DNA of 64,000 nt from a virus (lineage: Duplodnaviria > Heunggongvirae > Uroviricota > Caudoviricetes): positions 1 through 64,000 of the IMG/VR virus record IMGVR_UViG_3300013105_000002; one strand, given 5' to 3'. The translations under genes were made by a program, and so were the position numbers. Under the pieces are notes generated by a model, which saw only the letters and a program-made list of their open reading frames with translations, was not told the DNA's origin and searched no databases. Positions 1 through 64,000 of this stretch are shown piece by piece (position 1 is the stretch's first letter; each line of letters opens with the position of its first letter).

Positions 1-438
1 AACTTTGTATTCGGCTTCAGGATCATCAAGTCCAAGTTCACATCAGGAGAATACACCCTTGAAGAAATTCAAAAGGCCGGTACGTTGTACAATGCAGGTA
101 ATCTCAACAACGGTATTACCGCATACGGATACGATGTAGCAACGAGAGCAATGAAGTTCAAGGAACTGCTTGCTGCTCCTGTTGTCACCCCGCCTCCTGT
201 TGTGACTCAACCAGCACCAGTAACACCGGCTCCTGCCAAGAAGGGGGTTTTGGTTTTGCTTCTAGTACAGAAGAAGGGTGACAAGGCAATTTGGGTAACC
301 AACTTCGTCACTCGTCGTCATGTTCCAAACAGCGCAGCATTGGTTGTGTTGAAGGAAGAAATGAAGGCACTAGGATTTTCTACAACTGTCAAGACTGTAG
401 CGTCACTTGACGCCTATGGCGCTCCCGTTGTAGGATGA
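1..438 (+). CDS. hypothetical protein, C-terminal part (CDS begins upstream of window)
   Basis: frame-1 ORF open from nt 1 to TGA 436-438; Pro/Val-rich linker PVVTPPPVVTQPAPVTPAP. Confidence 0.5.
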   Translation, partial: NFVFGFRIIKSKFTSGEYTLEEIQKAGTLYNAGNLNNGITAYGYDVATRAMKFKELLAAPVVTPPPVVTQPAPVTPAPAKKGVLVLLLVQKKGDKAIWVTNFVTRRHVPNSAALVVLKEEMKALGFSTTVKTVASLDAYGAPVVG

Positions 439-579
439 TAAATGGAGGGTAAACCAGTGAGGTCACTGGGCTCGTTTGCTAAACGATGCGGAGGTAACAC
501 TCTGGGATTCAAGTTCTCTGCCTTCCGCTTCCAACAGAAAGAGAGTTCATGAAGGCTCACTACTACATCACTGCCGCCC

Positions 580-951
580 GTGATTGACAAGTACGCAGAC
601 CGCCGCAGGTGTGACTGCTGGCGAGACGGAAACGACAAACTCCATCAGTGTGACAGGCACAAGTCAGATGACTGCATGGACTGTGGAGAAGACGTATTTG
701 AACTGAAGGAATACTACATGCTCACAGATGACCTGTGGGCCTCCATCACGGTTGACGACGAGTTCCTTGGGATGCTATGCTTCGGCTGTGCACAGGAAAG
801 GGCCGGTAGGTTCCTGAACAGGGATGATTTCAACCATTCACCATTGAATATGGTACCTGACAACAAGTCATACAGACTCATGTCTGCACTGCTTTATGTG
901 AATCATGAAAACTGCAACTGTGACATTTGTGATTGGATGAACGATGGCTGA
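580..951 (+). CDS. hypothetical Cys-rich protein
   Basis: 123-aa ORF, GTG start; multiple CxxC/CxC pairs suggest metal binding. Confidence 0.45.
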   Translation: MIDKYADRRRCDCWRDGNDKLHQCDRHKSDDCMDCGEDVFELKEYYMLTDDLWASITVDDEFLGMLCFGCAQERAGRFLNRDDFNHSPLNMVPDNKSYRLMSALLYVNHENCNCDICDWMNDG

Positions 952-1228
952 ATACATAATCTACGGATTTGGTTCGGATGAGCAGCACATGCTAGGATAC
1001 TTCTTGTGCAGGAACGTAGAATCCTGCACGCCAGAGTTTGAGAAGGTTTCATTCATTGGCAAGGCAAACAAGCCGTACACAATTTTCTTTGATGGTGAAC
1101 TGCTTGACTACATCCTTATAATTCCAGAAGAGGATGTGGACGAGCCTTACATTCCTAGGAGTGAAGATGGAGATTCTATTTCTGATAGCAGCGCTAGCAC
1201 TGACAGCGACGGTACTCTTCCTCTGTGA
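944..1228 (+). CDS. hypothetical protein (acidic C-terminus)
   Basis: 94-aa ORF, ATGA overlap with upstream gene. Confidence 0.45.
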   Translation: MAEYIIYGFGSDEQHMLGYFLCRNVESCTPEFEKVSFIGKANKPYTIFFDGELLDYILIIPEEDVDEPYIPRSEDGDSISDSSASTDSDGTLPL

Positions 1229-1296
1229 CCTTGCAGTAAAAAAGGTTCGCGGACTAGAGACTCAGGAACTTTACTACGAAGACTTTTGGGAGAATC

Positions 1297-1524
1297 GTGA
1301 TCGAGAGACACCTTGATGCAAAGATCGAGCAGGCAGCAGCATGGAATCAGCAGTACGTGGTTCACTTCGAGGGTCCACAAGGCCTAGAGTTCTATGAGTC
1401 ATTCAGGGACGAGTACGAACTTGCCAGAGGCAGCATTTTCTGGCGAGGATTCGACCCGCCATTCCGAACCAGCAAGGTCTACGATGTTGACTACTGGGTT
1501 GACAGGGACAAGACGGACTGCTAG
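1297..1524 (+). CDS. hypothetical protein
   Basis: 75-aa ORF ending just before tRNA cluster. Confidence 0.4.
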   Translation: MIERHLDAKIEQAAAWNQQYVVHFEGPQGLEFYESFRDEYELARGSIFWRGFDPPFRTSKVYDVDYWVDRDKTDC

Positions 1525-1571
1525 AATAGTTCTACATGACGGTGCGAGGCGTCTATAAATAAATCGCATAT

Positions 1572-1655
1572 GCGGGTGTGGTGGAATTGGTAGTCACGCC
1601 GGATTTAGGTTCCGGTGCTCGTGAGAGCGTGTCGGTTCGAGTCCGACCATCCGTA
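1572..1655 (+). tRNA. tRNA-Leu (anticodon TAG), type II long variable arm
   Basis: hand-folded cloverleaf: acceptor gcgggtg/catccgt (2 GU), anticodon stem ccgga/tccgg loop tttaggt, T-arm gtcgg-ttcgagt-ccgac. Confidence 0.65.
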
Positions 1656-1793
1656 CAGATGTTGAAGCGTTGCGCAACGTGAATACATTCAGGATACAAT
1701 AGTTCAAGAAAATAGCCGCAGGAAGATAGAGCGCCTATTAATACTAGTTAATGGAAATGCACATTTATAGGTTGGGCTTGTATCCGAAACAAT

Positions 1794-1876
1794 GCCGGTG
1801 TGGTGGAATGGCAGACACGCTAGATTCAAAACCTAGTTCCCGCAAGGGAGTACGAGTTCAAGTCTCGTGGCCGGTA
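1794..1876 (+). tRNA. tRNA-Leu (anticodon CAA), type II; imperfect acceptor stem
   Basis: anticodon loop ttcaaaa, variable arm tcccgcaaggga, T-arm acgag-ttcaagt-ctcgt; acceptor has a G-G mismatch and 2 GU, so possibly degenerate. Confidence 0.5.
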
Positions 1877-1890
1877 CTTTAAGTAAATAT

Positions 1891-1976
1891 GCCCCCATGG
1901 CGAAACTGGAATCACGCAGCAGGCTCAGACCCTGTGCATTAAGTTGCTCTCGGTTCGACTCCGAGTGGGGGTACCA
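1891..1976 (+). tRNA. tRNA-Leu (anticodon CAG), type II, encoded CCA
   Basis: acceptor gccccca/tgggggt, anticodon stem gcagg/cctgt loop ctcagac, T-arm ctcgg-ttcgact-ccgag, ends ACCA. Confidence 0.65.
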
Positions 1977-2034
1977 TTGACGCACACCGCCCGGTGTGCT
2001 AGACTCCATCCGTAACTACAACCACGGAGGTACC

Positions 2035-2409
2035 ATGACTACGTACAAGAAGCAGTGGAAGAATATGACTTCCATGGAACAGAACGCGTTTCTATGGGCT
2101 GTGTCTGCGGACACTGCTGGCGACAGACTGATCGACAGGCTGTCTGATCTTGGTCGTGAGGGCAAGAATGACGTTCCCGAGTTTACCTTCACCATGCAGA
2201 TCAATGGTGTTGAGGTTGATGCTGAGCGTGTCATGGAGCGCATGGAGCAGGCGTGCGAGTACACCGCTGCTGTCAAGTCTCGTGAGGCTCTGGAAGCAAA
2301 GTTCAATGAATTCTCCGAGGCTTTTGAGCCAATCAAGAGCATCCTTGACGCTGCTGAGGCACGCCTCCGCGTTGATCTTGGTATCGAGAAGGACAGTTGG
2401 GACTACTGA
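2035..2409 (+). CDS. hypothetical protein
   Basis: ORF 1996-2409, start moved to ATG 2035 preceded by GGAGG; upstream part overlaps tRNA. Confidence 0.5.
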   Translation: MTTYKKQWKNMTSMEQNAFLWAVSADTAGDRLIDRLSDLGREGKNDVPEFTFTMQINGVEVDAERVMERMEQACEYTAAVKSREALEAKFNEFSEAFEPIKSILDAAEARLRVDLGIEKDSWDY

Positions 2410-2630
2410 TGCTGGATCGTACGTGTTACTTCAACAATGAGAATTGTGACAGCACTGGCAATTTCGCTGTTGTGCATACCACGAACGTCGGCTATCATAT
2501 CATGTGCAACCTGCATGCCCAGTGCTTCTCTGTAATCAAGCAGCATATCGCCAATCCTCACGAAGAGTTTGAGTGCAAAGAGCACCCCGGCGATCACTGG
2601 GTAAACGTCGTTCTCGTCCGTCTAGTTTAA
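2409..2630 (+). CDS. hypothetical Cys/His-rich protein
   Basis: ATGA overlap with upstream stop; 73 aa. Confidence 0.4.
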   Translation: MLDRTCYFNNENCDSTGNFAVVHTTNVGYHIMCNLHAQCFSVIKQHIANPHEEFECKEHPGDHWVNVVLVRLV

Positions 2631-2638
2631 GGAGATTC

Positions 2639-3460
2639 ATGCGTACCATTCTGGTGGGCTCTGCTGCAACTCGTGCGTGGCGTCCTGACTTCCGAGTCCC
2701 CTCCGACCTTGACTACTTCACCGACAAGGAAATGCCAAAGGAACTGAACGGCAAGCGTGTCGAGAAGTTCTATCACCCTGATCTGGAAAAGTGGAATTGG
2801 GCTGAGGAAAAGCCTATAGAACTTTTTGAAGGCGTATTGGTGGCACCTTCAAAGACCCGTGCCACTCTCAACGAACTGTACACGCTGAAGGTTTCTCACA
2901 TGTTCTGGCCCAACCGCTGGGTCAAGCATGCCAAGGACATTCTGTGGTTCCAGACAGAGACCGATGCGCAGTTCCTTCCTGATCTGTATGATATTCTCTA
3001 TCCCATCTGGGTGGAGCATTACGGAAAGAAGCGAGCCTCGCTGCCCAAGGGCACAAAGGCTGAGGATTTCTTTAAGTCCAACATCGTCCGAAAGTTTGAC
3101 CACGATTCGTTGCACGCGTCGGTGGCATACTATGATAAGCCTCTATTTGAGGTCATCCTTCAGGATGGAGAGGACGTTGCAGTCTCGTGGGAGAAATTCG
3201 AACAGATGACCCACACAGACAAGTTGCGCCTGTGCCGTGAGGAAATTTACGCCACTGCTCTAGAGCGCAAGGTGATACCTTCTGACTACACCGTCAACCC
3301 GCTGAGCGCCTACCGATGGGCGATGCAGCAGACCATCACTTCCTTCTGGAAGGGAAAGTGGGCACTCTTCATGGTGCTCAACTTGAAGGATTTGGTCGTG
3401 CCTGAGGTAGACTACGTTCAGGTCCATAAGGACAATAGTGAAAGGCTGGTAATGCTATGA
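2639..3460 (+). CDS. Pol-beta superfamily nucleotidyltransferase (unknown substrate)
   Basis: RBS AAGGAG + ATG 2639; N-terminal minimal nucleotidyltransferase motif LVGSAATRAWRPDFRVPSDLDYF (G-S-x13-D-x-D). Confidence 0.6.
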   Translation: MRTILVGSAATRAWRPDFRVPSDLDYFTDKEMPKELNGKRVEKFYHPDLEKWNWAEEKPIELFEGVLVAPSKTRATLNELYTLKVSHMFWPNRWVKHAKDILWFQTETDAQFLPDLYDILYPIWVEHYGKKRASLPKGTKAEDFFKSNIVRKFDHDSLHASVAYYDKPLFEVILQDGEDVAVSWEKFEQMTHTDKLRLCREEIYATALERKVIPSDYTVNPLSAYRWAMQQTITSFWKGKWALFMVLNLKDLVVPEVDYVQVHKDNSERLVML

Positions 3461-3804
3461 GTGACAAGAGAGATTTGCTGAATCTTGTAGAGGGCGATGA
3501 GGACAACTACAGCGGCTATGGTCCGTGGGAGAGGTTTGTTCCGGGCCGGGGTGGGTATGACGGTAGCAAGTACGTCAGTTATGACGGTAACGCCACGCTG
3601 TCAAATGGTGAAGAGGTGAGACTCGTTGCTCATTGGAACACTTTCGATGAGAGCGAGGTCTGGCACTCTGTAGTAAAGTTCCGTGGCGCTCTTTATGAGT
3701 TGGTCATCTACAACGACTCATGGAACGATGGTGGCATTGAACTTAACGGCATCTACCCGGTAGAGGCTCGTCAGGTGACCAAGACGGAGTACGTGCGAGC
3801 ATGA
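3457..3804 (+). CDS. hypothetical protein, DSW-motif paralog 1
   Basis: 115-aa ORF, contains YNDSWNDGG; ATGA overlaps. Confidence 0.5.
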   Translation: MSDKRDLLNLVEGDEDNYSGYGPWERFVPGRGGYDGSKYVSYDGNATLSNGEEVRLVAHWNTFDESEVWHSVVKFRGALYELVIYNDSWNDGGIELNGIYPVEARQVTKTEYVRA

Positions 3805-4214
3805 GTGATGTGCTGAAGGAACTTCAGGGAAAACTCGATGCTTATGATGCCAAGTATGTGGATGCATACGAGAACGAAGACCCACCGAAGGACGATTCCG
3901 ATGAGGACGTGGGGTCACTCTTGCAGGCTTGGGGACGCATGTATTCCGGCTGGGACATTGACCCAGAGAATCCATACCGAAAAGTGGAGAAGCCATTTCT
4001 CTACGCCCTACCGGGCGTCGGTACGGTTGAGGTTGTGGACGATGACGATGACCACTCTGATGGTCATACCCTTTACGTGATCTTCAAGTACAAGGGCCGC
4101 TATTTCCGTTACCAAGGGTGGGATGACTCATGGAGCGGTGACGGTGGATGGGAAGGGCCTCTTGAAGAGGTAGAGCCTAAGCAGGTAACAACGACAGTTT
4201 GGAGCAAGGTATGA
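3801..4214 (+). CDS. hypothetical protein, DSW-motif paralog 2
   Basis: 137-aa ORF, contains WDDSWSGDGGW; acidic. Confidence 0.5.
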   Translation: MSDVLKELQGKLDAYDAKYVDAYENEDPPKDDSDEDVGSLLQAWGRMYSGWDIDPENPYRKVEKPFLYALPGVGTVEVVDDDDDHSDGHTLYVIFKYKGRYFRYQGWDDSWSGDGGWEGPLEEVEPKQVTTTVWSKV

Positions 4215-4543
4215 AGGCCAAGAGGCTTGTTGATTTGATGGACGAGGGTCTGGTTCTCGATCCGGATGATGACTTTGAGCAGGTTGACTACGATCTGCTA
4301 AAGGAAATGATTCGTGACGAGTGGTCGGGAGAACTTGACGTGGATGGTGAGCGTGTAAAGTTTGAGAATGTTGATTCCATCCGTGACTATGATCAGTATT
4401 GGGTTGTCGTAAAGGTTGGAGAAGACCTGATCGGCATGTGCGGTTACTACGATTCATGGAATGGCACCGAGTGGTCAGACGCTGATCTTGTAGACGTAGA
4501 GTCTTACGAGACCGTCGAGAGGCATTGGAGGGAAAAGCAGTGA
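4199..4543 (+). CDS. hypothetical protein, DSW-motif paralog 3
   Basis: 114-aa ORF, contains YYDSWNGTEW. Confidence 0.5.
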   Translation: MEQGMKAKRLVDLMDEGLVLDPDDDFEQVDYDLLKEMIRDEWSGELDVDGERVKFENVDSIRDYDQYWVVVKVGEDLIGMCGYYDSWNGTEWSDADLVDVESYETVERHWREKQ

Positions 4544-4887
4544 AGTTCACCTTGGATGATTTGAAGCAGGCTGTGAAGGCTGGACATTTCACGTGTGACG
4601 ATGGATACTCTGGCGGACCAGAACGGGTGGGCACACTGGCCTACCTCCTATGGAATGACGAAAGTGTTTCGGTCAACGGTCACAGTGTCGAGGTACTTGA
4701 AAGCACTGACCTAGATCACGAGGACAACGATCACGGTAAGCCCGTCAAGGTTGTCTTCAAGGTCTATGACACAGTGTTCATTGCCGAAGACGTGTATGAC
4801 TCATGGGGTGGATCGCACTTTGACGATGATGATTGTGTGTCTGAGGCGGAGTTGGTAGATGTACCCACGTGGGTTGCCAAGCCTTAA
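4540..4887 (+). CDS. hypothetical protein, DSW-motif paralog 4
   Basis: GTG 4540 with GGAGGG 7 nt upstream; contains VYDSWGGSHFDDDD. Confidence 0.5.
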   Translation: MKFTLDDLKQAVKAGHFTCDDGYSGGPERVGTLAYLLWNDESVSVNGHSVEVLESTDLDHEDNDHGKPVKVVFKVYDTVFIAEDVYDSWGGSHFDDDDCVSEAELVDVPTWVAKP

Positions 4888-4911
4888 TTCGTCTGGTAGA
4901 CTGGTATAACT

Positions 4912-4950
4912 CCACCGGCCCGCTTTTTCTCACGGAAGTAGGGCCGGTGG
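4912..4950 (+). terminator. 10-bp stem hairpin (ccaccggccc...gggccggtgg) with 19-nt loop; terminator or protein-binding palindrome
   Basis: perfect inverted repeat after gene 4540-4887. Confidence 0.3.
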
Positions 4951-4972
4951 ACAAATACTTTAGGAGGCAGAT

Positions 4973-5188
4973 ATGAGCAACGCAAGTTCATTCTCATCTG
5001 TCGCTGCCAAGGCATTCTTGCGAGACAAGAGTGGAAACGAATACACGGGCGAGGCCCTGTTCCTAGCCATTCTGCTGCACTGCTCTGGTGGAGACAGAAA
5101 TGCGCAAGTGGAGAAGGAAGTCGCTGGTATGCTGGATGACGTTAATATCAAGGCAGACCAGCGAAACAAGAATAGGAAGAAGAAGTAA
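4973..5188 (+). CDS. hypothetical protein
   Basis: 71-aa ORF, RBS AGGAGG before ATG; basic C-terminus. Confidence 0.45.
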   Translation: MSNASSFSSVAAKAFLRDKSGNEYTGEALFLAILLHCSGGDRNAQVEKEVAGMLDDVNIKADQRNKNRKKK

Positions 5189-5511
5189 TGGTCACCCTAG
5201 AACCACACATTGACCACGACAAGTATTACGTAAAGACACCCACGAAGTACATTGGTATTCAGTGGAATGGTGCACCGGAGACTGGTCAGAAGATTCTGAG
5301 AAGCCTTGACATGGATGCAAAGATCGAGTTTACCCATGACGGCGTTCTTGAATTGAGGGTCAGGGACAAGGGTTTCGACTCTCTCGACTGGGTTTCAGTT
5401 CCTTTGGGAGCGTGGCTGGTAATCTCCGGATATGACTATATCAGAATGAAGACGCCCTTTGAAATCATGAGCGAAGAACGATTCCGCAAGGAATTCCAAG
5501 AACTAGTTTGA
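5188..5511 (+). CDS. hypothetical protein
   Basis: 107-aa ORF, TAATG overlap. Confidence 0.5.
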   Translation: MVTLEPHIDHDKYYVKTPTKYIGIQWNGAPETGQKILRSLDMDAKIEFTHDGVLELRVRDKGFDSLDWVSVPLGAWLVISGYDYIRMKTPFEIMSEERFRKEFQELV

Positions 5512-5518
5512 GGTAAAT

Positions 5519-6034
5519 ATGAGCCATCTTGTATTTCTGGACCTAGAGACAACAGGTCTGGACGAAAAGAAGCATCAGGTGTGGGAAGCGGCATATGCCA
5601 TTAACGATGACGATGTTAAGTCGTCACTTCTGAACCACGCTCTGAAGAATGCAAACCCAGTTGCTTTGGGTATCAATAACTATTCAGAGCGCATCAAGGC
5701 GTGGGTGGATACCAATTCTGGGTTCGCCGAGAGAAACGCATGGGAGACCAAGTTGCGTGCCGTCCTTGCAGGTGCTACGCTGGTCGCAGCAAACCCGACG
5801 TTCGACGCGACGATGCTGAAGGCCCGGTGGGGCGAGGCTCCATGGGCCTACAGAATGATTGACCTAGAGGCATACGCCATGCCATATCTAGGACTTGACA
5901 GGCCGCGAGGACTAGCGTATATTGCTGAGAAGTTGGGCGTTGAGGCACCTGACCACAGCGCACGTCAGGACGTAGTGACACTCAGACAGTGTTACCGTCT
6001 TCTACAAGACAAGTATCAGATTCCAAGAGGATGA
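5519..6034 (+). CDS. DnaQ-like (DEDDh) 3'-5' exonuclease
   Basis: Exo I FLDLETTGL, Exo II ANPTFD, Exo III HSARQD motifs. Confidence 0.8.
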   Translation: MSHLVFLDLETTGLDEKKHQVWEAAYAINDDDVKSSLLNHALKNANPVALGINNYSERIKAWVDTNSGFAERNAWETKLRAVLAGATLVAANPTFDATMLKARWGEAPWAYRMIDLEAYAMPYLGLDRPRGLAYIAEKLGVEAPDHSARQDVVTLRQCYRLLQDKYQIPRG

Positions 6035-6043
6035 GGTAATCAC

Positions 6044-6211
6044 ATGGCACGCTCTATGCTTAACAATCAAAGGAAAAAGCAAAGGGCGTGCCATTGTGGT
6101 AGAAACACCATTTACACTGGCGACAATGCCAAGTACAACAAGAAAATCGACGGCGTGGAAGTCTGCAATGACTGCTACGTGGACAGCATTAAGAAGAGGT
6201 TTGGACTATGA
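6044..6211 (+). CDS. small zinc-ribbon-like protein (55 aa)
   Basis: ATG 6044 after AGGTAA, CHCG...CNDC pairs; below the 60-aa track cutoff; ATGA overlap with next gene. Confidence 0.35.
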   Translation: MARSMLNNQRKKQRACHCGRNTIYTGDNAKYNKKIDGVEVCNDCYVDSIKKRFGL

Positions 6212-7005
6212 AGAGTTTGATTGCGGGTGACTGGCATGGGAGTATCTCGGCAGCCAAGGGTTGCATCGAGCAGGCTTCCGAAGAGGGCTGCACCCGAGTA
6301 ATTCAGGTTGGCGACTTCGGTATTCCGTTTTACACCGGCAGTGACTTCCTAGATCGTGTCTCCGACCTTGGTGTCGAGCACGATGTTGAGGTTTTCTTCC
6401 TTGACGGTAACCACGAGAACTTCGATACGGTCGAGAAGTGGGTAAACACCTACAAGCGTGACCCTAATGGCCTTATTCCAATACTTCCCAATCTTACCTA
6501 TATGCCACGAGGCGCGGTGTGGAAGGACGAGGATGGTCTTGTGTATGCAGTTATGGGTGGTGCCGCAAGCATTGACCGTGATTGGCGTACCCTCGGCTTT
6601 GACTACTTTCCTCAGGAGTTGATCACACCCGGTGATGTTTTCCGACTTTTCAACAAGGCTTCTGACTTTGAGAAGATCGACGTTCTGTTGACGCACGACT
6701 GTTCTAACAGAACTGATTGGGGCTTTGCTCTGATTCCTGACAGTCAGAGTCAGATGAACCGTCGAGTCATCGATGAGATTCTGGATTATCTGAAGCCAGA
6801 TTTCCACTTCCATGGTCACATGCACAAGCGCTATGAGTGGGTTCTCAATGGCATCACCAAGGTGTATGGCTTGAATCTGGAAAACGACCGTCACTCGCGG
6901 GGTGTGCTAGAAGTCGATGCCAAGGGTACTACCTTTGAGTATTATCCTTACAAGGTTCGTCCGACCATTGACATGGTTCAGAGGATTGGATACACTCTTG
7001 GCTGA
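6208..7005 (+). CDS. calcineurin-like metallophosphoesterase
   Basis: GDWHG, GDFG, GNHE phosphoesterase motifs. Confidence 0.8.
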   Translation: MKSLIAGDWHGSISAAKGCIEQASEEGCTRVIQVGDFGIPFYTGSDFLDRVSDLGVEHDVEVFFLDGNHENFDTVEKWVNTYKRDPNGLIPILPNLTYMPRGAVWKDEDGLVYAVMGGAASIDRDWRTLGFDYFPQELITPGDVFRLFNKASDFEKIDVLLTHDCSNRTDWGFALIPDSQSQMNRRVIDEILDYLKPDFHFHGHMHKRYEWVLNGITKVYGLNLENDRHSRGVLEVDAKGTTFEYYPYKVRPTIDMVQRIGYTLG

Positions 7006-7030
7006 CAGACTGCCCCATAAGTTCTACCGA

Positions 7031-7234
7031 GTGGTAGCACATGGCACAGGAAAACTCAGAACATCCGAGCGTGCCAGTCAGACATATGCCAATAAGGTTC
7101 ACGCCGAGGCACGGGTTGACTGGCTGGCCGCTCGTGGTGTAGACTCTGATCTGTACGAGTCAGAGCCAGTAGTCTGGCACAAAATAAGCACTGACAAAGT
7201 TCCTGAGGGTCAAGACCCTCTCCCCTTCGATTGA
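7031..7234 (+). CDS. hypothetical protein
   Basis: ORF 6917-7234 overlaps upstream gene by 88 nt; in-frame GTG 7031 after upstream stop taken as start. Confidence 0.3.
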   Translation: MVAHGTGKLRTSERASQTYANKVHAEARVDWLAARGVDSDLYESEPVVWHKISTDKVPEGQDPLPFD

Positions 7235-7246
7235 CAGGAGCGATCC

Positions 7247-9292
7247 TTGATTCCCAATAACGTTCAGGTAGCACAGAAGTCAGGAAGCCTTGGTGGTCGC
7301 AAGATCGCCATGAAGATTTCCGAAAAGGGTGTACCGTACCTGATGAACCTGCTGACGGACCTGTATTCTGATCCGGTCCTCGCGGTCATCCGAGAGTATT
7401 CCACAAACGCATGGGACAGCCATGTTGATGCTGGCATGACCCACCGCCCGATTGAGGTCACACTGCCCAATCGTATGTCTCCCTACTTCATCATTCGTGA
7501 CTTTGGTGTCGGTATGGATGCTGACACCATTGAGGAAATCTACTCCCAGTACGGTGAGTCCACCAAGCGTGAGCAGAAGACCACAAATGGCTCCATGGGT
7601 ATTGGTGCAAAGGCTGCTCTCGGCTACACCTCCCAGTTCATGGTCACCGGATGGAAGAATGGCACCAAGACTCTCGTGGCAGTGGGCCGCGAAGAGGATG
7701 GTACCGGCTCCATGGATATTGTTTACGAAGGTCCAGACGACGGTGAAACTGGCGTGGAAATTCGTGTCCCCGTCCAGCGGGAGTCTGACTTCGAACACAA
7801 GGCTCGTGAATTCTACTCGTACTGGAAGCCCGGTACGGTACTGCTGGACAGCGTTGACCCTTCTCTGGCTCGCACGAAGATCACCGACCGTATCTACGAG
7901 CACAACAACAGTCGCTATGACGTTGTGGTGATGGGTAACGTCGCTTACCCCATTGACCCGTCGTACGGAATCTCTGGTGGCGGAAACGGAGTTGTCTGCT
8001 ATGTCACAATGAACGGTCACGATGAGGTTGTGTTCGCACCCTCTCGTGAGTCGCTGATCTACAACGATCTGACAAAGAGCAGTCTTGCAGGTCTGCGCGA
8101 GGACTACGACAAGGAAATTCGTAAGCACCTTCAGGCCGAACTGGACCAGTGTGCGACATTCGTTGATGCATGGAACAAGATGCAGCAGATTCGTTCTTCC
8201 TACGGTATGAGCATCTACAACGAACTTCGATTCAATGGCATGGCCGTTGACAACTTTATGCCTTCCGAGCCCGTGGTGCAGGATGATGGAACCATTAAGA
8301 ACGTCACTTTTCAGTTTGTCAAGTGGAAGGTTGGCAAGACTCGTCATGCTGTGGAACGCGGCGGTGCGTTCTTTGAGAATCTGATTGAACAAAAGAATGT
8401 CATCATCGTTAACTACCGTAGCGAAAAGGGCGTTTCTGGTCAGGACAAGAAGCGAATCAAGGAATACTTCAACGAGCACGTCGATGATGTAACTCTGAGT
8501 TATTACTACTACAACACGTCCACGGTCTTCCTGACGAAGCAGAGTGCTCTGCCAAACCCGGATCGCCTCGGCGGGCTGAAGGTCTATGACTGGAAGCACA
8601 TTCTGAAGGTCACCCGTACGCCTAACACATCTGGCAGTTCTGGCGTCACCTCGGGCGGCAAGTTTGCAATCTTCGATGGCAATTACTCTTACCCCTACGG
8701 TGAGATTGATGGCAAGGAAGTTGTTTACTGGTCTTCCGCTGACTTCCGACCGAACGGTGATCTTCTGAGGCGTGCCCAGAAGTTGAACCCGGATATTCTA
8801 TTCGTCAATGAGAACAGGAACAGGCACACGCGAATCATCCGTCTTGCCAGCAAGGCTACCGAGTGGGGTACGTGGTACAGTGACGTTCTCCGCAAGGAAG
8901 TTGCCAAGCAGGATTTCGATGAACTGACGGTTGACAACCTGAAGGTACTAGCGTATGATCGTGTCTATAATCAGGTGTCGCACAACGATGCCTTCGGCAC
9001 GCACAACAAGTACGAGTTCACTTCCTTCTACAAGGATGTGAAGTCTGGAAAGATTGAGATTGACGATCCTGAGTTCAAGGATGCGATTCTCATGGTGCAT
9101 GCCGCGCATGTTCACACCGGCTATGCTTCCGAAGACCCACGCTACAAGGACGCACTCGTGAAATATGCTCCAAAGTCAGAGACGAGGTGGGTCAGGAAAT
9201 ACTACCCGCTGATCAACGGAAACAACATTAAGTACCGGACACAGATCGCTGAGTACATCAACTCAGAATACGCCAAGAGAAACGGAGTTTGA
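7247..9292 (+). CDS. rIIA-like GHKL-family ATPase
   Basis: RBS AGGAG + TTG 7247; N-box IREYSTNAWDS, G1 box DFGVGMD, G2 box GSMGIGAKAALG; 681 aa, followed by a ~330-aa partner as for T4 rIIA/rIIB. Confidence 0.65.
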   Translation: MIPNNVQVAQKSGSLGGRKIAMKISEKGVPYLMNLLTDLYSDPVLAVIREYSTNAWDSHVDAGMTHRPIEVTLPNRMSPYFIIRDFGVGMDADTIEEIYSQYGESTKREQKTTNGSMGIGAKAALGYTSQFMVTGWKNGTKTLVAVGREEDGTGSMDIVYEGPDDGETGVEIRVPVQRESDFEHKAREFYSYWKPGTVLLDSVDPSLARTKITDRIYEHNNSRYDVVVMGNVAYPIDPSYGISGGGNGVVCYVTMNGHDEVVFAPSRESLIYNDLTKSSLAGLREDYDKEIRKHLQAELDQCATFVDAWNKMQQIRSSYGMSIYNELRFNGMAVDNFMPSEPVVQDDGTIKNVTFQFVKWKVGKTRHAVERGGAFFENLIEQKNVIIVNYRSEKGVSGQDKKRIKEYFNEHVDDVTLSYYYYNTSTVFLTKQSALPNPDRLGGLKVYDWKHILKVTRTPNTSGSSGVTSGGKFAIFDGNYSYPYGEIDGKEVVYWSSADFRPNGDLLRRAQKLNPDILFVNENRNRHTRIIRLASKATEWGTWYSDVLRKEVAKQDFDELTVDNLKVLAYDRVYNQVSHNDAFGTHNKYEFTSFYKDVKSGKIEIDDPEFKDAILMVHAAHVHTGYASEDPRYKDALVKYAPKSETRWVRKYYPLINGNNIKYRTQIAEYINSEYAKRNGV

Positions 9293-9294
9293 CA

Positions 9295-10278
9295 ATGGCG
9301 CTAAAGTACAATCTGGTTCACTACGGTGACCAGTCCAACATCACTGTCGTACTAGATGGTGAAATGTATGTGGCCGACAATGAGCATCCGAACTGGAATG
9401 CAATTGTCAAGGCCGTAGAGGCAGGCGACGAGAGCAATCTCGGTGACCTCTTCGACACCCAGAAGGCTATCGACTCTCGATTCAAGCGTGTTTCTGAGCG
9501 CGTCTCGGTGCGCGGTGGAAAGGTGCTCTTTGATGGTGACGCGGTGCACAACTCGCTCACTGACAAGATCATGCGTTTCCTAGAGGAAGACGTAGAGGAC
9601 TGGCAGCCGCTCGTTGCCTTCATGGAGAAGGTTTACACCAATCCTTCTGAGCACTCTCGTGACCAGTTGTTCGACTTCCTTGCGAGGAACGAGTTCTCTA
9701 TTACCCCTGAAGGCGATATCATCGGCTACAAGGGTCTGTACAGCAACGGTGACGGCACCTTTAAGTCTTGGCACTCTGGTGAGGCATTCGTCAATGGCGA
9801 GTTCCGTGTCGGCCAGATTCACCAGACCTACGGTGACGTTGTGGAAATGCCACGTTCGCAGGTTGTCTTCGATCCTGCTCAGGGCTGCACCGTTGGACTT
9901 CACGTGTCCAACCGTCGCTACGCAACGTCTTACGGTGATCACGTTGTGACCGTTCTGGTCAACCCACGTGACGTGGTTTCTGTTCCGGATCACGATAACT
10001 GGCAGAAGGTTCGTGTCTGCCGCTACACCGTTCTTGAAGACAGCGAGGTCGAACTGACCGATGCCGTCTACGAGCCCAAGCACCGTGCTCCTGTATTCGA
10101 CGTTCAGCCCAACCCGTATGTGGACGCTACGTCTGCATTCGATGAGGACGACGAGGATGAGGATGACGTGTGGGGCGATGGCGAGCCTGACTCGTGGGGT
10201 GACGATGAGGACGATTCGTGGAATCCTCCTTCGTTCCTGACGCAGCACCCATTCTTCGGCAGTAACTGGCCGTTCTGA
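9295..10278 (+). CDS. rIIB-like protein (by size and synteny), acidic DE/W-rich tail
   Basis: GGAG + ATG 9295; 327 aa immediately downstream of GHKL ATPase; C-terminal DEDDEDEDDVWGDGEPDSWGDDEDDSW. Confidence 0.45.
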   Translation: MALKYNLVHYGDQSNITVVLDGEMYVADNEHPNWNAIVKAVEAGDESNLGDLFDTQKAIDSRFKRVSERVSVRGGKVLFDGDAVHNSLTDKIMRFLEEDVEDWQPLVAFMEKVYTNPSEHSRDQLFDFLARNEFSITPEGDIIGYKGLYSNGDGTFKSWHSGEAFVNGEFRVGQIHQTYGDVVEMPRSQVVFDPAQGCTVGLHVSNRRYATSYGDHVVTVLVNPRDVVSVPDHDNWQKVRVCRYTVLEDSEVELTDAVYEPKHRAPVFDVQPNPYVDATSAFDEDDEDEDDVWGDGEPDSWGDDEDDSWNPPSFLTQHPFFGSNWPF

Positions 10279-10284
10279 TTTAGT

Positions 10285-10317
10285 GGAAGGCCGGTAGGTA
10301 AAAACTACCGGCCTTCC
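10285..10317 (+). terminator. rho-independent terminator
   Basis: 13-bp perfect stem ggaaggccggtag / loop gtaaaaa. Confidence 0.6.
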
Positions 10318-10335
10318 CTCTACCAAAGGATATAC

Positions 10336-10647
10336 ATGATTGTAAACATGCACATTCGCAAGGACTTCCAGAAGTGGCTGCTGCCCAAGAGTCCGACTGG
10401 TAGAGTCATGTCTGTGTGTGGCAAGAAGACCCCTGTAAAATTCGCCGGTATCCCCGGTGTGACCAAGCAGGACGCATTCGTCTCAGACAAATACACAGGC
10501 TGGTGCGTGCACTGCTGTGGACAGGCTCTGGACAAGATGAACAAGGCAATGCAGGGAACCAAGACAAACCCGTTCGTGCACAATACCTATGTGCTGGCAA
10601 TGGAGATTTGCGCCAAGCAGATTGTAATGTCCAATACTGGACGTTAG
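10336..10647 (+). CDS. hypothetical Cys-rich protein
   Basis: 103-aa ORF; CVHCCG motif. Confidence 0.45.
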   Translation: MIVNMHIRKDFQKWLLPKSPTGRVMSVCGKKTPVKFAGIPGVTKQDAFVSDKYTGWCVHCCGQALDKMNKAMQGTKTNPFVHNTYVLAMEICAKQIVMSNTGR

Positions 10648-10649
10648 AT

Positions 10650-10678
10650 TTGACATTTGAATAAACCTCCTGTAAACT
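10650..10678 (+). promoter_or_regulatory. sigma70-like promoter TTGACA-17-TAAACT
   Basis: -35 10650-10655, -10 10673-10678, followed by strong RBS GAAGGAGG and ATG 10714. Confidence 0.5.
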
Positions 10679-10713
10679 AAAGACATACTTTAGAAGGAGG
10701 TGTAAACAAAAAT

Positions 10714-10989
10714 ATGGCATACCTAGACACCGTTCGTACGGCAAAGCAGGTTGTTGCAGACCTAGACCCAGCAACATGGGGTGGTACCGATGTAGACGCA
10801 GACGCAAAGTCTCGCGCCGACGCAGCAAACGTTCGTCACGTTTCTTTCATCGACTACGCACAGGCTCTGACCAACTACGAGTCTCGTGATGACGTTGAGA
10901 CTCTGGCTCACCGCCGTGCTCGTGACATTGGCGACCAGTTCTCTGACACTGACTTCGTTCGTGCAGAGGGTTACGACCCATTCGCGTGA
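10714..10989 (+). CDS. hypothetical acidic protein
   Basis: strong RBS GAAGGAGG; 91 aa. Confidence 0.55.
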   Translation: MAYLDTVRTAKQVVADLDPATWGGTDVDADAKSRADAANVRHVSFIDYAQALTNYESRDDVETLAHRRARDIGDQFSDTDFVRAEGYDPFA

Positions 10990-11003
10990 TAAGAATTAAC
11001 GGG

Positions 11004-11031
11004 AGGGCCGGTATGTAAAAGTACCGGCCCT
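11004..11031 (+). terminator. rho-independent terminator
   Basis: stem agggccggta/taccggccct + T-rich tail. Confidence 0.6.
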
Positions 11032-11051
11032 TCTTTTATATAAGGAGTAGT

Positions 11052-11507
11052 ATGAGTAATAACGACTGGGAACCAGACCCGCAGATTGTAGCAGTGGTAG
11101 ATAAGAAAATGGTAGAAGTCAAGCGGCAATTCTTAGACAAGATGAACAATCCTGACGTTGTTGACGGAGACCCAAAGAGGGTGTACGTTGGTGTGAGCCA
11201 TGACAAGGCTCGTCAAATGCTTAGACTTGACTGGGAATTGAATACCGAGGTCATGCCAGATGCTTCCAACGAATTGATTGTGGACCTGATCCTGACTCAA
11301 ATGTCTGTCGATTTCTATGACATTCTAGAGAATGGAGACTCTTCAACTAACTACCCACTTTTGAGTCTTTTTGACGGAAAGAAGAAGGTTGGCAAGGACT
11401 TGGCAGATATTGAACTTGGAGATATTGCAATCTACAAGGAATGGATTCCGAATAAGAAGTCTGTTGAATATACAATCTACACGAGGTTGTCCCCAGTTTG
11501 GGCTTGA
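11052..11507 (+). CDS. hypothetical protein
   Basis: RBS AAGGAG; 151 aa. Confidence 0.55.
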   Translation: MSNNDWEPDPQIVAVVDKKMVEVKRQFLDKMNNPDVVDGDPKRVYVGVSHDKARQMLRLDWELNTEVMPDASNELIVDLILTQMSVDFYDILENGDSSTNYPLLSLFDGKKKVGKDLADIELGDIAIYKEWIPNKKSVEYTIYTRLSPVWA

Positions 11508-11542
11508 CAGCCAATATGTCAGGGTGATACACTTGGCATATT

Positions 11543-11616
11543 GCCTTCTTAGTTCAATGGCAGAATATTTCTTTCGTAATGAAAAGATGCGTGTTCGACT
11601 CACGTAGAAGGCTCCA
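11543..11616 (+). tRNA. tRNA-Thr (anticodon CGT, tentative), encoded CCA
   Basis: acceptor gccttct/agaaggc perfect, T-arm gcgtg-ttcgact-cacgt, anticodon loop ttcgtaa with one stem mismatch. Confidence 0.5.
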
Positions 11617-11642
11617 CCGGGTTCGTATGGTATACTGGCTCT

Positions 11643-12011
11643 ATGGCTTACAAAGACAAGCAACAGCAGCGAGAATTCCAGCGAGCATGGAGAACAAAGA
11701 GAAGGTCAGAGTATTTTCAGGGCAAGTCCTGCGCGGTCTGTGGATCGGTAGAGAGTCTTGAACTGGATCACATCGACCCTTCTCAGAAGAAGTACAACCC
11801 AGCAGCACTGTGGGGAATGTCAGACGACAATCCAAACAAGATCGCTGAGTTTGCCAAGTGTCAGGTTTTGTGTCTGGACCACCACAAGGAAAAGACTAAG
11901 GCTTGGCACGAGGCCAATAGAAGCCACGGAAGATCGTGGTACGCATATGGATGCAAGTGTGATATTTGTGTAGAGGCTCAAAGGCTACACAACGCACAGA
12001 GGTATTCATAG
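11643..12011 (+). CDS. HNH homing endonuclease
   Basis: CAVCGS...LELDHIDP...NLQ-like...CLDHH motifs; inserted between two tRNA-Thr genes. Confidence 0.8.
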   Translation: MAYKDKQQQREFQRAWRTKRRSEYFQGKSCAVCGSVESLELDHIDPSQKKYNPAALWGMSDDNPNKIAEFAKCQVLCLDHHKEKTKAWHEANRSHGRSWYAYGCKCDICVEAQRLHNAQRYS

Positions 12012-12017
12012 CGGATT

Positions 12018-12089
12018 GCCCCGTTAGTTTAAATGGTATAACTTGTCCTTGGTACGGACAGATTACGTGTTCGATTCACGTACGGGGCT
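12018..12089 (+). tRNA. tRNA-Thr (anticodon GGT)
   Basis: acceptor gccccgt/acggggc, anticodon stem tgtcc/ggaca loop ttggtac, T-arm acgtg-ttcgatt-cacgt. Confidence 0.7.
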
Positions 12090-12146
12090 CGCGCCAGCGC
12101 CCGCTGGTTGTTTCGCAAGATTGACTCCAAAAAGGAGAAACACACT

Positions 12147-12371
12147 ATGAAGCACAATTACCTTAACCCCAAGCAGGCCCACAAGTACGTTGCTGACAAC
12201 GCTGAGAAGGGCAAGGATATTTTCTGGGATGGCTGGGATATCGTCATCTTCAAGAGGAACCCAAGCGGTTACATGGTAAAGAACGGAATGTTCCGTAACG
12301 GTCAGTGGGGAACCACTCGACGCGTCAAGGTTTCGGATCGCGGTACGTGGAGGCTTCCGGTTACGCCGTGA
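12147..12371 (+). CDS. hypothetical protein
   Basis: RBS AAAGGAG + ATG 12147; 74 aa. Confidence 0.5.
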   Translation: MKHNYLNPKQAHKYVADNAEKGKDIFWDGWDIVIFKRNPSGYMVKNGMFRNGQWGTTRRVKVSDRGTWRLPVTP

Positions 12372-12682
12372 ACTTTCTAGAGCAGTTGGGTCTTGACCCC
12401 GAGACATTCACATGGCACGATCTTGCCCTATGTGATGGCATTCCGGATGCCGACATGTACTTTGACAAGTACGAGAACGACAAAACGATAGCCAAGCAGA
12501 TAGATGAGATGTGCCTTCATTGCCCAGTGCTGAAGCAATGTGCTGAGACCGGCATGAAGAATCGTGAGCGTGGCGTCTGGGGAGGCATTTACTGGAATGG
12601 TTCAGGAAAGCCTGACGCTAACTTCAATGCTCATAAGAGCGAAGAGACGTGGGGAAAGATCAGGGAGAGGCTTAGCGAATGA
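12368..12682 (+). CDS. whiB: WhiB-family transcription regulator (Fe-S)
   Basis: 4 Cys C-x(n)-CLHCPVLKQC and GVWGG turn motif; GTGA overlap start (start uncertain). Confidence 0.7.
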   Translation: MNFLEQLGLDPETFTWHDLALCDGIPDADMYFDKYENDKTIAKQIDEMCLHCPVLKQCAETGMKNRERGVWGGIYWNGSGKPDANFNAHKSEETWGKIRERLSE

Positions 12683-12951
12683 TCAATATGTTTCACTCCG
12701 AGGAATATCGGAACCAGACAATCGCTGAGGTAATTCAATCGACACCCCCGCCCTACAAAAGCGTCAAGGCAAGAATTGTTCCGGACCCAGAGGGAGACCC
12801 GTGTCTCTATCTGGTACTCTTTCTAGAGAACTTTGCAGCCCACAGCACAGCGCAGCAAACCAGCATTGGCGAGTGGGCCGGTGTTGTGATCACTAAAATC
12901 CGAGACAAGGGCATCCCTTGCTATCTCATGAGAATTAAGGACATTGAATGA
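12679..12951 (+). CDS. hypothetical protein
   Basis: 90-aa ORF, ATGA overlap. Confidence 0.5.
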   Translation: MINMFHSEEYRNQTIAEVIQSTPPPYKSVKARIVPDPEGDPCLYLVLFLENFAAHSTAQQTSIGEWAGVVITKIRDKGIPCYLMRIKDIE

Positions 12952-13172
12952 AGTGCAGTTCATGCGGTAAGGACAAGAATAGCCTTACACCGAAGAAGTC
13001 CAAACTGTCAGGAACGCCAATATTCCTATGTGGAGAGTGCATTGAGAAGAAGCGTGAACCACGCTATCTCATCATCATCTACGGACGTGCAAACGGATTC
13101 GATTCGGTGGCTGAGTACGTCAAGCAGCAGCGCTACGTTGGAGACAAGATTCTAGCAGAAGAGTTTGTCTGA
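12948..13172 (+). CDS. zinc-ribbon protein
   Basis: CSSCG...CGEC; ATGA overlap. Confidence 0.5.
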   Translation: MKCSSCGKDKNSLTPKKSKLSGTPIFLCGECIEKKREPRYLIIIYGRANGFDSVAEYVKQQRYVGDKILAEEFV

Positions 13173-13211
13173 ACGCTGACATTAGTAAAATGTTAGTCAA
13201 GTTTGCCTTCG

Positions 13212-13240
13212 TTGACTTTTGACGAATATCACCATATACT
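13212..13240 (+). promoter_or_regulatory. sigma70-like promoter TTGACT-17-TATACT; leaderless start
   Basis: -35 13212-13217, -10 13235-13240, ATG 13247 sits 7 nt after -10. Confidence 0.5.
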
Positions 13241-13246
13241 TGTGGT

Positions 13247-13657
13247 ATGTCTAGACTGTCAAAAACATTGCTATGGATGGAGGAACACCCGGAATACCTG
13301 ATTCAAGTGTTCCTCGCGGTGACGCTTACCGCTACCGGCCTTTACATCGCCGGTCCATGGTATGTTGGTGGAGGAACCACCGCAGTGGGCGTACTCTCGG
13401 ACTCTTTGATCGGTCATACGGTCATTGGTCTGGGGTATGCCGCTGCCGGTGGTGTGGCCTTGTATGGAGTGGCAAAGAACTCCATAACTGCAAGGTACTG
13501 GGGAACCATGGCTCTATTTGGTTCCTTCTTCTTCATGACCCTACTTCGGCTTTTGACGATTGGTTTCACCCCGATCATCTGGCTGCTAGTCCTGTGTCTG
13601 GCATTTATCTCAGGACTCCTACACATCGTAGAGTCACGCAGGAGAGCCCGTGGCTAA
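13247..13657 (+). CDS. membrane protein (3-4 TM helices)
   Basis: hydrophobic 136-aa ORF. Confidence 0.55.
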   Translation: MSRLSKTLLWMEEHPEYLIQVFLAVTLTATGLYIAGPWYVGGGTTAVGVLSDSLIGHTVIGLGYAAAGGVALYGVAKNSITARYWGTMALFGSFFFMTLLRLLTIGFTPIIWLLVLCLAFISGLLHIVESRRRARG

Positions 13658-14021
13658 CATGAATGACTGGCTGATCCCGGTCCTAACTTTTCTCGGCACC
13701 GTCTTTGCAGGTGCTGGTCTAAAGTGGATTGAAGGCTGGCTGAAGAAGGCCAAGGACAAGGATGACACCGCCACCAATCTTCGTAATGAACTGCGCGGTG
13801 AGTTGACCAGTCTGAAGGCAGAGATTCAGCAGACGGAAAAGGAACTTGACGAATGGAAGGGCAAGTATTATCTTCTGATCGAACAATATTTGTCTGTGCG
13901 CTCTCAGTTGGAGACAGCCAAGAGCCTATTGAACAATGCAGGCATCCAAGTGCCTGAGGTTCCTACCTTGACACCCGCTCAGGTGTCTGCTACCATGGAC
14001 CCTAAGATCACCCCAGAGTGA
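13650..14021 (+). CDS. membrane-anchored coiled-coil protein (holin-like?)
   Basis: N-terminal TM + coiled coil; 123 aa. Confidence 0.5.
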   Translation: MANMNDWLIPVLTFLGTVFAGAGLKWIEGWLKKAKDKDDTATNLRNELRGELTSLKAEIQQTEKELDEWKGKYYLLIEQYLSVRSQLETAKSLLNNAGIQVPEVPTLTPAQVSATMDPKITPE

Positions 14022-14104
14022 TCTTCATGCCCTATTGGAGTAGAAGTAACTCGTTAGACCCTCAATCTAAAGTCCTCGGAGCGTTACCGGGATAGGGTAC
14101 CCAC

Positions 14105-14133
14105 TTGACACCCAGTCTGACAACTGTTAGGCT
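14105..14133 (+). promoter_or_regulatory. sigma70-like promoter TTGACA-17-TAGGCT
   Basis: -35 14105-14110, -10 14128-14133; RBS AAGGAG then ATG 14169. Confidence 0.45.
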
Positions 14134-14168
14134 GTGTCCATCATCAGTTCCAAACCTAAGGAGCACAC

Positions 14169-14396
14169 ATGGCACTCACCAAGCCTCCCGTTGGCACTCG
14201 TGTTCGTCACCTGACTTTCAACGGTGACGACCATGGGCGTATGGACTACCTCGCCGTGGAGGAAATTTACGGCACCGTTGTCCCCGATCCCGAGGGCTAC
14301 AGCGATCGTATCAAGCGCATGTATCTCGATGTGCTTTTCGATGACGGCACCGCCGTGCTGTACATGGATGACTCTGAGTTTGAGGTGGCGAAGTGA
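14169..14396 (+). CDS. hypothetical protein
   Basis: RBS AAGGAG; 75 aa. Confidence 0.55.
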   Translation: MALTKPPVGTRVRHLTFNGDDHGRMDYLAVEEIYGTVVPDPEGYSDRIKRMYLDVLFDDGTAVLYMDDSEFEVAK

Positions 14397-14566
14397 CCAT
14401 CAAGCAGATGTTCTACACCATGTACACTGCTGGTATGGTGTGCATTCTGATCACCAGCATTCCATCCACCAACCCGCTTTATGGCATCATCGCAACGCTG
14501 GTCATGCTGGCCGTTGCGCTGGTTGTCTACCTGCTCGTCTTCGCAGGAGGTACGCACCGTGGATAG
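14393..14566 (+). CDS. small membrane protein (57 aa)
   Basis: GTGA overlap; two hydrophobic helices; below ORF-track cutoff. Confidence 0.35.
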   Translation: MTIKQMFYTMYTAGMVCILITSIPSTNPLYGIIATLVMLAVALVVYLLVFAGGTHRG

Positions 14567-15050
14567 TCTATACGGCAAGGAATCGTACTCACAGTCCAAG
14601 TGTATTTTCCTCGCTGGTCCCATCGAGGCTTGGTGGGACACTCCTGAGAATCCCAATATGTGGAATTCTCCTGAGGCGGTGGCGTATCGAGAGCATCGCA
14701 CAAAGGTGGCTGACGCACTGGTTGCTGAAGGCTTCCTTGTGTACCGCCCGTGGGGTGCGTTCCGTGGAGACTGGAATGAGAAGTTCCAAGGTGTCAATGA
14801 CTATGTGCTTCTGCGTTCAGATGCAGTCACAGAACTGACACCGCCGAACACACCAGCGGTCGGTACGCGTCATGAGGTTGGCCTAGCACTTCGTAACAAG
14901 ATTCCTGTCATCGGCTTCCCTCCCGTTCCACCGGAGCACTTTGATCGATTCATGGAGCATCACATCAAGTACACGATTGATGCAATCGACAGGTGGGCGG
15001 TGTACCGTCAGGAGGCTCTTGACAGGGGCGATCTGCCTGTGCTAGACTAA
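14559..15050 (+). CDS. nucleoside 2-deoxyribosyltransferase-like protein
   Basis: GGAGG + GTG 14559; IFLAGPIE motif typical of nucleoside deoxyribosyltransferase family. Confidence 0.55.
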   Translation: MDSLYGKESYSQSKCIFLAGPIEAWWDTPENPNMWNSPEAVAYREHRTKVADALVAEGFLVYRPWGAFRGDWNEKFQGVNDYVLLRSDAVTELTPPNTPAVGTRHEVGLALRNKIPVIGFPPVPPEHFDRFMEHHIKYTIDAIDRWAVYRQEALDRGDLPVLD

Positions 15051-15065
15051 TACAACTGAATAATT

Positions 15066-15136
15066 GGGATATAGATGTTGTGGCCGCATGTCACCTTGCC
15101 ATGGTGATCGCACGGGTTCGATTCCCGTATATCCCT
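15066..15136 (+). tRNA. tRNA-Gly (anticodon GCC)
   Basis: acceptor gggatat/atatccc, anticodon stem tcacc/ggtga loop ttgccat, T-arm acggg-ttcgatt-cccgt. Confidence 0.75.
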
Positions 15137-15138
15137 CT

Positions 15139-15210
15139 GAGTCCGAGCCGGAGGCATCAGGAGTTGCACTGTGACTGCAATTATCGTGGGTTCGAATCCC
15201 ACCGGACTCC
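15139..15210 (+). tRNA. tRNA-His (anticodon GTG)
   Basis: acceptor gagtccg/cggactc, anticodon stem ttgca/tgcaa loop ctgtgac, T-arm gtggg-ttcgaat-cccac. Confidence 0.7.
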
Positions 15211-15227
15211 CTCAATAAAGGAGAATC

Positions 15228-15407
15228 ATGTATTGGAAGTTGGACGCTGAAATTTGGCGTGACGAAGAGGGCGGTGTAGTATACTACGTCGCCCAAAACT
15301 TTTCTGAAGACGGCTCAGACCCCGAGGTGCTGGCCAGCGGAGAAGCGACAGACGAGGAAGATGCCCGCAAGCAAGTCTTTCAGGCAATATCTGAGGTCTG
15401 CAAGTGA
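15228..15407 (+). CDS. hypothetical acidic protein (59 aa)
   Basis: strong RBS AAAGGAG; below track cutoff; GTGA overlap with next gene. Confidence 0.4.
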   Translation: MYWKLDAEIWRDEEGGVVYYVAQNFSEDGSDPEVLASGEATDEEDARKQVFQAISEVCK

Positions 15408-15631
15408 AGTTGGAAGAGGAACTAGAGTCCCATTTCATTGTGAACAACTATCAATGGAAGGTTGACGGAGAACTGGTTACACCTTCCGCCGATGACATTA
15501 GAAAGGTCATCGACCGTTGCAAGGAAATGCTTGGCGACGGTGGACAGATTGAAGTAGCGCGTCTCATCGTCCGAAGAGAGCGCAAGGAAGACCCATTCGA
15601 CATTTATGTCCATGTAGGAAATGAGGAATAA
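15404..15631 (+). CDS. hypothetical protein
   Basis: 75-aa ORF. Confidence 0.5.
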   Translation: MKLEEELESHFIVNNYQWKVDGELVTPSADDIRKVIDRCKEMLGDGGQIEVARLIVRRERKEDPFDIYVHVGNEE

Positions 15632-15632
15632 C

Positions 15633-16091
15633 ATGCAGGCTTATGAGACTTTTGTCTTCACCGATTACTCTGTCTTTGACTCCACCGCACTTCGTCGTGC
15701 GTGGTACAACAAGGACACAAACCGTCTTGTCGTGCAGTTCCGTGAGCGCGACAACTACGCAGGCTACAATGATGTTTCCCCCGACGAGTGGCAGGCCCTA
15801 AAGACTGCTCAGTCCGTTGGTGCATTCTACGCTTACAGCATCAAGCCGCGCAAGTCTGGATTCAGCACGCCGGATGAAATCCTGTTTGAGCGTCACTTCG
15901 ACCGCCCGGTGCAGAAGGTGGAAATCAAGGATTCTCCCACGTTCAAGGTCACCGCTCGTGTCTCTGCTGAGACGAGTGTAGACATTGCCGCTGGGAATAT
16001 TCAGGAGGCGATTGACGCTTTCACCAAGCGACTCGTTGAGGGTCTGGGCGAGAGCGTAGAAATTGATATCAAGGGAGTAGTTAGGAATTGA
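15633..16091 (+). CDS. hypothetical protein (possible KTSC-like domain)
   Basis: RBS GAGGA + ATG 15633. Confidence 0.5.
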   Translation: MQAYETFVFTDYSVFDSTALRRAWYNKDTNRLVVQFRERDNYAGYNDVSPDEWQALKTAQSVGAFYAYSIKPRKSGFSTPDEILFERHFDRPVQKVEIKDSPTFKVTARVSAETSVDIAAGNIQEAIDAFTKRLVEGLGESVEIDIKGVVRN

Positions 16092-16417
16092 CAGTAGTTG
16101 AAGTATCGAGTCTAGAAGGTCTAAACACCATCTTGACAAGCAATGATCAGGTTGTGGTAGACTTCGCAGCGCCTGCTTGGTGTGTACCGTGTCAGAGATT
16201 GGCACCACACTATGAGAAGGTGGCTGAGAAGTCTGAGGACGGGACAGTATTCGTGTCTGTAGATATTGACACGGCTGACGCCGATCTGGTAGGCTCCTAT
16301 CAGATTCAGTCGGTGCCCACCGTTCTGGCATTCAAGGCTGGTCAACCAGTCGGGCCGGTAGAAGGTAAGACTGGTCCAAAAATCATCAAAGAACTAGACG
16401 CTCTATTTAAGGAGTAA
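16088..16417 (+). CDS. thioredoxin
   Basis: WCVPC active-site motif in thioredoxin-fold context. Confidence 0.8.
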   Translation: MTVVEVSSLEGLNTILTSNDQVVVDFAAPAWCVPCQRLAPHYEKVAEKSEDGTVFVSVDIDTADADLVGSYQIQSVPTVLAFKAGQPVGPVEGKTGPKIIKELDALFKE

Positions 16418-16419
16418 GC

Positions 16420-16560
16420 ATGAACGCTCTACGCGATGCAGTTATCTCGCTAGTATATCTGGCAGGAGTCCCAACGCTTGCGTGGGGCGTTTCTGCTGCC
16501 ATCGACAAGGTTGGCGACTTCTTCAGGAAGGATGACAGCAATGATTCAACTGATCACTGA
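16420..16560 (+). CDS. small hydrophobic protein (46 aa)
   Basis: strong RBS AAGGAG 7 nt before ATG 16420. Confidence 0.3.
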   Translation: MNALRDAVISLVYLAGVPTLAWGVSAAIDKVGDFFRKDDSNDSTDH

Positions 16561-16813
16561 CAATTATGTGTGGATCACGGTAACCATCGCAATTCTTGCG
16601 GCTGCTGCCTTTATCGTCTGCTTCATTTGCAGACTTGACCACCGCGCAGGCTCCAAGAACAGGGCCATTCTGGCTATGTGGAGTCTTCGTTGGCTGGCTG
16701 TGTCGGCAACGTCTCCGCTCTGGCCTCTTGCGCTGCCTGTCGCTGTCCTGTATGGTGTGTGGAACGCGGTCAAAATCTGCCGTGCTGAGATTAAGGGAGA
16801 GGTGCCCGCATGA
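16532..16813 (+). CDS. small membrane protein, PLWP-motif paralog 1
   Basis: TM helices; SPLWPLALPVAVLYGVW. Confidence 0.5.
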   Translation: MTAMIQLITDNYVWITVTIAILAAAAFIVCFICRLDHRAGSKNRAILAMWSLRWLAVSATSPLWPLALPVAVLYGVWNAVKICRAEIKGEVPA

Positions 16814-17121
16814 TGTGGTTCTATCTGGTTCCGGCCATTATCGGGGTGGTTGTTTCCACCATCTGTGTCGTCGTAAACTACATTGACTGGAAGAGTGCAA
16901 TCAAGAATCTGGCAAGGTCACGCCGTGGCGGTATGTACTCCGTGGAAGAGAGAAAGCAGATGCTTGCACGTGGCGCATACCTGCTGAAAATGTCTTTCAG
17001 GTGGCTGATCATTTCTCTGTTCTGGCCGCTGGTTCCCCTCTGGGGCATCTACTGGCTTTTCAAGAACCTGCCTCAGATTTCTCGTCAGGTCAACAGCCAC
17101 ATTGCGGGTGAGTTTGAGTGA
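16810..17121 (+). CDS. small membrane protein, PLWP-motif paralog 2
   Basis: FWPLVPLWGIYWLF; ATGA overlap. Confidence 0.5.
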   Translation: MMWFYLVPAIIGVVVSTICVVVNYIDWKSAIKNLARSRRGGMYSVEERKQMLARGAYLLKMSFRWLIISLFWPLVPLWGIYWLFKNLPQISRQVNSHIAGEFE

Positions 17122-17381
17122 TTCTCTACATGTGGTTCAGCATCATCGCCACCGTTATTCTGGCTGTACACGCAGTCATCGCTGTGGTAGAGTGGTCAAG
17201 CGCTAGGAACGGTGGCTACAGCCGTGACCGCGTAGAAGTTGCCAAGCGTGCAACCTACGCCAAGTGGTCGATTGTAGCAATTCTGGCTGGCCCGCTGTGG
17301 CCGGTTGCCGTGCCCACAGTTGTGGTGTATGGTTTGTTCCGACTCTTCAGAGCACTGAACGACTCTGAGAAGACCAACTAA
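17118..17381 (+). CDS. small membrane protein, PLWP-motif paralog 3
   Basis: GPLWPVAVPTVVVYGLF; GTGA/ATGA overlap. Confidence 0.5.
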   Translation: MILYMWFSIIATVILAVHAVIAVVEWSSARNGGYSRDRVEVAKRATYAKWSIVAILAGPLWPVAVPTVVVYGLFRLFRALNDSEKTN

Positions 17382-17390
17382 GGAGAAACA

Positions 17391-18323
17391 ATGAAGCGAA
17401 TTATCAAGGGGCTCGCCGCTGGCGTCCTCGCTGTCGGTGTCATGTTCGGTACCGGAGCCTGTACTGTTCCGAGCACGTCCGGTGACGAGATTCTTGTCCA
17501 CCGTGGCGGCGGCGTGTTTGAGGACCAGTCCCCGAAGGGCTGTATCAACCCCGCTCAGCGCAGCGTGGAGGGTCCGGGTGACAACTACTACTCGTATCCC
17601 GCAAATCAGCGGACCTACAACTTCAATTCTGGTCAGGACGCCGATGGTCCTCCGATTGAGGTTGTGTCCAAGGATGGTCAGCGTCTGGCCATTTCTGGTA
17701 CGCTCTCGTTCAACCTGAACACGGACTGTAATGTCCTTCAGGCTTTCCACACCAAGGTGGGTAACCGTGAGCACGCTTACTTCGACAACTTCCCCGAGAC
17801 GCCTGCGGGCTGGGTGAAGGTTCTGAACACCTACATGCGACCGGCTCTAGATGCCACGCTTGACCGTACTGCAAAGCAGTATGACTGGCGTACGCTGTAT
17901 CAGGACGTGACGATCAAGGACAAGATGAATCAGGACGTGAATGACCAGATTCTCCGCCTCGTCAATGACCGTTTTGAGGGCAACGAGCAGTTCTTCATCA
18001 ACTTCTCTTCTCTGATTCTTCAGCCTCAGGCAGATGCCGACATGCTGAAGACTGTAAAGGACAATGAACTGTCCAAGGCTCAGGCTGCTGCTACCGAGTC
18101 CAAGGCAAAGGCAGATGCTGCCGCTGCTGAGGCCGCTGCAAAGTCTCAGGTCGCGCAGAAGGAAGCCGAGTTGAAGGTTGCCGAGATTCAGGCAAAGATC
18201 AAGCGCGCAGAGATTGACGCTTACGGTGGTATCAAGGATTACAACAACAACCTTGCCATCGAGAAGGGTCTTAACCCGTTCCAGCCGACCTACGGTGGAA
18301 GCGTTCTGACTCCTGCAAAGTGA
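17391..18323 (+). CDS. secreted lipoprotein with C-terminal coiled coil
   Basis: signal peptide + lipobox-like FGTGAC; Ala/Lys/Glu-rich coiled coil. Confidence 0.6.
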   Translation: MKRIIKGLAAGVLAVGVMFGTGACTVPSTSGDEILVHRGGGVFEDQSPKGCINPAQRSVEGPGDNYYSYPANQRTYNFNSGQDADGPPIEVVSKDGQRLAISGTLSFNLNTDCNVLQAFHTKVGNREHAYFDNFPETPAGWVKVLNTYMRPALDATLDRTAKQYDWRTLYQDVTIKDKMNQDVNDQILRLVNDRFEGNEQFFINFSSLILQPQADADMLKTVKDNELSKAQAAATESKAKADAAAAEAAAKSQVAQKEAELKVAEIQAKIKRAEIDAYGGIKDYNNNLAIEKGLNPFQPTYGGSVLTPAK

Positions 18324-18335
18324 CCTGAAGTAGTT

Positions 18336-18365
18336 GGGCGGCATGTGTTGACTCACATGCCGCCC
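18336..18365 (+). terminator. rho-independent terminator
   Basis: 12-bp stem gggcggcatgtg/cacatgccgccc. Confidence 0.6.
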
Positions 18366-18398
18366 TTCTGCTAGGCTAGCACCAACGACACCGAGTGA

Positions 18399-18731
18399 AT
18401 GGAGACGAACATGATGACTCTTCCGAATGGCTACCGTTGGGCTACTGAGGCTGAGACCGAGTGCTTTTGGCACGAGGCCGACAAGATCATGGTGCATGAC
18501 TCTGAATTTCCTGAGCACGCTGACGTGGCTCTCCCGACCTACCGCCCGGTGGGCTGTGATGCCGAGAATGGCAGTATCTCGTGGACCTGTGTTGACGAGT
18601 TCGGAGAGCACCCGTTCCACAACGACTGTGCCTTCATCATTCAGGGAATGAGTGACGGCTACAACCCTGACTCATACGACTGGTCTGACCACGAATACCA
18701 GAACTACATGTACGGCAGCAGCCGGTACTAA
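18399..18731 (+). CDS. hypothetical protein
   Basis: 110-aa ORF. Confidence 0.5.
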   Translation: METNMMTLPNGYRWATEAETECFWHEADKIMVHDSEFPEHADVALPTYRPVGCDAENGSISWTCVDEFGEHPFHNDCAFIIQGMSDGYNPDSYDWSDHEYQNYMYGSSRY

Positions 18732-18740
18732 GGAGAATCG

Positions 18741-18959
18741 ATGAATGAGTATGAGCGTCTTCTGGCCCGTAACACAAACCCTCCAACCACCCAGTGCCTT
18801 TTGAGCAATGCTCATGCCCCTCACGAGTGGTGGTACACATCATCGGGCGGTGGTCACATGCTATACACCATCGATGCGTCCGACCTAAACTGTGAGAAGG
18901 GTCTAAAGAAGCACAAATGCCCCGGACTTTCAGGTTGGACTTCTGATCACATGATGTGA
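18741..18959 (+). CDS. hypothetical protein
   Basis: RBS AAGGAG; 72 aa. Confidence 0.5.
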   Translation: MNEYERLLARNTNPPTTQCLLSNAHAPHEWWYTSSGGGHMLYTIDASDLNCEKGLKKHKCPGLSGWTSDHMM

Positions 18960-18998
18960 AGCCAGTTGTGCTATCATTATCTAACAGGAGGTGATGAT

Positions 18999-19172
18999 AT
19001 GGCATGGAAGCGCGAAGGTGGCGGTTACTCAAATGACACCGGCCTGCGCATCCTGAAGGTAGAAGACCCTGAAACGGGAAAGAACCTCTGGGGCGTGTTT
19101 GACCTGAACAACTCACGTGTTGGTGACCTTCACCGCACACTAAAGGATGCGAAGGCATCTGTAGACAGATAG
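18999..19172 (+). CDS. hypothetical protein
   Basis: RBS AGGAGG + ATG 18999. Confidence 0.45.
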   Translation: MAWKREGGGYSNDTGLRILKVEDPETGKNLWGVFDLNNSRVGDLHRTLKDAKASVDR

Positions 19173-19178
19173 GGCTTG

Positions 19179-19200
19179 ACACCGGCCTTCGGGCCGGTGT
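19179..19200 (+). terminator. hairpin terminator
   Basis: acaccggcc ttcg ggccggtgt. Confidence 0.5.
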
Positions 19201-19235
19201 AGGCTCGTCTCAACAGATCAAGCACAGGAGGAACA

Positions 19236-19961
19236 ATGGAATTCTACGAGGTTGGCGGGTGCGTTCGTGATGAACTGCTCGGTGTTCAGTCAAAGGACAT
19301 TGACTTCACTGTGGTTCTAGACAATGAAGACCTTATTGCTAGTGGTTCTGCAAATCCATTCAATGTGATGGTGCAGCGTCTAAACCAGATGGGCTTTGAG
19401 ATTTTCTTGAAGACTCCTGAGTTCCTGACCATTCGTGCAAAGTTTCCCAAGGGTCACGAGAATGCCAATCTTACGGCTGACTTTGTGCTTGCTCGTAAGG
19501 AAAGCGACTACACAGATGGTCGTCGTCCTGACAAGGTTGAGCCGGGTACACTTATGGATGACTTGCGGAGGCGAGATTTTACAGTCAACGCCATCGCCAA
19601 GGACTCTGAGGGAAACCTCATCGATCCGTTTAGTGGTCAGCAGGATATCAACGACCGAATTATTCGTGCCGTTGGCGACCCTTGTGACCGCTTCGAAGAG
19701 GATGCTTTGAGAATTCTACGTGCTATGCGCTTTGCCGTGACCAAGGGCTTCAAGATCGAGTATGAAACCCAGAAGGCCATGGCGGGATACGTGGAGACAG
19801 TGGCCGATGTGTCGGCAGAGCGTGTCCGTGAAGAACTGACAAAGATGTTCAACGTTGACCCCATGAGGACTATTCGTATTCTTGATGAGTTCGAAGTCTT
19901 GCACGTCATCTTCGATATGGGCATCAACTTTCAGCCGACCATGAAATCCAGAGTTAAGTAA
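19236..19961 (+). CDS. cca: tRNA nucleotidyltransferase (CCA-adding enzyme), head domain
   Basis: GGCVRDELLG...DIDF and RRDFTVNA motifs. Confidence 0.8.
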   Translation: MEFYEVGGCVRDELLGVQSKDIDFTVVLDNEDLIASGSANPFNVMVQRLNQMGFEIFLKTPEFLTIRAKFPKGHENANLTADFVLARKESDYTDGRRPDKVEPGTLMDDLRRRDFTVNAIAKDSEGNLIDPFSGQQDINDRIIRAVGDPCDRFEEDALRILRAMRFAVTKGFKIEYETQKAMAGYVETVADVSAERVREELTKMFNVDPMRTIRILDEFEVLHVIFDMGINFQPTMKSRVK

Positions 19962-19981
19962 CACCAACCACAAGGAGATAT

Positions 19982-20410
19982 ATGAACATTCAGGCAAAGC
20001 CCCTCTTCAGGGCTGCACTTCTGGCAATTCTCGTTCTCATGGGTAGCACCATGGTGAACGTTGCCCAGCCACCGGCAGCGCAGGCTGCCACGTGGTATGA
20101 CAATGTGGTGCTAGAGGGATATGGCTCAACGGCCAACGTCCGAATTCTGGCACCCACCGCCACCGTATACAAGACGATGCGTCCCAACACTTCGTCCAAT
20201 GGCTGGCCTACATTTATGCCAAACGTTGGCAGGTTCTCCATCCCTTCTGGCTACGTCGGGGTCTCTCGTTGGGGATATGGCTATAAGAGCGGTACGTGGT
20301 ACTCGTTCTCATCTAGCCATAACGATCTGTTTCTACAGGTAGAGACTGAGTATTGCTGGTTCCTGCGCTCCCAGATGGGGACTCCCTGTAAGGTTCCCAT
20401 TTCTTCGTGA
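19982..20410 (+). CDS. secreted protein
   Basis: signal peptide ...AAQA-AT. Confidence 0.5.
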   Translation: MNIQAKPLFRAALLAILVLMGSTMVNVAQPPAAQAATWYDNVVLEGYGSTANVRILAPTATVYKTMRPNTSSNGWPTFMPNVGRFSIPSGYVGVSRWGYGYKSGTWYSFSSSHNDLFLQVETEYCWFLRSQMGTPCKVPISS

Positions 20411-20595
20411 AAAAGGTCAGGGTCAACAGCAGTATCCTCGCGGCTCGCAAGACATTCGACGGTTCGTTGGATGCACTTGTGGGCCGCGAGGGTGTTGTGG
20501 TAGAGTACAACGGTAGATACAAGATGGTGCGGCTGGACGACGGTGGCACCTTTCCCTTTGAGAGTCATGAGTTGACGGAGGTTCCAAATGTCTAA
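20407..20595 (+). CDS. hypothetical protein
   Basis: 62-aa ORF, GTGA overlap. Confidence 0.4.
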   Translation: MKKVRVNSSILAARKTFDGSLDALVGREGVVVEYNGRYKMVRLDDGGTFPFESHELTEVPNV

Positions 20596-21028
20596 CTTTC
20601 CACGTAAGTTCAAGATCGGTGATCGTGTCAGGCCCATCGATGGTAGGTTCGTTGCGAGTTCTGAGGTTGGCACGGTCAATTCCTATGGAGACAACAAGAA
20701 CCGCTCGTCTTACAATCCAAATACGTACCTTGTGGTGTGGGACGGTGGCACTGCCAACACCGAAATGCACGAAGACTTCATTGAGAAGGCTTCGGAAGGC
20801 GTTCCTATCAAGGTAACCATCCTCGGTACAAACGGCGGCTTTTCTACCTATCCTGAAAAGACTGATCTGATCGAAGACCTTGTGTCTATGAAGATTCTGT
20901 ATCATGTCAAGACGACTGTGCACGACGACTACGTTGTCAACACGTATGCCAAGGCTTTTAGCGGATACTCGGTTGAGGACAAGCGCACCAAAGCCTCCCT
21001 GTTTGAGCAGTACCCGCAGGAGGTCTGA
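20588..21028 (+). CDS. hypothetical protein
   Basis: 146-aa ORF. Confidence 0.5.
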   Translation: MSNFPRKFKIGDRVRPIDGRFVASSEVGTVNSYGDNKNRSSYNPNTYLVVWDGGTANTEMHEDFIEKASEGVPIKVTILGTNGGFSTYPEKTDLIEDLVSMKILYHVKTTVHDDYVVNTYAKAFSGYSVEDKRTKASLFEQYPQEV

Positions 21029-21204
21029 TGAAGGATCGTTACGAGATTTTCAGCCAGCCGAAGACGCGCACGCGCCGGTACTGGTTCAAGGATCAGGAAG
21101 TCACTCCTGAGTTCGCCAAGGAACTTCAGGCACTAGGAGTAAACAAGATACACAGCCAGCGTGATGACGACTGGTTCTGGGACACATGGAAGGAACGAGC
21201 ATAA
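21028..21204 (+). CDS. hypothetical protein (58 aa)
   Basis: strong RBS AGGAGG before ATG 21028; below track cutoff. Confidence 0.4.
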   Translation: MKDRYEIFSQPKTRTRRYWFKDQEVTPEFAKELQALGVNKIHSQRDDDWFWDTWKERA

Positions 21205-21488
21205 TGTGGATTCAATTCAATCTCGTCAGTGGTAAGACAGCAAGCACCGAAGATATCTCGATTGAGTTCTTCGACGCTCAGGTTCAGGAGGCTGGTGCCA
21301 CTGAGCGTGACGCAAAAGACTCAATCGCTGGTTTAATCTCTCTGGTTTGGGATTTCCCCAAGTCGGCGTACGTTCGGATTGGGCACCGCATCTACAACCC
21401 TTCCGCCATCGAGAGCGCACAGGTAATGGATTATGAAGACTTCGCAGAAAGGTTCCCCGATCTAAATTGGCCTCACCTGCAAGACTAG
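21204..21488 (+). CDS. hypothetical protein
   Basis: TAATG overlap start. Confidence 0.45.
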   Translation: MWIQFNLVSGKTASTEDISIEFFDAQVQEAGATERDAKDSIAGLISLVWDFPKSAYVRIGHRIYNPSAIESAQVMDYEDFAERFPDLNWPHLQD

Positions 21489-21520
21489 TAATCCCTGAGT
21501 TCAAGGGGGAGGATTATTTC

Positions 21521-21997
21521 ATGAGCAACTTCTACGCTCATGAACAGCATTTCAGGACAGCGGACAAGCCTTTGCGCATGCCTACCGCCGAGCATGTCTT
21601 TCAGGCTGCAAAGTACAAGGCACTTGATGCGGACGAGGATGCCAAGGTAGCGTACGTGGTGAAGGTTGCAGCAGCAAAGACACCCACAGAGGCTCGTAAA
21701 TTGGGCAAGTCTGTCAAGGGTCTGGACATTCAAGCATGGGATGACATGAAAATTGAGGTCATGCGAGAGATTCTGCTCAGCAAGTTCTCTGACCCTGACC
21801 TAGAGGCTAGACTTCTAGGTACTGGTGATGCTATGTTGGTTGAAGGCAACACGTGGGGTGACACGTTCTGGGGCCGGTGCGACAAGAAGGGTTACAACAT
21901 TCTTGGTGTACTGCTCATGGAACTAAGAGGCTACTTCCGACTGTGCAACAACAAGTGGCCGGTAATGACTAGGGATATTCAACTACCACCGTACTAG
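21521..21997 (+). CDS. NADAR (YbiA-like) domain protein
   Basis: RBS GGGGAGG + ATG 21521; MSNFY, NTWGDTFWG, NILGVLLMELR motifs (alternative TTG start 21467). Confidence 0.7.
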   Translation: MSNFYAHEQHFRTADKPLRMPTAEHVFQAAKYKALDADEDAKVAYVVKVAAAKTPTEARKLGKSVKGLDIQAWDDMKIEVMREILLSKFSDPDLEARLLGTGDAMLVEGNTWGDTFWGRCDKKGYNILGVLLMELRGYFRLCNNKWPVMTRDIQLPPY

Positions 21998-22004
21998 GAG
22001 AATC

Positions 22005-22214
22005 ATGGCATATCGTGATATCAGCCCCGGCGCTGTTCAAGAATACTGGACCGTTGCCCTCGTTCGTAATGACAGGAGCGCACAAGAAGTTCACTTCGGA
22101 GTCTTTGCTCAGAGCGATGCTCGCGAGGCATTGAATTCTGGAATGGTCAAGTGTCTTGATGACGAGCACCTAGAACTACGACGCATCCGAGCATTTCCGA
22201 AGGAGAAGAGGTAA
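22005..22214 (+). CDS. hypothetical protein
   Basis: RBS AGGAGA; 69 aa. Confidence 0.5.
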   Translation: MAYRDISPGAVQEYWTVALVRNDRSAQEVHFGVFAQSDAREALNSGMVKCLDDEHLELRRIRAFPKEKR

Positions 22215-22218
22215 AAAT

Positions 22219-22647
22219 ATGGGTAAGCGAGCAAAGTTGAGCCAGATTCGCGTTGGCCAACTGGTAAAGATCAGCGAGCAGTACGTCAACAGCGATGCGC
22301 CTGATCCAGAGTACAAGTTTGTCGAGACATTCGTGTGGTTCGGTCGAGTTAACGCTGTCAATGTGGACAACGAGACAATTTCTCTCAATCGTGGTGGCAG
22401 TCTACTGGACTTCGTGGTTTCCATCGTTTCCGGTCACCGTTTGGAAATTCTTGAAGACTCCCCCTTCAACATGAGGCCCGGTTACTACCGTTACCACCAC
22501 GCCAAGCAGGGTGTTACGGCAATCGTGCACTTCGATGGTCACCACTTTGGTCATTCCGACATGAGCGACCACAAGCGTGCGCTTGACTACTTCGGCTTCG
22601 ACCCGGTACAGTGTGACACGTTGTTTGAGCGAATCACCCAGTCCTGA
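22219..22647 (+). CDS. hypothetical protein
   Basis: RBS AAGGAG; 142 aa. Confidence 0.5.
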   Translation: MGKRAKLSQIRVGQLVKISEQYVNSDAPDPEYKFVETFVWFGRVNAVNVDNETISLNRGGSLLDFVVSIVSGHRLEILEDSPFNMRPGYYRYHHAKQGVTAIVHFDGHHFGHSDMSDHKRALDYFGFDPVQCDTLFERITQS

Positions 22648-22741
22648 GAAAGTCTTTGAGAAGGGCTTGACAGGCGGTTGACGAGCGTGTAGTGTTGGTC
22701 TTGTTGGAGGGAATGGCCCTCCTGAACTAAGGAGAATGACT

Positions 22742-23707
22742 ATGGCTTCCAAGAAGTACGCAGTGGCTTACCGTCAGGATGGCGGTCGTCCGTGGATGGG
22801 CCTTCCGGGTGTCACCACTTCTGGTGGCGACCTTCAGACCATGTTCAAGAACGCCGGTCTGGCTGACTGGAACATGCAGAAGCGTCTCATCGACACCGGG
22901 GCCTTCACCGACTCGCCCGATTTCGAAATCGTGCGTGATAACCCTGCCGAGGGTGGACGCTTGGAGCGTCTGCACGTGTCCAAGGAGCGGTACGAACTGT
23001 ACCCCAACGAGAACGTGCTGGCCTTCGTGGACAACGTGGCTTTCGGCAATCTGGAAGCCGATGCCATGGGCACGCTCAACAACGGTCGCAAGGTCTTCAT
23101 GTCCTTCAAGGTCGGTGACGACGTGGAGGTCAAGGGCACGGACGACAAGATCGCCACGTACCTGCACGTCCGCACCTCGCACGACGGCTCGTGGGCCTTC
23201 GGTACCTACTCCGGTCAGTACCGTCTCGCCTGCCAGAACCAGTTGACCTCCATCAAGGCAAACGCGATTTCCTCATTCACCATCCGTCACACCAAGACCA
23301 TGGAGGGTCGTGTGGAGGATGCCCGCGTTGCTCTCGGTCTCTCGATCAAGCAGTCCGACCTGTTCCTCACGGACATGGCCGTGCTGGCTGACTCCAAGAT
23401 GACGGATTCCAAGTTCTGGGCTCTCGTCAAGGACATTTACCCTGAGCCCCAGAAGGACGTGAAGGGTTCCAAGGCCAAGTGGGAAAGCAAGACGGACACC
23501 ATCATGGGTCTGTGGAACGGTCCCACTGTCGCCAACCTTGACAAGAACGCGTACCGTGCCTACAACGCGCTGAACGAGGAACTGATGTGGTACGCTACGG
23601 TCCGTGCCGGAAACGTGGAGAACGCTCTGGCTCGCACCACTGGCTTCGATGCCACCACGCAGCGCCACAACGTGGACCTTTACCGTAAGGTTCTGGCTGC
23701 TGCCTGA
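22742..23707 (+). CDS. DUF932-like protein
   Basis: RBS AAGGAG + ATG 22742; VRTSHDGSWAF motif; GC-rich island. Confidence 0.6.
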   Translation: MASKKYAVAYRQDGGRPWMGLPGVTTSGGDLQTMFKNAGLADWNMQKRLIDTGAFTDSPDFEIVRDNPAEGGRLERLHVSKERYELYPNENVLAFVDNVAFGNLEADAMGTLNNGRKVFMSFKVGDDVEVKGTDDKIATYLHVRTSHDGSWAFGTYSGQYRLACQNQLTSIKANAISSFTIRHTKTMEGRVEDARVALGLSIKQSDLFLTDMAVLADSKMTDSKFWALVKDIYPEPQKDVKGSKAKWESKTDTIMGLWNGPTVANLDKNAYRAYNALNEELMWYATVRAGNVENALARTTGFDATTQRHNVDLYRKVLAAA

Positions 23708-23718
23708 TCCATCGTAAA

Positions 23719-23746
23719 AGGGCGGGGTGTGGAAACGCACCCCGCC
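23719..23746 (+). terminator. hairpin terminator preceded by ATCGTAAA motif
   Basis: stem gggcggggtg/caccccgccc. Confidence 0.55.
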
Positions 23747-23768
23747 CCACCTGTCTCTAGGAGATTAA

Positions 23769-24008
23769 ATGGCAACCATGAACGTGTTCACGAGAGCAGC
23801 CCACGAGCGTGTTGAGGTCATCGATGATGAGCAGCGCTTGGCTGTGGTACTCAATGTTTACAACATCAACAAGGGTATGGAGGGCAACTACGTCCTCCCC
23901 CACGAAGACCGAGCATCGTTTGATGGTCGGATCACTGAAATCGGTATCGGCCTGAGCACTCGTCACTTTGTGCTTCAGGACACATACGAAGTCGAACTGG
24001 ACGATTAG
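23769..24008 (+). CDS. hypothetical protein
   Basis: RBS AGGAGA; 79 aa. Confidence 0.5.
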   Translation: MATMNVFTRAAHERVEVIDDEQRLAVVLNVYNINKGMEGNYVLPHEDRASFDGRITEIGIGLSTRHFVLQDTYEVELDD

Positions 24009-24019
24009 GAGAAATTGAT

Positions 24020-24259
24020 ATGAAGAAGTTTGCAATGCCTTTCGTGGCCGGTATGCTGGTCACTGCTCTCGCTGCTTGTGGTGGCACCTTTGACGGAACC
24101 TCGCAGAACAAGACCGCCAGCGGAGAGGTTCGCAAGGTCATTGTCCAGTATGATGGAAAGCCTCTGACCTGTGTGCAGTTCGACCCCTCCACCAATGCCA
24201 GTTCTTATTCTTGTGACTTCGTGAAGTACCACGCTGAGAACCAGAATGTCAATTCCTGA
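24020..24259 (+). CDS. lipoprotein
   Basis: signal peptide with lipobox LAAC. Confidence 0.55.
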   Translation: MKKFAMPFVAGMLVTALAACGGTFDGTSQNKTASGEVRKVIVQYDGKPLTCVQFDPSTNASSYSCDFVKYHAENQNVNS

Positions 24260-25043
24260 GTACATCATAGAGAGGCAGGCATGGAGGCTTGCCAACCTGC
24301 CAACCAGTGAGTACACTCCGTACTGTGACATTGACTGTCAGGAAATGGTCTCAGACCAGAGTCTGAAGTCTGTCAGACACATGCACTCACCAGCCACCAA
24401 AGAGCGTCTTGGACACATAAAGGACGTGCTCTCAGACCGAAGGGGTAAAATGCCACGAGTCACCCGCGCTGACCTTGATGAGAAGATCAAGGAAATGCGC
24501 GAGAAGAGCGGCGAACTCATGTCTAGCAATCTTGCCACACTGGAAGCCATCGACAAGGCCGAAGCAGACATGAAGGCAGTCAAGGCAAAGGCGGCACTCG
24601 ATGCCGTTCGTAAGCACCAGTACAGCAAGGCTGGCGAGAAAAAGGCGGCAGAGGTGGCGGTGCGTCCAGACAACGTGCCCACCCAGTTCGTAAATTACAA
24701 GCGCCCTGTGGCCTCTCCAAAGATGGAGGTTCAGGTGCCCTACACCACGGATGGAGGCACTGTCTTGCCTGATCTACCCAAGCACGAATGCGAATTCCCC
24801 TCGGTCATCGAGACCAAGGCTGGTAAGTTCTCAGCCTCACACTCAAACGACAAGCACGATGAGGTGCTGGTTGCAGACAACACGATTTTCAAGTGCATCT
24901 GTGGTAAGGCATGGTACGTGCGTGTTCGTAATGTGCCATTCCACGCTGCTGACTACAAGGGCCAGAAGACATTCAAGTGGTACGAGATTCACTGGTACAA
25001 CTTTGCTCGTCGGATGGACCTCAACAAGAGGGAGGCAAAGTAA
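24246..25043 (+). CDS. hypothetical protein
   Basis: 265-aa ORF. Confidence 0.5.
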   Translation: MSIPEYIIERQAWRLANLPTSEYTPYCDIDCQEMVSDQSLKSVRHMHSPATKERLGHIKDVLSDRRGKMPRVTRADLDEKIKEMREKSGELMSSNLATLEAIDKAEADMKAVKAKAALDAVRKHQYSKAGEKKAAEVAVRPDNVPTQFVNYKRPVASPKMEVQVPYTTDGGTVLPDLPKHECEFPSVIETKAGKFSASHSNDKHDEVLVADNTIFKCICGKAWYVRVRNVPFHAADYKGQKTFKWYEIHWYNFARRMDLNKREAK

Positions 25044-25453
25044 TGGAGGTATTCCTGTTCTTCGTAATCGTCCTTACGTGTATGGCGGTTGTGAAAATCT
25101 GGAACGAACTCGTGGAGAAGCGTGTGCCCGGTGGCGTGTTCACCAAGGGCAAGCAAGAGCCCGATGTGACTTTTGTTCCACAGTCTGAGGACGAGGAAGC
25201 ATACGTGCCATCAGCGGGCGGTAGGTATGAGGTACGCATGCACCCATGGTCACCTGACTATTCTTCAGAGTTTCGCACTCACGTCAAGTGGATGGTCAAG
25301 GATTTGTCCAAGGGTCAGGTGAGGCAGGGTCACGTCAGGACCGATGCACCTCTCTCCAAGGCAGTTGAGCAGGCAAAGGCTGAGGCTCAGGCTGCTGTCA
25401 GGAGTATGAAGGAAGCCGAGAAGTTCGCTGACGTTCGATACACTTTGGACTAA
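25043..25453 (+). CDS. membrane-anchored protein
   Basis: RBS GGGAGG + TAATG overlap; N-terminal TM. Confidence 0.5.
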   Translation: MEVFLFFVIVLTCMAVVKIWNELVEKRVPGGVFTKGKQEPDVTFVPQSEDEEAYVPSAGGRYEVRMHPWSPDYSSEFRTHVKWMVKDLSKGQVRQGHVRTDAPLSKAVEQAKAEAQAAVRSMKEAEKFADVRYTLD

Positions 25454-25685
25454 TTCGGGTGTGTATGGTCCCCATCGTAAAGGGCGGTGGGGATCAACCA
25501 CTTGGCTTGATTTGGACCAGATGAAGGCTCAGCCTTCAGTCGCCAGATGGCTTTCTAACGGCCTTGAAAATAGAACAGTGCATCGACAGACCCTAGGCAC
25601 TCGTGCTTATTTTAGCGGGGGTGTGCAGCAGGGTGTACAATGGATATAGGGGCATAGCCCTAGTTCATCGTAAAGGAATGAGAGC

Positions 25686-25814
25686 ATGAAAACAGCACTC
25701 AGAATCGTCGGCGGTATGTGGGCGGTGGCTGTGTCAATCAATGCCATCGTGTCCTTGGTAGAGTATCAGACAGGAAGTCCGAATACTCTGAAGTGGGCAA
25801 GACCATGGAGTTGA
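25686..25814 (+). CDS. small membrane peptide (42 aa)
   Basis: RBS AAGGAA; hydrophobic. Confidence 0.3.
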   Translation: MKTALRIVGGMWAVAVSINAIVSLVEYQTGSPNTLKWARPWS

Positions 25815-25847
25815 TTGAAAAGATGAACTTGTGGTACGGTCTGGAAT

Positions 25848-26060
25848 ATGATCGAGAAGGCTATGAAGAAGAATACGAATATGAAGACGCAGGAAGAACT
25901 GCTAGAGGAACTTCTAGAAGAGGCAAGACAGGCGCGCCGGTACGCAGAAGAACTACGCAACTCATCAACAAGAATCATCGAACTGATTAGTACAGTGTTT
26001 GAAGACGTTGAAGAGGCCGGTGAGTCGACTGACCCCTCATACAACACCAAAGAAGAGTAA
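25848..26060 (+). CDS. hypothetical coiled-coil acidic protein
   Basis: better third-position GC than overlapping 25805-25990 frame. Confidence 0.35.
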   Translation: MIEKAMKKNTNMKTQEELLEELLEEARQARRYAEELRNSSTRIIELISTVFEDVEEAGESTDPSYNTKEE

Positions 26061-26390
26061 AAAGACATAGTATAGGTATAGAAAACAAAGGTCTAGAGGT
26101 ACAAATGGATACTTCCTTGTACATAACTTGGGACAAAGGCTGAAAAAGAAGGGCCTAGTCGAAGAACAAGCATATTGCTATGAAATGGCGACACCCCATA
26201 TGAAGGCTTTTTAGCGCTAAAATGATGAATAAATCTGCTTTATTGGACCAAAATGAGCCAAAAAGCAGAGATTCGGGCTACAAAATGGCCCAATCGTAAT
26301 GGCTACAGGAAAATTCGGGCTATTTGGGCCTCCATCGTAAAGGGGCCTTCCGATGTGAGAATGGTTTTCATTATTTGAATCCCCAAAGAG

Positions 26391-26445
26391 ATACCCCGGG
26401 GGTATGGTGTTTTCTATACTCTTCTTTGGTATACACTGGGGGTAT
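26391..26445 (+). repeat. two operator-type palindromes without promoter (ATACCCCGGGGGTAT 26391-26405; ATACACTGGGGGTAT 26431-26445)
   Basis: same ATACCC-N-GGGTAT family as downstream array. Confidence 0.6.
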
Positions 26446-26462
26446 ACACCTACCGGCGATAG

Positions 26463-26514
26463 ATACCCCGAAGGGTATCTATGGACTTGACACGTCTTTA
26501 CAGACTGATAGTCT
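26463..26514 (+). promoter_or_regulatory. operator + promoter P1 (leaderless gene 26521)
   Basis: op 26463-26478; -35 TTGACA 26487-26492; -10 TAGTCT 26509-26514; ATG 6 nt downstream. Confidence 0.6.
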
Positions 26515-26520
26515 TCTCTC

Positions 26521-27102
26521 ATGACAACAAACACCACGCCCCACACGAACCACATCCTTGCGGCATACCTGCGAGCATCCGAGGACGACCGTGCCTTTGG
26601 TATCGCTTGGTACCCCGCCGCTCGTGCCCTTGCTGAGAATCTTCTACCTGAGGACGTGAGCACCGCCGCAGGTGTTCTTGCTGCCATGTCTCCCATGACG
26701 TCATGGCCCGAGAACGTCAAGCGCGCGACTGTCGCCATCATGGGTGGCAAGGTCTCGCACACTGGCCCGAACGTTGACAAGGTTCTGCGCATCCTGTCCG
26801 GTGAGCACCCGCTCGACGTGCTGTCCGGTCCCAAGACTCGCGCGTTCTACCTCAACATCATGGGAATCGACAGTGACGAGACGGTCACTGTGGACAGACA
26901 CGCTATCGACGTGGCATGCGGTAATGTCCTCTCGGACTCCGACCGTGCCGGTGCCATCCGTGGCAAGGCAGGCTATGGTAAGGTCGCCGGTATGTACCGT
27001 GAGGCTGCAAGCGTTATCGGAATCACCCCGTGTGCCCTACAGGCCGTTGTTTGGGTGTACTGGCGGCGAAACGTTGCTCAGGCTTTCCACGGTGACGCGT
27101 GA
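26521..27102 (+). CDS. hypothetical protein
   Basis: 193-aa GC-rich ORF. Confidence 0.55.
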   Translation: MTTNTTPHTNHILAAYLRASEDDRAFGIAWYPAARALAENLLPEDVSTAAGVLAAMSPMTSWPENVKRATVAIMGGKVSHTGPNVDKVLRILSGEHPLDVLSGPKTRAFYLNIMGIDSDETVTVDRHAIDVACGNVLSDSDRAGAIRGKAGYGKVAGMYREAASVIGITPCALQAVVWVYWRRNVAQAFHGDA

Positions 27103-27234
27103 GGCTTGACACAAAAATCATTGCGGGGCTAGTGATCATGCTTGCCACTAGCCCCGTATGGTTTCCCATAGCGGTATTTTTCTACCTACTAGCACAGTGA
27201 GGTAGGTGGGCGCAAGCCCACCGGCCTTACATTT

Positions 27235-27305
27235 GTACCCCGAGGGTATTAGATACACCGGGGGTATGTGTAGGGCTTGACGCCCGGTAGGTACTCGGGT
27301 AATGT
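27235..27305 (+). promoter_or_regulatory. two operators + promoter P2 (drives ORF-less transcript)
   Basis: ops 27235-27249, 27253-27267; -35 TTGACG 27277-27282; -10 TAATGT 27300-27305. Confidence 0.55.
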
Positions 27306-27311
27306 TGTCCT

Positions 27312-27685
27312 TGTTGGAAGAGACCGAGGCACACAAGCGGTGAGAGTCCGTTATTCCAACGCACTACCGGAGTGGATAGCAAGTCGCTGCTTGGCTTGCA
27401 AGGACGAAACTCCACTAGGGTTGACTTTAAATCAGCCCCTTTGATTTGTGAATAGAGAGAGTCCACGACTCAGACACAAGCCTCTCATGGCGAGCCGTCA
27501 ATGATTTAGACACCACGCTACTAGTGACACGTTCCATGGAACACGTCCACGCCTCTGACGTTCTCTATTAAACGTTGTATCCGAATGCACGCATCCGTGA
27601 TAACATGACCAATGTCTCTCTCTAGGGTAGGTCTGATCAACCTACCGGCCCCGAGCGCAATGCATGGCGCTCGGGGTCTCATATT
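27312..27685 (+). ncRNA. candidate ~375-nt noncoding RNA (ncRNA-1)
   Basis: promoter P2 to strong terminator (ggccccgagcgc/gcgctcggggtc 27647-27678 + U tail); no ORF >11 aa; multiple hairpins incl. GNRA-looped stems. Confidence 0.5.
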
Positions 27686-27694
27686 GTCATCCAT

Positions 27695-27745
27695 ATACAC
27701 TGGGGGTATCTAGACTCTTGACATGAGCGCTGGTAGGCATAGACT
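27695..27745 (+). promoter_or_regulatory. operator + promoter P3
   Basis: op ATACACTGGGGGTAT 27695-27709; -35 TTGACA 27718-27723; -10 TAGACT 27740-27745. Confidence 0.55.
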
Positions 27746-27751
27746 GAGGAT

Positions 27752-27949
27752 ATGAAATCACCACGAAGAGCAATCATCTACAGCCACGGGCTACGCCCTG
27801 CATTTGACAAGCGCAAGTACAGCGATGACAAGAATCAGGCGCGGCGTGCTGCGAAGGGCGGTGTGCCTTGTGAGAAGTGTGGCAGGGTATACAAAGACCC
27901 CAACAGAAAGCACAACTCCGATCCCAAGAACAAGACGCCATGCCTTTGA
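27752..27949 (+). CDS. hypothetical basic protein
   Basis: 65 aa; CEKCG pair. Confidence 0.5.
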   Translation: MKSPRRAIIYSHGLRPAFDKRKYSDDKNQARRAAKGGVPCEKCGRVYKDPNRKHNSDPKNKTPCL

Positions 27950-27963
27950 GCATGGCCCCCTAT

Positions 27964-27993
27964 ATATCCCTAGGGTATGTCAGAGACTTGACA
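27964..27993 (+). promoter_or_regulatory. operator + -35 of promoter P4
   Basis: op ATATCCCTAGGGTAT 27964-27978; -35 TTGACA 27988-27993; -10 unclear. Confidence 0.4.
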
Positions 27994-28022
27994 GCCCTGA
28001 AGACACATGAGAGAGTATGCAT

Positions 28023-28178
28023 ATGAACAGGAACAAGCGGGCGCAGGCCCCCAAGCGAATCAACCGTCATGACTCTGCAATCGGTGACAAGCGCCGTGCG
28101 CGAAGTGGTCCGGTCATCCGAGGACAGCGTTTCGACAGGAACGATTTCCGCAACCAGAGCATGCGGGGTGAGTGGTGA
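28023..28178 (+). CDS. small basic protein (51 aa)
   Basis: ATG directly downstream of P4. Confidence 0.35.
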   Translation: MNRNKRAQAPKRINRHDSAIGDKRRARSGPVIRGQRFDRNDFRNQSMRGEW

Positions 28179-28336
28179 AGACTTTCGATCCTCTAGAGGT
28201 GACCCTCGTTTATGTCGATGTTCTTGGTACTGAGTACCGACAGAGTGCTGCCGACATTGTGGAAGTTGGAACCCTCATCGATCCTGACACCGGCGACGAT
28301 ATGGAACTCGTGCGAGTCGAAGTTCCCAACAACTAG
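28175..28336 (+). CDS. small acidic protein (53 aa)
   Basis: GTGA overlap; ends before next operator. Confidence 0.35.
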   Translation: MKTFDPLEVTLVYVDVLGTEYRQSAADIVEVGTLIDPDTGDDMELVRVEVPNN

Positions 28337-28366
28337 CAGATTGGCCCTTCGGGGTCAAGCCCCAAT

Positions 28367-28447
28367 ATACCCTGAGTGTATGTCTTGGAGGTATATACCC
28401 TAGGGGTACCAAACCGTATTGACACACCCCCGGCATCCCTGTAATGT
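28367..28447 (+). promoter_or_regulatory. two operators + promoter P5
   Basis: ops 28367-28381, 28395-28409; -35 TTGACA 28419-28424; -10 TAATGT 28442-28447. Confidence 0.55.
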
Positions 28448-28453
28448 TTGAGT

Positions 28454-28550
28454 TGTTGGAGAGAGCAACGGTGAACCAAAGAGTGTGCTTCAAGTCTGGC
28501 ACCGGATTGGGAAAGGGCACTCTCTCCAACTCAGAAAGTTTCTTAGCACA
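28454..28550 (+). ncRNA. structured RNA element (ncRNA-2 or long 5' leader of Lsr2-like gene)
   Basis: 5' TTGTTGGAGAGAG pairs with downstream CTCTCTCCAAC; 5' end paralogous to ncRNA-1; no ORF. Confidence 0.4.
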
Positions 28551-28555
28551 ATCGC

Positions 28556-28584
28556 TTGACACTCTGGTCTACATGGATTAGAGT
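28556..28584 (+). promoter_or_regulatory. promoter P6 (no operator) TTGACA-17-TAGAGT
   Basis: -35 28556-28561, -10 28579-28584; RBS GAAAGGA then ATG 28639. Confidence 0.5.
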
Positions 28585-28638
28585 ACGTAGTACCGGGAAA
28601 GAGACACACGGTCTCTCCCAAACGAAAGGACAACCATC

Positions 28639-29025
28639 ATGGCTTCCAAGCGCATCGCCAACCCGACCGAGGTCCGCACGTGGGCTGCCGCCAACCTCGC
28701 CACCATCGACGGGCTCCCCGAGGGCTACCGCCTCGGTGACCGGGGTCAGTTCCCGCCCGCCGTCATCACCGCCTTCAACAAGGCGCACAAGAACGTCAAG
28801 TACGTGCGTGGCGCGTTCGTCAACAAGACGGCGGTCAAGTTCACCCGCGTGACCGACAAGGGCCGCAAGGTGCCCGGTGTGGCTCACATCGACACCACGA
28901 AGGTCCGTGAGGCTGCCCGTGAGGCCGGTCTGGCGCTCCCGTCCAAGGGCCGTCTTCCGCAGGCCGTGAAGGTCGCCTACGCGCAGGGTCCGGACGCCCT
29001 GAAGGCGCTTGCCGCCACGGTCTGA
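28639..29025 (+). CDS. Lsr2-like DNA-binding protein with two tandem Lsr2-type C-terminal domains
   Basis: VRTWAAANL..LGDRGQFPPAVITAF and VREAAREAGLALPSKGRLPQAVKVAY resemble Lsr2 DBD (RGRIPADVIDAY). Confidence 0.65.
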   Translation: MASKRIANPTEVRTWAAANLATIDGLPEGYRLGDRGQFPPAVITAFNKAHKNVKYVRGAFVNKTAVKFTRVTDKGRKVPGVAHIDTTKVREAAREAGLALPSKGRLPQAVKVAYAQGPDALKALAATV

Positions 29026-29033
29026 AGGCCGCA

Positions 29034-29057
29034 GGGCCTCCCCTCCGGGGGAGGCCC
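29034..29057 (+). terminator. hairpin terminator
   Basis: gggcctcccc tcc ggggaggccc. Confidence 0.55.
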
Positions 29058-29075
29058 TAGCCTTTCGTCTATCAC

Positions 29076-29128
29076 ATACCCCAAGGGTATCCCATCGGAG
29101 TTGACAGGCTACTGTGAGCGTGTAGACT
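29076..29128 (+). promoter_or_regulatory. operator + promoter P7
   Basis: op ATACCCCAAGGGTAT 29076-29090; -35 TTGACA 29101-29106; -10 TAGACT 29123-29128. Confidence 0.6.
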
Positions 29129-29160
29129 GAACCTATCAACCCACGACATTGGAGGAACCA

Positions 29161-29586
29161 ATGAGCAAGCACTACCCCGGAACTCCCAAGGCATGGGCCG
29201 CCGAGCGCGGTCTCTGTGGCACGGGACGTGGACGCCCGCCCAAGGCTGCCATGGATGCCATTGCGGCTGCCATCGCTGACGGTTGGACGTTCGGCGGTGG
29301 GTCGGTGGTGGTGAACAAGTCCGCTGAGCCCACGGGGCCGGTGGTGGAGAAGCCCAAGGACGACAGCCCCAAGGGTGAGGCTGAAGGCGTGAACGTCTAC
29401 GCTGACGCGTTCTACCGCTATGACCGTGAGCAGAAATTCTACTATGAGCATGAGGGCAAGCGTCACGAGTGCTCTGGTCGCACGGCTTGCATGGGCTGTG
29501 GATACAGTCTCATTGGACACACGTGCAACGAAATGGTAGGCTTGACCAAGCACGGACAGAAAGTCATCAAGCCGCTGGGAGAGTGA
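29161..29586 (+). CDS. protein with N-terminal Lsr2-type DNA-binding motif and C-terminal Cys cluster
   Basis: RBS GGAGG; KAWAAERG..GRGRPPKAAMDAIAAA; C-terminal HECSGRTACMGCG. Confidence 0.55.
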   Translation: MSKHYPGTPKAWAAERGLCGTGRGRPPKAAMDAIAAAIADGWTFGGGSVVVNKSAEPTGPVVEKPKDDSPKGEAEGVNVYADAFYRYDREQKFYYEHEGKRHECSGRTACMGCGYSLIGHTCNEMVGLTKHGQKVIKPLGE

Positions 29587-29589
29587 CAT

Positions 29590-29862
29590 ATGGCACGCAT
29601 GAGCATTGAACAGAAACTCGCTGACAAGGTGGTGGATGCCACTCTGAGAGCAGACTTCGATGCGCCTCGGTTTGCCTACATCATGAACCGTTGTGGATGG
29701 AAGATTCAGGAAGTTCTGTTTCAGGTGGTGCTCGGGATGATCCGTCACTGGGCTATTGACCTAGAGACGGACAACACCAAGGGTGGAGCCGATGAGTATT
29801 ACCGGCTGACCATCAAGGCGAAAATCCTGCAGGATGCCATCGACCGTAACAAAATCGAGTGA
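29590..29862 (+). CDS. hypothetical protein
   Basis: 90-aa ORF. Confidence 0.5.
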   Translation: MARMSIEQKLADKVVDATLRADFDAPRFAYIMNRCGWKIQEVLFQVVLGMIRHWAIDLETDNTKGGADEYYRLTIKAKILQDAIDRNKIE

Positions 29863-29911
29863 GATTAGGGAGTCATCGTAAGAGGTGGCTCCCTACCTCA
29901 TTGGGGTATGC

Positions 29912-29990
29912 ATACCCTTGGGGTATTTGTATTGATACATACCCCGGGGGTATTGTCAGGGCTTGACGGATGACTCTGAGGTGATAGTCT
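29912..29990 (+). promoter_or_regulatory. operators + promoter P8 (leaderless)
   Basis: ops 29912-29926, 29939-29953 (plus inverted copy 29903-29917); -35 TTGACG 29963-29968; -10 TAGTCT 29985-29990; ATG 6 nt later. Confidence 0.6.
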
Positions 29991-29996
29991 TTAGCC

Positions 29997-30509
29997 ATGA
30001 ACCTCACAGACGCACAGATGCTCGCACGCACGGCTCTCGACGCCCACGGTCTCACCGACAAGGGTTGGCGAGTCGAGTGGGACAATGCCAAGAGGCGCAA
30101 CGGCTCTGCCTCATCCTCTGCTCGTGTCATCACCCTGTCGGCACCGCTGACGCACCTGAAGACACCTGAAGAGATGCGTCAGACCATTGGTCACGAAATC
30201 GCTCACGCCCTTGTTGGTACCCAGCACGGACACGGGCCGGTGTGGAAGGCCAAGATGCGGGAGTTGGGCCTAGTCGTGTCCACTACGGCAGTCCTCTCGG
30301 AAGAGACACGCGGCCAGATTGCCACGCTGAGGAACTACACCCTCACGTGCGTGGTGAACGGCAAGAGTCTCGGACACCTTGACAGGATCGTCAAGCAGCG
30401 CAAGGTCAGGCGCGGGGGCGGGTATGTCCTACGTACCTATGGCGCTCGTGTCTGCAAGTGCCACGGGGAGCCTGTCCTCTACAACGGCAAGTCATGGGAC
30501 GATATCTGA
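29997..30509 (+). CDS. SprT-like zinc metallopeptidase
   Basis: GHEIAHAL (HExxH) + downstream H/G; C-terminal CKCHG zinc ribbon. Confidence 0.7.
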   Translation: MNLTDAQMLARTALDAHGLTDKGWRVEWDNAKRRNGSASSSARVITLSAPLTHLKTPEEMRQTIGHEIAHALVGTQHGHGPVWKAKMRELGLVVSTTAVLSEETRGQIATLRNYTLTCVVNGKSLGHLDRIVKQRKVRRGGGYVLRTYGARVCKCHGEPVLYNGKSWDDI

Positions 30510-30538
30510 AAGGCAAGGCCCTACGGGGTCTAACCGTT

Positions 30539-30590
30539 ATACCCTGAGGGTAATTCCACCATTGACACCCGCGCCGGTAGGTGGTTGAAT
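30539..30590 (+). promoter_or_regulatory. operator + promoter P9
   Basis: op 30539-30553; -35 TTGACA 30562-30567; -10 TTGAAT 30585-30590. Confidence 0.5.
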
Positions 30591-30622
30591 AGCACTATCA
30601 ACCAAACGTCCTAGGAGGACAC

Positions 30623-30805
30623 ATGAAGACGGTAACTCTCTACTTCGTTGCACAGCCCGAGCCTGATGGCAGCACGCCGAACCCGAGCCTCTTCTACCTG
30701 AACGAAGACTACGACTTCGTGTCTCAGGAAGTTCCTCAGGGTGAGCGTGTCTACAGCGTCGGCGCGATCCTCATGGATGACACTGTGGAGGAAGTTGCCA
30801 ACTGA
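30623..30805 (+). CDS. hypothetical protein
   Basis: RBS AGGAGG; 60 aa. Confidence 0.5.
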   Translation: MKTVTLYFVAQPEPDGSTPNPSLFYLNEDYDFVSQEVPQGERVYSVGAILMDDTVEEVAN

Positions 30806-30825
30806 GCCCTTCGGGGTTTAGCCAC

Positions 30826-30875
30826 ATACCCTGAGGGTATGTCTCACTTGACAAGCGCCGGTGGATGCGTAGACT
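30826..30875 (+). promoter_or_regulatory. operator + promoter P10 (leaderless)
   Basis: op ATACCCTGAGGGTAT 30826-30840; -35 30848-30853; -10 TAGACT 30870-30875. Confidence 0.6.
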
Positions 30876-30881
30876 AGAGGC

Positions 30882-31097
30882 ATGGACATGGAAATCATTG
30901 ACACAGTACAGGCCCACACGTTGGAGCCGGGAGACACCATCGAGTACATCGATGACGAGGGACGCCGCTCACTTCAAGAAATCAAGAGCGCCGAAGACCT
31001 CGGAGACACCATCCGTGTGCAGTTGGAAGACTACGACGACGTAGACCTCTATGCTGATGGTGAGCAGAACATCTACGGATATCCTGCCGAAGACTGA
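30882..31097 (+). CDS. hypothetical acidic protein
   Basis: 71-aa ORF. Confidence 0.5.
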   Translation: MDMEIIDTVQAHTLEPGDTIEYIDDEGRRSLQEIKSAEDLGDTIRVQLEDYDDVDLYADGEQNIYGYPAED

Positions 31098-31162
31098 CAG
31101 GAACGCGGGGGAGTCGGAGAAATTCGGCTCCCCCAAACCTGTATCGTAAAGCCCATGAACAT

Positions 31163-31263
31163 TTCCCGAGGGTATCTACATACCCCAAGGGTATAGGATC
31201 ACACAAAACAAATACCCCATGAGGTATGGATGGGCTTGACAGGTCTCTGGGAACTGATAGTCT
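31163..31263 (+). promoter_or_regulatory. three operators + promoter P11 (leaderless)
   Basis: ops 31163-31175, 31180-31194, 31212-31227; -35 TTGACA 31236-31241; -10 TAGTCT 31258-31263. Confidence 0.6.
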
Positions 31264-31269
31264 TTACCT

Positions 31270-31635
31270 ATGAACGAACGAGACAAGCCGATGACCGGCG
31301 AGCACGCAGCAATCATCTTCGCGCAGGGCCTCACCGCCAAGTTCGCAGACAGCGAGTGGCCGTACAACCCTGAGTTCTCCGCTGATCTTTCGGGCAAGAA
31401 GTACATCCGAATCGTCAATGAGGGCAACCCTCACCCCGAGGACCAGACAACGAACCTGTACCGTCGTCAGCGCTCGTGCCACGCGTACGTGGACCGCGAG
31501 ACGGGCGAGGTGTACAAGTCCTCAGGATGGAAGGGTGGACCGGCCAAGGTCAACGGCAAGGCCGATGCACGATACCCCAACGTTTGGGAGGCTCTGGTCA
31601 AGGCTGACCGGAACGGAGGATACCTGTACAAGTAA
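31270..31635 (+). CDS. hypothetical protein
   Basis: 121-aa ORF. Confidence 0.55.
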   Translation: MNERDKPMTGEHAAIIFAQGLTAKFADSEWPYNPEFSADLSGKKYIRIVNEGNPHPEDQTTNLYRRQRSCHAYVDRETGEVYKSSGWKGGPAKVNGKADARYPNVWEALVKADRNGGYLYK

Positions 31636-31653
31636 CAGGTGTCAAGCAGGGAA

Positions 31654-31767
31654 ATACCCTTCGGGGTATTTTCTTGTTCTTACCCTATACCCTAGGGGTA
31701 TGCCTTGAAACGAAATACCCTTGGGGTATGGGATGGTGTTGACAGCCCTGCTCCCATGGTGTTTACT
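31654..31767 (+). promoter_or_regulatory. three operators + promoter P12 (leaderless)
   Basis: ops 31654-31669, 31687-31701, 31715-31729; -35 TTGACA 31739-31744; -10 TTTACT 31762-31767. Confidence 0.55.
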
Positions 31768-31773
31768 AGAGAT

Positions 31774-32037
31774 ATGAACAAGCAGACGCGCAAAGCGTAC
31801 CTCACTGACCTTGGTGCCCGTATCTACAATGCGGACACCTCCACCGAACTCATCGTGATCGCCACGGACATGGCAGATGCCGCGTCCATGGGTCGCTCGG
31901 AGACATGGAAGGGTGCTTGCACGATGGCAGGACGACGCACCCTCGCCAAGTTCAACATCGGTGTCCCGGTGCCATTCAAGGACGTTGGTGCCGTGGTCCA
32001 GCAAGGCTACGATGCCATGGTGGCAGCCAACAAGTAA
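31774..32037 (+). CDS. hypothetical protein
   Basis: ORF 31705 start overlaps promoter; ATG 31774 used. Confidence 0.5.
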   Translation: MNKQTRKAYLTDLGARIYNADTSTELIVIATDMADAASMGRSETWKGACTMAGRRTLAKFNIGVPVPFKDVGAVVQQGYDAMVAANK

Positions 32038-32042
32038 GCCCG

Positions 32043-32064
32043 CTAGGCCCCTCCGGGGGCCTAG
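32043..32064 (+). terminator. hairpin terminator
   Basis: ctaggcccc tccg ggggcctag. Confidence 0.5.
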
Positions 32065-32079
32065 CCTTATTAGCATGAG

Positions 32080-32131
32080 ATACACCGGGGGTATGTTCTA
32101 GGCTTGACACACACTACCAGACTGATAGTAT
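32080..32131 (+). promoter_or_regulatory. operator + promoter P13 (leaderless)
   Basis: op ATACACCGGGGGTAT 32080-32094; -35 32104-32109; -10 TAGTAT 32126-32131. Confidence 0.6.
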
Positions 32132-32137
32132 TTACCC

Positions 32138-32371
32138 ATGAGCCAAATGACATTCCACGAGCAGTTCGGTGAAGTTTCTGTCGCACAACTCCGTGCATAC
32201 AAGGCGCACAACGTCTCTCAGTCCGACCACGACTCCCTCGCCACGTTCTACTCCGAGGGCGGCCACGAGTCCATCACAAAGGCGGTGAAAGACCCACGCA
32301 ACCACGTGCCCGGAACGAGGTTGTTCTCGTGGCACACGTGGTACTCCAACACCGAGCGTTACAACTGGTGA
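32138..32371 (+). CDS. hypothetical protein
   Basis: 77-aa ORF. Confidence 0.5.
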   Translation: MSQMTFHEQFGEVSVAQLRAYKAHNVSQSDHDSLATFYSEGGHESITKAVKDPRNHVPGTRLFSWHTWYSNTERYNW

Positions 32372-32406
32372 ACACACCGGCCCTACGGGGTCCGTGTGTA
32401 TACCCC

Positions 32407-32458
32407 GGGGGTAATTAGAGTGTTGACCACCAGCGCCGGTAGGTGTAGAGTAAAGGTA
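32407..32458 (+). promoter_or_regulatory. operator + promoter P14 (drives ORF-less transcript)
   Basis: op 32407-32421; -35 TTGACC 32430-32435; -10 TAGAGT 32453-32458. Confidence 0.5.
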
Positions 32459-32464
32459 TTGAAG

Positions 32465-32606
32465 GGGATGGAAGGACGCAAGGTGCAAATCCCTGCTAGC
32501 AATTGAACCCTTCGACGCAAGACATGTATGTGACAGTGCATGCCATAGAGACTAGTCATCTCGCCGGGGCCTGAGCCTGACTAACTCAGGTCTCTTGCTT
32601 TTGCCA
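32465..32606 (+). ncRNA. candidate ~140-nt noncoding RNA (ncRNA-3)
   Basis: no + strand ORF; ends in hairpin cctgag...ctcagg + tctcttgcttttg. Confidence 0.4.
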
Positions 32607-32611
32607 TACAC

Positions 32612-32758
32612 ATACCCTAGGGGTAAATTCGGCTCCTAGAATCGCTTATCGTAAACGGTCTGTTCGCTATCCCCCAAGGGTGCACATACCCTCGTGGGAT
32701 TTGATATACCCTTGGGGTATGCCAGACAGGTTGACACGTCCCGGCATGTGAGTAGACT
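32612..32758 (+). promoter_or_regulatory. operators + promoter P15
   Basis: ops 32612-32626, 32686-32700, 32706-32720; -35 32731-32736; -10 TAGACT 32753-32758; leader with RBS GAGGAAA. Confidence 0.55.
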
Positions 32759-32795
32759 TGGACCATCAGCCAAACCGAGTAGTGAGGAAACTACA

Positions 32796-33065
32796 ATGGC
32801 ACGTCAACTCCGAGTCATCGCCCGCGAGATCGTGAAGGACTACGCAGACAAGGGCAAGCCGGTCACGCCGTTTGCCAAGCCGTACGTGGACGCGATGCTC
32901 ACGATGGACAGCGTGGCCGACACCTACGGAGCCGAGAGTGGCGAGTACGTCGTCCTCTACGGGCTGCACAACCTCTCCGGATGGCGAGGCGAGAAGGCAC
33001 GCGAGGTGAAGGCCGAACTGAAGGCTCTTGTCTCCGAGCATCGCAGGGCGAACCCGCGCCGGTGA
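32796..33065 (+). CDS. hypothetical protein
   Basis: ATG 32796 after RBS; 89 aa. Confidence 0.5.
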   Translation: MARQLRVIAREIVKDYADKGKPVTPFAKPYVDAMLTMDSVADTYGAESGEYVVLYGLHNLSGWRGEKAREVKAELKALVSEHRRANPRR

Positions 33066-33070
33066 GTGGA

Positions 33071-33090
33071 GGGGACTTCGGTCCCCTTTT
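33071..33090 (+). terminator. rho-independent terminator
   Basis: ggggac ttcg gtcccc tttt. Confidence 0.6.
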
Positions 33091-33104
33091 CTCATACCCT
33101 GCCA

Positions 33105-33156
33105 ATACCCCGAGGGTATAGTTTGGTGTTGACAGGTCGGGCGGTAGGAGTAGACT
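33105..33156 (+). promoter_or_regulatory. operator + promoter P16 (leaderless)
   Basis: op ATACCCCGAGGGTAT 33105-33119; -35 33129-33134; -10 TAGACT 33151-33156. Confidence 0.6.
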
Positions 33157-33162
33157 GAGAAC

Positions 33163-33375
33163 ATGAAAACGATCAATGGATGCGCAGTCATCGCCCACCG
33201 TCCCTACGGCAACACCCTTCCGTCTGAGGGTTTCGTGATCCTCGCAGTCAAGACGCTCGGTGACTCTTACGAGTACATCACTGCTGTTGTCTCCACGCTC
33301 GATGACAGGGAGTGGTTCTGGGGTCACTACATCACCTCGCTAGAGGAAGCCACGTCCGACTACTTCTCTCGCTGA
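33163..33375 (+). CDS. hypothetical protein
   Basis: 70-aa ORF. Confidence 0.5.
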   Translation: MKTINGCAVIAHRPYGNTLPSEGFVILAVKTLGDSYEYITAVVSTLDDREWFWGHYITSLEEATSDYFSR

Positions 33376-33405
33376 GAGGGGAGGCCCCACGGGGTCTTTC
33401 CATAT

Positions 33406-33457
33406 ATACCCTGAGGGTATGTCAACGCATTGACAGCCCTCCAATCCTTGATAGGAT
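33406..33457 (+). promoter_or_regulatory. operator + promoter P17 (leaderless)
   Basis: op 33406-33420; -35 33430-33435; -10 TAGGAT 33452-33457. Confidence 0.55.
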
Positions 33458-33463
33458 GTAGTC

Positions 33464-33631
33464 ATGTACTACGACATGGACGACCACCGTTGCTTCGACT
33501 GTGATGGGCGCTACTGCCCACCGGGCCAGTGCCTCCGTACCGAGACCTCCGTGTGGGTCGTGGGTCACGGTTGGACCGACCCCGAGACTGCCAAGGGCTT
33601 TGAGGCTCTGGGAAGGACGGTGCAGTGGTGA
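33464..33631 (+). CDS. small Cys-rich protein (55 aa)
   Basis: CFDCDGRYCPPGQC; below track cutoff. Confidence 0.4.
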   Translation: MYYDMDDHRCFDCDGRYCPPGQCLRTETSVWVVGHGWTDPETAKGFEALGRTVQW

Positions 33632-33649
33632 GGCTTCGGCCTTACACAT

Positions 33650-33701
33650 ATCCCCTAAGGGTATGTCTAGGTGTTGACACCTGACCTGTAGGGTGTAGAC
33701 T
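33650..33701 (+). promoter_or_regulatory. operator + promoter P18
   Basis: op ATCCCCTAAGGGTAT 33650-33664; -35 33674-33679; -10 TAGACT 33696-33701. Confidence 0.55.
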
Positions 33702-33708
33702 TAGGGAC

Positions 33709-33918
33709 ATGAAGACGATCACAGTGACCATGACCGGCGAGGCTTTCGAGTCCTACAGCGTGGACGGGGCCTACTTCCCCGAGTTCAAGAACGACGAGAG
33801 CGGCGAGTGGGATGCCATTCCTGCCGTCTTCGTCGGACGCCCCATCATGCACCGTGGACAGGTGGGAGACGCAACGATCCTCTACGGGCTCGACGTTCGG
33901 AAGGTGACAATGCAGTAA
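33709..33918 (+). CDS. hypothetical protein
   Basis: 69-aa ORF. Confidence 0.5.
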   Translation: MKTITVTMTGEAFESYSVDGAYFPEFKNDESGEWDAIPAVFVGRPIMHRGQVGDATILYGLDVRKVTMQ

Positions 33919-33950
33919 AGGGCAGGCCCCTCCGGGGGTCACTCCCATAT

Positions 33951-34003
33951 ATACCCTCGGGGTAAGTCTGAGACTTGACATGCATGCCCTAGGGGTACAT
34001 AAT
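33951..34003 (+). promoter_or_regulatory. operator + promoter P19 (leaderless); half-operator inside spacer
   Basis: op 33951-33965; -35 33975-33980; -10 CATAAT 33998-34003. Confidence 0.5.
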
Positions 34004-34009
34004 TGGAAC

Positions 34010-34213
34010 ATGAACACGATCCGAGACCTCATCCTCACCGCCAACGGTGGCAGTATGCACACGGCCACCCTGAACACGCTCACCATGCTTGTGTTCGCGG
34101 TCCTCTTCATCGCTGCCGGTGTTGCTTGCGCCTACGTCGTGGCAGCCCTCACGGCACAGCACAAGGCTCACATGCACACCGACAAGGTGACCGTCATCAC
34201 CGACGCACAGTGA
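34010..34213 (+). CDS. small membrane protein
   Basis: ATG 34010; one TM helix. Confidence 0.5.
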   Translation: MNTIRDLILTANGGSMHTATLNTLTMLVFAVLFIAAGVACAYVVAALTAQHKAHMHTDKVTVITDAQ

Positions 34214-34229
34214 CCCCGGAAGGGGCTAT

Positions 34230-34281
34230 ATACCCTTAGGGTATGTTTGAGGTTTGACACAATGCCCCAAACTGATATGCT
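34230..34281 (+). promoter_or_regulatory. operator + promoter P20
   Basis: op ATACCCTTAGGGTAT 34230-34244; -35 34254-34259; -10 TATGCT 34276-34281. Confidence 0.55.
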
Positions 34282-34309
34282 TGTCCTACCAACCACGGAA
34301 GGGGACACA

Positions 34310-34516
34310 ATGTCTCGCAAGGATTACGAAGCGCTCGCGGCAGTCATCGCGGGTGAGGTGGCATGTGCGGCAGGTAACAAGGACAAACTGCGCACGTCCT
34401 CCAACATCGCTCGGAGCATGGCTGACGTGTTCCACCGTGGAAACGAGCGTTTCGACCGTGTGCGCTTTTACAAGGCTTGCGGACTGGACATGACGGGCGG
34501 TTTCCCCGACGTGTGA
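34310..34516 (+). CDS. hypothetical protein
   Basis: RBS GGAAGGGGA + ATG 34310. Confidence 0.5.
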   Translation: MSRKDYEALAAVIAGEVACAAGNKDKLRTSSNIARSMADVFHRGNERFDRVRFYKACGLDMTGGFPDV

Positions 34517-34521
34517 GAGCG

Positions 34522-34545
34522 TGGCCCCTACGGGGGCCATTGCTT
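34522..34545 (+). terminator. rho-independent terminator
   Basis: tggcccc tacg ggggcca + ttgctttt. Confidence 0.6.
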
Positions 34546-34556
34546 TTACCTAGCAT

Positions 34557-34608
34557 ATACCCTCGGGGTATATATAGGCTTGACAGTGCACCTAGGGTGT
34601 GATTGAAT
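34557..34608 (+). promoter_or_regulatory. operator + promoter P21
   Basis: op ATACCCTCGGGGTAT 34557-34571; -35 34580-34585; -10 TTGAAT 34603-34608. Confidence 0.55.
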
Positions 34609-34644
34609 TGTCTTCTCAACCAGAACACCTCCCAAGGAGACACC

Positions 34645-34785
34645 ATGATCGTCGAAATCCGCAACAACGGTCTCATCATCGACTACGTGGTAATGCCTAA
34701 CTTCCGAGCGGCTGTCATGTTCACCCAGAGATTCAACCGAGTCTCCACAAACAAGGGTTTCACCCAGAGGGCGGTGATCGCCTGA
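34645..34785 (+). CDS. hypothetical protein (46 aa)
   Basis: RBS AAGGAGA + ATG 34645. Confidence 0.4.
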   Translation: MIVEIRNNGLIIDYVVMPNFRAAVMFTQRFNRVSTNKGFTQRAVIA

Positions 34786-34806
34786 GCCCTTCGGGGCTTT
34801 CCCCAT

Positions 34807-34858
34807 ATACACTCGGGGTATATCAATGGCTTGACACGAGGCCGGTATTTGATATGCT
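34807..34858 (+). promoter_or_regulatory. operator + promoter P22 (drives ORF-less transcript)
   Basis: op ATACACTCGGGGTAT 34807-34821; -35 34831-34836; -10 TATGCT 34853-34858. Confidence 0.55.
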
Positions 34859-34864
34859 TGTTAT

Positions 34865-34968
34865 ATGAGGTCGGAGGGAGAGCGGACCAAAAAAGTCTCA
34901 CCGTCAGAGAAGACGCAAATCGCACAGTGAGTCTAGGCTGCAAGGGTCTAGGCTCACTTGTTTGTCTA
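34865..34968 (+). ncRNA. candidate ~105-nt noncoding RNA (ncRNA-4)
   Basis: no ORF; 3' hairpin gtgagtctaggc...ctaggctcac 34927-34957 + TTGTTTG. Confidence 0.45.
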
Positions 34969-34972
34969 TAGA

Positions 34973-35023
34973 ATACCCTAGGGGTATACAAGTGGCTTGA
35001 CACATGCCGCCGATCTGATAGAG
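34973..35023 (+). promoter_or_regulatory. operator + promoter P23 (leaderless)
   Basis: op ATACCCTAGGGTAT 34973-34986; -35 34996-35001; -10 TAGAGT 35018-35023. Confidence 0.55.
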
Positions 35024-35029
35024 TTCTCA

Positions 35030-35113
35030 CATGGGAATCATCATCGTGTCACTGCTCGCAGCAATCTTTTGGCGCATCGCCATCAGCCCGATCATCGACA
35101 GTTTCAACAAGTA
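35030..35113 (+). CDS. tiny hydrophobic peptide (27 aa)
   Basis: ATG 6 nt after -10; followed by strong terminator. Confidence 0.25.
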
Positions 35114-35120
35114 GGGCGTG

Positions 35121-35148
35121 AAAGGCCCGGAGAAATCCGGGCCTTTTG
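35121..35148 (+). terminator. rho-independent terminator
   Basis: aaggcccgga gaaa tccgggcctt + ttgcg. Confidence 0.65.
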
Positions 35149-35175
35149 CGTGTCATCGTAAAAGGCCCAATTGGT

Positions 35176-35190
35176 ATACCCCAAGGGTAC
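35176..35190 (+). repeat. orphan operator copy ATACCCCAAGGGTAC
   Basis: no -35 downstream; sits before bidirectional terminator. Confidence 0.5.
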
Positions 35191-35206
35191 AAAACGGGCA
35201 TGAGAA

Positions 35207-35235
35207 GACCCTAGGTGCGCCGCTCACCTAGGGTC
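35207..35235. terminator. bidirectional terminator (perfect 11-bp stem)
   Basis: gaccctaggtg cgccgct cacctagggtc between convergent + and - genes. Confidence 0.6.
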
Positions 35236-35245
35236 TCTCTGGGTC

Positions 35246-35398
35246 TCAGGCCATGGACACCTCACGCTTCCACGTGGAGCGCTCACGGCGCTTGGCGATC
35301 CGTCGTGCCATCTTACGGGCGCTGGGCGCGTCACCGCAGCAAGAGCAGTCACGACCACCGGGGCCGTAGGGGCAGGACTTGCCAATCATGCGAGCCAT
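35246..35398 (-). CDS. small basic Cys-rich protein (50 aa), only minus-strand gene in the early array
   Basis: MARMIGKSCPYGPGGRDCSCCGD...RRIAKRRERSTWKR; own promoter. Confidence 0.45.
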   Translation of the reverse strand: MARMIGKSCPYGPGGRDCSCCGDAPSARKMARRIAKRRERSTWKREVSMA

Positions 35399-35437
35399 GA
35401 TTTTCTCTCTCTGTAGTTGTTTTTTCTTGCTGGGATA

Positions 35438-35467
35438 AACATATGACAGATGGCCGGTGGTGTCAAG
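35438..35467 (-). promoter_or_regulatory. minus-strand promoter CTTGACA-17-TATGTT
   Basis: revcomp of 35461-35467 = -35; revcomp of 35438-35443 = -10; divergent from P25. Confidence 0.5.
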
Positions 35468-35475
35468 CCGATCCA

Positions 35476-35555
35476 ATACCCCAAGGGTAAATCATCAGAC
35501 AGATACCCCTAGGGTATGTTTTTGGCTTGACGATGTTTCCGCATTCCCGTAGTGT
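35476..35555 (+). promoter_or_regulatory. two operators + promoter P25
   Basis: ops 35476-35490, 35503-35517; -35 TTGACG 35527-35532; -10 TAGTGT 35550-35555. Confidence 0.5.
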
Positions 35556-35601
35556 TTCTCTTGTCAGGAGGAAACGCCTCCCCCACACAAAAGGATTTGA
35601 A

Positions 35602-35895
35602 ATGTCGCTCTCCCTCGCCGGAACCAAGTCCACGGTTGTCTCGCCCGCCTCGCACGGCATCGACAACTACGGCCCCGAGGTGCAGGCAATCACCTTCAAG
35701 TACAACGGGGTCGCCTACACGATCAACCGTCGTGGCAACTCCAACGTCAAGGGCTTCCACTCCTTCCGGAACAACACGTACACGGTCACCAACGGCACCG
35801 ACCGTGTGTCGAACATGATCGTCAACCGTTTCGACTTCGTGTCCATCCTCTACACTGACGGTCGAATCGAGTCGAACGACTACACCGCTCGATGA
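35602..35895 (+). CDS. hypothetical protein
   Basis: RBS AAAGGA + ATG 35602; 97 aa. Confidence 0.5.
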   Translation: MSLSLAGTKSTVVSPASHGIDNYGPEVQAITFKYNGVAYTINRRGNSNVKGFHSFRNNTYTVTNGTDRVSNMIVNRFDFVSILYTDGRIESNDYTAR

Positions 35896-35900
35896 GAGGC

Positions 35901-35918
35901 AGGCCCCTTCGGGGGCCT
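35901..35918 (+). terminator. hairpin terminator
   Basis: aggcccc ttcg ggggcct. Confidence 0.55.
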
Positions 35919-35940
35919 AGCCTTTCGCCCATGACATACC

Positions 35941-35955
35941 CTCGGGGTATGTAGT
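35941..35955 (+). repeat. operator copy ATACCCTCGGGGTAT (weak promoter downstream)
   Basis: -35-like TTGTGT 35964-35969 only. Confidence 0.4.
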
Positions 35956-35993
35956 CTATTGTGTTACTGTCCGGTAGGGTATAGGGTGGTCAC

Positions 35994-36155
35994 ATGACCA
36001 AATACAAGTATGAGATTTTCCACGCTGTCAGTGGCGGCTTTTTCACGGGTCACCTTCACACGGTGTACTCCAACTCCAACGATGCCAACCTGTGGTGCGA
36101 GACGTTCGAACGTCAGGGCTACACGGGCCTCTACATGATCCGCAGGGAGGTCTAG
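35994..36155 (+). CDS. hypothetical protein (53 aa)
   Basis: + strand ORF; overlapping minus-strand ORF 35964-36239 judged spurious. Confidence 0.4.
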   Translation: MTKYKYEIFHAVSGGFFTGHLHTVYSNSNDANLWCETFERQGYTGLYMIRREV

Positions 36156-36183
36156 CACAAAGACCCTTCGGGGTCCATTAACA

Positions 36184-36236
36184 ATTACCCTCGGGGTATG
36201 TGTAGGGCTTGACATGATCCCCAGAACTGATAAACT
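36184..36236 (+). promoter_or_regulatory. operator + promoter P26 (leaderless)
   Basis: op 36184-36199; -35 36209-36214; -10 TAAACT 36231-36236. Confidence 0.55.
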
Positions 36237-36242
36237 CATGCC

Positions 36243-36461
36243 ATGAACGAAAACGAGATCACCCGCATCGTGGCCGACGCTCTGCGTGAGGCTTACGCCA
36301 TCAACACCGCTCAGTTCAAGGACGAGAAGGTGGAGCGTGAGACCGTGGACAGCGTGCTGTATGACGTTGCCTACAACATCGCTCAGGAGGTATGGCCCAC
36401 GCGCAGCCCTGAGTCTCCGGTCATGCCAGACGAGTGGTTGGAGGCGATCAAGGGTCGCTGA
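36243..36461 (+). CDS. hypothetical protein
   Basis: 72-aa ORF. Confidence 0.5.
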   Translation: MNENEITRIVADALREAYAINTAQFKDEKVERETVDSVLYDVAYNIAQEVWPTRSPESPVMPDEWLEAIKGR

Positions 36462-36466
36462 GGATA

Positions 36467-36487
36467 GGCTCCCACGGGAGCCTTTTC
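36467..36487 (+). terminator. rho-independent terminator
   Basis: ggctccc ac gggagcc + ttttcc. Confidence 0.6.
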
Positions 36488-36501
36488 CTTTACCCTACCG
36501 C

Positions 36502-36554
36502 ATACCCTAGGGGTATATATGGGGCTTGACATGGAGTCGGGCGGCAGGTAATGT
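36502..36554 (+). promoter_or_regulatory. operator + promoter P27
   Basis: op ATACCCTAGGGGTAT 36502-36516; -35 36526-36531; -10 TAATGT 36549-36554. Confidence 0.55.
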
Positions 36555-36589
36555 TCTTCTTGTCAGAACATCGATGAAAGGAAACTGAC

Positions 36590-36736
36590 ATGTACGAGCA
36601 CCCCGACCACGGCATCATGACTCTGGAAGAAGTTTGGATGACCGACGCTGGTGTGAAGTACGGTCGATTCGTGACCGTCAAGTGGGGAACGTCCATCAAC
36701 ATGCCCATCTGCATGGTGCACAAGTTGCCATCATGA
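36590..36736 (+). CDS. hypothetical protein (48 aa)
   Basis: RBS AAAGGA + ATG 36590. Confidence 0.4.
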   Translation: MYEHPDHGIMTLEEVWMTDAGVKYGRFVTVKWGTSINMPICMVHKLPS

Positions 36737-36753
36737 TGTAAAGGAAATCCGGT

Positions 36754-36778
36754 CAGCCCTTCGGGGTTGGCTGTTTTT
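36754..36778 (+). terminator. rho-independent terminator
   Basis: cagccc ttcg gggttg + ctgttttt. Confidence 0.6.
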
Positions 36779-36790
36779 CCGGTCAAGCCT

Positions 36791-36843
36791 ATACCCTTGG
36801 GGTATATCAGTACGCTTGACATGCCCCGATTTTCTGATTAGGC
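36791..36843 (+). promoter_or_regulatory. operator + promoter P28
   Basis: op ATACCCTTGGGGTAT 36791-36805; -35 36816-36821; weak -10 TTAGGC 36838-36843. Confidence 0.45.
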
Positions 36844-36881
36844 TGGGGCTACGCCCAAGCAACACCGACTAAGGAGACACC

Positions 36882-37151
36882 GTGAACGTCACCCCGAAGA
36901 CCGCCGCTCGCCAGATCGTCCTCGCCCGTGCGGAGCGTGCTGCAAAGCCCGTTTACACGTCCGAGACGGGCGTGGTGCGTCCGGTTCGCGTGGAGGCCGC
37001 TCCCATCGTGGAGGACGACCCGCACTGCTTCGTTTGTGGTCGGCACACGGATCACTTCGCAGAGCACGACGACATGGTGGAGGCTGGCACGGCCACCTAC
37101 GGCGAGGACGGGAGTGTCTACCCTGTCCCGTGGAACTTCATCCTCGGGTGA
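36882..37151 (+). CDS. hypothetical protein
   Basis: RBS AAGGAGA + GTG 36882; CFVCG..H pair. Confidence 0.5.
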   Translation: MNVTPKTAARQIVLARAERAAKPVYTSETGVVRPVRVEAAPIVEDDPHCFVCGRHTDHFAEHDDMVEAGTATYGEDGSVYPVPWNFILG

Positions 37152-37156
37152 GGCGA

Positions 37157-37178
37157 GGGGCCGAAAGGCCCCTTTCTT
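37157..37178 (+). terminator. rho-independent terminator
   Basis: ggggcc gaaa ggcccc + tttctt. Confidence 0.65.
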
Positions 37179-37190
37179 CATGTGTGTGAC

Positions 37191-37243
37191 ATACCCTCGG
37201 GGTATCCCAAAGTATTGACAAAAGCGCCGGTAGCAAATAGGCT
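37191..37243 (+). promoter_or_regulatory. operator + promoter P29
   Basis: op ATACCCTCGGGGTAT 37191-37205; -35 37215-37220; -10 TAGGCT 37238-37243. Confidence 0.55.
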
Positions 37244-37278
37244 ATGCGTAGCAAGCCAAACAGAAGAGAGAAGGAACA

Positions 37279-37491
37279 ATGTCTTTCCTTGCAGAAGCAC
37301 ATCAGGAATGGCACACGGTTCATGGACAGGTCGTTTGTCCTCTGGATTGTGGAATCGGAGAGGGTCAGGACGACTACGATCACGAGCCCATGACCGAAGA
37401 AGAGGAAATCGAACTTCAAGCATGGCGAGCACGACAGGAAGCGATGGATTCCACTGATGATCCCGCTCCTTGGGAGGTTGCCCCGTTTTGA
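37279..37491 (+). CDS. hypothetical acidic protein
   Basis: RBS AGAAGGA + ATG 37279; 70 aa. Confidence 0.5.
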   Translation: MSFLAEAHQEWHTVHGQVVCPLDCGIGEGQDDYDHEPMTEEEEIELQAWRARQEAMDSTDDPAPWEVAPF

Positions 37492-37550
37492 GAAGAAGGC
37501 CCGAAGAAATTCGGGTCTTTTTTCTTTTTATCGTAAGCGACCATCATGAC

Positions 37551-37623
37551 ATACCCCCGGGGGAATTCGGGTTGTTTTGGGCTCTATCGTAAATGAGCCT
37601 TTTGATATACCCCCGGGGGATAT
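37551..37623 (+). repeat. two variant operator copies (ATACCCCCGGGGGAAT 37551-37566; ATACCCCCGGGGGATAT 37607-37623) abutting the DnaA-box cluster
   Basis: each preceded by ATCGTAA(A/G) motif. Confidence 0.5.
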
Positions 37624-37728
37624 CCACAGGATATCCACAGCTGTGGATAAGTTGTGGATAAGTTATCCACAGCCTGTGCAAAAGTTATCCACAGGTTGTC
37701 CACATATGGGGATAACCCCTGTGGATAG
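37620..37728. promoter_or_regulatory. cluster of 8 DnaA-box 9-mers (oriC-like / DnaA-binding region)
   Basis: ATATCCACA x2 (37620, 37631), TGTGGATAA x2 (37642, 37653), TTATCCACA x2 (37663, 37685), TTGTCCACA (37696), TGTGGATAG (37720). Confidence 0.7.
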
Positions 37729-37847
37729 GATTCACAGGAAAGTCTTTCCGAGATTGGCCCGTTTCGGGGTTACAGGTCTCCCCTATGGGGTATGTTTGTC
37801 ATGTAGGGCGGCGCACACGGCGCGGCTCACGACACGGAGGTACTGAC

Positions 37848-38468
37848 ATGGCTGCTAAGGGTCGTCCGACCACAAACCCGATGGCGCTGGACCGCAAGGC
37901 AATGGCTGCCGAAATCAACATCCTTTCGGCAACGGAGTCCGACCCCATCGCTCGCGTTGCTGGCGTTGTCGCCATCATGGAACGTCACGCGGACGGGTTC
38001 GCTTACGCCACGGCATCCAACGTTCTTGGGAACGGTCTCCGGGCGGACGTTCGGGACGCGATGGTTAAGGCTCAGGACGGCCAGTGCTTCACGTGCGGCG
38101 TGACGCTCAACAACGCAAAGCACATGCGCCAGACTGAGGCTGTGCTCTTCCGTCTCGTCCCTTCCATCGTCGGCGCGGATCACTTCGTGGCAGGCAATGA
38201 CGCGATGGCGGCAGGCACGGTCCCCGGAAACGTCGTGGCCGTGTGCGCACACTGCAACCGAAAGCGCAACGCCGCGAGCGCTGCAATGGGTACGCCCGTG
38301 TGCGTCACGTCCGACGTTCTCCACGCTGACTCGGACGGGCCGGTCATGCTCAACGCAACGCGCATTCTCTACGTCTGGCCCGCCACGCCCAAGGCGCGCG
38401 ACACGGGCAAGGGTGACGCGGTGATGGCCGACCGGGATGCGGCTCGCGTGTCGGTTCTCGGATGGTGA
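37848..38468 (+). CDS. HNH-like nuclease (putative)
   Basis: RBS GGAGG + ATG 37848; CFTCG...ADHFVAGND...AVCAHCNRKRN pattern. Confidence 0.45.
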   Translation: MAAKGRPTTNPMALDRKAMAAEINILSATESDPIARVAGVVAIMERHADGFAYATASNVLGNGLRADVRDAMVKAQDGQCFTCGVTLNNAKHMRQTEAVLFRLVPSIVGADHFVAGNDAMAAGTVPGNVVAVCAHCNRKRNAASAAMGTPVCVTSDVLHADSDGPVMLNATRILYVWPATPKARDTGKGDAVMADRDAARVSVLGW

Positions 38469-38484
38469 ATCCGAAATAAGAATC

Positions 38485-38510
38485 GGGCCGGTCCCTACGG
38501 GGACCGGCCC
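38485..38510 (+). terminator. rho-independent terminator
   Basis: gggccggtccc tacg gggaccggccc + attcttttg. Confidence 0.65.
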
Positions 38511-38679
38511 ATTCTTTTGCCTCGTTTGAGGTGCCTGGACGCCCTTCTAAGCGACTTTCGTGCGAAACCCTACCGGAAACCCATGGGCGCACTATTCCGC
38601 CGCCACGGGCCCGCCAGCGGCCTGTATCATTACAGAGACAGATTTTTTAACATTTTGCACATTGAAAATTGTTGATCGA

Positions 38680-38916
38680 CTAAGAATTGGCCGGTGGCTG
38701 ATGAGGCCATTCCTCACCAGATGCCCGGTGCCAAAGAACATGAGCCCACCACGTTGAGTTGAGTTTTTCACTGCCGTATCCCTTGACAACGGCGGCGTGA
38801 CACAGAGGACACTCAATGATGCTGTCATAGTTTGCAAAGGGAATCCGGTGAAACCCCCACTGCTCCCATTCGGGTTCGTCCCTGACGTAGCCCATTTCAC
38901 TTGCGTAGTGACCCAT
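38680..38916 (-). CDS. hypothetical Cys/His protein
   Basis: RBS GGAGGG before ATG 38916; CPLCH..H..H. Confidence 0.45.
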   Translation of the reverse strand: MGHYASEMGYVRDEPEWEQWGFHRIPFANYDSIIECPLCHAAVVKGYGSEKLNSTWWAHVLWHRASGEEWPHQPPANS

Positions 38917-39169
38917 GAGTGCCCTCCAAAATTCTTGCAACGTGAGCCTCTAGGGCTTCTCGGTCGAATTTACTTGACGAATTTAGAGACCAGTCTTGGT
39001 AGGTGGGCCGGTCATACTCCACGATATCTCCCACATGAAAGGAATTGGCCTCAAACCATTCCGGTTTCAGATGTGTTGTCTCTTCTCTACCGTCTTGGTT
39101 GATACCTGTGATTGTTATTGTATGCTCACCGCGCTTTATGTCGGTGACAATCAGTTCGATGTGCGCCAC
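38897..39169 (-). CDS. hypothetical protein
   Basis: 90-aa ORF, GTG start. Confidence 0.45.
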   Translation of the reverse strand: MAHIELIVTDIKRGEHTITITGINQDGREETTHLKPEWFEANSFHVGDIVEYDRPTYQDWSLNSSSKFDREALEAHVARILEGTHGSLRK

Positions 39170-39360
39170 TACTCACCGGCCATGTCAATCGCCGGTGGAG
39201 AGCCTATGAGGATGCCCTGTTCGTGGGCATCCAATACTGCCTTGGCCTCTTCTGGACTTACCGCCCGCGCAATGACAGCAAGAAGGTCATAGATGCGGGC
39301 GAGTGTGATGAAAGAGGCTGTTTCCATGTCATCAAACAGCCTCTGCTCAACGTCGTCCAA
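39169..39360 (-). CDS. hypothetical protein
   Basis: 63-aa ORF. Confidence 0.4.
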   Translation of the reverse strand: MDDVEQRLFDDMETASFITLARIYDLLAVIARAVSPEEAKAVLDAHEQGILIGSPPAIDMAGE

Positions 39361-39574
39361 TGGTCACGTCTCCCTTGACAAAAGCAAAGCCTGAGGAAAT
39401 GACTGACTCTACAATGCTCATGGCATCTGAATGGATCATTGCCTCTTCCCCGTCATCATAGCGCGTACCGCCGATTTCGAATAGCGCATCGATGATTGCT
39501 GTCTCCAACTCGATGTATGTTGCTCCGAACTTGTTTTCTACTGAGGTTTCACCATCTGTCGCGGTCTCACTCAT
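39347..39574 (-). CDS. hypothetical acidic protein
   Basis: 75-aa ORF. Confidence 0.45.
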   Translation of the reverse strand: MSETATDGETSVENKFGATYIELETAIIDALFEIGGTRYDDGEEAMIHSDAMSIVESVISSGFAFVKGDVTIGRR

Positions 39575-39762
39575 AGCCTTGCTCCATTTCCGAAGTCGGT
39601 TTCGTAGGTTGTCTTACGGATGACACAGCCAGAGCCGTGCACAAAGAGGGCATTGTTAAGGATATCATCCTCGGTAACCCACTCTCCGGTTCCATACATG
39701 AACTTCTCGTATTCGTCAATGGTCCAGTCGGTACCATCGACCTCTACATATGCCTTAGCCAT
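39571..39762 (-). CDS. hypothetical protein
   Basis: RBS GAGG; 63 aa. Confidence 0.45.
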   Translation of the reverse strand: MAKAYVEVDGTDWTIDEYEKFMYGTGEWVTEDDILNNALFVHGSGCVIRKTTYETDFGNGARL

Positions 39763-39931
39763 TAGTTTTATGCCTCAATTCTGATAAATGATTGGTAGGG
39801 CCAGAACGCCATGAACTTGCCATCTTCGTTTAAAATTCTGACACCATGGTCAAGATAGTCGATACTGCATGTGTCATCATAGGAAACGCTGGATGATCCG
39901 CTACCGTATGAGTATACTACTCGCCAGCAGG

Positions 39932-40150
39932 TCACTGCTCATCCTTAATGTACCAGAAGTTCCAGACACCCTTGGCAAATCCGCCTACTATCTGTGCATA
40001 CTTACCGGGCACATTCTTGTAGAGAAATAGGACTCCATCGGTAACCTCGGCGTAGTCGGCCTCGATGTCCTCAATTGACTCATCTGTATCCACATAGGCA
40101 ATCCTCTTGTTCTCAGGAAAAGCCACGTGCTTGTCTTCCAGTTCTGCCAT
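39932..40150 (-). CDS. hypothetical protein
   Basis: 72-aa ORF. Confidence 0.45.
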   Translation of the reverse strand: MAELEDKHVAFPENKRIAYVDTDESIEDIEADYAEVTDGVLFLYKNVPGKYAQIVGGFAKGVWNFWYIKDEQ

Positions 40151-40962
40151 CAGTGTCTCCCTCTGTCGAATGAACGCTGCACTTCGTTTCTTGTCATTAT
40201 TCCTTCATCGATCTTGATTTCAAGGCGTACGTGTGGGCCTGTTGACTTTCCTGTGCCTACGTGACCAACTACCTCACCGGCATCAACCGGGCCCTTGGGC
40301 TTCCATGCATCATACGTCATCGGCATCTGCTCCGCAAGTGCCTTCTCCATGTCTTCCGCTACCTGTCGAATTTCATAGAGTGCCTGAGGCGAGGTGCGCA
40401 GTCCAAGGAAGTGCATGAGATTTCTGGGGTTGACTGTAGCGTAGAACTGAGTCATAAGGTTAAGAGGAAGAACCATGCGAGCAACTTCCTTTGCCACCCC
40501 GCCAGCAATCAAATCTTCATAATGTTCCCAAGACTTGTAGATGCTTGTCTCGATTTCATCCTGAACCTGATCTAGCAATTCGGCGTCCTGAACAAAGGTG
40601 TACTTTCCGGCCTTACCCTGCTGAACTACCGGCCTTGCATTGCCCGGTACATAGAAGCGAGGCTTCATTTCTGTGTATCGTCCGGACACCTCATTGTATG
40701 CCATGGTGCGGTGTCGGTGGAATTCACGAGCCACAAAGATAGGACAGTCAATCTTGAAGGTGAATGAGCCATGTTCAAATGGGCTCATGTGCTTCTCACG
40801 CATTAGGAAGTTAATAAGGCCCTTCATTCGGTCCTTGTCATTCAGGCGTTCCTCAGAATCCCTATCGAAAGAAACCCACGCCGCCATTGCCACCATATCG
40901 TCAGTGGCATTGCTCTGAACCAGCGTTGCGCTGGCCTTTGTTACGAACTCAAACTCTGTCAT
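40150..40962 (-). CDS. thyX: flavin-dependent thymidylate synthase ThyX
   Basis: ThyX signature RHRTMAYNEVS (RHR-x7-S) and overall length 270 aa. Confidence 0.8.
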   Translation of the reverse strand: MTEFEFVTKASATLVQSNATDDMVAMAAWVSFDRDSEERLNDKDRMKGLINFLMREKHMSPFEHGSFTFKIDCPIFVAREFHRHRTMAYNEVSGRYTEMKPRFYVPGNARPVVQQGKAGKYTFVQDAELLDQVQDEIETSIYKSWEHYEDLIAGGVAKEVARMVLPLNLMTQFYATVNPRNLMHFLGLRTSPQALYEIRQVAEDMEKALAEQMPMTYDAWKPKGPVDAGEVVGHVGTGKSTGPHVRLEIKIDEGIMTRNEVQRSFDRGRH

Positions 40963-41137
40963 TATCTCTTTTCACCGTTTGCTCAATGTAACTAACGACA
41001 AGCAGTACCTTTGTTGAATTGTAGGTGCCGTATCGCTTATTTGCCCACTTTACCTTATCAGCATCGCTTAGATTCTTGATGGTGTGGTAGGCATAGTCAA
41101 TCTCTTCGAAGATATTACCTTCGGTTAGTTTCGTCAA
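40949..41137 (-). CDS. hypothetical protein
   Basis: 62-aa ORF. Confidence 0.4.
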   Translation of the reverse strand: MTKLTEGNIFEEIDYAYHTIKNLSDADKVKWANKRYGTYNSTKVLLVVSYIEQTVKRDNDRV

Positions 41138-41603
41138 TGCGTAGTTCTCCTGAATTAGTGTCTACCCAAGCAGGGTACCGCCCATTTTCGTCTGGAACGG
41201 GAATTGCTGTACGCGCTGCTGCCTTAGAAACTCGGCATGCGCTCTTGTCACACAGAGGCGGGTGCATGAGTCCAAGACTGTCATCTTTCACCTCAATGGC
41301 ATGGTCAGCAGAACGTGCTGGATCGAGCAGGGAGTCAAAAACGTCAAGGATGATCTTTTCAGCCTCATCGTTATCGTAGTCGTACTCGATATAGTCCTCG
41401 TCCTGATAAGCAATGCTGCGCTCAATCAGGTCAGCGCGGGCCAGTGATGAGTATACCTCATCCTTCCAGCCAGAATTGCCAAACGGACGCTTGATGGTGT
41501 CCTCACCGTGACCCCAGCAAACCTTAGCCAAGGCTACCAGATACTGACCAACGGTGTCGACACCTGCGTCATTTGCCACCATGGGCACATCTAGAGGGTT
41601 CAC
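41115..41603 (-). CDS. hypothetical protein
   Basis: 162-aa ORF, GTG start. Confidence 0.5.
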   Translation of the reverse strand: MNPLDVPMVANDAGVDTVGQYLVALAKVCWGHGEDTIKRPFGNSGWKDEVYSSLARADLIERSIAYQDEDYIEYDYDNDEAEKIILDVFDSLLDPARSADHAIEVKDDSLGLMHPPLCDKSACRVSKAAARTAIPVPDENGRYPAWVDTNSGELRIDETNRR

Positions 41604-41758
41604 TTAGCCTCTCTCAGATACGAAAGTGCCAGATTCACACCATCAATCTTTCCAGAGAGGCGAGTGGCCTCTGAACCTGCACCACTCTCGATTGCATCCT
41701 TGCGCATCTGCATAAGAGCAATCTTGGCGCTGAGCAACCTGTCTCGCAGAGTATCCAT
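41600..41758 (-). CDS. small coiled-coil protein (52 aa)
   Basis: ATGA/GTGA overlaps on both sides; below track cutoff. Confidence 0.35.
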   Translation of the reverse strand: MDTLRDRLLSAKIALMQMRKDAIESGAGSEATRLSGKIDGVNLALSYLREAK

Positions 41759-41874
41759 CAATCTACCTCGTCTTCCTCATCGTCCCAAAACTTGTTATTG
41801 ATTGCGTCGGTGTCAAGAAAGTCAGCAACTCTGTCAAGGAGCCGACCGATCCAATATCCAATCATCTTCCTCAT
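41758..41874 (-). CDS. small acidic protein (38 aa)
   Basis: ATGA overlap with upstream membrane-peptide gene. Confidence 0.25.
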   Translation of the reverse strand: MRKMIGYWIGRLLDRVADFLDTDAINNKFWDDEEDEVD

Positions 41875-42023
41875 TCTCTTCCGTCTCCGTTGCCGCTTGT
41901 TGTGAAAATGCACATTAGAAGTGCAAAAAGGGCGGTAACAATGAGCGTAGAAATAGGGTGCGTCAATAGAGCCATGAACCAAAAGAACGCGATTACCCAA
42001 AATACTACTACAGCAAGTTCCAT
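41871..42023 (-). CDS. small membrane protein (50 aa)
   Basis: strong RBS GGGAGG 6 nt before ATG; replaces spurious 109-aa ORF 41758-42087. Confidence 0.45.
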   Translation of the reverse strand: MELAVVVFWVIAFFWFMALLTHPISTLIVTALFALLMCIFTTSGNGDGRE

Positions 42024-42083
42024 TGTTACCTCCCAAAGTGTAGTGGGGCAGTTTAGACTGTGGTGATGCCCAGCACCAGCGAC

Positions 42084-42263
42084 TCAACCCTTCAGGGAAG
42101 TCTTTGCGTAGCGAATCTCACTCTTCTTGAAGAAGAGGGAGTTGCGAGGACCAACCTCGGCAACCGGGAAGACGCCAGCAGCAGCAAGACGCTGAACCTG
42201 TCGGACGCCGATACCACGGTACTCCGCAGCCTGACGAGCATTCAAAAGTGTGACCTTGGCCAT
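42084..42263 (-). CDS. helix-turn-helix DNA-binding protein (Xis/AlpA/MerR-like HTH)
   Basis: RBS AAGGAGA; LLNARQAAEYRGIGVRQVQRLAAAGVFP. Confidence 0.55.
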   Translation of the reverse strand: MAKVTLLNARQAAEYRGIGVRQVQRLAAAGVFPVAEVGPRNSLFFKKSEIRYAKTSLKG

Positions 42264-42823
42264 ATGTATGTTCTCCTTGTGTTGGTTGTGAGCAGTTGTG
42301 TGGCGTGCTCAGGCTCTCAGTACCCGACGAGTCTAGCAGAATCGTCGCAGTCCGTCAACCTCCGGTACATGTGGTACAGTGGAGGCATGCAGAGCACACT
42401 ACCACACAGATCGCCGGGTGCCAACTTGACGACCCTATGGGGTATCTGCTACCATAGTACATAGTTCGACAGGTTAGCCGCCTTTCCCTAGAAACTTCAT
42501 AGATTTCACCCGACAAGGTGAGCACGTATGAAATACCCGGTTTACAAGGCGGCTACCAGTAGACCGGGTATTTCTGTACCCTCTACCAAGCAGGCCGGTA
42601 GGTCGAACGTACCGGCGTGGGGGAAACCGGGCCACATGATGGCTACTCCTGACCCTAAGCGCAAAGAAAAGTATCAGTCAACAAGATCGGCTACTGCGAA
42701 AATATCATCTAGGTGATATTTTTGAAGCACTGACTGCTTGACTTCGATACTATCCTATGCGTGAGCGACCCCTAGGCTTGTAAAACCATATAGGGTACGC
42801 CTATGTCCAAAAGAAAGAGAACA

Positions 42824-43816
42824 ATGAGAATTTCCTTCAACACAAACCCCGGAAACCTAAACCTGAACACAGGTTATGGAGTCGCCGGGTTCGGAGTCGT
42901 AACAGCACTTCAGGCTCTTGGTCATGAAGTAAACTTCAAAGACTCATCTGCCCCAGTAGAAATCGCCATGTGTATGCCCGATTTCTCTTCTTGGTCAGAC
43001 AAGCACGCTTTTCATATCCAGTACACCCCTTGGGAGTCTACTGAACTGAAGCCGGGGTGGCTAGAAGCCTTCAATGGAAACTCCGATGAAGTATGGACCA
43101 CCTCTCCTTTGATCAGAAAGTGGTACATGCAGGCTGGTGTAACAAAGCCGGTACATACGTATGAACACGGAATTGACCCTCTTTGGACACCACGTAGACG
43201 CCGCAGGGACAAAGTTCTACGTTTCTTGCACATCGGTGAACCGGCGGTACGCAAGGGAGGCCAGATGGCCTATGAGGCTTTCAAGGAAGCCTTCGGTGAT
43301 CGTGAAGATGTTCATTTGACCATCAAGGCATGGAACCGCTCCAACGTGCGCGAGTACAAGGGGCAGTCTATCGTCGGCCTACCACACGAGTCAAGAGCCA
43401 ATGTAACCACCATTTACAATGACTTCAACACTGCTGAAATGGTCTTTCTGATGCACCGTCACCACGCTTTGGTGTATCCCTCTTGGGGAGAGGGCTTTGG
43501 GTTCATTCCTTTGGAGGCTATGGCTACTGGTCTTCCTACGGTTGTACCGGGCTCTTGGGCTCCATACCGGCGCTTCATCCAGCCCGAGTTGAACCTCGCA
43601 AGCAGTCTGGTAGACTCGCCATGGCCCATCGAGCACCCCGGCAAGATGTACGCACCAGACTACGATGATCTGGTCAAGCGTATGAAGGCGATTGACGAAA
43701 ACTATGACTACCTTGCGGGTAGAGCCTACAGATCGTCCTTTGACATTCACCGGGAGTACACGTGGGAGGCCGTTACGTCGAAGGCGTGGGACAGAATCTT
43801 CAAAATCTTTTCCTGA
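42824..43816 (+). CDS. GT-B fold glycosyltransferase (family 1/4-like)
   Basis: EGFGFIPLEAMATGLPTV (E-x7-E) motif; alternative start 42803. Confidence 0.7.
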   Translation: MRISFNTNPGNLNLNTGYGVAGFGVVTALQALGHEVNFKDSSAPVEIAMCMPDFSSWSDKHAFHIQYTPWESTELKPGWLEAFNGNSDEVWTTSPLIRKWYMQAGVTKPVHTYEHGIDPLWTPRRRRRDKVLRFLHIGEPAVRKGGQMAYEAFKEAFGDREDVHLTIKAWNRSNVREYKGQSIVGLPHESRANVTTIYNDFNTAEMVFLMHRHHALVYPSWGEGFGFIPLEAMATGLPTVVPGSWAPYRRFIQPELNLASSLVDSPWPIEHPGKMYAPDYDDLVKRMKAIDENYDYLAGRAYRSSFDIHREYTWEAVTSKAWDRIFKIFS

Positions 43817-43877
43817 TGGAGTGCTTTAGGAAGACCACGGACGTATACTGAGAGAACCACATTTTATAAAAGGAGAC

Positions 43878-45809
43878 ATGCAATACATGGAAGGATTTAT
43901 CCACAATGGCGACCTAACTGACCCGTTCAGGTCGTTCATTTCGAAGTCCAGATACGCCCGCTGGATTCCGGAAGCAAACCGTCGAGAGACATGGGAAGAG
44001 ACTTCCCACCGATACGCCGATTTCATCGCGCCGAAGGTCGGACTGTCACCCGAGACAAAGGGCGAACTGATCAACAAGATCATGCAGCATGAGGTAATGC
44101 CCTCAATGCGTGCAATCATGACCGCTGGCGAGGCGCTAGAGCGTAGCAACGTCGCTGGCTACAACTGTTCATTCATCGCAATCGATGACCTACGAGCCTT
44201 TGACGAGGCTCTGTACATTCTTATGTGTGGTACCGGGCTAGGTTTCTCCGCTGAGAAGAAGCACGTTCGTTACTTGCCAGAGGTTCCTGCCTCCATTGAG
44301 GCTTCAGAGACGGTTATCGTTGTTGAGGACTCCAAGGAAGGTTGGGCACGAGCATACCGCGAGTTGATTGAAAGCCTGTTCCGTGGCGAACTGCCTAAGT
44401 GGGACTTGCGTCAGTTGCGCCCAGAGGGTGCACGTCTAAAGACTTTCGGTGGACGTTCATCTGGTCCAGCACCTCTGAATGAACTGTTTGAGTTCACAGT
44501 GGCAATGGTTGCCGGTGCACGTGGCCGTCGTCTAAAGCCAATTGAGGTTCATGACCTCATGTGCAAGATCGGATCGGTAGTTGTTGTAGGTGGCGTGCGC
44601 CGCTCAGCACTTATCTCTCTATCTTCACTGACTGACGAGGACATTCGTGACGCAAAGTCCGGTGAATGGTGGCAGGACTACCCACACCGTGCACTTTCAA
44701 ACAACTCCGCAGTCTACAACTCAAAGCCGAGCCGTTCTGAGTTTGACCGTGAGTGGGAGGCATTGGTTGCTTCTGGTTCTGGTGAGCGTGGAATCTTCAA
44801 TCTCGCGGGTGCGCGTGCGCACGTGCCTGAGCGCAGAGACGAATCACAGATCATGGGAACCAATCCTTGCGCCGAGATTCTTCTTCGCTCTATGGGATTC
44901 TGTAACCTGACAGAGATTATCGTCCGTGAGGGCGATGACCTAGAGACTTTGAAGGAAAAGGTTCGCTGGGCAACTCTCATCGGTACGTGGCAGTCTACGC
45001 TAGTAAACTTCCCTTACCTGCGTGAAGAGTGGAAGAAGAATGCAGAAGAGGAACGTCTTCTAGGCGTTTCCATGACCGGCCAGATGGGACACCCTGTTCT
45101 AAACGGTCGTTCAGGCCGTGCCGAGCGCAAGAAGTGGCTTCAGGAACTGAAGAAGGTTGCTATTGCCACAAACAAGAAGGAAGCACGTCGTCTGGGCATC
45201 AATCCAGCAGCGGCTATTACTACAGTAAAGCCGTCCGGTACCGTTTCCACACTAACGAATACCGCATCTGGAATGCACGCATGGCACGACGATTTCTACA
45301 TTCGCACCGTGCGCTGCGACAAGAATGACCCGATTGCTCGCTTCATGGAGGACGCGGGTGTGCCGGTGGAGGATGACGTTATGAATCCAAAGGCAGTTGT
45401 GTTCTCATTCCCGTTCAAGGCTCCGGAGGGTGCTATCACACGTAACGACCAGAACGCCATCGAGCAGTTGGAGAACTGGCTTGACTACAAGATGTACTGG
45501 ACAGAGCACTCTCCGTCCGTTACCGTCTCTGTAAAGCCAGAGGAATGGAAGGAAGTTGGTGACTGGGTATTCAAGCACTTTGATCTGGTCACTGGAATTT
45601 CATTCCTGCCTTACGCGGATCACGTGTACAAGCAGGCTCCATTCCAGACTGTCGATCAGGCCACCTATGAGGCTGCAAAGGCAGAAATGCCTGAGGTTCT
45701 AGAGTGGGACTGGCTTCCAATGTACGAAAAGGAAGACACGACCACTGGATCACAGACTCTTGCCTGCACCGCTGGTGTGTGTGATGTTGTCGATCTAATC
45801 AAGTCATAA
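43878..45809 (+). CDS. nrdJ: ribonucleotide reductase, class II (adenosylcobalamin-dependent, monomeric type)
   Basis: RBS AAGGAGA; GFCNLTE active-site loop, C-terminal CTAGVC pair; no beta subunit nearby. Confidence 0.7.
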   Translation: MQYMEGFIHNGDLTDPFRSFISKSRYARWIPEANRRETWEETSHRYADFIAPKVGLSPETKGELINKIMQHEVMPSMRAIMTAGEALERSNVAGYNCSFIAIDDLRAFDEALYILMCGTGLGFSAEKKHVRYLPEVPASIEASETVIVVEDSKEGWARAYRELIESLFRGELPKWDLRQLRPEGARLKTFGGRSSGPAPLNELFEFTVAMVAGARGRRLKPIEVHDLMCKIGSVVVVGGVRRSALISLSSLTDEDIRDAKSGEWWQDYPHRALSNNSAVYNSKPSRSEFDREWEALVASGSGERGIFNLAGARAHVPERRDESQIMGTNPCAEILLRSMGFCNLTEIIVREGDDLETLKEKVRWATLIGTWQSTLVNFPYLREEWKKNAEEERLLGVSMTGQMGHPVLNGRSGRAERKKWLQELKKVAIATNKKEARRLGINPAAAITTVKPSGTVSTLTNTASGMHAWHDDFYIRTVRCDKNDPIARFMEDAGVPVEDDVMNPKAVVFSFPFKAPEGAITRNDQNAIEQLENWLDYKMYWTEHSPSVTVSVKPEEWKEVGDWVFKHFDLVTGISFLPYADHVYKQAPFQTVDQATYEAAKAEMPEVLEWDWLPMYEKEDTTTGSQTLACTAGVCDVVDLIKS

Positions 45810-45825
45810 CAGGACAAATGCGATG

Positions 45826-45849
45826 GGCCGGTATCTTCGGATACCGGCC
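45826..45849 (+). terminator. rho-independent terminator
   Basis: ggccggtatc ttcg gataccggcc + ttttg. Confidence 0.65.
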
Positions 45850-45850
45850 T

Positions 45851-45879
45851 TTTGCATTCTAAGCCTAAACGAGTATAAT
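45851..45879 (+). promoter_or_regulatory. late-type promoter TTTGCA-17-TATAAT
   Basis: -35 45851-45856, -10 45874-45879. Confidence 0.5.
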
Positions 45880-45909
45880 TTGACTTGAAAAGAGGTGAGA
45901 TTTACAAAC

Positions 45910-47139
45910 ATGGCAACAAAGACATACAACGGAGTGACCCTAGAGGTCACCAAGCGACAGGGTTGGACTCTGGACACGCGTACGGCTGCGTATTTTGATG
46001 CAGTCAACTCAGGCATGCCGGGAGGCGTAGTTATTATTCAGGGCTCCTACAACACCAGTGTGGGCGCTTCAGCAGGTACCCACGATGGCCCCGGTGCTCT
46101 AGACCTAAAGCCTGCGGACCCAAACAAGCGTAACACTGCTGGATACAAGCAACTGGAAACGGTGGCTCGTCAGCGCGGTGGTGCAGCATGGTTCCGTCCA
46201 TGGGCTAACAACTACCACGTCCACATCATTGTGATTGGAACTCGTGGTCTTCCAGCAATTGCAGCGAAGCAGGTTGTGTCATACCAGAACGGACGTGACG
46301 GACTTGTCTCTAACCTACGAATCACTGGCGTGATCAACACGACCTTTGAGAAGTGGAAGAATGCAGTTCTCAACATCGGTGCAGCAGTGTCAGACAATGC
46401 AAAGGTTCGACTAATGCAGAAGGCTGTTCGTCAAACTGTAGACGGCGTGTGGGGAGAGCAGACCGACATTGATCTACGTAACACTCGTGCAGAGGCACTT
46501 GCCGGATACAAGGGCAAGTATTTCAACATGTGGAATGATGTTCAGCAGAAGCGCATGCAGAAGTCTTGGGGAGCATATCAGGACGGACTTTGGGGACCGG
46601 CAACGGCAGCCCTAGCAAAGAAGGCCGTCATCGATATTCAGCGTGCTCTAGGACAGACCGCCGATGGCATCTGGGGACCAGTTACAGACCGCGCATTTGT
46701 AGCGCTTCGTCAGAAGATTTACAAGGGCACGTCTGGACTGCCTTCAGTTCCAGTGGCTACTGCTCCAAAGCCAGCCGCTCCGAAGCCTATCGACTTCTCC
46801 TACCCGTTCGCTCGTGGACACGCAAACTTCTTCCCATATCCGGGTAAGCAGGGTGCGTCATACTACGGACCAAGCGTAGCAGGTAGAGCGTGGTACTCTG
46901 GCAAGACTGCCGGTGGCACCAATGGGGAGAGCACTTGGGATACAGGCAATCTAAACCTTGCCGCTATCCGTAGCCGTATCAAGAAGATTCAGAAGTTCCT
47001 AGGAATTACTCAGGACGGAATGTACGGCGCACAGACTGTGGCAGCAGTGAAGAGATATCAGGCCAAGAAGAAGTTCAACCAAGACGGAATCGTTGGTCCC
47101 GGCACGTGGCAGGCAATGGCCCGTGACCGTGGTCAGTGA
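45910..47139 (+). CDS. endolysin: M15-family peptidase domain + 4-5 peptidoglycan-binding repeats
   Basis: SAGTHDGPGALDL and HVHI zinc-peptidase-like motifs; repeats DGVWGEQT, DGLWGPAT, DGIWGPVT, DGMYGAQT, DGIVGPGTW. Confidence 0.6.
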   Translation: MATKTYNGVTLEVTKRQGWTLDTRTAAYFDAVNSGMPGGVVIIQGSYNTSVGASAGTHDGPGALDLKPADPNKRNTAGYKQLETVARQRGGAAWFRPWANNYHVHIIVIGTRGLPAIAAKQVVSYQNGRDGLVSNLRITGVINTTFEKWKNAVLNIGAAVSDNAKVRLMQKAVRQTVDGVWGEQTDIDLRNTRAEALAGYKGKYFNMWNDVQQKRMQKSWGAYQDGLWGPATAALAKKAVIDIQRALGQTADGIWGPVTDRAFVALRQKIYKGTSGLPSVPVATAPKPAAPKPIDFSYPFARGHANFFPYPGKQGASYYGPSVAGRAWYSGKTAGGTNGESTWDTGNLNLAAIRSRIKKIQKFLGITQDGMYGAQTVAAVKRYQAKKKFNQDGIVGPGTWQAMARDRGQ

Positions 47140-47270
47140 TTGACAGCCAAAAGGGTTGGGTGTATAATTAGAACTGTCGGAAGTTCGTGGTTGGACTTCA
47201 CATGACAGTGGCGAATTCCATTACGCCTTTAGTGCAGTGAATTCGTTATCCTTAGGTTGGTTTGGTTACA

Positions 47271-47301
47271 GGAAGGCCCCCGCTCAATGCGGGGGCCTTC
47301 C
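47271..47301 (+). terminator. rho-independent terminator
   Basis: 13-bp stem ggaaggcccccgc/gcgggggccttcc. Confidence 0.65.
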
Positions 47302-47324
47302 GCTATTTATGCTATACTTTCAAC

Positions 47325-49067
47325 ATGAACTTCTACGATTACGTTCTCAGAGACAGTCCCCGAGCAGCCTACAAGCCGAACACAGCAGGCACAACATGGG
47401 TTGATATCTCTGGAAACGGCTTCTCAAACTATCTGGGAACACAGAACAAGACTTCGGCTCTAGTGGCTGGCAACGACTATTCACTGATTGTTGGTCCATC
47501 CAGTGCTTTCGGATTCTCTGTGGGCGAGGTATGGAAGATCGGCAAGGAGTTCCAGCCATTCACGATTGAGTGCGTTCTATTGCCTCTCGTAAATGTTGGA
47601 GATATGAATATTGCATCCCACTACTCTGGCTCACCGCCCGATGGGCTGCACATCGACTCAAACAAGATTTACTTCGATGTGGTATTCGGCGCGGGGCGTG
47701 TATCCGCTGCGTGGGAGTACCCAGATGTTGTAGAGGCATACACGCTTCATGCAGTCTACACCCCGAATAAGTTGCAACTGTGGGCCAATGGCGAACTGGT
47801 TGCAGAAACATCTATTCCAGATGGCTTCGTAGCCACTGGATTCTCACAGTCACCAGACGGAGACCTCTATGTAGGAAACTCATCGTCCAATGGTGACAAG
47901 GCGGCATTCGACGGGCTGGCATTCTACAACTACGCTTTGACTGAAGACCAGATCAAGCAGCACTTCAATGCAGCACGCGATGTTGTTTCGATGGAGCATA
48001 ACGTACTTGCTCAGGGCGGTTCATGGAGAGACGGAACTGACCGTAACATCTATCTTCAGAAGACTTTCAACAGCACGGCAACATTCTACTCTGACAACAT
48101 GACCAATGTGTCAATTGCAGATGGCGAACTGAAGCCAGCGCTCGATGCAACCACAAACCTGTCATTGGCCGGTACGTGGGTCGGTAGATTCGAAATCAGT
48201 TCAGACGATATCAGCAGCATCGCCGGTATCAAGGCTGAATGGAATGCAAATGGAGTCTACACAGTACAAACGTCCCTTGATGGCGGGTCCACATGGAGTG
48301 CCGTTACGAACGGCGAATTGATCGCAGCCAGTCAAGGGCTTAACCCTAGCGGAAAGATTCTGCTAGTAAAGGTCACATTCCCCGGTGGTCTGTCAAATGA
48401 CCCTGCTGAGATTCGTGATCTGACTCTAACGGCGTATCTGGACTACTTCGCCTATGGCTCAAACAACAGCAGACTACTACAGTTGAGCACTCTGAGTTCA
48501 ACATCGCTGGTGAGAAATGAGCCAATCGAGTCCAACTCACGCCCCGGCATTCACGTGTACGGCAACAATCTTCTGTTGCAGCCAGACGCTGATGCCACCC
48601 CTAGCATGATCAGAACCATGGAGTTCTGGGTAAAGGTGGCCGGTGTCACTTCTGGAAGCGGCGGTTATCTCTTTGACACCAGAGGATACGGCGGCACAGC
48701 ATACATGTGGCTTCCAGAGGCCAGCACCACATGGGGGTATGCAGGAGCAACCGCTGTATACATCAATGGTCAGTCGGTGGCAAATGGTGTGGCTGCCAAG
48801 AAGAACGAGTGGGCACATATCATCTTCGTCTTCCCGGCAGACTTCAACACCAATGTGACCATTGCAGCAGGGCAGCAAATCGCTGAGTACAACCTGATTG
48901 CAACATACCCTACGGCATTTACCGCCGCTCAGGCTCTTGCCCAGTATCAGAACTACAGCAGGGTTCCAGTGGCCTCAATTGTCGATCCGGCAGTCGTTAC
49001 TGTCTTTGAACCAGTAAATCCGTATGTCCTGACCATGCGTGACTGGACCAATCTACCGCAGCAGTAA
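47325..49067 (+). CDS. LamG/concanavalin-like jelly-roll domain protein (possible virion or surface-binding protein)
   Basis: extended -10 TGCTATACT 7 nt before ATG 47325 (leaderless); LamG-like sequence features. Confidence 0.5.
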   Translation: MNFYDYVLRDSPRAAYKPNTAGTTWVDISGNGFSNYLGTQNKTSALVAGNDYSLIVGPSSAFGFSVGEVWKIGKEFQPFTIECVLLPLVNVGDMNIASHYSGSPPDGLHIDSNKIYFDVVFGAGRVSAAWEYPDVVEAYTLHAVYTPNKLQLWANGELVAETSIPDGFVATGFSQSPDGDLYVGNSSSNGDKAAFDGLAFYNYALTEDQIKQHFNAARDVVSMEHNVLAQGGSWRDGTDRNIYLQKTFNSTATFYSDNMTNVSIADGELKPALDATTNLSLAGTWVGRFEISSDDISSIAGIKAEWNANGVYTVQTSLDGGSTWSAVTNGELIAASQGLNPSGKILLVKVTFPGGLSNDPAEIRDLTLTAYLDYFAYGSNNSRLLQLSTLSSTSLVRNEPIESNSRPGIHVYGNNLLLQPDADATPSMIRTMEFWVKVAGVTSGSGGYLFDTRGYGGTAYMWLPEASTTWGYAGATAVYINGQSVANGVAAKKNEWAHIIFVFPADFNTNVTIAAGQQIAEYNLIATYPTAFTAAQALAQYQNYSRVPVASIVDPAVVTVFEPVNPYVLTMRDWTNLPQQ

Positions 49068-49088
49068 TGTCCTGAGCGTGTCCATTCG

Positions 49089-49117
49089 TTTGCACATATG
49101 AAATAAGATGGTACAAT
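49089..49117 (+). promoter_or_regulatory. late-type promoter TTTGCA-17-TACAAT, leaderless
   Basis: -10 49112-49117; ATG 49125 is 7 nt downstream. Confidence 0.5.
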
Positions 49118-49124
49118 TTTCATT

Positions 49125-49475
49125 ATGGGAAGAATTCAAGCAATCGAAGAGTCAGAATACGGTGTGTATGTCTGGCTAGACGCAGATGGAAAGATTCTAG
49201 CGGACGAAGAGTTCCGCATGCTTTCCGTTCCTGCGAAGAAGGGTGACATGACAAAGGTCATGGCATTGAAGAGGGTAGCCTTTGAGGTCATGAAGGACTA
49301 CGGTATGGAGCCCGGTGGCATGCCCCACTTCATGTCAGGCCGTCGTCAAATTACGGACGATGAGTTCGAACACCAGAGGGCACGTCACAACATGGGGCTA
49401 ATTCCTGACCCTTATGACGACGCTGCACTGAAGGAAGAAGCGGAGTTGTTGAAGAAGAATGTCAGACGAGACTAA
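49125..49475 (+). CDS. hypothetical protein
   Basis: 116-aa ORF. Confidence 0.5.
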   Translation: MGRIQAIEESEYGVYVWLDADGKILADEEFRMLSVPAKKGDMTKVMALKRVAFEVMKDYGMEPGGMPHFMSGRRQITDDEFEHQRARHNMGLIPDPYDDAALKEEAELLKKNVRRD

Positions 49476-51090
49476 GGAGCCAAAGGCTACGCGCAGCGTA
49501 GTTGACGAGGCAGCAATGGTCGGCGGTGCTGTGGACGACGCCGGTAGAAAGGCGTATGACCATGTAATCGTCGGCATGACCAAGGATGCTGAGCCCGTCC
49601 CAGAAACAGACCCGTTCGCACAGGACGCTGAGGTGTTCAAGACCATGGATGGCCTTTCTGACACCTCAAAGAAGCGTGCCTACAGGGCCTTCAAGAAGGC
49701 TTTCGAAGGCGCGGACGGTGCCAAGAGCACTCAGCGTGAGAGAAACGAAGAGTTCGTCTCAGGCTATCAGTTGCTCGACGTGGCGCTACCTCCACACAAC
49801 CTTGACTATCTAGCCAAGTTGTACTTCCTTTCTTCACCGCACTTTGCTGCTGTGAATGTAAAGGTGTCAAACATCGTTGGACTGGGATATGACTTCCTTG
49901 ACTCTCCGGACACTCAGGACACATTGAGTGACGCCGAGGAAAGCAAGCGTGCCAAGATGCAGAAGAAGTTGCGTACCCAGCGACAGATGATGTTCAAGTG
50001 GCTGGATTCATGCAACAAGGAACTGACCTTCCTAGAGGTTCTGAAGAACATCTACATCGACTACGAAGCAACCGGAAACGGTTACATGGAGATTGGTCGC
50101 AAGAAGAATGGCGAGATTGGCTACATCGGCCACATTCCGTCAGCAACAATGCGCGTGCGCCGCAAGCGTGATGGCTATGTCCAGATCACTGGAAAGACTG
50201 CACAGTTCTTCAAGCACTTCGGTAGCGATACGGAAGACCCAATCGGTGAGAACGTGGGCGGTGTCAATGAGGTTATCCACTTCAAGAAGTACAGCCCAAG
50301 CAACTCATACTACGGCGTTCCGGATATCATCGCTGCATCACAGGCTGTGGCCGGTAACGAGTTTGCCGCACGCTTCAACCTAGACTACTTCGAAAACAAG
50401 GCTGTGCCTCGTTACGTTGTTGTGGTCAAGGGTGGAAACCTAGGCGTAGGCTCACAGCGTCAGATTGTGGAGTTCTTCGAAACGGGTATGCGTGGAAAGA
50501 ACCACCGCACCCTGTTCGTGCCTCTGCCTGCTGACCGTGGAGACGAGAAGGTTTCATTCGAAATGAAGCCGGTAGAGTCTGGAACGCAGGATGCATCATT
50601 CGTGAACTACAATAGAGTTAACAACGCAAGCATCTTCATGGTGCACCGCACACCGGCCTCAAAGACTGGTTTCGCGGGCGATGGTATCTCTCTTGCAGCA
50701 GCACGAGACGCTGACAAGACATTCAAGGAAGGTGTATGCCGTCCAGAGCAGAAGATTTTCGAGAAGAAGGTTGCCCCTATCTTCTCGGAGAAGACAGACA
50801 TGTTCATCTTCAAGTTGAACGAGTTGACTCTAACCGATGAGGACACTCAGAGCAAGATCGATGAGCGTTACCTACGTATGCAGGTTCTTGTACCTAACGA
50901 GATTCGCGCACGCGCAGGCATGCCGGGTCTAAAGGGCGGGGACAAGGTTGTTGACCTAAAGGCACAGGCAGCAGAGCAGACAGCACAGGCAACAGGAAAC
51001 AGGGTGAGAGACCAAAACCGCTCAGCAGGGGCGACTGACAGCGCAGGCGAAGGTCGTAACGCGAAGGGCGACGGTAGGTCAACGAGTTAA
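49459..51090 (+). CDS. portal protein
   Basis: 543 aa; YYGVPDIIAASQAVAG, LDYFENKAVPRYVVVVKGG portal-like motifs; position upstream of protease/MCP. Confidence 0.7.
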   Translation: MSDETKEPKATRSVVDEAAMVGGAVDDAGRKAYDHVIVGMTKDAEPVPETDPFAQDAEVFKTMDGLSDTSKKRAYRAFKKAFEGADGAKSTQRERNEEFVSGYQLLDVALPPHNLDYLAKLYFLSSPHFAAVNVKVSNIVGLGYDFLDSPDTQDTLSDAEESKRAKMQKKLRTQRQMMFKWLDSCNKELTFLEVLKNIYIDYEATGNGYMEIGRKKNGEIGYIGHIPSATMRVRRKRDGYVQITGKTAQFFKHFGSDTEDPIGENVGGVNEVIHFKKYSPSNSYYGVPDIIAASQAVAGNEFAARFNLDYFENKAVPRYVVVVKGGNLGVGSQRQIVEFFETGMRGKNHRTLFVPLPADRGDEKVSFEMKPVESGTQDASFVNYNRVNNASIFMVHRTPASKTGFAGDGISLAAARDADKTFKEGVCRPEQKIFEKKVAPIFSEKTDMFIFKLNELTLTDEDTQSKIDERYLRMQVLVPNEIRARAGMPGLKGGDKVVDLKAQAAEQTAQATGNRVRDQNRSAGATDSAGEGRNAKGDGRSTS

Positions 51091-51503
51091 TGATTAGATC
51101 ACTGAAGCGAGCATTGAGGGAAATCATTCAGCCAATCAACACGGCTGCCGTGATGATTCTTGGCGTCTTCACGATCTTGTGGGGCGCTTGGGTGTTCATT
51201 CCATTCTGGGACGTGTTCACCCGAGCGCCCGCATTTCAATACTTCCTGATCCTTCCAGAATATTTCTGGGGAGGCGTGGCTATCGCAGCCGGTTCAGCAA
51301 TGATGTATGGTGTTCTGAAGTCGTCATACCGCTCTCTGTCAATTGGAGCAATGACAGGCTTCCTGCACTGGTTGGTAATTTGTGTGTTCTTCTTCGCAGG
51401 AGACTGGCAGAACGTCGGCGGTGTCACCTATATGATGATTGCAGTGTACTGTGCATTCATTCGTGTTAATCTCGCAGCAAATCGTAAGACGTTTGAAAAG
51501 TAA
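51090..51503 (+). CDS. membrane protein
   Basis: ATGA overlap; 4 TM helices. Confidence 0.55.
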   Translation: MIRSLKRALREIIQPINTAAVMILGVFTILWGAWVFIPFWDVFTRAPAFQYFLILPEYFWGGVAIAAGSAMMYGVLKSSYRSLSIGAMTGFLHWLVICVFFFAGDWQNVGGVTYMMIAVYCAFIRVNLAANRKTFEK

Positions 51504-51515
51504 TCGACTGAAATT

Positions 51516-51544
51516 TTGCTTTGTGAAAACACTTCTGATATTAT
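51516..51544 (+). promoter_or_regulatory. late-type promoter TTGCTT-17-TATTAT inside conserved TTTTGCTTTGTGA motif, leaderless
   Basis: -10 51539-51544, ATG 51552. Confidence 0.45.
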
Positions 51545-51551
51545 TCATAAC

Positions 51552-52886
51552 ATGACGATCGAAAAGGCACATTGGGCTACTGACGGAAACTCTGTCCGTC
51601 TAGCAATGCCGTTGACCAAGGTAAATCAGGAGAAGCGACTAGTCTCCGGTTTCGCATCCTTGGACAACGCGGACTCTCAGGACGACATTGTTTTGTCCGA
51701 CGCTTCCGTGCGCGCTTTTTCTCGCTTCCGTGGAAACATCCGTGAAATGCACCAGCCAATCGCTGTGGGCAAGATGGTTGATTTCAAGGAACAAGAGTTT
51801 TATGACCCTAAGGACGAGAAGTTCTACAAGGGTGTCTACGTTACTGTTTACGTCTCAAAGGGCGCTCAGGACACGTGGGAAAAGGTTCTTGACGGAACGC
51901 TAACTGGTTTCTCAATCGGCGGTAACGTCCTAGAGGCAGATACCGAGTTCGACAAGGCAGCCGGTAAGTCACTTCGCAGAATCACAGACTACGAGTTGGT
52001 TGAGTTGTCACTTGTTGACTCACCAGCAAACAACAAGGCAAACATCGTCTCTGTTGAGAAGGTAATTGGTGGACAGGATATCTACAAGGGAATCCTTGTG
52101 GACACCAAGTCCGAGATTGCTTTCTACTGCAACACCGACGAGATTGCAAAGACTTCCACCGAGCAGGAGTTGGACTGCCCATCATGTGGCGATCCAATGC
52201 AGAATGTTGGGTGGTTTGAGTACAGCAATGACACTGATCGTACAGAGAAGATGGCTGAGGCTGTACAGAAGTATCTTTCTTCGATCAACGAAAAGCAGGT
52301 TGAGCCTGCAACTAACGAAGGAGGTGTTGACGTGGCAGAAGATACAGTAGAAAAGGCCGCTGCAACTGAGGGTGAAAACCCTGTAGTTGAAGAGGGTAAG
52401 GCCGAGACCGAAGTTACCGCTTCCGTAGAGTCAGAGGAAACTGACCTAAGCGACGGCGGTGAAGAGGTGAAGGCAGATGAGGCTGATGCTGAGGCTACGG
52501 ACGTGTCCGAAGTTGAGAGTGCAGAAGACGACCTTGCAAAGATGCTAGCCGATCTTGACACCAAGATTTCTAGCAACCTAGAGAAGAACCGCGAGGCTAT
52601 TGACGAGGCTCTGAGCGAAGTCAATGCAAAGGTAGAGAAGTTTACTTCGGAACTAGATTCCAAGTATGCAGAACTATCACAGAAGCACGGTGAACTCAGC
52701 GAAAAGTTTGCTGGTATCAAGGAAGAGTTGGGCAAGATGGAGAAGTCCGTCACCGACCTACTAGATGCAAGCGCAGTAAAGAAGTCTGGCGACCTTGGCG
52801 GGGAGTCAGAAACAGTAGTCGAAAAGAAGGCTACGAGTACATGGGGTGGACACTTCCTCGGTGTAAATTCCCTAAGGGACAACTAA
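51552..52886 (+). CDS. prohead protease (HK97/S78-like) fused to acidic coiled-coil scaffold-like domain
   Basis: RLVSGFASLDNADSQDDIVLSDASVRAF protease core; C-terminal E/D/K-rich coiled coil. Confidence 0.65.
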   Translation: MTIEKAHWATDGNSVRLAMPLTKVNQEKRLVSGFASLDNADSQDDIVLSDASVRAFSRFRGNIREMHQPIAVGKMVDFKEQEFYDPKDEKFYKGVYVTVYVSKGAQDTWEKVLDGTLTGFSIGGNVLEADTEFDKAAGKSLRRITDYELVELSLVDSPANNKANIVSVEKVIGGQDIYKGILVDTKSEIAFYCNTDEIAKTSTEQELDCPSCGDPMQNVGWFEYSNDTDRTEKMAEAVQKYLSSINEKQVEPATNEGGVDVAEDTVEKAAATEGENPVVEEGKAETEVTASVESEETDLSDGGEEVKADEADAEATDVSEVESAEDDLAKMLADLDTKISSNLEKNREAIDEALSEVNAKVEKFTSELDSKYAELSQKHGELSEKFAGIKEELGKMEKSVTDLLDASAVKKSGDLGGESETVVEKKATSTWGGHFLGVNSLRDN

Positions 52887-52911
52887 AAGAAGGAGAGGTG
52901 AAACAAACAAA

Positions 52912-53895
52912 ATGACTGAAAATCTACTAGAGAAGGTTATTACCACGACCACGTTGGGACAGGCTCCTGACGGTTCTGGTTCTGGCCTACTACCACCAGA
53001 GCAGGCAGAGCGCTTCATTGACTACACCTTTGAGTCAACTGTTCTGGGATCACAGGTTCGTACGATTCGTCTACGTGCCGATTCACAGGAGATTGACCGT
53101 ATCGGTGTTGGTGAGCGTTTGCTACGCGTTGCTACCGAGGCTGTTGACGACGCCGTGAACGTTGGCGTTGCATTCAGCAAGGTTTCTCTTGGAACCACGA
53201 AGTACCGTCTAGACTGGGAACTTTCAACTGAGAGCCTAGAGGACGGTAAGGAAGGCGATGCACTAGAGGATCACATTGCTCGTATGCTTGCTTCTCAGGT
53301 CGGTAACGACCTAGAAGACCTAGCGATCAACGGTGACACCACTAAGACCACCGACCCATTCTTGAAGGGTGTCGATGGTTGGGACCGCCGTGCTCGTCTG
53401 GGTGGACACATCATCGACCACGCCGGTGGCGAGGCCGACCGCGATGTATTCCACAAGGCCATCAAGGCAATGCCGCGTAAGTACATGCAGCGTCGTAACC
53501 AGTTGAAGTTCTTCACTGGCGCAAACGTGTTGCAGGACTACACGTACAACCTACAGTTGAAGTCTAACGACTATGTTCTTCCTGAGAGCGTAGCACAGAG
53601 CAACTTCAACAACTTCGATGGATTGGGCCGTGCATTCGGAATTCCTGTACAGGAAGTTCCTCTGATGGACGAGACCAAGGCCGGTGACTACTCAGGTGCA
53701 GCAGGAGAGCACTCTGACGTATGGCTGACCTTCCCAAAGAACATGATTTGGGCAATCAAGCGCGACATTGTGGTTTACCGCGAGTTCGTGCCGCGTAAGG
53801 ACGCGATTGAGTACACGCTATTCACTCGTATCGGTGCAAACATCGAGAACCCTGACGCATTCGTTGTGGTTAAGAACGTGAAGGCTAACGCCTGA
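52912..53895 (+). CDS. major capsid protein (HK97 fold)
   Basis: strong RBS AAGGAGAGG; 327 aa; position after protease; followed by strong terminator. Confidence 0.7.
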   Translation: MTENLLEKVITTTTLGQAPDGSGSGLLPPEQAERFIDYTFESTVLGSQVRTIRLRADSQEIDRIGVGERLLRVATEAVDDAVNVGVAFSKVSLGTTKYRLDWELSTESLEDGKEGDALEDHIARMLASQVGNDLEDLAINGDTTKTTDPFLKGVDGWDRRARLGGHIIDHAGGEADRDVFHKAIKAMPRKYMQRRNQLKFFTGANVLQDYTYNLQLKSNDYVLPESVAQSNFNNFDGLGRAFGIPVQEVPLMDETKAGDYSGAAGEHSDVWLTFPKNMIWAIKRDIVVYREFVPRKDAIEYTLFTRIGANIENPDAFVVVKNVKANA

Positions 53896-53910
53896 ACAAC
53901 CTGAGCATTA

Positions 53911-53934
53911 GGCCGGTCCCTTCGGGGACCGGCC
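53911..53934 (+). terminator. rho-independent terminator
   Basis: ggccggtccc ttcg gggaccggcc. Confidence 0.65.
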
Positions 53935-53963
53935 TTTGCCATATGAACGAAGTGGCGCTATAA
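53935..53963 (+). promoter_or_regulatory. late-type promoter TTTGCC-17-TATAAT
   Basis: -35 53935-53940, -10 53958-53963. Confidence 0.5.
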
Positions 53964-53989
53964 TGAGAGTCACAACGAAAGGATTTACT

Positions 53990-54388
53990 ATGAGTTTTGA
54001 AACACTGAACAAGCCCGTGCTGCTACAGGTGGCCGAGGACTTCGCGGTAGACGTTAAGGCTACCGACAACAAGGCAACGATTATTGCAGCACTTGTTGAG
54101 GATGGCGTTACGTGGGATATGTACAAGGCTGCATTCCCAGACCCAGAGGACGAGCCAGATGTGACCCCAGAAGCGCCGGTAGCAGAAAAGCCTGCTGTCG
54201 TACGTGAGGTACCAAAGGTTCTTGTCAAGATGGAGCGTCAGAACCCACGCTTTGAGATTCGTGGATACACATTCTCCAAGCAGCACCCATTTGTGCCGGT
54301 AACCGAGGAAGATGCTAACTACATCATCAGCCACTTGGATGGTTTCCGAATTGCCATGCCACAGGAGGCTCAGGACTTCTACGGCTGA
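53990..54388 (+). CDS. hypothetical head-associated protein (SAP/Rho-N-like N-terminus)
   Basis: RBS GAAAGGA + ATG 53990. Confidence 0.5.
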   Translation: MSFETLNKPVLLQVAEDFAVDVKATDNKATIIAALVEDGVTWDMYKAAFPDPEDEPDVTPEAPVAEKPAVVREVPKVLVKMERQNPRFEIRGYTFSKQHPFVPVTEEDANYIISHLDGFRIAMPQEAQDFYG

Positions 54389-54412
54389 TAGACCGTAGTG
54401 TATAATTAAAAC

Positions 54413-55267
54413 ATGAGCGATATTTACAGAGATTCAGTAGACGACACCGTGGAATTGGGTGTTACAGGAGCAGACATTACCTCTGTGACCTTTATGCGTC
54501 ACGGCAAGGTGGTTAGCACTGCTACCACTTCTCCTGCCCAAGTTCCATATGCTGTTACCCACGTAGATGGGGAATTCTCTGTACTCTGGGAGTATGAGGT
54601 TGATGGAAACACATACTCACGCTCTGAGGACTACAAGGTAGTCACACCTCTATTCACATCTCAGGAACTGAAGGACTTCAACGACCAGTTCAACGTGCTA
54701 ACCGACCAGAAGGTCGAAGTGCTAGAGCGTCTTGTTCGTGAAGTAATCGAGGCCATCACTGGTCAGTCCTTTGGATACGAAGAGGGAAGTTACACCACGT
54801 GGGGCGGTGGGGACACGGTACTTCTAACGGATAAGCGTGTCCTCTCCGTCACCTCAATTGGCTACGGCCAGTATGGACTATTGCCGTACACCTACCGACC
54901 AATCAAGAACGGATTCGGCATCGAGAAGGACGGCGAACTGTGGGATGGATCGACATACACCACCGCAGGCCCAATGCGCAGCCCGTACGCCCTACATTCA
55001 TCTTCTGGTTTCCAGAACAATACCCGCTACACCATCACTGGTACTTTCGGTTGGTCCACAGTACCTCGTGAAATCAAGGACGCGGCTTTGCTTATTGCTG
55101 AGTTGTTCTCTTGCAAGGAAGCATCATGGCGTGACCGCTATCTAAAGGCAGTCACCGCAGCCGACTGGCGTTTTGACTTCGACAGCCGAGCATTCACAGG
55201 AACAGGAAGCGTCACAGCAGACCGACTGCTAGAGAAGTTTGTGGTTGGTCGCTGGGCGATCATCTGA
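54413..55267 (+). CDS. virion structural protein (head-tail connector region)
   Basis: 284-aa ORF in structural operon. Confidence 0.5.
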   Translation: MSDIYRDSVDDTVELGVTGADITSVTFMRHGKVVSTATTSPAQVPYAVTHVDGEFSVLWEYEVDGNTYSRSEDYKVVTPLFTSQELKDFNDQFNVLTDQKVEVLERLVREVIEAITGQSFGYEEGSYTTWGGGDTVLLTDKRVLSVTSIGYGQYGLLPYTYRPIKNGFGIEKDGELWDGSTYTTAGPMRSPYALHSSSGFQNNTRYTITGTFGWSTVPREIKDAALLIAELFSCKEASWRDRYLKAVTAADWRFDFDSRAFTGTGSVTADRLLEKFVVGRWAII

Positions 55268-55770
55268 TGTTTGGGTGCCTAGTCTCGTCAAAGTACAACA
55301 TGACGGCCACCATTCTTACTCAGGGACCAACTGCTCCGGTAACGCCTGAAGGCGATGGACACTGGGAACAGAAGCAAGACCCGGACACTGGTGAAATCAT
55401 CCGTGTTTGGGTTGAGGATTCTGACCCGGACACTCCCGGCACTCAGACTCGCACTGTGCCATGCATGGTGCGTGGTGTAATTGTCGGTGGTGTTCGTGCT
55501 GCCGGAACTACCGAGAGATTCGACCCAAAGGGTGTATACGAAAACATCGACTTCGTGAAGATGAACTTCCCTGCTGATGTGGTCATCACCAAGCGCGACA
55601 GAATTACTAACGTAACTGGACCGGACGGTACGGTCATCTGGAAGGAAGAGGAATTTAGCGGTGCTCCTACGGTGTTCGACGTTCTGGGTATTACGCCTGT
55701 CGTTGACCCGTTCGGAATGCTCGTAGAGAACTTCGCTCTGCTTCAGAGAGCCGGGGTGCAAGGTGGGTAA
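55267..55770 (+). CDS. virion structural protein (head-tail joining)
   Basis: ATGA overlap. Confidence 0.5.
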   Translation: MFGCLVSSKYNMTATILTQGPTAPVTPEGDGHWEQKQDPDTGEIIRVWVEDSDPDTPGTQTRTVPCMVRGVIVGGVRAAGTTERFDPKGVYENIDFVKMNFPADVVITKRDRITNVTGPDGTVIWKEEEFSGAPTVFDVLGITPVVDPFGMLVENFALLQRAGVQGG

Positions 55771-56638
55771 GGCCAGACGCAATGCTGTAGACATTGAAGC
55801 CGACATGGCTGATGGCTACAAGGCTCTCGGCTTTGTACAGGGCATGTCAGAGGAACTTTCCACCGACCGATTCATCGGGCCGGTGATTGAGTTTGCTCAC
55901 AGCAGAATGGCCGAGTCCTTTGACGACGAGATTGACAACGCTGCCAGAGCAGGAACTGATTCTCTTCAGCACGTCTACGAGTGGAGGATGCTGGGTGTGC
56001 CTCAGGGCAGACTATGGCGTCACACGCTCACAGGACGCGGTGAGAATCGACAGGCATCGTGGAAGTGGGTTGCGTCCAAGTCTCCAATTCTGACGCCTTC
56101 AGAGCGCAAGGCCGAGGGAGACCCCAGCGACCCGATCAACAACGTGTCTGACGAGGCTCTGGCACGTCTTTCTGATCGCAAGTACATCTTCTACTGGAAG
56201 GCTCCGATTGTCGAGTACGGACTGTCGGTGAACATTCGCCCGGTGTATGCCAAGGCTCTATTCGTGCCTACTGATTCAAATGCACGAGGATACTACTTCT
56301 CCAAGGGAACGAGCAATCAGTTCCAAGAGGGTGGGCAGGGAAAGTTCACGGCATTCTGGACAACATGGTGGGCAAACGGAGCATCTGCTCTTTGGAGCGC
56401 AGAAATCAAGCGCACCATTGAAAAGGACTTGGGACGTTCTCGTACAGAACTGGCCAAGGTCACTGGCAGAAGAAGAAAGAAGTCATTCGGCATCAACGCA
56501 ATGTCTGACAACTTCGCTGCATATGAGGCCGGTAGAAATATGGCTGAAGCCTATATCAAGGGCAAGGCAAAGAGTTACAAGCAGGCGGCAAAGTACGTAG
56601 ACCGCTATGGACAATTTGGAGACGAGGTGAACTACTGA
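55763..56638 (+). CDS. virion structural protein
   Basis: 291-aa ORF. Confidence 0.5.
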   Translation: MGKARRNAVDIEADMADGYKALGFVQGMSEELSTDRFIGPVIEFAHSRMAESFDDEIDNAARAGTDSLQHVYEWRMLGVPQGRLWRHTLTGRGENRQASWKWVASKSPILTPSERKAEGDPSDPINNVSDEALARLSDRKYIFYWKAPIVEYGLSVNIRPVYAKALFVPTDSNARGYYFSKGTSNQFQEGGQGKFTAFWTTWWANGASALWSAEIKRTIEKDLGRSRTELAKVTGRRRKKSFGINAMSDNFAAYEAGRNMAEAYIKGKAKSYKQAAKYVDRYGQFGDEVNY

Positions 56639-57150
56639 TGCCAGTAGGCAAGTGGGATTTGGGCGGCGTGCACGGAGTGCGCCAGTACATGTGGAAGTTG
56701 CTACAGGATGAATTGGGATGGAAGGCATCAGACTATGGTGGCCTGACACCGATCACCACTCCTGAGCAGCAGCCAGAATTCAACAACTTCAACAAGCCGT
56801 ATATCGTCTACTCCTATTCGAAGAAGCAGGGTACAAACAACTACTTCCTAGAGGGAGAGATTGCAACGTTCGTGATTTACTCTTCGGACAGCGCAGACAT
56901 TAGACGAGCAATCAACCTGTTTGATGCAAAGTTGGACAAGCGTGACGAGAGTGCTGCCGAGGTCAACGACTTCATCAGTGCCTCATCACTTGATCCAGAA
57001 TACAAGTATTTTGATTACAAGTCGCTGTGGGTATCAATGATTCAAGGCCCACAGCCGGTGACAGAAGAGGGCGGTAGGCGTGATGGTCTCATCAACGTGA
57101 ACATCAATTACACACACTACGGTCCAGATGGAAAGGCAATCCGTTTCTGA
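56638..57150 (+). CDS. virion structural protein (tail terminator-like position)
   Basis: ATGA overlap; 170 aa. Confidence 0.5.
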   Translation: MPVGKWDLGGVHGVRQYMWKLLQDELGWKASDYGGLTPITTPEQQPEFNNFNKPYIVYSYSKKQGTNNYFLEGEIATFVIYSSDSADIRRAINLFDAKLDKRDESAAEVNDFISASSLDPEYKYFDYKSLWVSMIQGPQPVTEEGGRRDGLINVNINYTHYGPDGKAIRF

Positions 57151-57152
57151 TT

Positions 57153-57181
57153 TTGCTTTGTGATACCGCCTACGGTACTAT
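57153..57181 (+). promoter_or_regulatory. late-type promoter TTGCTT-17-TACTAT within second TTTTGCTTTGTGA motif
   Basis: -35 57153-57158, -10 57176-57181. Confidence 0.45.
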
Positions 57182-57245
57182 TAGCAATGAGGAAGTATTC
57201 AGCCTAGCCAGCAAAAACAATCACGATGGAGGTGAAAGATAAAGA

Positions 57246-57908
57246 ATGGCATACAGTGTAAAGAACATTATCGTGGGTGCTGCGGCACTTTACGTTTCAG
57301 TTAAGGACTCAACCGATTCTACTTTCTACGGGGCCAATGGCAACGTAGCAGTGTCTCTACCAGCCCTTACCGCTAACACGCCAGCCGGTCCTGTCCTAGA
57401 GGCAGATACGACCAACTGGCGTCACCTTGGTTTCACGACTGATGGTGTTGAGTTCTCATACGAGCCTGACTTCGGTGAGGTAAACGTTGACCAGTTGCTT
57501 GACGCTGCAAAGTTGTTCAAGCAGGGAATGAGTGCAACCGTTAACACCTCTCTAGCAGAGGCTACGCTAACGAACTTGATTCTTGCTTGGGGACAGAAGA
57601 ACAGCAGCCTTGGTGCTGCTACGGCTCCTGACACAACGGGACAGGAACTAGGTATCGCATCGGGAGCGCTCCTAGATGAGCCAGTCGAGCGCTCTCTTGT
57701 TTTTGTTGGTCCAGCACCTCGTAGCGCAACCAACAAGCGTATGGAGCGTCTGTACCACGTACGTCGCGCTTTGAATGTTGAGTCATCTGCTCACAGCCTA
57801 GCAAAGACGGACGCTACGACAGTTCCGATTGCGCTCCGTTTGCTACCAGACCCTTACTACACTGGTAAGGAATACGGTATCATCCGAGACCGCCAGATCG
57901 AGACCTGA
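57246..57908 (+). CDS. major tail protein (putative)
   Basis: strong RBS GGAGGTG; own promoter and terminator; position before tail assembly chaperone. Confidence 0.55.
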   Translation: MAYSVKNIIVGAAALYVSVKDSTDSTFYGANGNVAVSLPALTANTPAGPVLEADTTNWRHLGFTTDGVEFSYEPDFGEVNVDQLLDAAKLFKQGMSATVNTSLAEATLTNLILAWGQKNSSLGAATAPDTTGQELGIASGALLDEPVERSLVFVGPAPRSATNKRMERLYHVRRALNVESSAHSLAKTDATTVPIALRLLPDPYYTGKEYGIIRDRQIET

Positions 57909-57926
57909 TCTGAATAGCGACATATA

Positions 57927-57954
57927 GAAGGGCCACTCTTCGGGGTGGCCCTTC
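57927..57954 (+). terminator. rho-independent terminator
   Basis: gaagggccac...gtggcccttc. Confidence 0.6.
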
Positions 57955-58024
57955 TGTTTGCCCGAAATTTGCCAAGACTGCTAAACCCCTGATATACTTT
58001 AGACACAATCTATAAGGAGAGAAT

Positions 58025-58384
58025 ATGGCAACATTTGTAGGATCAATTGAAACGCTAGAGTTTGCAGACGGCACCATTGCAACTGTGCGTTCCCTTCCGA
58101 TTAAGCCACTTCGTAAGTTCATGGAGAAGTTGACCGGACTGGAAGAGGCAAAGACGGAAGTAGAGTTTGTTGACGCAGTAGTCGCACTCGCAGTATTTTG
58201 TCTAAAGGACAACAAGGATTTGAAGGAAGCCGGTGTGGCTGACCCAGAGGACGTTCTAGACCTACCGACCGCCTATAAGGTGATCGAGGTATGTGGCGGT
58301 GTCAAGTTGAATGACCCAAAACTGGTAGAACTGGCGATGGAGATGGCACAGAACCAGACGGCGGCAAAGGATGGGACGAACTAA
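58025..58384 (+). CDS. tail assembly chaperone (G-like)
   Basis: RBS AAGGAGAG; 119 aa directly upstream of tape measure. Confidence 0.6.
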   Translation: MATFVGSIETLEFADGTIATVRSLPIKPLRKFMEKLTGLEEAKTEVEFVDAVVALAVFCLKDNKDLKEAGVADPEDVLDLPTAYKVIEVCGGVKLNDPKLVELAMEMAQNQTAAKDGTN

Positions 58385-58689
58385 ATCTTGCCGAACTAGA
58401 GGCTGAGGCTTTCCTCCTTGGACATTGGAAGAACTTCGATGAACTGGAGGAAGCCCTCAATCTAGAGGAACTTAACGCCATCATTTCTGCTGCCAGAGAA
58501 CGGGAGCAAAGATCGAACAGGTTCCACGCAGCAATTAATGGAATTGACATGGACAAGCAATTGGCCGAGTCAAACAAGGAAAGATTTGAACGAATCGAGC
58601 GTGAAGCACGCGCTCAACTATCGGGACTGACACCGGAGGAACTAGAGTTCGGAGAACTCGGAATGGGAATCGAAGTCGAATCTGAATGA
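58025..58689 (+). CDS. tail assembly chaperone, putative -1 frameshift extension (G-T-like)
   Basis: -1 frame is open from 58315 to TGA 58687-58689 overlapping 3' end of G gene; slippery site not pinpointed. Confidence 0.35.
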
Positions 58690-58699
58690 AAAGGAATGA

Positions 58700-61600
58700 G
58701 CAGACATAGAGCAAATTGATATTCGCATTAACGGTCGCGCTGACTTCAAGCAAGCACAGCGTGAACTGAAGGCGTTTCAGGCCAGCCTGACGCAACTTCA
58801 GACGACCCTAGTTCAGAATGCGAATGCAACTGGTGGTACCCGAGGTTATCAGGATCAACTTTCAGCACTCCATGAAGTCCGTCAGGGCTTTGTGGGAACT
58901 GCTGCTGCCATGGATCAGTACCGTCTCCGTCAGGGACAGGTACTTTCCGCGCAGGACGCGTGGCAGAAGAAGATCATGGATGGAAAGGCAACTTTCCGTG
59001 ACCTCATCAATAACCACAAGATGCTCGGTACTGTTCTCCGTGACCAGATCGCTCTACAGCGATCAATGGGTGTTTCTTGGACACAGAGTTCCAAGACTGG
59101 CAAGTTCTCTGTCGATGCTCTAATTCCGCAGAACCTACCAAGAGACCTAAAGACGCTCCGCGCCGAACTAGGATTGTTCAGCAACGTTATGACCGTTGCC
59201 TCGGACAACATGGTCAAGTGGGGTAAGAATACGCAGTGGGCCGGTCGTCAGTTGATGGTCGGTTTTACTGTACCTATGGGCATTGCTGCTGCCGCTACAG
59301 GCAAGATGGCTTACGACCTTGACAAGTCTCTAACACAGGTTGTCAAGGTTTATGGTGATGCCACGCAGGAAATCCAGCAGGCTGCGGACAGCGTTCGCTC
59401 AACCGCCATGGCAACTGCTGAGGCTGCTGCCCGTATCTACGGCCAGTCAGCAGATACCACTTTGAAGATCATGGCTGATCTTGCTGCATCCGGTAAGTCT
59501 GGAAATGAACTTCAGCAGGCTACCATGCAGACCACTCGCGCTGCAATCCTTGGTGAACTGGATTGGCAGTCTGCCGTTAAGGCAACAATCTCCATGCAGG
59601 AAGTCTATCAGGCTGGGCAGAAGGAGATTGGTGAAAACTGGAACTACATCAACGCGATGGAGAACCAGACCGTTCTGAGCGCACAGGACTTCGTTACCGC
59701 AATCCCTAAGGTTGCCGGTGTTATGAACGAACTTGGTGCTGACTTGAAGCAGACCGGATCACTTCTAACCGCATTCAAGGCTGCCGGTATCGATGCAGCC
59801 GAGGGTGCTAACGCTCTAAAGTCCATCAACTTCCGCCTTGTCGCTACATACGGTAAGGGTCTAGAGACATTCAAGCAGAAGACCGGACAGGACTTGCGTG
59901 CAATTATCGATGAAACCAACGGTGAGACCATTCCCTCTTTGCAGAAGTTCGCAGCCGCTCTGGAAGATTTGAGCGCACCGGACAAGGTTGCCGTTACACG
60001 AGACGTGTTCGGTATCTATCAGGGTTCCAAGGGTTTGATGCTTCTAGAGCAGATGATTCAGAAGACCGACCAGTGGCAGCAGGCGCTTGATGTTGCAAAC
60101 AACACCGCGCTAGAGAATGCTGCTATCGCCCAGCAGGAGTTGGACCGTCAGAATGATCAGCCATTCAAGAAGTTGGACAAGGCTGTTGAGTCTCTGAAGT
60201 TGAACCTAGCCCAGTTGGGTCAGGTGTTCCTAGAGCCTGCCGCAATGCTACTTGGCGTTGTTGGTAAGTTGGTTGACGGATTCAACAACATGAACCCGGC
60301 AGTGAAGACAGTTCTGGCAATTGGTGCTGGTCTGGTCGCGCTCGCTGGTCCTATGGTGATGCTTGCAGGTCTAGGTGCCAACCTAGCCGGTAACGTCATG
60401 AAGGGCGTATTCAGTCTTATCCAGATGCGTACTGGATTCAAGATGATGACTGTCGAGGAACGCATGCAACAGATTGTGTCATCCAAGATGACCAATGCAT
60501 GGGACACTCAGACGGTTGCCGCCGCCGCTCTGACTACTCAGGTACAGCACCTGACGACCGCTCTAAATGCCTCAGTGATGGCACAGGGTGGTGCAGCCGC
60601 TGCTGCAATGAAGAACGCGTCACGTCCGCAGTTGCCTAATGGTGTGAAGTATGATACTGCCGGTAGGACTCGTTGGGAATCTGGAAATGAGTACAACCGC
60701 CCGGGTGGACAATTCGCAAGCGCCGCTCAGGTAGAGGCTGCTCGTCGTCTTCAAGACATGCAGGAGCGTGCACAGGCTGCTGAGGCCAAGATGCAGAAGT
60801 TGGCCGGTACGATGACGATGGTAGCAACGACTGCCGGTGTGCTAGGAAGCGCATTTGGTATGAATAGCGGTTTGACAGGACGCCTTGTTGAACTGATGAA
60901 CGTTGTCGGTATCTTCGGTATCATGTTCCCATCCGCAATGACCAAGGTAGTAACAAAGGTCAGCGGTGTTATGGCTGCACTTGGAACGAGAATGCTTTCA
61001 ACATTCGGTGTCGGTCAGGCCGGTGCCGGTAGACTCATGGGTGCTTTGACAAAGGCTGGTCCTATCATTGCCGGTGTGGCAATTGCTGGATTCGCTGTAT
61101 GGTCACACTTCAATGATCAGATCGAAGAGTCTGTAAAGAAGGTCGAGCGCTTCAACGACTATGCAAAGAGCATGGCCGACATTCTTGGTTACTCTTACAC
61201 ACCTTCTGCAAAGATGGGTGACAAGGGGCCACAGAATGGAATGGAGGCTACCCTAGTCCTTGTCGAGAAGTTGAAGAAGGAAAACAACGAGGCTTTCCAG
61301 CAGTTCGCAAGCATGGACAAGGAAGGCGTGAAGGTCGGTGAGAAGTGGGCTTTGGCTATCAGCGCTGGTCTTCGTGCAAAGATGCATGGTGCAGACCCTG
61401 CCTCCGTAGAGAACACTGTTCGTGTTGCAATGTCTGCAATGGGCGAGCAGTTCAATGACGCTGACTGGAAGTTGAACTTTGATCTAGAGGCTAACTTCGA
61501 TGATGCCACTGCAATGCTGAAGTTGAAGGCAAAGGAGTGGAAGCAGATCATCGATGATGCTCTGAGGGACAATGGTGCAAACTGGATGGAGGCAGCCTTT

Positions 61601-64000
61601 AACGACGGTGACCTCTCTGCTGGTTCTGCAAAGAAGGTCGCTCAGGCTGGTCAGGACTTCTGGGACATGTATCTTACCGCTGACCCGATGAAGCGTAAGC
61701 AGTTGCTGATGGATGTGGCACAGGAAAACGACAAGTTCATCAATGATGCTTACAAGAAGATGACGAGTAATGCAAGCGATGCTGAGGTTCTGCGTAGCCG
61801 TGGAATCAACAATGCCCATGACCTTTCCCGTGCAATCGGTGAAGGAAGACTATCATCATCCGACCTAAGCACATATGGCGCAGAGTCATTCCAAGACCTA
61901 CAGAAGCGCAATGACTTCCTGAACAACTTCGCTCAGCAGGCCGCCCGCGCTGGTGGAGTTGCCGAAGAGAATATTCCAAAGATCGCTACATTCTTTGACC
62001 TGTTTCAGCAGGGCAAGTTCATTGACCTATTCGGTGATGCTCCAAAGAAGACAGAGAACTTCACGGATGGTCTTGCTGGACTGTATGATGGAATGTCCGG
62101 TGTGGGCAAGTCAACCTCAAAGGTCTACGGAGCAATGGATTACTTCCGTCAGGCAGCCGGTGGCGCAGCAGTTGACTCTGAGGTGTTCACCCAGAAGTTG
62201 CAGGACTTGGGCTATCAGGCCGGTATCACATATGACGAAGTTGCAAACTCATTCAAGGGCATCATGACTGCTACCCAGAGTGCAATGTTCGAAACCTCTG
62301 GCCGTCTGTTCTCAGAATTCCAGCAGAGCCAGATGGATGGATACCAGAAGTGGGCTCAGGATCAGTTGGACGCTCTTGACAAGAAGTCCGAGGCAAATGA
62401 CGCAAAGTTCGAACGTCGTCAGCGTGCTCAGGAGGCTCGTCAGGAGAAGGAGAAGCGTGCATTCGACAAGCGTTGGGATGACCGTAAGAAGCGTGAAGAG
62501 GACGCTTACGACGCTCGCATTTCCAAGATCGATGAGGCAATCAAGGCTGAGCAGAAGGCCGAGGACATTCGTCAGAAGATTTTCGAAGCCGAGCAGACTC
62601 GTATCCAGCGTCTATCACAGATGTTCTCACAGAACATCGATATCAATGCAGCAATCAACTCTGGACAGTTGGACGAAGCCGCTAAGTTGCAGGCAGCCGG
62701 TGCTGCTCAGGAACTTCAGTGGAACCTTGACGACTCCGCAGCAAATGCAGGCTCTGCATCGGCACAGCGCGTAGACGACCTGAATAAGCAGAAGGATTCG
62801 ATCGAGAAGCAGAAGACTGCTCGTATGGACATGCTTGACCAGATCAAGGAACGCGAGAAGCAGGACATGGACGACCGTCAGAAGCGTGAGGATCAGGCTC
62901 TGAAGGATGAAGAGGCTCGCTCAAAGAAGCGTATCGAAAATCAGAAGAAGGAGCAGGCTGCTAGCAACAAGGCTTACATTGATCGTAAGCAGCGTGAGCA
63001 GGAGGCTGACCGTCGTGAAGCAGAAACAAAGTTGGCAATTCTTCGCGCCTATCTACCAAAGAATGCAGCCGAGGCGGAGAAGCAGCGTGCCGCAATTGAG
63101 GCCATCTACAAGAAGTACGGACTGAAGTTGACTGCCTATGGAAAGGAATGGTCTGGCATTGTCGGGTCATCACTTACTACCGCTGTGCAGACCGAGGGTA
63201 ACCGTTTGAAGAGTGTTGTCAACTGGGCATCTGTTGGTTCTGACATTGCAAACGCAATGATCAAGGGTGCATTCAACATGACCCCTCAGGAGTTTGCAAA
63301 GTTCATCAACGGTGGCACTGCGCCAGATAACTCACTGTTCGGAAGCAACCCACAGTCTGGACTTGCAAAGACGCCACCGCGTAAGAAGACCTCCACCTAC
63401 GGTGGCCGTCTGAATGACCCGAACGACCGGGCCTACCACATCGGTGGTGTCGTGTCTCACGGTAATTCTCCGGGCCGTGTGGGACGTTCTGGTGGACGTA
63501 CCGCTGGTGAGGTGGACACGCGTCTTCTAGTTGGCGAGGGTGTTGTCAACCGCGAGGCAATGCGCATGATCGGTAAGGCCGGTCTGGACAACATCAACAA
63601 CAAGAAGTTCGGCAAGGGTGGAAGCCTTGGAATGGGATCACTGCCTGCTGTCATGGGCGTTGCTGCTGCAAAGCCTTTGATTCAGGGGACGCTTCGGGCT
63701 GCCTACAATGCACGTACGGGAGCAGCAAACAAGTTCGGTAAGAATGTTGGTGTCGCCCCCGACATTGCTTCTATCGCAAGCAACGCATTCTCTGCTGGTG
63801 TCTCTGTGGCATACAAGTCTGGAAAGGTTGTCTACCTAGGACACGGTGGATACCCCGGCGGTGGTAACTTCTCTGGAAACGTGAAGCCTATCAATGGTCC
63901 TGTTACTTCTGGATTCGGTCCACGTAACTTCCTTGGCATGTCCTTCCACAATGGTATCGACCTTGGTGCAGCCAGCGGAACCCCAATTAGGGCTTCTCAG
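58700..64000 (+). CDS. tape measure protein (N-terminal ~1760 codons; continues past window end)
   Basis: single open frame (phase of 58712) to the end of window; TM segments and coiled-coil; no canonical in-frame start near 5' end. Confidence 0.7.

Follow-up and report, generated by a model that had tools for sequence, protein, structure and literature searches.

Clustered, phased DnaA boxes with direct repeats nearby are typical of origins that depend on the host initiator, such as P1 oriR, the pSC101, F, and RK2 origins, and oriC; in Escherichia coli oriC, the two halves form convergent sub-arrays. DnaA boxes also gather outside origins. The E. coli datA locus and the DnaA-box clusters of Bacillus titrate DnaA, and the high-affinity, non-origin boxes of datA and of the B. 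subtilis clusters could lower the level of free DnaA. DnaA-box complexes can also block RNA polymerase, as the work on asnC and dnaA indicates.

Among virulent phages, conserved terminal DnaA boxes have been described only for the iss region of T5. In T5-like phages, the untranslated iss of the terminal repeat contains eight DnaA boxes, paired at a distance of 3 bp, and lies away from the mapped origins (10.1101/866236). We re-found four of the T5 boxes in the annotated iss of NC_005859.

Here, we analyze an array of DnaA boxes in a 64-kb stretch of phage DNA (the window). By analogy, the T5 iss region is its closest described counterpart. Like the BE-type phages, to which the source of the window is distantly related, T5 is a large lytic siphovirus whose linear genome bears direct terminal repeats; for the window, such repeats are predicted. 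Both box regions are untranslated, rich in repeats and palindromes, and located at the repeat edge behind a terminator; both hold conserved boxes of putative function (about eight in T5), with close pairs 2 to 3 bp apart. Yet the array is denser, with ten contiguous boxes in 109 bp, whereas T5 has two pairs about 50 bp apart and others 3 kb away, and its convergent orientation is unlike that of the T5 iss. The boxes of BE1 phages lie just outside the repeat, while those of T5 lie inside it. Moreover, the two phage families are unrelated, the host here is an actinobacterium, and two-step injection, unlike for T5, has no report for this family. With plasmid origins and oriC, the array shares clustered, helically phased consensus DnaA boxes (box consensus: PMC4285127), convergent sub-arrays, nearby direct repeats, and a probable dependence on the host initiator, but it has no adjacent AT-rich element or DnaA-trios, Pfam and PHROGs scans of the window ORFs revealed no Rep or dnaA/dnaN family, and its box number is not conserved.

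Very likely, the array is a conserved cis-acting platform on which the host initiator DnaA docks. As read from the sequence, this platform would present nine to ten near-consensus boxes on one helix face, as convergent head-to-tail pairs, in the last non-coding stretch of unique DNA, just ahead of the terminal repeat.

The array and its flanks

The source of the window is a lytic actinophage of about 131 kb and a distant relative of the Streptomyces cluster BE phages (Stanwilliamsviridae). Neither near nor distant DNA similarity searches of positions 36 to 40 kb against 50,697 phage records gave a match; relatives were therefore found through proteins and short conserved DNA motifs. These include the BE1 phages (Wofford, Karimac, Yaboi, and StarPlatinum), Belfort, BillNye, and several metagenomic contigs (designated by L numbers). 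The features around the array are as follows.

37215..37243, plus strand: strong host-type promoter, TTGACA-N17-TAGGCT, the last of a long rightward early region (pattern scan)
37279..37491, plus strand: small gene, 70 aa, the final gene of the rightward region ahead of the array (ORF list)
37492..37523, plus strand: intrinsic terminator with a 14-bp stem, GAAA loop, and T-run
37530..37623, plus strand: repeat unit in two copies 56 bp apart, each with ATCGTAA, 14 nt, and the palindrome ATACCCCCGGGGGAWT
37620..37671: left half of the array, boxes 1 to 5, ATATCCACA (+), ATATCCACA (+), TGTGGATAA (-), TGTGGATAA (-), TTATCCACA (+)
37675-37683, minus strand: tenth box TGTGCAAAA, degenerate with two mismatches (visible in the sequence itself)
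37685..37728: right half of the array, TTATCCACA (+), TTGTCCACA (+), TGGGGATAA (-), TGTGGATAG (-), a four-box unit also present in the relative L010
37744..37754, plus strand: CTTTCCGAGAT motif, whose BE1 homologue comes right after the final box
37803..37804: predicted left boundary of the terminal repeat (low confidence), between ..GTTTGTCATG and TAGGGCGG, from a 60-bp rule and likeness to the BE1 boundary ..GTGTGTAATG
37848..38468, plus strand: HNH/endonuclease VII-like gene, 206 aa (PHROG matches, best E 3.5e-5)
38485..38510: bidirectional intrinsic terminator
38583..38627, plus strand: family-wide right-terminus motif ATGGGCGCACTA-N33-..TGTAT, unique in the window

An earlier sequence-only reading of this DNA had reported eight boxes, four of them perfect. 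The cluster is real and the four perfect boxes stand (37642(-), 37653(-), 37663(+), and 37685(+)), but positions 37620-37728 contain nine 9-mers within one mismatch of TTATCCACA, plus the degenerate tenth. The one-mismatch boxes are ATATCCACA at 37620(+) and 37631(+) on the left and TTGTCCACA at 37696(+), TTATCCCCA at 37707(-), and CTATCCACA at 37720(-) on the right; TTGTCCACA is the actinobacterial variant, as the same reading had recognized. Box TGTGCAAAA occupies the sole gap in the array and keeps a 10- to 12-bp phasing. Start-to-start spacings are 11, 11, 11, 10, 12, 10, 11, 11, and 13 bp, about one helical turn, and close helical phasing of the kind that allows cooperative binding (10 to 13 bp) is present throughout. 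The orientation of the boxes is ->-> <-<- -> (<-) ->-> <-<-, and a single strand of the array folds to -31.9 kcal/mol (z = -6.2).

To compare such 9-mers with expectation, as had been proposed, we counted matches with at most one mismatch over the 64-kb window. The 63.9 kb outside the array hold ten, just one of them perfect, and shuffles gave 12.5 per 64 kb. This corresponds to 0.021 per 109 bp, so the nine matches to the consensus (TTATCCACA or TT(A/T)TNCACA) are far above chance (Poisson probability of at least nine, ~2e-21) and the density is indeed non-random. The lone perfect box at 43897 was considered as a regulatory site of the ribonucleotide reductase gene and rejected, as it is inside coding sequence (GFIHN) that is protein-conserved in L009.

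The pattern scan found 55 host-type promoter sites in the window, compared with 4.6 in shuffles, 47 of the 55 on the plus strand. The one at 37215..37243, upstream of the array, is kept in L010 together with its 5' leader. The 70-aa gene behind it has no Pfam or PHROG match, and it is also called in independent assemblies. A minus-strand reading of 31.6-37.2 kb, with divergent transcription from 37.2 kb, is contradicted by some 20 strong plus-strand promoters, which, with gene calls in other assemblies, place small plus-strand genes there. The terminator core GGCCCGAAGAAATTCGGGTCTTTTT is identical in L010, L013, and L014, and the T-rich tract described earlier beside the boxes exists as the tail of this terminator. 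Within the repeat units, ATCGTAA occupies 37530-37536 and 37586-37592, and the palindromes occupy 37551-37566 and 37605-37623. The second of these is the variant palindrome already seen to overlap box 1, and it belongs to a family of ATACCC-N-GGGTAT palindromes. The pair of ATCGTAA and palindrome recurs behind terminators from 23.7 to 37.6 kb; L010 has a matching layout, with ACCCTNAGGGT as its palindromes. An Rfam search returned only noise (E of at least 0.33).

Downstream, the HNH-like gene announced by the sequence-only reading is present, though the PHROG matches behind this label are weak and Pfam and PDB searches gave no match. It is the sole gene from the array to the predicted right end. 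A homologue occupies the same place in L010, and the last gene before the right end of Wofford is likewise HNH.

Conservation and the predicted genome end

Five other metagenome assemblies contain the array in identical or almost identical form. These are independent assemblies from ENA and JGI (L014/L152 and L148-L151), which rules out an assembly artefact; an exact 31-mer of the array was absent from IMG/VR. Across these assemblies, the perfect boxes are unchanged, while one weak box and the spacers vary; in L148 and L151, the sole within-box change hits the weak box 8. The strain variant L013 lacks one 11-bp unit and has half of the array replaced, and L010 has a homologous four-box unit with the same flanks.

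Every relative examined has a DnaA-box cluster, of 2 to 13 boxes, within the last 1 to 11 kb before the right genome end. Syntenic clusters occur in Belfort, BillNye, Wofford, Karimac, Yaboi, StarPlatinum, L043, L083, and L091; L113 has a 13-box array downstream of a ThyX gene, and the BE1 phages retain just two boxes at a fixed position. The complete Belfort genome has only one tight multi-box cluster, and its only other 200-bp window with two hits contains two one-mismatch sites about 150 bp apart. Belfort and BillNye also have isolated single boxes 200 to 250 bp downstream. What follows the boxes differs: the HNH-like gene in the window, an extra ORF in L013, strong promoters in Belfort, and the start of the terminal repeat in Wofford.

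In Belfort, Wofford, and BillNye, the right-terminus motif stops precisely where the deposited genome ends on the right. Its left copies in these genomes continue with CATACATC..AACATTT, which is homologous to the window from 38628 onward. From this sequence match, the physical right end of the phage genome is predicted to follow 38627, 0.9 kb from the array. Terminal repeats of 733, 2,262, and 11,214 bp are shown in relatives, and the genome paper on the BE1 phages compares their 11-kb repeats with those of T5 (PMC5764925). For the window, a putative terminal repeat of 0.8 kb is predicted from the conserved right-end motif and a weak candidate for the left boundary. In Wofford, Karimac, Yaboi, and StarPlatinum, the boxes end, and the homologue of CTTTCCGAGAT sits, exactly 60 bp ahead of the repeat. 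This distance is invariant in the four phages while the intervening sequence varies, and their junction of box and CTTTCYGAGAT is also found in the window. The corresponding boundary at 37803..37804, a low-confidence prediction, would lie 75 bp from the array. The boxes of these four phages are located 60 to 80 bp outside the repeat in a single copy, not inside the repeat at both ends as in an iss. The relatives keep their conserved boxes in untranslated DNA that is rich in repeats and borders the terminal repeat, and the array of the window occurs 0.9 kb from the predicted end. The terminal segment beyond the boxes comprises this 0.9 kb with the HNH-like gene here and 7 to 11 kb of small genes in BE phages.

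Possible roles of the array

We found no DnaA domain IV or DnaA-like domain encoded in the window or in Belfort, one of the searches using an approximate E. coli domain IV query. A phage-encoded DnaA-like protein was accordingly rejected as the ligand, which leaves host DnaA as the likely one. Because the relatives have boxes in the same terminal region, the phage very probably recruits host DnaA at this place. It is improbable that the array is not a DnaA site at all and is instead bound by some phage protein or acts only as a DNA or RNA hairpin. The convergent arrangement does yield a strong hairpin, and the region encodes many small phage proteins without an assigned function. Yet full 9/9 matches to the DnaA consensus turn up again in lineages with unalignable flanking DNA, the downstream boxes of Belfort and BillNye are isolated and single, the 9-mer appears with an extended ..AGTTATCCACAGG context in arrays of unrelated phages differing in GC content, and Rfam gave no match above noise. 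Position 3 of the actinobacterial high-affinity box TTGTCCACA is G (PMC4285127, Table 1), versus A or T in eight of the nine boxes of the array.

Our best guess for the function of the array, at a probability of roughly 0.35, is that array-bound DnaA may start phage DNA synthesis there. The array could serve as an origin on duplex DNA, aided by transcription that the two promoter-like units direct into it. Alternatively, its displaced strand could form a hairpin with duplex DnaA boxes in the stem. Such a hairpin would resemble the ABC-primosome A-site, a type of loading site known from the plasmid literature, and would load the phage's own DnaB-like helicase and primase. A rightward fork from the array would cross the terminal repeat and then run codirectionally with almost all genes; we infer that the near-universal rightward gene orientation fits such a fork. 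Several observations favor a replication start, including the density, phasing, and orientation of the boxes, the constancy of the perfect ones across the other assemblies, the syntenic clusters of the relatives, and the stable single-strand fold. Direct repeats also precede the boxes, as 56-bp units in the window and as GATTTTTAGTCA and ATAAGAC in BE1. In addition, the annotated genes of Belfort include a DnaB-like helicase, primase, SSB, DnaE-like Pol III alpha, and DnaQ, and no initiator or loader is among them. If the array is an origin, it would be the first mapped for this family, and a phage DnaB/primase/Pol III set would be started by a host initiator.

Other results speak against a replication start. 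The sequence-only reading was right about a non-random DnaA-type array in phage non-coding DNA, but its label "oriC-like" fails on two oriC features that were examined, the unwinding element and the DnaA-trios. The nearest-neighbor stability profile of the window revealed no AT-rich unwinding element beside the array, whose least stable flank reaches only the 93rd to 95th percentile of the window, the least stable sites being elsewhere. No run of at least three in-phase DnaA-trios occurs within 37480-37860. GC skew was discarded as an origin indicator, as it tracks only the direction of transcription in the window and in the complete Belfort genome. PHROGs and Pfam scans of the window ORFs contained no dnaA or dnaN (for Pfam, 105 ORFs and the best 25 of 28 families), and no Rep or initiator family was among the Pfam and PHROGs hits of neighboring ORFs, many small ones of which lack an assignment. 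The replication genes of the relatives are more than 60 kb distant, and most boxes deviate from the actinobacterial high-affinity box at position 3. By its varying box number (2 to 13 among relatives) and the loss in L013, the array would suit a capacity or dosage role better than that of an origin built with precision. Finally, T5, the one studied phage with terminal DnaA boxes, has mid-genome origins (10.1101/866236).

Close behind a replication start ranks a tentative reading modeled on the T5 iss, in which DnaA, partly membrane-associated, would bind the array while the linear genome comes in with its right end leading. The resulting halt or tether might expose or express the terminal segment before the remainder enters; in a broader form, the array might anchor or protect the incoming end. 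Such an entry element would suit the constant position of the boxes in the last 1 to 11 kb before a conserved right terminus, their 60-bp distance from the repeat in the BE1 phages (a predicted 75 bp here), the iss-like wealth of repeats and palindromes, and the boxes at the ends of Berlinvirus A7 and Vibrio phage BD1. However, the mechanism is a proposal in T5 itself, and phmmer searches with T5 dmp, A1, A2, and their neighbors against the window and Belfort ORFs gave nothing better than E = 0.019. Because the BE1 boxes lie outside the repeat in one copy, the model requires right-end-first entry; a first step of 0.9 kb would be very short, and SPO1, which also has long repeats, showed no DnaA-box cluster in its terminal repeat.

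Less likely still is that the array acts as a sink, titrating host DnaA as phage copies rise and stopping host initiation, or as a sensor in which bound DnaA forms a roadblock or switch that ties read-through from the units upstream into the HNH-like gene and terminus to the DnaA level of the host. A capacity function would be consistent with the very high local site density, the variable box number, and the similar arrays of up to 13 boxes in many unrelated viral contigs, and a switch would be well placed, with a terminator and two promoter-like units immediately before the array and the HNH-like gene after it. As a sink, the array would be a non-origin cluster predicted to lower free DnaA, like datA and the B. 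subtilis clusters, but those have about 5 to 9 boxes over 0.5 to 1 kb, while the array packs ten into 109 bp on a virulent phage and is tied in position to the genome terminus. The BE1 phages, moreover, keep only two boxes at a fixed position, which a pure sink would not need, and since the downstream gene differs between lineages, no single gene would be consistently regulated. We regard a packaging or terminus signal as improbable. Here, DnaA would be a host architectural factor positioning the left-end cut 60 to 75 bp downstream, much as IHF does at lambda cosB. The invariant 60 bp of the BE1 phages, the box-CTTTCYGAGAT junction shared with the window, and the HNH gene adjoining the terminus agree with this role. 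Yet the left-cut motif of Belfort and BillNye (in Belfort, ..GTGTAATA before the cut and GTGC after it) is 5 to 6 kb from the boxes, with none near the cut. Cutting therefore does not need boxes, which weakens a packaging role, and since the four BE1 phages form one genus, their constant spacing may be mere shared ancestry.

Box arrays in other viral sequences

Dense DnaA-box arrays are common in the viral contigs of IMG/VR, with up to 13 boxes per 150 bp. Further arrays occur in the terminal repeat of the Berlinvirus Shigella phage A7, at the right end of Vibrio phage BD1, and in the Lactococcus 949-group. They share with the array the same 9-mer, 2- to 3-bp spacers, and a similar extended context, and several are at or near genome or contig ends. 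In contrast, most of these phages are unrelated, and many of their arrays are all-direct, whereas the array of the window is convergent. Box pairs within 300 bp of IMG/VR contig ends number 13, compared with 5.5 expected, a modest enrichment that could reflect assembly breaks at repeats. Full-text literature searches returned no paper that treats DnaA boxes of Streptomyces or BE phages and no study of dense arrays in other viral sequences.

A speculative extension is that linear phages with direct terminal repeats might have evolved DnaA-box arrays repeatedly and independently as an element near the terminus. The proposed carriers would be the T5-like phages, some T7-like Berlinviruses, Vibrio phage BD1, and the entire Stanwilliamsviridae-like lineage, the source of the window among them. 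Instead of opening a classical origin, host DnaA might then brake, anchor, or mark the DNA at the repeat boundary, and it might control stepwise entry, protect the end that goes in first, or seed the synthesis by which the terminal repeat is duplicated. If so, phages would make general use of DnaA, which is present in almost all bacteria and would therefore offer them a convenient universal handle. New here are the conservation of a T5-type element in a second, unrelated family of large terminally redundant siphoviruses, its fixed 60-bp relation to the repeat boundary in one sub-family, and the abundance of dense arrays among uncultivated viral contigs. The old T5 puzzle, namely, the first-step stop and the role of the boxes, becomes comparable across systems and testable. 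Many members of the second family are culturable on Streptomyces.

The DnaA-box array and its surroundings

The cluster of DnaA boxes at window positions 37620-37728 is, with a probability that we put at roughly 85 to 90%, a conserved docking array for host DnaA at the junction of unique DNA and the terminal segment. Searching the whole 64-kb window for TTATCCACA, with one mismatch allowed, gave 19 matches versus 12.5 per 64 kb in shuffles, and 9 of the 19 lie inside this interval, where chance would supply 0.021 per 109 bp (Poisson P of at least nine, ~2e-21). A sequence-only reading of this DNA had described eight boxes at a non-random density. The cluster and its density hold up; the number was slightly understated, since nine boxes lie within one mismatch and a tenth with two mismatches, TGTGCAAAA (37675-37683), fills the only 22-bp gap. 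Four boxes are perfect and one is the actinobacterial form TTGTCCACA, as that reading had it; besides the latter there are four further one-mismatch copies rather than the three claimed, which makes five one-mismatch boxes in total. Start-to-start spacings of 11, 11, 11, 10, 12, 10, 11, 11, and 13 bp place all sites on one helix face, in the orientation ->-> <-<- -> (<-) ->-> <-<-. The array overall is a quasi-palindrome with 44-nt arms and 77% complementarity, and its single-strand fold has an energy of -31.9 kcal/mol (z = -6.2). The sole perfect box outside it (43897-43905) falls within the ribonucleotide reductase coding sequence (GFIHN); it is kept as protein in locus L009 and is probably incidental.

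None of the 105 ORFs in the window carries a Bac_DnaA_C domain, and a DnaA domain IV query had no match in either the window or the full Belfort genome; with no phage DnaA domain found, host DnaA would be the obvious ligand. For Streptomyces and Mycobacterium, TTGTCCACA is given as the high-affinity box (PMC4285127, Table 1). The boxes in the phages described here are mostly TTATCCACA, one step from it, which is a caveat for affinity. That the array is not a DnaA site at all seems very unlikely to us.

Going by its proteins, we identify the window phage as a large virulent siphovirus; no deposited phage matches it at the DNA level. Its genes include rIIA/rIIB, ThyX, a class II ribonucleotide reductase, a glycosyltransferase, an endolysin, structural genes (portal, capsid protease, major capsid, and tail proteins), a CCA-adding enzyme, and a WhiB-type regulator, the last of which indicates an actinobacterial host. 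Seven tRNA genes (three Leu, two Thr, Gly, and His) lie on the right arm, at 1572-1976, 11543-12090, and 15066-15211. Its capsid protease shares ~51% identity with that of 127 Streptomyces cluster BE phages (Stanwilliamsviridae) and of a few Rhodococcus phages. A 131,368-bp ENA contig, identical to the window across the 420 bp that precede the HNH-like gene, array included, is probably the whole genome of this phage.

The right arm of the window is a single long rightward transcription region. Promoter-like sites of the form TTGACN-N16-18-TANNNT number 55 in the window versus 4.6 in shuffles; the 47 on the + strand span 400-37243 and are densest at 26.4-37.2 kb, roughly one per small gene, so that the minus-strand genes suggested by longest ORFs at 31.6-37.2 kb were rejected as spurious. 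Belfort has 88 such sites across 60-121 kb, ending just short of its DnaA boxes. The features around the array are as follows.

Features around the DnaA-box array (window coordinates)
37215-37243, + strand: last promoter of the TTGACN class, driving the 70-aa gene
37279-37491, + strand: 70-aa gene
37492-37523, + strand: intrinsic terminator with GAAA loop
Between terminator and array: two repeat units, 56 bp apart, each ATCGTAA, 14 nt, and the palindrome ATACCCCCGGGGGAWT
37620-37728: DnaA-box array
37744-37754: conserved motif CTTTCCGAGAT
37777-37793: further palindrome, between the CTTTCCGAGAT motif and the HNH-like gene
37848-38468, + strand: HNH/endonuclease VII-like gene, weak PHROG matches
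38485-38510: bidirectional terminator
Beyond ~38.6 kb: leftward genes, including ThyX

An HNH-like gene had been placed downstream of the array; its position is correct, and its HNH identity is that of the weak PHROG matches, with no match in Pfam or PDB. The ATCGTAA-palindrome module is also found behind other terminators of the rightward region. The ATCGTAA(A)G motif is confined to the + strand (23711, 25474, 25667, 26293, 26334, 29875, 31143, 32648, 35155, 37530, and 37586), typically after a GAAA-loop terminator and with AAATTC ~19 nt upstream; a related motif, TTCGTAAAGG, is frequent at Belfort 98-121.5 kb. The ATCGTAA(A)G motif resembles an ECF-type -10 and may be a candidate second promoter class. 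Palindromes of 16-17 bp, ATACCC(N2-4)GGGTAT, occur at 26.3-37.8 kb in one to three copies just upstream of early-promoter -35 elements (for example, 26390-26405, 29938-29953, 31195-31230, 32700-32725, 37192-37207, 37551-37566, 37605-37623, and 37777-37793). In their place the related contig L010 has palindromes whose core differs (ACCCTNAGGGT), a pattern suggestive of an operator family co-varying with a putative regulator.

Genome ends and conservation of the boxes

The genes follow the order of Streptomyces phage Belfort in two blocks, with 0.6-30.5 kb of the window matching 81-115 kb of Belfort and 39.2-64 kb of the window matching 0.9-26 kb; therefore, the window crosses the junction of both genome ends. 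Belfort, BillNye, and Wofford have direct terminal repeats of 733, 2,262, and 11,214 bp, each checked as an exact duplicate, and a read-based definition of BE1 phage ends has been described (PMC5764925). The right-terminus motif ATGGGCGCACTA-N33/34-..TAT| is the exact deposited right end of all three phages, and in their left copies it is followed by CATACATC..AACATTT. In the window, the ATGGGCGCACTA motif is single copy (38583-38594) and continues into the homologous ..CTGTAT|CATTACAGAG..AACATTTTG, which again indicates that two genome ends are joined here, with 38627 as the predicted physical right end. L010, on the reverse strand, likewise has the motif and a homologous continuation.

The box cluster lies closest to the right end in the window (0.9-1.0 kb) and in L010 (1.0 kb); the gap is ~3 kb in the more distant relatives L083 and L091, 6.7-7.6 kb in locus L043, Belfort, and BillNye, and widest in Wofford, at 11.3 kb. 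All four BE1 phages (Wofford, Karimac, Yaboi, and StarPlatinum) have CTTTCT(G/C)AGAT after the last box, and their terminal repeat begins exactly 60 bp past the box, after ..TAGTGTGTAATG|, with variable sequence in between. The window also has CTTTCCGAGAT and, 60 bp further, ..GTTTGTCATG|, which hints at a left boundary of its repeat at 37803|37804; the repeat would then measure 824 bp and hold the HNH-like gene only.

Among metagenome strain variants, the array is identical to that of the window in L014/L152, L149, and L150, and in L148 and L151 the changes are confined to weak box 8, a single spacer base, and the bases immediately past the array. The variant in L013 (Ga0157373_10369056, nt 245-500) has one 11-bp unit deleted and its right half replaced by three ATGCATG repeats/palindromes and a new convergent box pair; an extra 86-aa ORF precedes its HNH-like gene. 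L010, a 126,890-bp IMG/VR contig whose ThyX is 77% identical to that of the window, shares the promoter, terminator, ATCGTAA units, and HNH-like gene. Its boxes form a four-box unit only, ->-> <-<-, aligning with the right half of the window array, which thus looks like an expansion of an L010-type unit.

Each Streptomyces BE phage examined has a small box cluster in the large non-coding gap ending the right arm: TTATCCACAgggTTTATCCACAacTGTGGATAA plus a lone box 250 bp on in BillNye, three boxes plus one in Belfort, and a convergent pair in each BE1 phage. No other tight cluster exists in the complete Belfort genome, where just one further 200-bp stretch has two matches, both of them one-mismatch sites and ~150 bp apart. 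A pattern scan found more distant relatives, of which L091 (GC 0.40) and L083 have 12 and 2 boxes, respectively, upstream of the right-terminus motif; in L113, where no right-terminus motif was detected, 13 boxes lie downstream of ThyX at a distance of 6.3 kb. The boxes persist among relatives even where the flanking DNA is unalignable, and the common core is the convergent arrangement. BE1 phages (L136/L138/L140/L142) also keep iteron-like direct repeats 150-400 bp upstream of the box pair (GATTTTTAGTCA, two to three copies; ATAAGAC, four to five). Belfort and BillNye (L006) share a conserved non-coding stretch directly past the boxes, AAGTTACTCGACAGT..AAAAGCTCTGTACGCC..TTCTAAGAGCC (L002 21850-21960, Belfort 121.85-121.96 kb), and AGTTACTCG-like copies repeat further on.

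Possible functions of the array

The array may serve as a DnaA-dependent start of phage DNA synthesis, a function that we infer tentatively and rank first. In Belfort the cluster is the sole tight one in a genome with helicase, primase, and Pol III alpha and no annotated initiator; direct repeats lie upstream of the boxes, promoter-like units point at the array, its potential hairpin has duplex boxes in the stem, and almost all genes are co-directional with a fork leaving rightward. The earlier description of the cluster as oriC-like agrees with the box density, but neither an AT-rich unwinding element nor DnaA-trios were found at the array, and GC skew is uninformative. Moreover, the number of boxes varies, and the replication genes of the relatives are distant. 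The missing unwinding element, together with the precedent of T5, keeps an origin below even odds.

Origins of plasmids and phages are already known to contain DnaA boxes, as is the injection stop signal region (iss) of T5. The one directly relevant work that we found, Davison's analysis of T5, reports ~8 boxes conserved in 25 T5-like phages, where they form pairs separated by 3 bp within the untranslated iss of the terminal repeat; T5 origins map mid-genome, and it was proposed, without experiments, that membrane-bound DnaA halts first-step transfer (10.1101/866236). We confirmed two box pairs in the annotated iss of NC_005859. No homologues of T5 A1, A2, or dmp were detected here. A T5-like entry or anchoring element is unlikely, if still the second contender. 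A DnaA sink, roadblock, or sensor is less probable again, and the fixed position of the boxes beside the terminal repeat argues against a pure sink. That same position might suggest a part in terminus formation. Yet the left cut lies 5-6 kb from the boxes in Belfort and BillNye, with no boxes near that of Belfort, so boxes and cut site are separable, and a packaging role is improbable. SPO1 has no DnaA-box cluster of this kind that we could find, and in the literature searched we found no paper on a contiguous ten-box convergent array conserved in an actinophage family and tied to a terminal-repeat boundary. The main interest is the terminus-linked pattern across families, which the culturable relatives make testable.

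Box arrays in other viruses

An IMG/VR scan for TTATCCACA-N2-3-TGTGGATAA returned at least 120 loci, versus ~3 estimated by chance; at least 25 or so reach a density of six to 13 boxes per 150 bp, spaced by 2-3 bp as in the window array. Many uncultivated viral contigs, with GC of 0.31-0.65, contain the densest arrays, of 8-13 boxes per 150 bp and with these spacers (among the matches listed, L016, L060, L071, L101, L105, L106, L113, L114, L129, L133, and others). Also among the matches listed, 13 box pairs lie within 300 bp of contig ends versus 5.5 expected, a modest enrichment that could reflect real termini or assembly breaks. Querying with the window array also matched Lactococcus 949-group, Arthrobacter, Klebsiella, Vibrio, and Microviridae records. 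In Shigella phage A7 (L144, MK685668), a T7-like Berlinvirus, nine direct DnaA-like boxes occupy nt 22-165 at the left end, in the terminal-repeat region, and Vibrio phage BD1 (L145, PV244424) has three perfect boxes in the last 90 nt of its extreme right end.

A DUF932/DUF945 gene (phrog_1221) lies 0.6-6 kb from box arrays in ~10 otherwise unrelated IMG/VR loci among the matches listed (L041, L048, L060, L082, L087, L101, L111, L126, and L133). In Wofford (genes 3 and 261) such a gene is separated from the boxes by 1.5 kb; in the window (22736-23707) and in Belfort the separation is 13-14 kb.
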